Assembly (NCBI GenBank): GCA_021498095.1
Contig: JAIZWK010000001.1
Coordinates: forward strand, 1,380,001 to 1,412,000
Source of the DNA: Candidatus Harpocratesius repetitus
Lineage (GTDB): Archaea; Asgardarchaeota; Lokiarchaeia; Sigyniarchaeales; Promethearchaeaceae
DNA: 32,000 bases
Direction: 5' to 3'
Under the pieces are notes generated by a model that was not told the DNA's origin, did not search any database, and was given only the letters and a program-made list of their open reading frames with translations. Shown here one piece after another: positions 1 to 32,000 of the stretch. Made by a program: the position numbers and the translations under genes. Position 1 is the first letter of the stretch, and every line of letters starts with the position of its first letter.

Positions 1-2
1 AT

Positions 3-353
3 GAATTAATATTTGGAGTAAATCGCGATCCTCAATGGGGTCCAATGATAATGGTTGGTAGTGGAGGCATCTACGCAAATTATGTCAAAGATGTTCAATT
101 TGAGTTAACTTATCAATACGATCGCACAGATGCCTTAAATCAGTTGCAACAAACCAAGATATCGAAGATTCTTGAAGGAGTTAGGGGTGAACCCCGAAGT
201 GATATCGATGGTGTTTTGGATATTTTAGTACGTCTATCGCAACTTGTTAATGATTTTACAGAAATTATTGAATTGGATATCAACCCTTGTTTGGTTTTTG
301 AAGCTGAATCAGGTTACAGTGCTGTTGATATCAAAATAACAATAAAACATTAA
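3..353 (+). CDS. ADP-forming acetate/acyl-CoA synthetase, C-terminal ATP-grasp (beta-type) domain; 5'-partial
   Basis: Frame is open from position 3 and reads ELIFGVNRDPQWGPMIMVGSGGIY...ELDINPCLV...SAVDIKI, the typical ACD ATP-grasp C-terminus. The gene starts before the window. Confidence 0.88.
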   Translation, partial: ELIFGVNRDPQWGPMIMVGSGGIYANYVKDVQFELTYQYDRTDALNQLQQTKISKILEGVRGEPRSDIDGVLDILVRLSQLVNDFTEIIELDINPCLVFEAESGYSAVDIKITIKH

Positions 354-406
354 AAATAAAGTAATGATAAAATTTCTTTCTATTTTTTTTCACGGGTGAT
401 TCGATA

Positions 407-1480
407 ATGGGAAAAAACATCATGTTAACTTCCACCAAATCTGGTGCAGGAAAAAGCGTTGTGGCTATAGGCTTATTTCTTAAAATGAAAGAAATGGGCA
501 AAAGGATGGGTTATTTCAAACCAATAGGGGATGCAATGACACGACAAGAGAAAAGCAGGACAGATAAGGATGTATCTGTTATCTCTTCTGTTGTGGCGAG
601 AAAATTCTCTAAAGAAGAAATTTGTCCTTATTTCTTAAATCCTGAGTCATATTTAGATGAAATTTTGCCTGAAGATTCAATAGAAATTCAACAGAAAATT
701 AAAGACAGATTTTCCAGTATGGAGGCAAAATCAGATTATATTATCATAGAAGGTAATCATTCTTATAATCAATATTCTCCAGTTAATTTAGATGATCTCT
801 ATTTTGCAAAAGCCTTTAATGCTGATATGGTAATATGTGCTCCAATCAGTGATGATAATGACTTGAATTCGGTTATTTTCTGTTACAAATATATTACATC
901 ACGAAATTTGAATGTTTTAGGTGTTATTCTAAATGCTAGAACAAAGACAGCAGAAGTAAGAATTCAAAAATATCACAAAAAAATCTTAGCGGAACAAGGT
1001 ATTCGAGTAATTGGTTCTCTTCAAAATGTGAAAGATTTAGAGAAACCGACAATTGCTGAAATAATGGATGCTACGGGAGCAAAATTATATTCAGGTGATT
1101 TTTTAAAGGTTAAAAATCATTTAGTAGGATCATTTATTATAGGGGCAATGGGTGCTGATGCTGCTCTAAAAATATTACGAGCAAATATAGATAAATGTGT
1201 TATTACAGGTGGAGATCGGACTGATATTGCATTAGCTGCTTTAGATACAAGTACTAAAGTTATTATTTTTACTGGAAATATGGATCCTGTTCCTCGAGTT
1301 GTAAGTGTTGCACAAGAAAAGGAAGTGCCTTTATTAACAACAAATACAGATACATTTACTGTTGCAGAGCAAATTCGACGAATTAAGACCCATATTCAAC
1401 CAAATGAAATTCAAATATGTCGTGATCAAGTCGAAAATTTGAATATAGATGTTATTTTCTCAGAGAACAATAATAATTAA
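407..1480 (+). CDS. Phosphotransacetylase N-terminal-like protein (BioD-like P-loop + DRTGG domain), paralog 1
   Basis: P-loop TSTKSGAGKS, GYFKPIG, IIIEG, DRTGG motif VITGGDRTDI; no Pta catalytic C-terminal domain. Confidence 0.88.
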   Translation: MGKNIMLTSTKSGAGKSVVAIGLFLKMKEMGKRMGYFKPIGDAMTRQEKSRTDKDVSVISSVVARKFSKEEICPYFLNPESYLDEILPEDSIEIQQKIKDRFSSMEAKSDYIIIEGNHSYNQYSPVNLDDLYFAKAFNADMVICAPISDDNDLNSVIFCYKYITSRNLNVLGVILNARTKTAEVRIQKYHKKILAEQGIRVIGSLQNVKDLEKPTIAEIMDATGAKLYSGDFLKVKNHLVGSFIIGAMGADAALKILRANIDKCVITGGDRTDIALAALDTSTKVIIFTGNMDPVPRVVSVAQEKEVPLLTTNTDTFTVAEQIRRIKTHIQPNEIQICRDQVENLNIDVIFSENNNN

Positions 1481-1496
1481 GGGAGTAAAGGAAAAA

Positions 1497-2561
1497 ATGG
1501 AATCGAAAACAATATTATTATCTTCTACTAAAAGAGGTTCAGGAAAATCTGTTGTTGCCATTGGTGCTTTTTTAAAATATAAAGAAAATGGCTTAAATCC
1601 TGGATATTTTAAACCAATTGGAGATTCATCAACAATTAAGCCTAAAAACTTAACAGATAAAGATGCATCAATTATTATTAGTATTCTTGCCCGAAAATTC
1701 AGCCAAGAACAGATATGTCCACAGTTATTAAATCCTCATTACTTTTTAGATGAAATTCTTCCTGATGAAACGCTTGAAATATTCGAAAAAATCACAGATG
1801 CATTTGAAAATATTGCATCAAAAACAGATGTGATAATCATTGAAGGAAATCATGATTATATGCAGTATTCAGCAATACAATTAGATGATGTTCATATTGC
1901 AAAAAAATTTAATGCTAAAGTTATTATCTGTGCACCTATAGCAAATGATAATGATATTGATGATCTTCTTTCTGCAATAGATTCATTTAAGCAATTTGAT
2001 TGTCAAGTGGGAGGCGTTATACTTAGCCCTTTAAATCCAACAGCTGAACAAAGAATTCGAAATTTGTATATTCCTCTACTTAATAATAGAGATATTTCAG
2101 TAATTGGAGGATTAAAAAACGCAAAAACCTTGGAAAAACCAACAATTGCTGAGATTCTAGATGCTATTGATGGAAAACTTTTAACAGGAGATTTTATTCG
2201 AATTAAGAATAATAAAGTAGATGGTTTTGTAATAGGTGCAATGCATAGTAGTAAAGCTTTAGATTATATTAAACGCGCGCCAAATGTGTGTGTTATTACT
2301 GGGGGAGATAGAACAGATATTGCTCTTAATGCCTTAGAAACACAAATTTCTTTGTTAATCTTTACTGGAAATATCCGACCCGATTCATCAGTTATGTCTA
2401 AAGCTAAAGAAAAACATATTCCCACAATTATCGCTGCTGGAGATACTTTTTCCATAACAGAAAAATTACAGAATATTCATTCTGAAATTCAACCTGATGA
2501 AATTGAAATTTGTTTTGAACAAGTTGATCAAAATATCGATTGGAATGAATTCATCAAGTAA
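1497..2561 (+). CDS. Phosphotransacetylase N-terminal-like protein (BioD-like P-loop + DRTGG domain), paralog 2
   Basis: SSTKRGSGKS, GYFKPIG, VITGGDRTDI; colinear with paralog 1. Start moved to ATG 1497 (GGGAG at 1481-1485; matches the paralog 1 N-terminus). Confidence 0.88.
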   Translation: MESKTILLSSTKRGSGKSVVAIGAFLKYKENGLNPGYFKPIGDSSTIKPKNLTDKDASIIISILARKFSQEQICPQLLNPHYFLDEILPDETLEIFEKITDAFENIASKTDVIIIEGNHDYMQYSAIQLDDVHIAKKFNAKVIICAPIANDNDIDDLLSAIDSFKQFDCQVGGVILSPLNPTAEQRIRNLYIPLLNNRDISVIGGLKNAKTLEKPTIAEILDAIDGKLLTGDFIRIKNNKVDGFVIGAMHSSKALDYIKRAPNVCVITGGDRTDIALNALETQISLLIFTGNIRPDSSVMSKAKEKHIPTIIAAGDTFSITEKLQNIHSEIQPDEIEICFEQVDQNIDWNEFIK

Positions 2562-2573
2562 TTTCTTTTTTTT
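2562..2573 (+). terminator. Oligo-T archaeal terminator-like tract
   Basis: TTTCTTTTTTTT directly after the stop codon. Confidence 0.45.
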
Positions 2574-2619
2574 AGATTAATTAAATTTTTAGCACTAAGC
2601 TAATTCTTATTTAATAGCG

Positions 2620-4833
2620 ATGACTGAAGAAAATACTTCATCAATTTATGAATCTATCATGCAACTATTTCAAGAATTACATTTCCCATTATCAATGGAA
2701 ATAAAAGAGGAATTACGTAATCTTGATTTAAAAACACTCCTCCGGGTAAAAACTTTATTTATTGGTGTAAAATCACTCTTAGAAATTCATGAGAAATTGC
2801 AATTAGAGATAGAAAAATTAAGAAAAGAGAATGATAACACTACTGAAATATCAAATATGATGGATCAACTTGCTGAAAACTTGCGAAAACTCGAAGAAAC
2901 TCGAATGAAGGAATTGATGGGGGATTTGATTACAAGATTCTTAAATTCAAACGTTCCTCCCCCTCGAGATATCGCTCTTGATGAAGTATCTTTTACAAAT
3001 ATTTCCAATTTATTGGAATTTCTTACTCCATCAGTATCATCAGATATTGATCAATCAAAATTATATCAAGATTCTCAAATTTCTACAATAGTACCAAACG
3101 ATGAAGAACTTGCGAGATTTCAAATAATATTATCAGAAAAGGATGAACATATTACAAAATTAGAATCAGAAATTCAAGCTAAAATTCGAGAATTAGAAGC
3201 ACTTAAGAGTGATTTGAATAGATTTCAAGAATTAGATGAAGAAGTTCATACTTTGAGAGCACGTAATGCAGAATTAGAGAAAGAATTCGAAGCGCAAAAG
3301 ACTGAAAATTCTATTTTAATAAATGAAAATAAATTGTTTCAGACTAGATTTCAAGAAATCTCTGAAGAATTAGATAAGAAAAACAACCAATTAGCTGAAA
3401 TAGAGCATGGCATCCCTGAACGAGAAGATCTTCAATTAAAAATAACTCAATTAGAACAAGAAAACTCCCAAATCAAAGAAGAAAAAGACTCTCTTCATTC
3501 AATATTAGATGATTTTCAATCTAAAAATGAACAGCTCTCACATGAATTAGATGAAATTCATATCGAATTTAAAAATTTACAGCACAAATATGATGAATTA
3601 CAAAGAACAACAGAAATAAAAGAAAACAGAATTCAAGAATTGCAAAAAGATCTTCAAGACAAACAACAAGAGTGCTCTCACCTACGAGAATCTTTAGAGC
3701 ACGCAAAAGTAAATCAGTCTGGTGACGAAACAGATTTCAGATCCCAATTAGAAGAAAAAGAGATAATAATTAACGATTTAAAGCAAGAATTACATGAATT
3801 AAATGAAAAAATTCAAAAAATGATCTATCGTGATGAATTTGAAGATTTATCCCGTAAATTTCAAGAAATAGAAAATCAAATGGCACAAAAGGATCAATAT
3901 TTGCGAGATAAAACGGAAGAAATTCGGCAAATACAACACAATCATCAAATTGAAAAGGAAAACTTAATCGAAAAAATTGAAGAACTACAACAAAAAATTG
4001 CAGAACATAAAAATCTTGAAGAGCAAATTAGAGAAAAAGATTCTATTATTGAAGATTTGCAAAAACAAGAAGAAGAATTTCATGATGCTTTGCTTGAAAA
4101 TGTGAAAATTACTGCAGAAAAAGAAGAATTAAATGAAAAAATTGCTGAATTGATTTCTCAAAAAGAAGTTCTTTTTGATCGTATCTCTGAATTAAAGCGA
4201 GAAAATAGTGGAAATCTAGCAATTATTCAGAGATTGAAGAAACAAGTTGACTCATTAGAAGAAAAATATCAAAAAGCTCAAGAACCAACACCAGAAATGA
4301 TTAAGGATAATATTGAAAAAGAATATTTACAAAAACAAGTTGATTCTCTTAATGTTGAATTAAGAGAGCAAATTGCTCTTGCTTCAGAATCAAGCGGAAA
4401 ATATCAAGTTATGAAAGACCAATATGATTTATTGAAAAAAGAATTAAAAGATTTACAAGATCAATTTGACAATATTCGTCAGGAAAATCTAAATTTACAA
4501 AGAAGAATCCAAGAGCAAAAAGTAGATTATTCTGAGAAAATTAGCGACCTTGAGCAAAAATTAAGAATTTCAGAACGAAAAGTAGGTGAATTAGAAACTC
4601 AGTTACTCAAAGCTCAAAGTGGTTTGGAATATCAAGAAGAAATCGAAAAATTACGTAAAAACCTTGATAATAAAAATCAAGAAAACCAAGATCTTGAAGA
4701 AGAAATTTCAAAGATACAAGCTGAACTTGCCTTAGGTAAGAAAGAGATTGCCCGATTGAATGAAGAAATTGTGAATTATCGCCGAAGAATTAAAGTACTA
4801 AGGCGAGATCTCTCTTCAAGTTCATCTGAGTAA
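2620..4833 (+). CDS. Long soluble coiled-coil protein (737 aa), function unknown
   Basis: E/K/Q/L-rich heptad-like sequence from about residue 160 to the C-terminus; no Walker A/B motif, no transmembrane segment. Confidence 0.8.
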   Translation: MTEENTSSIYESIMQLFQELHFPLSMEIKEELRNLDLKTLLRVKTLFIGVKSLLEIHEKLQLEIEKLRKENDNTTEISNMMDQLAENLRKLEETRMKELMGDLITRFLNSNVPPPRDIALDEVSFTNISNLLEFLTPSVSSDIDQSKLYQDSQISTIVPNDEELARFQIILSEKDEHITKLESEIQAKIRELEALKSDLNRFQELDEEVHTLRARNAELEKEFEAQKTENSILINENKLFQTRFQEISEELDKKNNQLAEIEHGIPEREDLQLKITQLEQENSQIKEEKDSLHSILDDFQSKNEQLSHELDEIHIEFKNLQHKYDELQRTTEIKENRIQELQKDLQDKQQECSHLRESLEHAKVNQSGDETDFRSQLEEKEIIINDLKQELHELNEKIQKMIYRDEFEDLSRKFQEIENQMAQKDQYLRDKTEEIRQIQHNHQIEKENLIEKIEELQQKIAEHKNLEEQIREKDSIIEDLQKQEEEFHDALLENVKITAEKEELNEKIAELISQKEVLFDRISELKRENSGNLAIIQRLKKQVDSLEEKYQKAQEPTPEMIKDNIEKEYLQKQVDSLNVELREQIALASESSGKYQVMKDQYDLLKKELKDLQDQFDNIRQENLNLQRRIQEQKVDYSEKISDLEQKLRISERKVGELETQLLKAQSGLEYQEEIEKLRKNLDNKNQENQDLEEEISKIQAELALGKKEIARLNEEIVNYRRRIKVLRRDLSSSSSE

Positions 4834-4870
4834 CAATATATTATTTTAATCAAAGTATATTAAGATTTTT

Positions 4871-6211
4871 TTATTTCAATTGATAAGTTGGCTTTTTCTT
4901 GTACTTATTTTGATGTTTTTTAGCTTGATAGGTTTCATCTGTGAATTTATAGATGGAATCTTGCCAATCAACATTTATTGGATTATCAAATTTAGTAGTT
5001 ATTTCTATCGGTGAATGAGATGTTGCAGAATTGGTTTTATTGATATCTTTTCCATCTACCCTAATATCATGAATTTTTTGTTTAAAATACGTTTCTCCTC
5101 CAGTTTTTGCGCTCATGACAATAATTTCATCTCCAATTTTTAAACTTCCATTGATTAAACGAATTCTAACGGCATTTGTTGGATATTGATGAATTATTTC
5201 ACCCATCTTAATATATCTATAATGAGAAATATTAGCAGGACTGTTAAGTTGTGAATCCTTTTCTGAAGCTCTACCAAAATAAAATCCGGTTGTAAATCCT
5301 CGATTGTAAACTTTCTTTAATTGGGTTATCCAATGCTTCTTTTTTCGTTGTTCTTGGAAATCACCTGTAAAATAGGCATCTATGGCTTCTCTGTATATTC
5401 TAGACACTGTTTCAACATAATGAGGATGGCGCATTCGCCCTTCAATCTTAAAACTTTCAATTCCTGCTTCAATTAACTGTGGAATATAATTAATCATGCA
5501 TAAATCCCGCGAGTTTAGAATACGTTTTCCATCATAAAGGAATTCATGACCTGTTTCAGAAATCAATTTCCATTTTCCGCGGCATGGTTGAGTACAAACA
5601 CCACGATTAGCTGATTTATCTGCAGAACAAGCAATTGTCTGAGAAAGATAACAACGTCCTGAAATAGAGCTGCACATAGCTCCATGTATAAATGCTTCAA
5701 TTTTTGCTGTTGTCATTTTTGGTGTGATCTGGGAAATTTGCTTTAATGAACATTCTCTGGCTAAAATTATCCGTTCTGCGCCTAATGATTCGTAAAATTT
5801 TGCACTTTCGGAATTTGAGACGTTACACTGCGTGGAGATATGAAAAGGGATTCCAATTTCTTTTGCGAATCTAAGTGTAGCAATATCATGAACTATTACT
5901 GCATCAATTCCAGCCTCTTTTGCAGCAATTAAGATTTGGCGTAATTCATCAAGTTCATTTTCATATATTACAATATTTAATGTAAGAAATGCTTTTCTAT
6001 ACCTAAATAGGGGGTTTTTTGGAGAGTGACACATTTGAACGATTCGTGGTAGATCAGAAAGAGAGAAATTATCTGCTTTAATCCGCATGTTAAATTTCTC
6101 TACTCCAAAATAAACAGCATCTGCATAAGGTCCTGAAGCCTTTAAAGCCATAAAATTTTTTGCTGGAGCTAATAACTCTACTGAATTCGATTTTTTCTCT
6201 TGTAAATTCAT
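4871..6211 (-). CDS. U32 'peptidase' family protein (TrhP/RlhA/UbiU-like Fe-S hydroxylase)
   Basis: ELLAPA N-terminus, ADAVYFG, RIILARE, HGAMCSSISGRCYLS, RGVCTQPCR, SFKIEGR. Likely start is ATG 6211 (the ORF track starts at TTG 6235). Confidence 0.9.
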   Translation of the reverse strand: MNLQEKKSNSVELLAPAKNFMALKASGPYADAVYFGVEKFNMRIKADNFSLSDLPRIVQMCHSPKNPLFRYRKAFLTLNIVIYENELDELRQILIAAKEAGIDAVIVHDIATLRFAKEIGIPFHISTQCNVSNSESAKFYESLGAERIILARECSLKQISQITPKMTTAKIEAFIHGAMCSSISGRCYLSQTIACSADKSANRGVCTQPCRGKWKLISETGHEFLYDGKRILNSRDLCMINYIPQLIEAGIESFKIEGRMRHPHYVETVSRIYREAIDAYFTGDFQEQRKKKHWITQLKKVYNRGFTTGFYFGRASEKDSQLNSPANISHYRYIKMGEIIHQYPTNAVRIRLINGSLKIGDEIIVMSAKTGGETYFKQKIHDIRVDGKDINKTNSATSHSPIEITTKFDNPINVDWQDSIYKFTDETYQAKKHQNKYKKKPTYQLK

Positions 6212-6429
6212 TTTATTTGATTTCAACTCTCCCAATTCATGATATATTCATATAATTAAAGGTATTGAACTTCAAAAATGTTGATTTTTTAATGCATAAC
6301 CTAAAAATTGCTCGAATTTCCTTCCAATTTAAAAAAACAATGTAAAGTTGAAAATTTTTATGGTTGAAAATGAAAACTTACTTATTGAAAAATTTTTTCT
6401 TATCATATGAAATGTGGTTGGGATAATTA

Positions 6430-7461
6430 ATGACTTTGGATTGGACATTTTCTTTTGTTTCAAGTAAGCAAATTGATAATCCTAAAATTGAGCATATTTG
6501 CTCATTTCGGGATGGTAAAATCCAATTTATTGCAGATCCAAAGAAAAATCCGGAAATTATTTCTCAATTAGAACCTGTTATTCTTTTAATCAATTATATT
6601 GCATACTTCCCTAATAAAGATTTTACAAAAATTAAACTCAAGACTTCAGGAAGTCAATTTGCAATTCACTTCTTAGATAAAAGGTTTTTGGAGCACAATT
6701 TTTTGGGGATTTTATCTGTGAGCGAATTTGATGAAATTCAGCCCTTTGAATCTTGGGGTGTTGAAGAACTTATGGCTGAATTTGTGTTTGATAATTTTTT
6801 AGAAATGAAACAAGAAAGTACTGACAAAGGATTCGATATTTTAAAATTTGAAGAATGGCTTAAACCTGAAATCTTTAATTTTTATCAAGATTGGGTAGAA
6901 GCGAAACATGATGAAATATTAACTAAAAAAGAAACACGAACATTTCGTGAATCAAAAATTCATTCTTTAAATTATAAAAAATATGAACAATGGTGGGATT
7001 TGCAGATTATCAACGAATTTGGGAACCCAATCACTGATTTGATTTCTTTCATTGATGATCAAGCCTTTATGATTAATTCAAACGTTGAAAAAATAGAACA
7101 GAACTTAGAAGGAATGTCTCTGTCTGCACTTAAAATTTTGATTGATACACAAGGTGCTTGGGATATTTTGTATTTAAAAAACAGATTAAAGAATGAAATG
7201 GGTTATCAGTACGTCTTTTTTGAACATTTTATTGTATCTCATATTAAATACTTGATCATCTTGAATACTGCATTATATGATGTTGCTAATGAGAAATGTA
7301 TTCAAGCTTTTCGGGGATTTGAATTTGACATGTTAAAAGGTCTCGCTGAAAAATTGGTTCAACATCCTGATTTTTTTAACCCTCAAGGGCAAATTCGACC
7401 AGAAAATATTGGATTGACTCATAGAATTATTATAACTTCAATTCAACAATATCTTGGATGA
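6430..7461 (+). CDS. Hypothetical protein, possible tandem longin-like domains
   Basis: 343 aa soluble ORF. The second half starts LQIINEFGNPI, followed by a helix (GMSLSALKIL), predicted strands and C-terminal helices, a longin-like pattern judged by eye. Confidence 0.45.
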   Translation: MTLDWTFSFVSSKQIDNPKIEHICSFRDGKIQFIADPKKNPEIISQLEPVILLINYIAYFPNKDFTKIKLKTSGSQFAIHFLDKRFLEHNFLGILSVSEFDEIQPFESWGVEELMAEFVFDNFLEMKQESTDKGFDILKFEEWLKPEIFNFYQDWVEAKHDEILTKKETRTFRESKIHSLNYKKYEQWWDLQIINEFGNPITDLISFIDDQAFMINSNVEKIEQNLEGMSLSALKILIDTQGAWDILYLKNRLKNEMGYQYVFFEHFIVSHIKYLIILNTALYDVANEKCIQAFRGFEFDMLKGLAEKLVQHPDFFNPQGQIRPENIGLTHRIIITSIQQYLG

Positions 7462-7522
7462 TACAAGAAAAAAAGTGGATAAAATTTGATCTCTATAAAT
7501 AACTGATGCATAAGAGCGAATT

Positions 7523-10498
7523 TTGATGATTGAAAATAACTTAAATGATATTAACCAAAATAGTCACAAAGAAGAAAATAAAGACATAAAAGAAAAAAAA
7601 TATATTTGGGCTTATTCTTATCAAGAAATTTTCGAAAAATTTGGAACACATCCCCATTTTGGGCTTAGTGAAGATCAAGCGGCCATTAATCTTGAGAAAT
7701 ATGGATTTAATGAATTGAAATTGGAAAAGCCATCATTTATTGCTATATATCTCGCTCCATTATTTAATTGGTTGATAATACTTTATCTTATTTCTGCTGG
7801 AATCATGTTAATTGCTAGTTTATTACTTCAAACAGATAATATGTCTTTAGTATATGTAACTTTGACTGTTGTATTATTAAATTGTTTTGTCGCAATTTAT
7901 CAACAAGCTCGTGCGACAAAGAAATTAGAAGCATTACAGTCTATGGCTGCACCAAAATCATGGGTTATACGAGACGGCCAAATTGTGGAGATATTCTCGA
8001 AAAACATAGTAGTTGGAGATCTTATTAAACTAACTACTGGTGATCAAGTACCTGCTGATGCGCGTATTATCTCTTCTACCGATTTGCGAGTGAATGAAGC
8101 ATCTTTAACAGGAGAAAGTGAACCTGTCTCTAAAAATCATGGCGAACCTTTAGACAATAAAATGTTGCATCTACAAAATCAAGAAAACATTCTTTTTTAT
8201 GGTACTTTTATAACAACAGGGCATTGTAAAGCAATTGTTTTTGCTACAGGTCCAAATACTGAGATTGGTAAAATTTCTAAAGGAATGTCCGAAATCAAAT
8301 CAACTGATATTCCGATTCGAAAAAAGATGGATAACTTAGGAAAATGGTTTGGAATCTCAATATTTATTTTATGGATAAGTACATTAATTTTTCTAAAAAT
8401 AACTACTGGAAAGTTAGAATTTGTTGAAAGTTTAAATGCTGCTATGGGAATAATGCCCGTAAATATCCCTCTTTTAGTAACTGTAATTATGTTAACTGGA
8501 GTCGTAGCAATGGCTGAACATGGTGTCATTGTTCGCAATGTTGCTTCAGTAGATAGCTTAGGTAGGATAAGTATTATTTGCACCGATAAAACTGGTACTT
8601 TGACTAAAAGTCAAATGGCAGTTCAATATATTTGGGCGCGTGGCTCAACTTTCAAAGTAACTGGGAGTGGATATACACCAAAGGGTGATTTTTATTTGAT
8701 GGATATTCCCCATAAACCTCAAAAGATAGAGAATGTTGAAGACTTTCCTCATTTGGAATTTCTTATTAGATCTGCTTATTTGAATAATAATTCAATGTTA
8801 ATGAAGTATCAATTCGAAGTTGAAAAGCGGCATAAAAAGGAAATCATTGAAGATTGGAAAGTCATCGGCAGTGCCACCGAAGGAGCACTACAAACTTTGG
8901 CCAAAAAAGCGGGTATTACTCAAAAAGATGGTGTAGATATTCGTAAGCATTATTTAGAAATAATTGAATTTCCATTTTCTTCTGATGTAAAACGGATGAC
9001 AAAAGTTCTCCAAAATAAGCAAACTGGTGAAATCATATCATATACAAAAGGTGCCAGTGAATATTTAGTTACTAATTGCGATTATCTTTTAGGAGATAAC
9101 GGACAAATCTTTGAATTTAGCATAGATTTACGATTAATTATAATGAATATTATTAATGAATATGCCATGAAAGGTTATCGGCTACTAAGTTTTGCGTATA
9201 AACATTTAGAATTTATACCTGAAGATCTCGAATCAAAGAGGGATGAAATTGAGAATGAATTGATCTATATTGGCTTTGTGGCAATTATTGATCCACCTCG
9301 AGAAGGGGTTCAAAATGCAATAGATTTGTGTCATGATGCAGGAATTGATGTGGTAATGATAACTGGCGATAGTCTTCCCACAGCTAAAGCAATTTCCAAA
9401 AATATTCACATTTTAAAAAATCCTAACGATTTAGTGATGGATGGAAGTAAATTAGAAGAACTTGATGCTACGGTTCCTTTAGAAAATGTAAAAGTGTTCT
9501 CCCGTGTTATTCCTAAAAATAAGCAGAGCATTGTAGAAAAGTACCAAAATAAAGGAAAAATAGTTGCAATGACTGGTGATGGTGTAAATGATGCTTTGGC
9601 ACTTAATTTAGCAGATGTTGGAATTGCAATGGGTATTCAAGGAACGGATGTAGCAAAACAAGCTGCAGATATGGTTATTTCTGATGATTCTTTCATCTCA
9701 ATCGTAGAAGGGATCCGTAGAGGGCGTGGGATCTTTGCCAATATTCGTTCTGTTGTATTTTACTTTATATGTATTAACATTTTTGAAGGATTAGTTAATT
9801 TAATTTTATCTGTTCTTTTGGGTTTGCCATATTGGTTCGATCCTGAGTTTTTACAGTTGTTTTTGCTAATCTCTGCGACTTTACACTCTTTTACTGGATT
9901 GATTTTGACTTTTGATAAGATACCGGACGATGTTATGAAAGAAAAGCCGAGAAACTCTCAAGAAATAATCTCTCGGCAATTTTTAATCTTATTAGCAAGT
10001 TATGGGATTTTCTTGATGATAGTAATGTTTGGTCTATATTTCTTAGTCTCTAGCGATATTTATCCCATATTTACCGTGAATGTATCGCATGGGGCTTTGG
10101 ATTCACAGTATATTTTTACACAAGCTACGAAGTCGTTATGGGAAGGAACCGATCTTAAAATTGCAAAAACCTTGTCAATGTTAGCAACAACAATATTCAT
10201 TGCTGAGTTTTTTATGGCCATACAGATCAGGCGTCCTAACAAAAGTTTATGGCGAACACTTAAGGAAGATATGAATTTGGTTATTATTTTGCTAGCAATC
10301 GGACTTTTTGGTCTGCTTTTCTCATTAATATATATTCCAGGTTGGCAAATCTTCTTTTATTCAATAGGTTTTAAATTCCAATTAATGTTTCTTCATATTT
10401 GGGATTTAATTCTCTGTTTTGGCTTTGCTTTCTTTGGGTGTATTCTTCCTTTTGAAATAGTTAGATGGATTTCACGGAAACTTGGAATTATTTTTTAA
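7523..10498 (+). CDS. P-type ATPase, P2-like architecture, non-canonical ion-binding residues
   Basis: TGES, DKTGTLT (D355), KGA, DPPR, MITGD, GDGVND and about 10 TM segments. TM4 reads PVNIP instead of PEGLP. Confidence 0.93.
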   Translation: MMIENNLNDINQNSHKEENKDIKEKKYIWAYSYQEIFEKFGTHPHFGLSEDQAAINLEKYGFNELKLEKPSFIAIYLAPLFNWLIILYLISAGIMLIASLLLQTDNMSLVYVTLTVVLLNCFVAIYQQARATKKLEALQSMAAPKSWVIRDGQIVEIFSKNIVVGDLIKLTTGDQVPADARIISSTDLRVNEASLTGESEPVSKNHGEPLDNKMLHLQNQENILFYGTFITTGHCKAIVFATGPNTEIGKISKGMSEIKSTDIPIRKKMDNLGKWFGISIFILWISTLIFLKITTGKLEFVESLNAAMGIMPVNIPLLVTVIMLTGVVAMAEHGVIVRNVASVDSLGRISIICTDKTGTLTKSQMAVQYIWARGSTFKVTGSGYTPKGDFYLMDIPHKPQKIENVEDFPHLEFLIRSAYLNNNSMLMKYQFEVEKRHKKEIIEDWKVIGSATEGALQTLAKKAGITQKDGVDIRKHYLEIIEFPFSSDVKRMTKVLQNKQTGEIISYTKGASEYLVTNCDYLLGDNGQIFEFSIDLRLIIMNIINEYAMKGYRLLSFAYKHLEFIPEDLESKRDEIENELIYIGFVAIIDPPREGVQNAIDLCHDAGIDVVMITGDSLPTAKAISKNIHILKNPNDLVMDGSKLEELDATVPLENVKVFSRVIPKNKQSIVEKYQNKGKIVAMTGDGVNDALALNLADVGIAMGIQGTDVAKQAADMVISDDSFISIVEGIRRGRGIFANIRSVVFYFICINIFEGLVNLILSVLLGLPYWFDPEFLQLFLLISATLHSFTGLILTFDKIPDDVMKEKPRNSQEIISRQFLILLASYGIFLMIVMFGLYFLVSSDIYPIFTVNVSHGALDSQYIFTQATKSLWEGTDLKIAKTLSMLATTIFIAEFFMAIQIRRPNKSLWRTLKEDMNLVIILLAIGLFGLLFSLIYIPGWQIFFYSIGFKFQLMFLHIWDLILCFGFAFFGCILPFEIVRWISRKLGIIF

Positions 10499-10514
10499 AT
10501 TAGATTGATTTCTC

Positions 10515-10524
10515 TTTTTTTTTT
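10515..10524 (+). terminator. Oligo-T terminator-like tract
   Basis: T10 run 17 nt after the ATPase stop codon. Confidence 0.45.
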
Positions 10525-10831
10525 CTATTCTATTGTATTCAATCTTGGGCCAAAAATTATTAAATTTAGAGCAAAAATTTATTAAACCCATTGACATATA
10601 TATCGTATAGAGAAGCGAAGACTAATATGAAAGATATGAAAACCTTCTTTCATAGCTTTTAACGGCAAATAATCCATTTGGGAGCGATATTGTTTGTTAA
10701 AAGTAGTCAAAAGATCAAGAAGGGGTGCGTCGGGCTTTCATTTTTTTAGATTTTCGCTTTCTCTCTTTTACTTTTTTTATGTATTTTGAAGAGGGAAATT
10801 AATTAATCCCAAAACATTTTATTCTCATAGG

Positions 10832-12205
10832 ATGCCTGAAATTCCAGAAGATATTTCTGTCGAACACAATGAAGTTCTAACAAATATTGAAAATCAAGAC
10901 TCTATAATTAAATTTAAACATGCCATTTCCCGATCAATGGCTGAAGATCTCCTAGAAACTCTGCAAACTAAAATAATTCAAGAATACAATTTACGAAATA
11001 TTCAATTGCATATTAATCCCATTTACAATAGATATGAAAATTTAATTGGATTGGAATTTAGTTCTCCTTTATCAAAAGATTTGCGGGATGAATTAAAAGA
11101 GCGAATTAATGAAATAATTCAAGATTTGATGCAGTCAGTTGAAAAAAAACGGAACCACTTCCAAGCAGATATGAAATCTAAAGAACCAATAAGCTTTACA
11201 GAACTATTAGGAACTTTTCGTATCAAAGTAATTTATGTTCTTATTCCTATCTTAATAAGTATTGGAACAGCTATGTTTTTAGGATGGGCTGCAAAGGTAG
11301 AAGCTGATATAAATATTAATGTAGCTCCCTACCCAAATGAGAATAATATTGGAGAAATACTATATAATGGGTTCATGCCAGTTTTAATTTCTGCTGTATT
11401 TATTACTATCATTTATTTATTAATAAAAAAATTTGGAATGATTGCATTCAAAATCATCATGGGAATTGTAATTTTCTTTTATTCTTGGTATGGATTAATA
11501 TTTTTCATAACTGTCTTTTTTACAATTTATCTAAATAAAGTTCCTGAAGAATCAATAAACTTTGCATGGTTTAATGGATTGTATCTTGGTTTTTTCTACG
11601 GCTCAATTATTTTATTTATTATTTTAATGGTCTTTTTCTTTGGAAACAAGTTATCATTAAAACAGCGAAATGCTATTGTATTATTTTATTCAATTTTTAT
11701 GGGAGCGATTATTGGAATTTCGTTACCGACTTGGACAACTTTTGCTTTTGCAATTTTTCTATCCATTTGGGATTTGTTCACTGTATTTAAAGGACCCTTG
11801 GGCAAAATTGGCCAAATGATCCAAGATAATCAGCTGGAAACATATAAAAGAATTAAGAACATGTTAGATGAAGGTAAAATTGGAATTGATCAAGTTGGTG
11901 ATTATGAACAATTCGTTTCTTTGCAAACAAAAAAGGATGAAGAAGGTGAAATTGATTACAAACAAGTAGAAGTTGAATTGGGTTCTGGTGACTTGATTTT
12001 ATATTCTGCCTTAGTTGCTAATGTATTCATCAATTATGGAAGCTGGTTTTTAGCGGGTTTGGTGATCTTTGGTGTGATATTAGGGGCTATATTAACCTTA
12101 TATCTTTTATTATCCAAGAAAAAAATGCTTCCAGCATTACCATTCTCAATGATGTTTGGAATTATATTATTCTTTGTTGGAATTTTACTGCAAAAGATAT
12201 TTTGA
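10832..12205 (+). CDS. Presenilin-like GxGD intramembrane aspartyl protease
   Basis: LSIWDLFTVFKGPL (first Asp at 11771), ELGSGDLILYSAL (GxGD at 11981-11992), KKMLPALPF (PAL at 12131), about 9 TM segments and a soluble N-terminal region of about 125 aa. Confidence 0.9.
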   Translation: MPEIPEDISVEHNEVLTNIENQDSIIKFKHAISRSMAEDLLETLQTKIIQEYNLRNIQLHINPIYNRYENLIGLEFSSPLSKDLRDELKERINEIIQDLMQSVEKKRNHFQADMKSKEPISFTELLGTFRIKVIYVLIPILISIGTAMFLGWAAKVEADININVAPYPNENNIGEILYNGFMPVLISAVFITIIYLLIKKFGMIAFKIIMGIVIFFYSWYGLIFFITVFFTIYLNKVPEESINFAWFNGLYLGFFYGSIILFIILMVFFFGNKLSLKQRNAIVLFYSIFMGAIIGISLPTWTTFAFAIFLSIWDLFTVFKGPLGKIGQMIQDNQLETYKRIKNMLDEGKIGIDQVGDYEQFVSLQTKKDEEGEIDYKQVEVELGSGDLILYSALVANVFINYGSWFLAGLVIFGVILGAILTLYLLLSKKKMLPALPFSMMFGIILFFVGILLQKIF

Positions 12206-13613
12206 GATCGAGAGTTTGATAATATAAGAGATATTGATTTGGCGGTAACCATGTATACAGTTTTTGTTCTCTAATTTCTTTTAAATTAAATTGAGAATCA
12301 AATTGATAAATTGGGGTTGAAAAGTCCAATATTTTCGTTAAATCATTCAGTTGTACTAATTGAGCATTAAACCAATCTTTATTATAAATTAAGAGCATCT
12401 GCGAATTGTTAGACGTATTCCTTTTTCGAAGAATCAAAATACCCAAATTTTCGTAAGGATAATGCCACAATAAGCCTTCTTGCTGCAAAAGAGGATATTT
12501 TGATTTAAATTGATTGATTCTTTGAATATCTTTACGAATATCGAAAAGAGGTTGGCTTTTCTCGATAAATTCGGTGAATACAACCTTTAGCTGTTTTTTT
12601 TCTCCCCATTCATATCCTATTGGCATTAATACACCTTTAGAGAAATAAGCTGCAAAGAAATATCGAAAAATCTGAACATCTTTTCGACCCCCGGTTTCTT
12701 TTACTAACCTTGTTGTATCGTGGCTTTCGGGAAAGCTAATAGAGGGTGCGATTTGAGAATATAATTTTTGCTGTTCCAAGCACCATGATGCTGTGAAATC
12801 CCACCATTTGCTAGAATTAGCTATAAAATCAAATTTAACATCCTTTAAACTCATGTTTTGTTGAAAGTTTGCCCCTAATGTTTCTGCCCAGAATACTATA
12901 TCCGGTTTGATATTTTTACAAAAAGAAATTAATTCCTTCCATATATCAGCAGGAACTTGATAAGCTGCATCTGCACGAAATCCATCAACTCCAAAATTTA
13001 TACAAAATGCTAAATATTTCTTAAAAAAACTCGTGATTTCTTCTCGATAAGGACTATCAAAATTTATTTCAGCTAAATCTCCCCAAATCTGCATTTCATT
13101 TGTGTTTGCAGGATTAACAGCATATGGTGGTGCTATAGTATAAACAAGTTCATACTTTTCAGAAGGAAATTGATTTCTATCGTAATCTACATCCTTCTTT
13201 TGAATCTCTTCAAATACCCAAACAGGATGAAGTGTTTTTTTTTCACGTAATATCCATTTATGAAGATACCAATGGGGATGATTAGATACTGAGTCGATGG
13301 CTGTATGATTGATTACAATATCAAAAATAACTTGCAAACCTAATGAATGTGCTTGCACAATAAACGCCTTGAAAGAATTCCAAGTTTCTTGATCTTTTTG
13401 ATCAATAGCAAACTTAGGATCTAATCGAAAATAATCCTTTATTGAGTAAAGGGAGCCGGAGAAACCTCTTTGATTGATTGGGTTGATATATATCCAAGTA
13501 AAACCCATATTAACGATTCCCTTAAGTAATTGATTCCATTGGGCTATTTTTCCTGCCAAAGGAGGAAATAAGTTATATATTATAACATGAGGATTTAATT
13601 TCAAATCATTCAC
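12162..13613 (-). CDS. GH13 alpha-amylase family glycosidase
   Basis: Conserved regions DIVINHT, GFRADAA (nucleophile), WAETL (acid/base), ESHDT. GTG start; the 3' end overlaps the presenilin gene by 44 bp. Confidence 0.88.
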   Translation of the reverse strand: MNDLKLNPHVIIYNLFPPLAGKIAQWNQLLKGIVNMGFTWIYINPINQRGFSGSLYSIKDYFRLDPKFAIDQKDQETWNSFKAFIVQAHSLGLQVIFDIVINHTAIDSVSNHPHWYLHKWILREKKTLHPVWVFEEIQKKDVDYDRNQFPSEKYELVYTIAPPYAVNPANTNEMQIWGDLAEINFDSPYREEITSFFKKYLAFCINFGVDGFRADAAYQVPADIWKELISFCKNIKPDIVFWAETLGANFQQNMSLKDVKFDFIANSSKWWDFTASWCLEQQKLYSQIAPSISFPESHDTTRLVKETGGRKDVQIFRYFFAAYFSKGVLMPIGYEWGEKKQLKVVFTEFIEKSQPLFDIRKDIQRINQFKSKYPLLQQEGLLWHYPYENLGILILRKRNTSNNSQMLLIYNKDWFNAQLVQLNDLTKILDFSTPIYQFDSQFNLKEIREQKLYTWLPPNQYLLYYQTLDLKISFAVKFQQRII

Positions 13614-13749
13614 GCTTCATTAATTATGAGAAAATTATCCTTTCAAATTCGAGATTCCTTTAAAATTCCATGATTTTCAATTCGTAAACAACTGTATTAT
13701 TCTCAAATATTAGTATAAATATAAAGGGAAGTGTTCTTTAGTAAGATCC

Positions 13750-14937
13750 ATGCACCTATTCATCTATTTCTTCTCCATATTTAAAAAACATAAGGCGCGA
13801 TATTTTGCTTGTATTCTTGGATTTGGAGTTGCTTTGGGTGCTGTTTTTGGTGTTTCTGCCTACTCTGCTATATTAGATGATACGGTAAATAGATTTTATT
13901 TTTTGGAGGATAATTCTTACCTTGTTCTAAGTAAGGGTACAAATGTACTTCAGATTATACCATTTGAGTCTCAAATACCAGAAAATGTATCAACTTCATT
14001 GCTTGAAAATGCAGGAGTAACCTATACATTACCTATAATTTTTAAAAATTTTAGTAATGAAACTCAATTTAAATGGTTGAAAAATGTAATTGTGGGTATT
14101 AACTTTAACAATTTGCGAAATCTTTACATGAAAGATGTTGGATTGCAAGAAGGTGTCTGGCCGCAAGATCCAAATAAAGAAATTGTTGTTGGACCTAATA
14201 TTGAGTTTGAAAATCTATCATTAGGAAGTGTAATTCCTATTCGGGGGAAGAACCTCACTGTTTCTGGTATTCTAAATCCATCAAATGTATTCTTTGATAA
14301 ATTTATTTATTTAGATTATTCATTAAGTCAAAGTTTATTTGATATGGATGGGTTGTGCACTGTAATTTATGTTTTAGGAAATCCTGATATACTTAATAAT
14401 CCACAAATTATCCAATCGCTCGAAGATTCTGTGGAATCACAATATCCATCCGTTGATTTTATTGATTCGGATGAGTTAGATGAAGCATCTGGGTTCTTTT
14501 ATCAAATGTTGGACGTTTTTAATGTAATAATGACTCTATTTCCTCTTTTTATCAGTGGGTTATTTATCTTTATTCTTATGTTGCTTAATGTAAAAGATCA
14601 AGAACAAGAATTTGGAATGCTCCGTGCCATTGGAATGCCGTTAGAATATATTGGTGTTATTATCTTTTTCCAAAGTATACTAATTACTGGATTTGGCTAT
14701 CTGATTAGTTTAATCATAGGAAATTTATATTTTATGTATGGTTTTTACGTTTTTCGAAAGAATATTGAAACTAATGGTATTTTCAGTTATGTTAGAGATA
14801 TGATTCAACAAATTCCATCATCAATTTATATTCAAACTTTAATTGTTTCTTTATTTGTCGGAGTTATTATCTCAATTTATCCATCTTTTCGCGCTATGCG
14901 GCAATCAATTGTCCAAACGTTCAGGAAAGAAGAGTGA
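13750..14937 (+). CDS. ABC transporter permease, MacB/FtsX/LolE family
   Basis: N-terminal TM, extracellular domain (GVWP..EIVVG), EFGMLRAIG motif, three C-terminal TMs. Confidence 0.85.
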   Translation: MHLFIYFFSIFKKHKARYFACILGFGVALGAVFGVSAYSAILDDTVNRFYFLEDNSYLVLSKGTNVLQIIPFESQIPENVSTSLLENAGVTYTLPIIFKNFSNETQFKWLKNVIVGINFNNLRNLYMKDVGLQEGVWPQDPNKEIVVGPNIEFENLSLGSVIPIRGKNLTVSGILNPSNVFFDKFIYLDYSLSQSLFDMDGLCTVIYVLGNPDILNNPQIIQSLEDSVESQYPSVDFIDSDELDEASGFFYQMLDVFNVIMTLFPLFISGLFIFILMLLNVKDQEQEFGMLRAIGMPLEYIGVIIFFQSILITGFGYLISLIIGNLYFMYGFYVFRKNIETNGIFSYVRDMIQQIPSSIYIQTLIVSLFVGVIISIYPSFRAMRQSIVQTFRKEE

Positions 14938-14944
14938 TTATTCA

Positions 14945-16102
14945 ATGAAATTTAATCAATACATTTTCAATAACCTTACTCAAAAAAAAGTTAGAACGAT
15001 ATTATGTATAATAGGAATTGCTACCAGCTTGGTAAGTTCTACTGTTATGGCACTATTAACTGATTATTATTCTTCTCGTACTTCAACTTTCTTTCGGCCA
15101 TTTCCAGAATTTGATGAAGTACTAGAAAGAGGTACAAACTTTATACAACTAATACCAGTTGGTTCAACGATAGATTTAGAAGTTAAATCCGATTTAGATA
15201 CTTATTTTAACATTGATTCGATTCCTCTTCTTATTGTTCCTAATAATAAAGATTTACTCTCTTTTTATAATAATTATATTTATGGTGTTCCTTTTTTACA
15301 ACAGCAAATATTATTTCAGAGTATTTATCTTCAAATGGGACGTTGGCCACAAAATTCGAACGAAATAGTAGTTGGAAATGAGTATTTGGATAAAAAAGAA
15401 TTAACTTTATTTAATCATACTTTTCCTATCGTTGGTGTAATTAGTAAGCAATATTCTTATTTAGATCGAATTATTATTATGGATCATAGTATTCTTGAGC
15501 AAAAAACGGGTAATTTAGGAAAAACCACGGTAATCTTCATCCCATCATTTTTAGAAAAGAATATTTCTAAAATTGATAAATTTGAGTTAGAAAATAGTCA
15601 TATTGATATTTTGACTTCTTCTGAAATGGAGGCTCTTCATGGGCAGATAGGGGATTTCATGAATAATCTAGTGAATGTATTAAGTGTTTTTACTGCAGGT
15701 GCTTCGATTATATTTGTTTTCTCACTAGAATTAATGAATATTTTTAGTCGTAAGAAAGATTTTGATATTTTTCGAATTTTAGGAGCAAAAACTAAAACTA
15801 TATTTCAGACAGTTGTTATCGAAAATTTTATTTTGCTAATTTCTGGACTAATTATTGGGATTCCTGTCTCAATTTTGAGTTTTTCTCTTTTATATTCTTA
15901 TCTTATCTTAAATGTTAATCAAAGTACAACTTTTTTTACAGGATTCTCCAAAGGTTGGAATTATATATTTCACCCTTTTCAATGGGATTTATTTATAGAA
16001 AACATTCTCATAATTAGCATTGCAAATATCGGGTTTGCTTTGATAATTTCTCTTATAGGGCTCCGTCAATACAAATTATCTGAGTTAAAACAAAAATATT
16101 AA
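14945..16102 (+). CDS. ABC transporter permease, MacB/FtsX/LolE family (second subunit)
   Basis: RTILCIIGIA, GRWP..NEIVVG, FDIFRILGAK. Start moved to ATG 14945, 7 nt after the previous stop. Confidence 0.85.
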   Translation: MKFNQYIFNNLTQKKVRTILCIIGIATSLVSSTVMALLTDYYSSRTSTFFRPFPEFDEVLERGTNFIQLIPVGSTIDLEVKSDLDTYFNIDSIPLLIVPNNKDLLSFYNNYIYGVPFLQQQILFQSIYLQMGRWPQNSNEIVVGNEYLDKKELTLFNHTFPIVGVISKQYSYLDRIIIMDHSILEQKTGNLGKTTVIFIPSFLEKNISKIDKFELENSHIDILTSSEMEALHGQIGDFMNNLVNVLSVFTAGASIIFVFSLELMNIFSRKKDFDIFRILGAKTKTIFQTVVIENFILLISGLIIGIPVSILSFSLLYSYLILNVNQSTTFFTGFSKGWNYIFHPFQWDLFIENILIISIANIGFALIISLIGLRQYKLSELKQKY

Positions 16103-16118
16103 GGTGAATCGTTAAAAT

Positions 16119-16832
16119 ATGAATTCTATTTCAACAAAAACAATGAATCAAAAAGAAGAAATTATTCTTCAATTAACTGGGATTGAGAAAAGTTATAAAA
16201 CATATTCAGAAACACTACATGTTCTACGTGGCGTAGATTTAACCATACATCGTGGTGAAATTGTTAGCATTATGGGACCAAGTGGTTCGGGGAAGTCTAC
16301 TCTTCTTAATATCATTGGATTACTTGATACATATGATTCTGGAATGTATTCAATCGCTGGGATTGATACTACAAATTTAACACGAAAACAAAAACAGCAA
16401 ATTCGTCTACAAAAAATCGGTTTTGTGTTTCAAACCTTTAATCTCATCCAAACTTTGACAGTACAGCAAAATATTGAATTACCTATGAATTTACTAAGAA
16501 AATCTCAAGAAAATCAACATAAAAGATCTTCTGAATTAATGGCTGAGTTTGGTTTAACAACTAAAAAGAAGAAATTTCCTTATCAACTTAGCATTGGAGA
16601 GCAGCAACGAGTTTCAATTGCAAGAGCTTTAGTAAATAATCCTGTAATTATTTTATGTGATGAACCAACTGGAAATTTGGATGAAGAAAATGCTCAGACA
16701 ATTTTGAATCATTTATCCAATTTGAAGCGGTTTAATACCACAATCTTAATTGTGACTCACAATCCTTCAATTAAGCAAATCACAGATAGAAATTTCATCC
16801 TTTCTCATGGAAAAATTGAACAGCAAGCTTGA
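16119..16832 (+). CDS. ABC transporter ATP-binding protein, LolD/MacB type
   Basis: Walker A GPSGSGKST, GFVFQTFNL, signature variant LSIGEQQRV, Walker B/D-loop ILCDEPTGNLD, VTHN. Confidence 0.93.
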   Translation: MNSISTKTMNQKEEIILQLTGIEKSYKTYSETLHVLRGVDLTIHRGEIVSIMGPSGSGKSTLLNIIGLLDTYDSGMYSIAGIDTTNLTRKQKQQIRLQKIGFVFQTFNLIQTLTVQQNIELPMNLLRKSQENQHKRSSELMAEFGLTTKKKKFPYQLSIGEQQRVSIARALVNNPVIILCDEPTGNLDEENAQTILNHLSNLKRFNTTILIVTHNPSIKQITDRNFILSHGKIEQQA

Positions 16833-16924
16833 TCACTTAATTTTTTGCTCTTATTCTTGATTGCTTCTCTCGATCATATTCACAAATAAATAATTTTTAT
16901 TTATATCCCCACTTTATTTAAACC

Positions 16925-18052
16925 GTGAATTTAACCATTAATCCTAAATTTTCTGCGATTTCGAATTTCAGAAAATATACACTAATATCTATTTCTTATA
17001 TTTTGCTTTTCTTAGCTGTAGCCCCAAACTTTTATTATATTAATTGTGAAATTACTCCAAATTCTTATAATACGCTTATTCCTCATATTCAACCTTCTCA
17101 ACAGTCTAATCAGATTGTTTCTCTGTCTTATAATGTTTACTATGAAATACATGATGAGACAAAAGAAAGTGATGAATTTTTGATATCCATGCTCATTAAT
17201 GGAACAAATTTGATTTATGAAAATGGAACAATTCAATATCGATTATCGAAGCCAATTTTAAATCCTACAGTAGTTAATGCGCTATCTTTCATATTTGGAG
17301 AAGAACAGGCAGGATTTTTAGCAAATAATGAAAATAATTTGTCTTTACTCACAGAATTCTCATATCGTCGAGAACGATTGAATGATGTAAATTCAAATCA
17401 AGATTTTACTATTAATTCAACCTATACAATTTTTTGGCTTAATAGTTCAGATCGACCAACGAATTTCCTTCATGATTATCAGCAAATTCCGTTTTTCCAA
17501 GTATCTGGCCCCATAATGTTTACTTTACGAAAAGATCATCCAGACGTTGCTTCACCAAAGTGGAGTCCAGACATTCGAGATTTACGTAAAAATAATCCCA
17601 TTTTGCCAACTTATTATCTTACACTCAATTTAAATAATCAAATCACCGTTAAATTATATTATGATATGACTTGGAGTCTTTTACTTCGTGCAGAAGTGCA
17701 GTATGTTAATCCTAATGATGAATCAAATACATATTTCATCCGTATGTATCTTGAATCGTCTTCTCTTCCTTTCACCTTTTCTGATTCCAATCCTTATCGA
17801 GAAGAATATTTAAAAAACCTAACAATTGTGTTATCGATTATTGGAAGTATTATTGTTATTGCAACATCCATTGGATTTTTAATGTATCGAAACCGAAAAA
17901 ATAAAGCTGAAGATAGAATAAAAGCTGAAAAAAACACTTCACATGGAGAAGTGGAAAGTAATAATTTGGAATCGAATAAAGGAATTAAAAAGAAAAAGAA
18001 AAAGAAAAAAGGTAAGAAATTAGATTCTCAATCTATATTAAATCGAATTTAA
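16925..18052 (+). CDS. Predicted cell-surface membrane glycoprotein (N-terminal signal/anchor, C-terminal TM, poly-Lys tail)
   Basis: Hydrophobic N-terminus; sequons NGT x2, NLS, NST, NSS, NLT; TM LTIVLSIIGSIIVIATSIGFLMY followed by RNRKNK and KKKKKKKGKK. Confidence 0.7.
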   Translation: MNLTINPKFSAISNFRKYTLISISYILLFLAVAPNFYYINCEITPNSYNTLIPHIQPSQQSNQIVSLSYNVYYEIHDETKESDEFLISMLINGTNLIYENGTIQYRLSKPILNPTVVNALSFIFGEEQAGFLANNENNLSLLTEFSYRRERLNDVNSNQDFTINSTYTIFWLNSSDRPTNFLHDYQQIPFFQVSGPIMFTLRKDHPDVASPKWSPDIRDLRKNNPILPTYYLTLNLNNQITVKLYYDMTWSLLLRAEVQYVNPNDESNTYFIRMYLESSSLPFTFSDSNPYREEYLKNLTIVLSIIGSIIVIATSIGFLMYRNRKNKAEDRIKAEKNTSHGEVESNNLESNKGIKKKKKKKKGKKLDSQSILNRI

Positions 18053-18072
18053 TAGCAAAAGTGGAATTAAAC

Positions 18073-18489
18073 ATGAGTAAAAATCGCAATAACATAAATA
18101 TCGAAAATATAAGTAATTTTTTATCGTTTTTTACCCATTTTCTTCAATTTAGCGGGATTATAGAAATGGTTATTGCTGTTGGTTTTTTTTTCTTGCCTTT
18201 AGTTGCTGATAGTTTTGGAATCGATTTGGGGATTCCATTATTTTACTTGTTCGCTGCAGTGGAATTCTTAACTCTCGGATTTCTGCTGTGGTACGCTGCT
18301 CGTGATCCGAAGAAATATAGAATTATTATTGTTTCTTCATGTGCTTTCCGATTTCTAATGATTATTCCTGAACTTACAACCATCATTTTGTATCCACAAT
18401 TCTCTTTGATATTATTTATAGGACTTGCTTATGATTGGATTTCTTCCATTTTTACGCTCATTTCAATGAAATATTTAAATTTCCTCTAA
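18073..18489 (+). CDS. Small membrane protein (about 4 TM)
   Basis: Four hydrophobic stretches; ATG 18073 preferred over GTG 18061. Confidence 0.7.
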   Translation: MSKNRNNINIENISNFLSFFTHFLQFSGIIEMVIAVGFFFLPLVADSFGIDLGIPLFYLFAAVEFLTLGFLLWYAARDPKKYRIIIVSSCAFRFLMIIPELTTIILYPQFSLILFIGLAYDWISSIFTLISMKYLNFL

Positions 18490-18503
18490 AATTTGGTGCT
18501 AAA

Positions 18504-19208
18504 ATGATATACATTGTTCGCTTCTTTCAAGGAAATGCTTCTAGATTATCATACTTAATTTTTTATTCATTGAATATACTTTTATTTCTTGCAGGTGCTC
18601 TTATCTTAAGTCAATTTTATCCTAATGGATATAATTTTTGGGAAAATACGATAAGCAGTTTAGGAAGTTATAAAAAGAATCCTATTGGTGCATTTTGGTG
18701 GAATTTAATTTTATTTATTTTTGCAATTATATTAAGTGGAAATATTTCCTTTATTTATCAGCAAATTCAAAATTTAAATAATTTTTTGACACTAAAGCAA
18801 AGTAGAAATAAAAGAATTCGAAAAATAAATTTGCTGCTTGTGATTTTCGCCATTGTTGGGATTTTTGGTGTGTCTATTTTTCCTGAAGAACTTGGGGTTA
18901 TTCATGTAATATTTGCAGTTATGTTTTACTTCGGAATCGTTATTTGGCTAAACATTGTCATCTGGTGGGCAATTTCCTTAAAAAGATCTCGTAAAATATT
19001 AAGTATTCCTATAGTATTTTTAGATATTGTTTTTATACTTACTCTTTTTCTACCAGAATTTTCAGTTCCTTTTCTATTCCAGAATTATGCTACCTTTCTG
19101 TTTTCTTTTCCATTTTGGGAATGGTTCTGCTTTTTAGTTATTTATTTTGTTATCGGATACGCTAATTGGTTCGTGCTCTACCTTAAATCAGATACTAAAA
19201 TCAAGTAA
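18504..19208 (+). CDS. DUF998-like membrane protein
   Basis: GYNFWENTISSLG motif, GIFGVSIFPE..HVIFA, multiple TMs; start moved to ATG 18504. Confidence 0.7.
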   Translation: MIYIVRFFQGNASRLSYLIFYSLNILLFLAGALILSQFYPNGYNFWENTISSLGSYKKNPIGAFWWNLILFIFAIILSGNISFIYQQIQNLNNFLTLKQSRNKRIRKINLLLVIFAIVGIFGVSIFPEELGVIHVIFAVMFYFGIVIWLNIVIWWAISLKRSRKILSIPIVFLDIVFILTLFLPEFSVPFLFQNYATFLFSFPFWEWFCFLVIYFVIGYANWFVLYLKSDTKIK

Positions 19209-19285
19209 TTATATATTCCACTTATTCAAGATACAATTAAAAAAACACCTTAAAATTTATTATTCATCTTGAATCAGATACCTTA

Positions 19286-19302
19286 GGGTTAAATATTAAC
19301 CC
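19286..19302. promoter_or_regulatory. Palindrome GGGTTAA-ATA-TTAACCC, candidate operator
   Basis: Perfect 7-3-7 inverted repeat ending 14 nt before the DUF211 start. Confidence 0.35.
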
Positions 19303-19316
19303 AGTGAATTAAAAAA

Positions 19317-19637
19317 ATGTCTAGTGAAAATGAATCAGCTGAAAAACCTATGATCCGACGATTGGTTTTGGATATCTTGAAGCCTTTTGACCCCGAAATT
19401 AATATTGTTGCAAAAGAACTGATTAATCGATGTTCAAGCAGCGATGTTTCGGTCAATATCACTGTTTACGAAGTGGATAAATTAACCACAACCTGTAAGG
19501 TTATAATTGAAGGTACTCATTTAGATTACGATGAAATACAGGAAATCTTAATAAGCATGAATTGTGTTATTCATTCCCTGGACCAAGTTGTAGCAGGAAG
19601 CAAATTGGTTGAAGATATCGATACTCCGCTGGATTAG
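19317..19637 (+). CDS. DUF211 family protein
   Basis: IRRLVLDILKP, VNITVYEVD, IIEG..LDYDEI, VIHSLDQVVAG match the archaeal DUF211 pattern. Confidence 0.85.
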   Translation: MSSENESAEKPMIRRLVLDILKPFDPEINIVAKELINRCSSSDVSVNITVYEVDKLTTTCKVIIEGTHLDYDEIQEILISMNCVIHSLDQVVAGSKLVEDIDTPLD

Positions 19638-19715
19638 TGGACAGGTTTTTTAAAAAAAACTTGAAATCTTTTCGACAATAAAATTTTTACTTTTTATTTT
19701 TATTTTTAATTATAT

Positions 19716-19742
19716 CGGGAAAAATCATCAACAGATTTCCCG
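19716..19742. terminator. Imperfect hairpin between convergent DUF211 and 5S array
   Basis: CGGGAAA(AA)TC...GATTTCCCG inverted repeat flanked by T-rich tracts. Confidence 0.3.
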
Positions 19743-19891
19743 AATTATTATTTTCCTTTAAAAATTTGATAAATATAGTTTAATTAAACTTCTATTCATC
19801 AAAAAATAAATTCAAGCCTACAGGAAAAATCATTTAATTTTTAATTTGTGATGAAAATTTAATATGATAATTATTCAAAATCAGAATGGGA

Positions 19892-20010
19892 GTCTCTCAG
19901 TTTTAAGTTTTGCAATATTCGAGATATCACTACTTACTTAAACGCATCGGAATTTAATTTCTGTGTTCGGAATGGGAACAGATGGAACTTCCGACCTATG
20001 ACCGAGAGAC
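19892..20010 (-). rRNA. rrf: 5S rRNA (copy 1)
   Basis: 119 nt. Helix I GUCUCUCGG/CUGAGAGAC, helix II GUCGGAA/UUCCGAU, helix III and loop C CAUCUGUUCCCAUUCCGAACACAGAA, helix UUUAAGU/ACUUAAA, loop E AGUA, terminal helix GUGAUAU/AUAUUGC. Confidence 0.95.
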
Positions 20011-20031
20011 AATTAATTCAGTAATGCAAAA

Positions 20032-20039
20032 TATTTAAA
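20032..20039 (-). promoter_or_regulatory. TATA box TTTAAATA for 5S copy 1 (repeated at the same offset in each unit)
   Basis: Lies at -29..-22 from the 5S 5' end and is preceded by purine-rich AAGGCAAG (BRE-like). Confidence 0.6.
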
Positions 20040-20265
20040 CTTGCCTTGTCGCGCCCAGTTCCCACCATCCTTTTTGAATTTTATTGAATTGTAATATATT
20101 TGATATTTATTTGATAAATTAAGAAAAATGCAGGAAAATATGATAAATTCATTTTAATTAAATTTCTATTCATCAAAAAATAAATTCAAGCCCACAGGAA
20201 AATTCATTTAATTTTTAATTTGTGATGAAAATTTAATATGATAATTATTCAAAATCAGAATGGGA

Positions 20266-20384
20266 GTCTCTCAGTTTTAAGTTTTGCAATATTCGAGATA
20301 TCACTACTTACTTAAACGCATCGGAATTTAATTTCTGTGTTCGGAATGGGAACAGATGGAACTTCCGACCTATGACCGAGAGAC
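20266..20384 (-). rRNA. rrf: 5S rRNA (copy 2)
   Basis: Identical to copy 1. Confidence 0.95.
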
Positions 20385-20640
20385 AATTAATTCAGTAATG
20401 CAAAATATTTAAACTTGCCTTGTCGCGCCCAGTTCCCACCATCCTTTTTGAATTTTATTGAAATGTAATATATTTGATATTTATTTGATAAATTAAGAAA
20501 AATGCAGGAAAATATGATAAATTCATTTTAATTAAATTTTTATTCATCAAAAAATAAATTCAAGCCTACAGGAAAAATCATTTAATTTTTAATTTGGGAT
20601 GAAAATTTAATATTATAAATTATTTAAAATCAGAATGGGA

Positions 20641-20759
20641 GTCTCTCAGTTTTAAGTTTTGCAATATTCGAGATATCACTACTTACTTAAACGCATCGGA
20701 ATTTAATTTCTGTGTTCGGAATGGGAACAGATGGAACTTCCGACCTATGACCGAGAGAC
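20641..20759 (-). rRNA. rrf: 5S rRNA (copy 3)
   Basis: Identical to copies 1 and 2. Confidence 0.95.
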
Positions 20760-21307
20760 AATTAATTCAGTAATGCAAAATATTTAAACTTGCCTTGTCG
20801 TGCCCAGTTCCCACCATCCTTTTTGAATTTTATTGAAATGTAATATATTTGATATTTAACTGATAAATTAAGAAAAATAATTAGCATAGTAAAAGGAAAA
20901 TTGAAAAAAGAAAAATAAAAAAAAAATTGTCTTTTTGGTTTAATTCTACTTTCTTCGAGGCCAACTAATTTTTGTTTATTTACAATTTCGATCATGAGGT
21001 ATCAGGAAATTTTATATTCCATTTGTTCTATTTCTAACAATTTTTAACCGAAATATGCATGTGATTTTTTTAACTTATCGAAATTCATTATTAACTGAAT
21101 TCTCTTATTATAATATTGATTACTCGTCAATAACTTTAATCACTTAATCATTTGAGTTAACGCGCTTTGATATAGATATACTATTTCTTATTTATAAGAA
21201 TTATAGAAAATTTTTCCACACAAAAAACCAAAAAAAATGAACATCTAGTTAAAAAGAAATTGAAAAAATATAATTTCTCAAGATAAGTTCCATACTTTTA
21301 TGGACTT

Positions 21308-22417
21308 CTAAAGAAAATCTTGGGTGCAGTACTGTAATGCATTTAGGAATTCGAAAGCAATGCCGAAAATATGTGGAGAGAGTTCCGTTCGGGGATCATG
21401 TTCTAGCGAAAAATAATGTGGAATATCCTTTTCTTTTAATAGATCATGCATATTTTGTGCAAAAGAAAATAAACCATACTCATCATGAGAATCGCAAGAC
21501 AACCAAATTTTCATAGAACGCAAGTTTTCTGGATTTTCTTCAAATATACGTAGTAAATCATATTTCTGCCAGTTTTTCCAAGCCTGTTCATCATATGAGA
21601 TTAAATTTCCTTTAGAATCGAACTTTAAACTTGGAAGAAGGGGTCTATTGCCTGAAAAAATCATGTCTTGAGTCTCTAAAATATCTTCAAACATCATTTT
21701 TCCAAATTTTTGAGCTAATCGATGTCCCAGTAAACGTGAAATTAATGGAACAACCAAGTCCCATTGTAGTAGTTCTAATAGTGTATTAGCAGGGCTCAAG
21801 GCGGCAAATGCAGAAAAAAGATTAGAGAATTTATGTCCCAAATAAAGTGCGCCAAAACCACCCATTGAACCACCTATCAAGACGCGGTGTTCACGATCTG
21901 GAATGGTACGAAAGTGTGAGTCTATATATTTGATAATATCTTGAGAAATATAATTCGCATAATTACCAGAAAAAGGGGAATTAACATAAAAACTTCCTTT
22001 TGTTGAGCGGGCACCATCAAGACCTTTCAATCCACCTTTAACTCTGAGATGTAAACTTGCATCAGGTTGAACTATAATCATTGGTGGAAGCTTATGGTGT
22101 TTAATCATTTTGTCAATATGAATATACGTGGGGACTTTATCAATATGAAGTCCGTTTCCAATTGATTTCATTAATATTTTTATTGGCTGCCAAGAAATCA
22201 AATCCAAATCGGGCATTAAAAGCCAATTTCCTGCATGTCCATCATATCCATGTAAAACATAAACCACTGGATAATGATTATCAAAATTTTGATAATAATC
22301 TGGTGGAAGATAAACGCTAACAATTCGATTTACAGGACTTTTTAGTGGATTAGTTTCTAAACTACGAGAATGTATCGTGTTTAGCAAATATCGGGGGTGT
22401 TTTGATTGATATTCCAT
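21308..22417 (-). CDS. Putative esterase (alpha/beta hydrolase, Fes/antigen-85-like)
   Basis: VYLPPDY, YPVVYVLHG, nucleophile elbow GGSMGG, candidate Asp (HDEYG) and His (SPHIFG); start at ATG 22417. Confidence 0.88.
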   Translation of the reverse strand: MEYQSKHPRYLLNTIHSRSLETNPLKSPVNRIVSVYLPPDYYQNFDNHYPVVYVLHGYDGHAGNWLLMPDLDLISWQPIKILMKSIGNGLHIDKVPTYIHIDKMIKHHKLPPMIIVQPDASLHLRVKGGLKGLDGARSTKGSFYVNSPFSGNYANYISQDIIKYIDSHFRTIPDREHRVLIGGSMGGFGALYLGHKFSNLFSAFAALSPANTLLELLQWDLVVPLISRLLGHRLAQKFGKMMFEDILETQDMIFSGNRPLLPSLKFDSKGNLISYDEQAWKNWQKYDLLRIFEENPENLRSMKIWLSCDSHDEYGLFSFAQNMHDLLKEKDIPHYFSLEHDPRTELSPHIFGIAFEFLNALQYCTQDFL

Positions 22418-22620
22418 AATAATGACCAAAATTGTGGAAAAAACTGTAAATTACAAACGATCAAACTCAAATAACTTGATCTATTAAATGAAGAGTACTT
22501 TTAGATGAATGAATATCTATGTCCATATGTTTTAAATTTAGAATATGAATCGATTGAATAATAAATGATTAATTTTTTCCTTTTTTTATTTTTTATAGAA
22601 TGTTGATTTCTTTATTCCAG

Positions 22621-23196
22621 TTATTGATTTGTCTCCTGCATTTGCATATATTCTTTAAAAAGTCTATTTGATTCTTCCAATAATAATTCTGAAATTAATG
22701 AAAATGATCTTTCGACATTTTTACCTGTTTTTGATGAAAGTTCGATATGTTGCACACATGAATGTTTCATTGCAATTTCTTGAGCATATTCTGGTGAAAC
22801 CTTACGATATGATTCTAAATCGCATTTAGAACCAATTAAAAAAATAGGTATGTTTCCTGCATTTTTTCTTACAATTTCTAACCAGATTCCAATGCTTTCT
22901 AATGATTTTTCAGATGTAATATCGTAAAGAAAAAGTGCTGCATTTGATCCCTTGCTATATGTGGGCAGTAAAAAGCGAAATCTCTCTTCACCGCCAAAAT
23001 CCCAAATTTGAAGCTTTACTTTTTTACCATTAACTAATCTGACTTTTTTGGAAAAGAAATCAACGCCAATAGTAAGTCGGGGTGAATCAATGAACACACC
23101 TGTTATATATCGATGAGTTAGACTAGTTTTGCCAACTGATGCATCACCTAACATGAGAAGTTTGTAAGTAAAGTCTGTGCTCAATATTGTCACCAT
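22621..23196 (-). CDS. Rab-like small GTPase (Ras superfamily)
   Basis: G1 GDASVGKT, G2 TIGVDF, G3 WDFGGE, G4 SKCD, G5 SSK; RabF-like IGVDF, KLQIW, RFRFLL, YSKGS, LYDIT. Confidence 0.95.
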   Translation of the reverse strand: MVTILSTDFTYKLLMLGDASVGKTSLTHRYITGVFIDSPRLTIGVDFFSKKVRLVNGKKVKLQIWDFGGEERFRFLLPTYSKGSNAALFLYDITSEKSLESIGIWLEIVRKNAGNIPIFLIGSKCDLESYRKVSPEYAQEIAMKHSCVQHIELSSKTGKNVERSFSLISELLLEESNRLFKEYMQMQETNQ

Positions 23197-23615
23197 ATAA
23201 AGATTATTTTTTTTCTAAGAATAGGAAATATCTGGCCGTTTTTGAACGGGATAATTGGAATATAAGAATTCGAATCCTACAAAATAATATGTGGCACCAA
23301 CTAATAAAGATTTATTCGATAAAGATAAAGTTAGAGTGAAAGAAAAGTTATTATAATATACTTAAAATAGATATCAAAAAGAAGCAATAGAAACGAATTA
23401 TTGTAGCCAAGAGTGAGATTTATTTTCATCGATAAAAAATTCATTCTCAAATAAACACTATAACCTCTTGGCTATTGTTATTAACTTAATTTCGATAATT
23501 AATATTTACTTTAATCAGAAAGAAAAGAAAGTATGAAAATCAATAAAAAATATTCAATCTATTGGAAAATACAAATAAAATAAGAAGAAATCAAAATTTG
23601 AAAAAATTAGGTTGT

Positions 23616-25211
23616 TTAGAATATAGTATCAAGCCTTTCATGGCGATTTTCTAAAAATGGGGGCTGAAATGAGATAGTTGAGAGTGGTTTTGATAGATAA
23701 TTATTTTGTTCCTTATGAATGATATCAAGATGATTAATGTGATTAATTAATTTTGCTTCAGGAAAATTTAATTGGGTTAAAAGTGGTTTTAAAATAAATT
23801 CAACATCTTTTTCAGAAAGATGCGCACGTAAATGGGCTTCTATCTGGGGGAGTGGTAAAGTGCATTGTGGTTCAATGACTGCTAATGGCGTTAATTGATT
23901 GATGATTTCAATAAATTTCTTCTGATATTCTGATAAATTTAATTGAGAAGGACAAAACATTTCAAAGCGAACAGGTAAATCTGAAGAAGATAATCTAAGA
24001 TATGAATATAGGACATGATATTTTATTTTTATGCTGAATAATAAAGAGATTAATTGAGTTTCATTTTTATTCGGTGCACAATTAAAATCTTGAGTAATTG
24101 TAGATAATGAAGGTGGATTTATTTTGAATTCTCTATTTTCTTGAATGATTACCGTACGGGAACCTGGATGCATAATTCGATATAACAGTTCATAATCTGA
24201 AAATGCCATTAATTCTTTTCTGAAATTAAACTGCATTAATGAAGGCCCAGATAAATTAACTCTTGTTGTATTTAGTTTTTTTAATAGGATCGGAAGACTT
24301 CGGATAATCAGATCTCGTAGTTGATTTGTTCGAGAATCTTTCACAGAACCAATTAAGGCAATATTATTAGTGGCGCATAAATCATAGAGATGATGATAAC
24401 TATATATAACATCAAGACATAATTGGGGAAACTTCTGTATTATTCCATAAAATCGACTACTAGGGGGAAGATGCACACTTCCATCAAGTATTATTATATT
24501 TGGGAAAGAATTTTCAGAATTTGGGATTAATGATGATTCATGTGCACATTTTTCAATATATTGTATTATCATCGAGTTTTCAGCTAAAATTCTACGAAAA
24601 TTAGCAACAGCGGAAAGATTTTGAGAACGATGAATACCAAAGTCAGAATAGAGTGTAAAATTTTCATCCTTTTCAACTGCAGGAAAATAGGATATTTTAG
24701 GATGAGAAGGTTCCGTAAAATCATATTCTACGACAACTGCCTTAATTAGAGTCAGATCTAATCCTTGATATTCCCTGATTCCAAGACCTCCATCAACAGC
24801 TGCGATTTTTTTCCCTTTGAGAATTTTCATATCTGGAATTGCAGTATTGGGCAGAGGCTGAAAAAAAGTAGACTCCGTAAATGGATGAAAAGTTGATTTT
24901 CCATATTGAGTTAAGTCCAAAAAAGGGTGAAAGCAGAATTCACTACAGAAAACATCTAAAAATTTTCTTCTTTCTTCTAAATGTGTTCGTATTGCTTGAA
25001 TTTGAGCTTGAAGATCTAATGAAAGTAGTTCTATTCGAGAGTGAAAAGATTTTTTTTTAAAATATTGTAGCGGATAATTACTAAAATTTTCATTTTCTAA
25101 ATTATTTTTCTTGTATGATTTGCTTTGAGAAGTTGAAACAGGAGAAAAATATGATTCTTCCCATTTAATAAAATTACGCGCCATTAAGCATTCAAACAAA
25201 GGAATTTCCAT
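23616..25211 (-). CDS. nurA: NurA-family 5'-3' nuclease
   Basis: IAAVDGG, IILDGSV, GSVKDSR, VRFE, LPLPQIEAH..AH follow the NurA motif order. Confidence 0.8.
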   Translation of the reverse strand: MEIPLFECLMARNFIKWEESYFSPVSTSQSKSYKKNNLENENFSNYPLQYFKKKSFHSRIELLSLDLQAQIQAIRTHLEERRKFLDVFCSEFCFHPFLDLTQYGKSTFHPFTESTFFQPLPNTAIPDMKILKGKKIAAVDGGLGIREYQGLDLTLIKAVVVEYDFTEPSHPKISYFPAVEKDENFTLYSDFGIHRSQNLSAVANFRRILAENSMIIQYIEKCAHESSLIPNSENSFPNIIILDGSVHLPPSSRFYGIIQKFPQLCLDVIYSYHHLYDLCATNNIALIGSVKDSRTNQLRDLIIRSLPILLKKLNTTRVNLSGPSLMQFNFRKELMAFSDYELLYRIMHPGSRTVIIQENREFKINPPSLSTITQDFNCAPNKNETQLISLLFSIKIKYHVLYSYLRLSSSDLPVRFEMFCPSQLNLSEYQKKFIEIINQLTPLAVIEPQCTLPLPQIEAHLRAHLSEKDVEFILKPLLTQLNFPEAKLINHINHLDIIHKEQNNYLSKPLSTISFQPPFLENRHERLDTIF

Positions 25212-25258
25212 TTGAAAATAAATAGTGCGAAGGTTTAGTTGTTTATTAAATACATTTG

Positions 25259-25507
25259 CTATAAAAGAATTGCAGATTCAATAACTTGAGCAAGACTTTG
25301 ATTGTGGAATTCAACTAAATCTGGAAGATAGCTAATTACTGCTAAGGGAGTCTCAATAGGTATAGGAATAAGGAATAAGCTCTGTATTTTATCAACAATC
25401 ACCAAGCCCATATGATTATCAAGTTTTTCTAAAACACCTTCATATAATTGAAAACTCAAAGACTCTTTCACTTCAAAGTGCATTATTATTAGGAATTTGT
25501 GTGACAA
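25259..25507 (-). CDS. Small hypothetical protein upstream of nurA
   Basis: 82 aa (74 from the internal ATG), plausible composition, co-oriented and 47 nt upstream of nurA. Confidence 0.4.
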   Translation of the reverse strand: MSHKFLIIMHFEVKESLSFQLYEGVLEKLDNHMGLVIVDKIQSLFLIPIPIETPLAVISYLPDLVEFHNQSLAQVIESAILL

Positions 25508-25922
25508 TTTTCAATTTGAATATTGTCGGAAATCTTACCCTACTTTTTGCGATATTGTTCTTATATGACATATTCCATAAGGATGCTTTTCACAACAGAA
25601 ATAAGAAAAATAAAAAGGTGAAAAAAAGAAAGGGATTCTTTTTATTTCAATAATAGATAATTTTCCCCGAGGCAAGAATCCCCCAAGAACCTCCCCACAA
25701 TATCTAAAGCTAAATATACATATACAACTCTTCAATATTTCATAACTTCTATTCTAAAATATCTGTTGTACCTACCTCGCTTCAGCGTTACATATTTGGA
25801 AAATTCGAATATTTAAAGATATTGGTTTCTCGTTCTTTAATCTCCTTATCAAAAAAAGAATTAATTCTACAAATATGCCTTTTTATATGAGTATATCTAA
25901 ATTACACATCAGAATAGCAAGT

Positions 25923-26540
25923 TTAGATTGTAATTTTCTTAGATAATACTTCAATCTCAATATGACACCGAGAACAATAATGAACTTTTGAGTAATAATC
26001 TGTTTTACAACGAGGGCATTGGTAAACGGTAATGAATTGTATATGCTCTTGCTCTTTTTGATACTTCATTTGAAGAAATTTGACAGAAAATACAATTAAT
26101 CCACCTATTACAAACTCCAAACAAATATGAAGTAGAGTGTAACTTAAAAAGTTTTCAAGGATCAAATCATTTTGTAATTGTAGATTTTCAGTTATATTTC
26201 GCACCAAAATCCAATAAAAATATGGAAATAACGAATGTATTCCAAGAATTACAAAAAATGTACTTTTCACTAACTTAAATGTCATTATTCTTATCTCAAA
26301 TAACCCTAAACTGATAAGAATTGCAATCGATAAAAAAATTGAAGCGCCTACCATTATCCAGTATTGATTTATACTTGAAGAATAACAGAAACTTGAGAAA
26401 AATCGAATCAATGCAATTGCAACAGGATCAATTTCAATTTGTGATAATTCTGTTGAATTTAAAGGTGCAAAGATATTAAAAATTAAGAGGAATAGAATTA
26501 ACCCGCTTAAATAGGTTGCGATTGGTATAATTTTTTTCAT
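25923..26540 (-). CDS. Multi-pass membrane protein with C-terminal zinc ribbon
   Basis: 4-5 hydrophobic segments followed by CPRC-x10-CSRC. Confidence 0.75.
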   Translation of the reverse strand: MKKIIPIATYLSGLILFLLIFNIFAPLNSTELSQIEIDPVAIALIRFFSSFCYSSSINQYWIMVGASIFLSIAILISLGLFEIRIMTFKLVKSTFFVILGIHSLFPYFYWILVRNITENLQLQNDLILENFLSYTLLHICLEFVIGGLIVFSVKFLQMKYQKEQEHIQFITVYQCPRCKTDYYSKVHYCSRCHIEIEVLSKKITI

Positions 26541-26656
26541 GAAATCTTCGTCAATCTCATAATTTGAAGGAATTTTTTAATTTTTCCTTTTTTTTACCTA
26601 AAAACGAAAAATCAACGGATTCAAATAAGATCTGGCGTTAATTTACGCTAAGAATT

Positions 26657-27457
26657 ATGGTTATTATTAAATCCAAATATTATTATATTAAACCATCAGA
26701 TAGTAAAAATTGGTTGATTATTGGATCTCCATCGAATAAGGAGGTAGATGTAGAAATAAAGATATTGGATTATCTTTTTCGCTGTGAACCCAAGGAAATT
26801 GAAGTGGATGGTATGCAGATAATGTGTTCTCGATTATGCTGTTATACAGGTTGTTATGTCTCGATGGAAGAAATTAAGCGCGCTGAGGTCTTATTGCCGA
26901 AAATTTTTCCAGATCTTCAAGAAGATGCCAAAAATCTGCTTAATATAAACAATAATCAAATTTATTTGCCTGATGATTATGATCGAGAAGAGAATCTCTA
27001 TAAAATCAGATGTTCACCAAATGAATGGAATTTTAATGAAGACGATGATGAAGAGGAAGATGACGAATTTAGTCTGCCTCCACGTAATCATTGTATTTTT
27101 CTTATGAAGAATGGATTATGCGCGCTTCATAAATATTATATCAAATATAATCAAAATTGGATTAAAGAGAAATTCAATATCTGCACCACTTTTCCCTTAG
27201 ATTTAAGACCGCAAGATGGAACTATGGGATTTATGAATGAATTTGATGATTTTGCATTTGGTGAAGTAGAATGCCTAAGCAAAAATCGCAATTTGAAAGA
27301 ACACCTTGGTTATCCTCAGATTATTGATTCCATGAAAGATGTTATCGTAGATCGCTTTGGAATCTCATGGTGGAATGCCCTAAATCACTGCGCTAAAGAT
27401 TTCCGTCTTGGCAAAATTGATATTGATTATATTTATTCTGATACAAATCTTGCATAA
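26657..27457 (+). CDS. Cysteine-cluster protein (DUF3109 / YkgJ-FliB-like)
   Basis: CSRLCCYTGC, HCIFL..GLCALH, ICTTFPL; acidic insert EDDDEEEDDE. Confidence 0.7.
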   Translation: MVIIKSKYYYIKPSDSKNWLIIGSPSNKEVDVEIKILDYLFRCEPKEIEVDGMQIMCSRLCCYTGCYVSMEEIKRAEVLLPKIFPDLQEDAKNLLNINNNQIYLPDDYDREENLYKIRCSPNEWNFNEDDDEEEDDEFSLPPRNHCIFLMKNGLCALHKYYIKYNQNWIKEKFNICTTFPLDLRPQDGTMGFMNEFDDFAFGEVECLSKNRNLKEHLGYPQIIDSMKDVIVDRFGISWWNALNHCAKDFRLGKIDIDYIYSDTNLA

Positions 27458-27565
27458 ATATTAAATGAAGTTGAGTTATTTTTTCTTTTTTTTGGCTTTT
27501 TGAGAAATTAGGAGAATACTACAAAAATGAACTAAAAAAGAATTAAAAAATTTTCGTCTTTAGTT

Positions 27566-28030
27566 TTATGAAATAAAAAGCTTTAGAATCGTACCATAAA
27601 GTAACAAAAATCCAAAAATAATCATAAAACCGATTACGATACTTAAGAATGATTGCCAATATTTCGCTTCTGTATATCCTACCATTCCAATCATTAAAGC
27701 AATATTGAAAAGTAACCAAAATATTAATGTCAACATTGAAAGATTTTCAGGAAGAAATAATCCAATTAAATCACCAATAATTGACCAAATTATAACTGCT
27801 CCCCAGATTCTTAAAGTTCCAATAAAAGTAGGCTTCACTTTAAATAATCTGAATATTAATGCAAGAACTATTGCATATACAAAAGTCCCAATTAAAGAAC
27901 TACCAAAACCTGCAAAAGATGCTGAAATTCCTGTTAATTCTAAACCTGAGATTCCGCTTGAACCTGGATTACCATTAAAAAAAGCAATTATTGATTCTAT
28001 AAGAGCATATAAAAGAATCGATATTACAAA
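27566..28030 (-). CDS. Yip1-domain membrane protein, apparently 5'-truncated
   Basis: About 5 TMs with a Yip1-like pattern (LALIFRLFKVKPTFIGTLRIWG...LLFNIALMIGMVGY.EAKYWQS). The first residues of the annotated ORF (GTG 28075) are antisense to a transposase fragment. Confidence 0.65.
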   Translation of the reverse strand, partial: FVISILLYALIESIIAFFNGNPGSSGISGLELTGISASFAGFGSSLIGTFVYAIVLALIFRLFKVKPTFIGTLRIWGAVIIWSIIGDLIGLFLPENLSMLTLIFWLLFNIALMIGMVGYTEAKYWQSFLSIVIGFMIIFGFLLLYGTILKLFIS

Positions 28031-28252
28031 ATGAGATGGCAAATTGAGACAGCGTTTCGTGATGTAAACATTCACAAAGGACTTTGGCGGTCAAATAGAG
28101 ATGGAACTCGACTCTTTGGTGAAATGGGCAAATATTTATTGTTCAATTATTGGCAGATTGAAAGAGATCAAATCTTCTCTAATCACCAAATGGCGTTCCA
28201 AGAATATCGCAATTGGCTTATGGATGAATTTTCTCGGACTATTAACTTGTAA
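28022..28252 (+). mobile_element. C-terminal remnant of an IS4-type (IS4/ISH3/IS701-like) DDE transposase
   Basis: YYKMRWQIETAFRDVN fits the Y-x2-R-x3-E-x6-(K) signature (final K replaced by N). An in-frame TAA at 28010 means the N-terminal part is missing. Confidence 0.75.
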
Positions 28253-28446
28253 CGTGCTTAAAATATACCAAAACCAGATGGTAGATGAGGAAAATGTAAA
28301 AAAAGTTATTTCATTGGGAACTCTCAATAATTGTTTTCTAATTATTTTTTTACAAGGAGAAACAACAATATTTTTATTTTGTTTGAAATAACACAGAACA
28401 AAGGTTCCATAACTTGATATGTGGGACAATTGTGGGTTGAAATTTT

Positions 28447-30117
28447 ATGGCAATTAATAAACGCATTTTAGACGAGTTAGAGAAAAATCTAACCATCGGG
28501 AAATTGATTGATATTGTGGCTGAATTGTATCCTAATGTAGAAGCTGCAATATTTGACGATGTACGCAAAACTTGGACTGAATTTCATGAAGATATTATGA
28601 AATTTGCTATTGGTTTGCATAAAATGGGATTAAAAAAAGGAGATAAGGCAGGAGTTTGGGCAAAAAATATATATGAATGGATGGTTGCCTGGTATGCTCT
28701 TCCTAAAATTGGAGTTACTTTAATTCCCATGGATTCTTGGTATCAGCCTTTTGAAGCAGAATACATTCTCAAACATAGTGAAGCTGCTGGCTTGATATGT
28801 ACATCTGATTATATTTCTATGATTGAAGGTTTTAAAGATAAAATACCCGATTTAAAATATATTGTTTTAATGGATAGTCCTGAAACGATTAATACTTCTA
28901 TGGAAGAGGTGGTTACGATGAAATCGGTCATGGATGTTGAACTTTCTCCCGAAAATATCCAAGAAGTCCAAAACATTCAAGATTCGATTAACAAAGATGA
29001 AGTAACCTTTATTTTATATACTAGTGGAACGACAGGAAAACCCAAAGGTGCTCAATTAACTCATTATAATATTCTTCGTAACACAGTTGATACTGCAAAT
29101 GTAATGCGATGTGGTCCTGAAGATAAATATCTAATCCCTGTGCCATTCAGTCATTGTTTTGGAAACACACTGGGGATTACAACCGCTACTCTTACTGGTT
29201 CTTCTATGATTCCTTTACTTGATCAAACACCATCTATTGCAATGACAAAAGTAATGAATGAGAAAGTAACTGTATCACACGGTACCCCTACTCATTTCAT
29301 CCGTTACATTAGATATTTGCAGGCACATCCAGAAGTAGATGTTTCTCATCTTCGTACAGGAATTATTGCAGGTGCTCCATGTCCACCAGACACATTAAGG
29401 GGAATTATGGATATTATGCATATGCAAGATATTGTTATCGGATATGGATTGACTGAAGCCAGTCCAATCATTACATTAACACAACCTGATGATCCATTTG
29501 AATATCGGGTAAATTCAGTGGGTAAAGCGATTCCAGATATCGATGTACGTATTGTTGATGATGAAAATAACGAAGTTCCTATTGGTGAATCAGGTGAACT
29601 TGTAGTTAAAGGATACAATGTAATGAAAGGGTACTATAAATCTGATTTCCAACCAATTGATGAGAAAGGGTACTTGCATACTGGAGATTTAGCCACAGTG
29701 GATGAAAATGGTTACTATAAAATTGTTGGACGTAAAAAGGATATGATCATTTATGGTGGCTTTAATGTTTATCCCAAAGTCGTGGAAGATTTCTTAATAC
29801 AACATGAAGATATTTTGGAAGTGGCGGTAGTTGGTGTTCCTGATGAAGAATATGGGGAATTGGTGGCTGCCATTATCCGAAAACCAGAAGAATCCACTTT
29901 AACTGAACAAGATGTTGTTGATTATTGTTACGGAACAATTAACAGCCCAAGTGTTCCTAGGTATGTCAGATTTGATATTGCATTGCCATTAAGTGGGCGT
30001 GGAAAAGTACAGAAATATAAACTGCGTGCCACACTTAAGAAAATGAAAGAAGAAGGAACATTGGGACCAAAATTAGTTCCAACTGCTGTAAAAGAGAAAA
30101 AGAAGAAGAACCAATAA
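28447..30117 (+). CDS. AMP-forming (long-chain) acyl-CoA synthetase/ligase
   Basis: YTSGTTGKPKG, GYGLTEASP, TGDLATVDENGYYKIVGRKKDMII, GKVQK. Confidence 0.93.
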   Translation: MAINKRILDELEKNLTIGKLIDIVAELYPNVEAAIFDDVRKTWTEFHEDIMKFAIGLHKMGLKKGDKAGVWAKNIYEWMVAWYALPKIGVTLIPMDSWYQPFEAEYILKHSEAAGLICTSDYISMIEGFKDKIPDLKYIVLMDSPETINTSMEEVVTMKSVMDVELSPENIQEVQNIQDSINKDEVTFILYTSGTTGKPKGAQLTHYNILRNTVDTANVMRCGPEDKYLIPVPFSHCFGNTLGITTATLTGSSMIPLLDQTPSIAMTKVMNEKVTVSHGTPTHFIRYIRYLQAHPEVDVSHLRTGIIAGAPCPPDTLRGIMDIMHMQDIVIGYGLTEASPIITLTQPDDPFEYRVNSVGKAIPDIDVRIVDDENNEVPIGESGELVVKGYNVMKGYYKSDFQPIDEKGYLHTGDLATVDENGYYKIVGRKKDMIIYGGFNVYPKVVEDFLIQHEDILEVAVVGVPDEEYGELVAAIIRKPEESTLTEQDVVDYCYGTINSPSVPRYVRFDIALPLSGRGKVQKYKLRATLKKMKEEGTLGPKLVPTAVKEKKKKNQ

Positions 30118-30177
30118 TGAATTTTTCTTTTCTATTAGTTTTTTTTGTTATTTTCCTGTTTATGCGATTATTTTTTC

Positions 30178-30195
30178 CTGATCAACTTTGATCAG
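30178..30195. promoter_or_regulatory. Palindrome CTGATCAA-CT-TTGATCAG (terminator hairpin or operator)
   Basis: Perfect 8-2-8 inverted repeat flanked by T tracts, between the acyl-CoA ligase and enolase genes. Confidence 0.35.
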
Positions 30196-30270
30196 TTTTT
30201 GATTACATATTCTGTTAAATCTTTATGGAAGCAACCACTACTATATTATCGAAATTGAGGTGAGCTAATA

Positions 30271-31587
30271 ATGAATTTCGAAATTAAAAAAATTCACGCC
30301 CGATGGATTATTGATTCACGAGGTAATCCAACGGTTGAATGTGATATGTGGGCGGGCGACAATGTTTTTGTGCGCGCTGCAGTTCCTTCAGGGGCATCTA
30401 CTGGTGAGGCAGAAGCTGTTGAATTACGCGACAACGATCCCTCTAAATTCGGCGGCAAAGGTGTGTTAAAAGCAGTCGAAAATATAAATTCAAAAATAAG
30501 CAAAATTGTGATTGGAATGGATTGTTCCAATCAAAAAGCCATCGATCAAGCAATGATCAATGCTGATGGTACACCAAATAAAGGAAACTTTGGAGCAAAT
30601 GCAATTTTAGCAGTATCCATGTGTGCTATGAAAGCAGCAGCTAAGATTCAAAATAAACCGCTTTACCAGTATGTTTATGAATTAGCTCATGAAGGTAGAA
30701 CTGCTGAAAGATATCTTATGCCAATTCCATCTTCAAACGTACTTAACGGAGGGAAACATGCAGGTGGAGATTTAGCACCTCAAGAATTTATGATTCAAGC
30801 TATTGGTGCGCCTAATTTCCGTGAAGCAATACGAATGACTGCGGAAGTCTATCATACAATGAAGAAAGTAATTAAAGAACAATACGGTGCAACTTCTGTA
30901 AATGTTGGTGATGAAGGTGGTTTTGCACCTGCATTAACCACTACTCGTGAGGCATTAGATATCATTATGGAATCAATAAAGAAGGCAGGTTATAATCCTG
31001 GTAGCGATATTGTTTTAGCAATGGATCCAGCCGCTTCAGAATTCTTTGATAAAGAAAAACAAGTCTACTATATTGATGGTAAAACCCTTAAACCCAGTGA
31101 ATTAGTCGATTATTGGGTAAAAATTATTGATGAATATCCAATTAAATCAATGGAAGATCCATTTGATGAAGAAGGATGGACTGAATTTGCTGCACTTAAA
31201 GCAAAGATTGGAGATAGATGTCAAATTATTGGTGATGATTTAACAGTAACAAATGTACAGCGATTACAAAAAGCTATTGATATGAATGCGATATCTTCAC
31301 TTCTTCTTAAAATTAATCAAATAGGAACAATAACAGAAGCAATTGATGCAGCCAAGTTAACCTTTAAGAATGGCTATACTGTCATGGTATCTCATAGATC
31401 GGGTGAAACTTGTGATAATACAATAGCAGATATTGTGGTTGGTCTGTGCACAGGCCAAATTAAATCAGGTGCACCATGTCGTGCAGATCGACTTTCTAAA
31501 TACAATCAATTAATCCGTATTGAAGAAGAATTGGGTGAAAAAGCCTTTTATCCTAAAGAATATGCAGAATTTAAAGAATTTCAATAA
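30271..31587 (+). CDS. eno: Enolase (phosphopyruvate hydratase)
   Basis: DSRGNPTVE, PSGASTG, VGDEGGFAP, LLKINQIG, SHRSGET. Confidence 0.98.
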   Translation: MNFEIKKIHARWIIDSRGNPTVECDMWAGDNVFVRAAVPSGASTGEAEAVELRDNDPSKFGGKGVLKAVENINSKISKIVIGMDCSNQKAIDQAMINADGTPNKGNFGANAILAVSMCAMKAAAKIQNKPLYQYVYELAHEGRTAERYLMPIPSSNVLNGGKHAGGDLAPQEFMIQAIGAPNFREAIRMTAEVYHTMKKVIKEQYGATSVNVGDEGGFAPALTTTREALDIIMESIKKAGYNPGSDIVLAMDPAASEFFDKEKQVYYIDGKTLKPSELVDYWVKIIDEYPIKSMEDPFDEEGWTEFAALKAKIGDRCQIIGDDLTVTNVQRLQKAIDMNAISSLLLKINQIGTITEAIDAAKLTFKNGYTVMVSHRSGETCDNTIADIVVGLCTGQIKSGAPCRADRLSKYNQLIRIEEELGEKAFYPKEYAEFKEFQ

Positions 31588-31599
31588 ATTATAAATTAG

Positions 31600-31651
31600 A
31601 TTTCATCCTTATAAAATTTTTAAGATGAAATTTTTTATTGTTTCCTTTTTT
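31600..31651 (+). terminator. Hairpin + T-tract after enolase
   Basis: ATTTCATC(C)TTA / TAAGATGAAAT stem followed by TTTTTATTGTTTCCTTTTTT. Confidence 0.45.
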
Positions 31652-31748
31652 ATTTCATTCAAATTCATTCATTTTCTTTATTACGCCAATAATTCCATTA
31701 GAAATATTTTTATCTCTAAAAAATCAACAACATAGCAATCTTTGAGGA

Positions 31749-32000
31749 ATGTTTATGTATCTTAATATTAAAGGGGTAGATATTTATTACGAAATTCATG
31801 GAAACGGTATTCCTATTCTAAACCTACATGGATTTCCATTAGATCATAGGATTATGTTGGGTTGCATGGAGCCAATATTTGATGAAAATTTGAATACAAA
31901 ATATAAAAGAATATATTTTGATTTTCCGGGTATGGGAAAATCTACTTCTGCATCATGGATTAAATCTACAGATGATATTCTCCAATTAACTCTTGATTTT
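31749..32000 (+). CDS. Alpha/beta fold hydrolase, 3'-partial (absent from the ORF track)
   Basis: ATG 31749 after GAGG; reads MFMYLNIKGVDIYYEIHGNGIPILNLHGFPLDHRIM...RIYFDFPGMGKS and runs off the window. Confidence 0.88.
   Translation, partial: MFMYLNIKGVDIYYEIHGNGIPILNLHGFPLDHRIMLGCMEPIFDENLNTKYKRIYFDFPGMGKSTSASWIKSTDDILQLTLDF

Follow-up and report, generated by a model that had tools for sequence, protein, structure and literature searches.

Several described arrangements of 5S rRNA genes bear on the locus considered here. The eukaryotic 5S rDNA arrays, e.g. those of Xenopus, Drosophila and Arabidopsis, consist of a gene of ~120 nt plus spacer repeated head to tail away from the large rRNA genes. 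Every unit has a promoter and ends transcription at T-runs, and the genes are uniform where the spacers vary; the arrays run to tens to thousands of copies, and their Pol III promoter is an internal control region used with TFIIIA. A different type of example is local duplication within bacterial rrn operons. The two 5S genes of E. coli rrnD and the tandem 23S-5S of Borrelia burgdorferi also represent a raised 5S gene count, with the duplicates being co-transcribed with 23S and cut out by processing in the absence of promoters of their own. Archaea have a single RNA polymerase, and in Thermoproteota and those other Asgard archaea with unlinked rRNA genes 5S is an independent unit far from 16S and 23S, present singly or as dispersed copies; a TATA box upstream of such unlinked genes is also known outside the family treated below. 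An unlinked 5S gene is likewise known in Thermoplasma acidophilum (Tu and Zillig 1982, as cited in PMC8997704).

The locus at issue, in an Asgard (Lokiarchaeal) genome as had been surmised from its sequence, has three 5S genes stacked head to tail, each behind an upstream TATA box, within a window of 32 kb (the whole stretch of DNA analysed, C1:1380001-1412000 of a single record of 4,361,485 bp). With the stand-alone archaeal genes it shares independence from 16S and 23S and differs from them in the stacking; with the bacterial duplicates it shares the local gain of 5S genes and differs in having a promoter for each. Very probably the array is real and came about when an ordinary stand-alone archaeal 5S transcription unit was triplicated locally, in tandem; dosage is a possible reason for its retention. 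None of the components is new, and it is the stand-alone arrangement of three units that is unusual among prokaryotes. Tandem 5S genes of Asgard archaea, Lokiarchaeum or Harpocratesius did not come up in a literature search, and a tandem stand-alone 5S array in Lokiarchaeia is apparently undescribed.

The array, its flanks and the other rRNA genes

Tandem Repeats Finder (TRF) reported a single array in the window, with a period of 374, 3.0 copies and 97% matches (Table 1), in keeping with the ~2.9 units of 374-375 bp seen initially. Alignment of the units gives a mean column identity of 97%, and the units are 97-99% alike, in gene and spacer both. The Rfam search gave three minus-strand matches to RF00001 (19892-20009, 20266-20383, 20641-20758), each of them full length and, at 64.5 bits, above the gathering score of 38. 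Counting an extra 5' G that completes the 10-bp helix I, the 119-nt genes A, B and C are letter-identical, as the preliminary description had it. The fold of copy B is a three-way junction at -30.6 kcal/mol (z -3.73), and none of 200 shuffled sequences was as stable. The spacer differences originally listed are all present, and with about six more columns the repeated part has 12 variable columns, none of them inside the gene (P ~0.007, on the assumption that changes fall uniformly).

Table 1. Features of the 5S array and its flanks; positions are those of the window
Feature	Position	Strand	Basis
Complete array (3.0 units of 374-375 bp, head to tail)	19761..20878	-	TRF; unit alignment
5S rRNA gene copy A, first transcribed	20641..20759	-	RF00001 64.5 bits, model 1-120
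5S rRNA gene copy B	20266..20384	-	RF00001 64.5 bits; fold with 10-bp closing helix
5S rRNA gene copy C	19892..20010	-	RF00001 64.5 bits; sequence same as A and B
TATA box TTTAAATA, unit A, -29..-22 from 5' G	20781..20788	-	read from sequence
TATA box TTTAAATA, unit B, -29..-22 from 5' G	20406..20413	-	read from sequence
TATA box TTTAAATA, unit C, -29..-22 from 5' G	20032..20039	-	read from sequence
First T-run TTTT, +12..+15 behind copy A, putative terminator	20626..20629	-	read from sequence
TTTT equivalent, unit B	20251-20254	-	read from sequence
TTTT equivalent, unit C	19877-19880	-	read from sequence
31-nt G+C-rich block abutting TATA box upstream, unit A, one G>A change	20789..20819	-	
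31-nt G+C-rich block, unit B	20414-20444	-	
31-nt G+C-rich block, unit C	20040-20070	-	
Upstream flank, esterase-family gene	21308..22429	-	Pfam PF00756
Downstream flank, DUF211 gene, convergent with array	19317..19637	+	Pfam PF02680, 1.3e-26

The spacers have no ORF of more than 31 aa, and a box C/D layout is not seen in them by eye. With permissive Rfam thresholds, 5S was all that turned up in 19000-21600; a DUF805b match in the same interval, at 16 bits, was set aside as far under its cut-off. No tRNA or further Rfam family is above threshold in the 32-kb window, which upholds the earlier remark that 16S, 23S and tRNA genes are absent from it. The gene order upstream, NurA - Ras-like GTPase - esterase - 5S, matches that of a genome of the same genus (G002). 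Elsewhere in the window are an ORF with a C-terminal presenilin-family match (10832-12205, plus strand; PF01080, 1.2e-19) and two adjoining, overlapping paralogous genes, each with AAA_26 and DRTGG domains (407-2561, plus strand).

A genome-wide search with RF00001, part of a count of rRNA genes that the preliminary description had called for, gave exactly three 5S matches, all in the array (~1.40 Mb). The two 16S and two 23S genes are at 0.72, 0.80 and 2.30 Mb, hundreds of kb away, and the array is stand-alone, as first described. The description of a promoter for each unit also holds. One 16S/23S set is unlinked (C1:724577 and 802841, with 78 kb between), and the other (C1:2300729-2305614) has the reversed order 23S -> 16S with 287 bp separating the two. 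The two 16S copies are 99.87% alike. Both rRNA layouts are also present in Ca. Lokiarchaeum ossiferum, which has two 23S-then-16S units and one pair ~81 kb apart. The record itself has 31.0% G+C and is a scaffold with one 10-N gap outside the array. Ca. Harpocratesius repetitus FW102, described as a Lokiarchaeote from a long-read Canu assembly of two contigs that were then scaffolded, has two 16S/23S sets of 99% identity, and its describers state that 5S genes were not predictable (Wu et al. 2022; PMC8813620). These features fit the present record well, and its genome is probably that of FW102; if so, the array is not described there.

Promoter, upstream block and T-runs

For comparison of promoters, 10 family genomes provided 19 5S sites, anchored at position 1 of the Rfam model. 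Every one of the 19 has a TTTA-type box beginning at -31..-29, so that a TATA box ~26 nt upstream of 5S is found in every family genome with a detected 5S, and a T/C-rich tract directly follows every one of these genes; the remaining upstream sequence is unalignable between genera. Since the box is conserved at every site, single-copy genomes included, a private upstream promoter and a stand-alone unit are the norm for the family. The early view of these two features as part of a eukaryote-like organisation is not supported, and it is the tandem multiplication alone that is unusual.

The position-conserved upstream TATA box points, as far as sequence goes, to ordinary archaeal initiation. Each unit would probably be transcribed separately by the single archaeal RNA polymerase, with a TBP/TFB-type TATA box at -29..-22 placing the start at or beside the mature 5' end, and with all three copies presumably active. 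Transcription would stop at the T-runs shortly behind the gene. The nearest of these in the array, of four T, is the weakest in the family, the T/C tracts of relatives being stronger, and longer runs (T5, T6) are present within ~100 nt behind the array's genes. Roughly 150-240 bp of untranscribed, A+T-rich spacer would then be left per unit.

The 31-nt block that abuts the TATA box has ~65% G+C in contrast to 27% for the spacer, and is a candidate binding site for a regulator. In a search that was genome-wide and took in the upstream regions of 16S and 23S, the array alone was found to have it, and it is absent from the upstream regions of relatives' 5S genes. By eye, the block could form a 7-bp pairing with the 3' trailer; this was discarded given that the block sits upstream of the TATA box. 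Also put aside was a TTTAAAT...TTTGCATT motif seen both at the 5S promoters and upstream of one 16S gene, with 7 genome sites compared to ~3 expected, which is not significant.

5S copies in relatives and in other lineages

Multiple 5S copies are present in at least five of 14 genomes of the same Lokiarchaeal family, with diverged spacers and conserved gene-plus-promoter blocks. The clean pair is that of G008, where two identical 5S genes, 363 bp apart, are each repeated together with the promoter as part of a 217-nt block. In G002, of the array's own genus, one 5S is at a contig end behind NurA - Ras-like GTPase - esterase, the array's gene order, and a second is near the start of another contig; a ~133-bp tandem repeat between the copies breaks the assembly (contigs C73 and C40; L020 3900-4075 and L019 1-100), and the overlap of the contigs via this repeat puts two direct copies ~1.2 kb apart. 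The 5S genes of cultured Ca. Lokiarchaeum ossiferum Loki-B35 (G010, CP104013.1) number three: two direct copies, 920 bp apart, enclose an opposite-strand DUF1499 gene (L010 1777-2244, about 856.9-857.4 kb of CP104013.1), and a lone one adjoins the NurA-GTPase pair. In G005, which also has three, a 273-aa ORF lies between two copies that are 1259 bp apart; the closed 4.3-Mb genome G011 has one. With regard to sequence, the 5S of the array genome, identical among its own copies, has ~78% identity to that of G002.

The pairs in G008, G002, L. ossiferum and G005 are, like the array, direct repeats of 5S gene and promoter (85-99% identity), in the case of G002 and G008 also in a syntenic NurA-GTPase neighbourhood. 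They differ from it in having two copies each, with just the gene-plus-promoter block repeated and with non-homologous spacers or a protein gene between the copies. TRF returned nothing on these loci because only part of each period repeats; a separate repeat search did find the blocks. The neighbourhood of NurA-like gene, Ras-family small GTPase and 5S is itself kept in at least four genera of the family (window 21308-25211; L020, L021, L022, L013), with inverted 5S orientation in some and an inserted esterase gene in the array's genus.

A look for such arrays elsewhere, also suggested at the outset, took in Asgard, Thermoproteota, Thermoplasmatota and Verrucomicrobiota. In the samples searched 5S pairs are rare, though a clean pair exists in one unrelated Thermoplasmatota genome. 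Given that the sampled genomes are mostly short-read MAGs, which collapse repeats, the tandem frequencies are lower bounds. Among 151 Asgard genomes at least 85% complete, nearby multiple 5S is limited to the array's family, with no tandem 5S found in the 137 outside it; many genomes of this sample have no 5S match at all. Of 151 Thermoproteota genomes, 147 have a 5S match and about nine have two dispersed copies, with no tandem 5S among the matches listed. The single clean Thermoplasmatota pair (1 of 121 genomes; G404, C1:1001349-1001709, L039 7350-7710) comprises two identical stand-alone 5S genes, head to tail at a 239-bp period and each with a TATA-like box, with no rRNA or tRNA gene in the surrounding 10 kb. 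It resembles the array in these features and is unlike it in copy number, two, in its shorter spacer and in coming from an unrelated phylum, which makes it an independent event. The pair in one of 101 Verrucomicrobiota genomes (G467) is of a canonical 5S and a divergent 5S-like copy 234 bp away. The pair is at C20:39600-39935, its divergent copy scoring 58.7 bits over model positions 7-113, and there is a second such divergent copy at C2:253874-253975.

Origin, retention and resemblance to eukaryotic arrays

The copy number of three is as in the deposited assembly, and it is very unlikely that the long-read assembler or polishing inflated a true count of one or two, even though the record is a scaffold and short-read (Logan) contigs break inside the repeat with none spanning the array. 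The three units carry distinct combinations of the 12 variants, which sustains the initial contention that they are real copies and not an assembly echo, and at 1.1 kb the array is far shorter than long reads, the likely source assembly having been made with Canu from such reads (PMC8813620). Independent assemblies of relatives, including the closed genome of cultured L. ossiferum, also have two nearby copies. A k-mer depth of 41.5 for a 280-nt contig within the unit, about twice the 19.2 of a 37-kb flank contig, hints weakly at a copy number above one; a contig joint from 19659 to 20626 in run X3 is ambiguous because of the repeat. With real copies, a transient neutral duplication, with a single copy of consequence and the rest recent passengers that have no dosage role and will be lost, has more in its favor but still seems unlikely. 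The triplication could be recent and neutral: the likeness of the units over gene and spacer alike is as would be seen soon after duplication, and fits youth as well as it does homogenisation, and the 5S count of three exceeds the two of 23S. Against this are the lack of changes in the gene compared to 12 in the spacers and the recurrence of multiple 5S in the family. Recurrent copies, diverged spacers and conserved gene-plus-promoter blocks together suggest that duplicates are retained.

In the favored explanation, triplication of an ordinary stand-alone unit, the copies would most likely have arisen by unequal recombination or replication slippage, with gene and core promoter kept identical by purifying selection, gene conversion or both. 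The extra copies may plausibly raise 5S supply for a genome whose 16S and 23S genes are doubled and unlinked. Retention for dosage is plausible because 5S is transcribed apart from the large rRNAs, themselves duplicated, the evidence being anecdotal: the family's three single-record genomes have 16S:23S:5S counts of 1:1:1 (G011), 2:2:3 (the array genome) and 3:3:3 (L. ossiferum), a match that at 3:2 is inexact. A more far-reaching version, that the family repeatedly multiplies its independent 5S unit locally, tracking the count of unlinked 16S and 23S genes, such that dosage balancing is a lineage trait, is a speculation to which we would give rather low odds.

The preliminary description had called the organisation eukaryote-like. 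The observation on which this was based is confirmed and, the likeness being limited to layout, the interpretation is partly supported. Head-to-tail gene-plus-spacer units away from the large rRNA genes are present, as are one promoter per unit, uniform genes, varying spacers and, putatively, T-run termination. Eukaryotic arrays have tens to thousands of copies and an internal control region with TFIIIA, whereas here there are three copies, with none elsewhere in the genome, and a standard archaeal upstream TATA box for a single polymerase; nothing in the array points to an internal promoter of the Pol III type. Uniform genes with varying spacers are explained equally well by recent or independent duplication as by concerted evolution. 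Nor is the layout unique, and its presence as a clean stand-alone pair in Thermoplasmatota implies that it arises by convergence. An evolutionary link, with the Asgard array as forerunner or homologue of the independently transcribed 5S arrays of eukaryotes, is thus hardly credible, notwithstanding the shared layout and the confinement of the tendency, within the Asgard sample, to one Lokiarchaeal family. The upstream promoter is the same in single-copy relatives, the closed family genome G011 has one 5S, the other 137 Asgard genomes searched provided no tandem copies, and the relatives' repeat units are not alike in length or in what their spacers contain, which fits separate events. Nor are Lokiarchaeia usually regarded as the lineage nearest to eukaryotes (see the discussion in PMC8997704).

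From a practical perspective, short-read MAGs would be expected to collapse such arrays or break contigs at them, as in G002 and G006. If the genome is that of FW102, a gap in 5S annotation is filled, and the L. ossiferum paper similarly gives three 16S and three 23S copies and does not mention 5S (PMC9834061). The array is a new data point for the debate on Asgard rRNA gene organisation and eukaryogenesis (PMC8997704), with the same layout in Thermoplasmatota being a caution against reading layout analogy as ancestry. Were dosage balancing by tandem 5S amplification indeed a trait of the lineage, it would be a solution that eukaryotes took to extremes. For the family itself, 16S, 23S and 5S each come from a unit of their own, and the copy number of the last seems to shift by local duplication.
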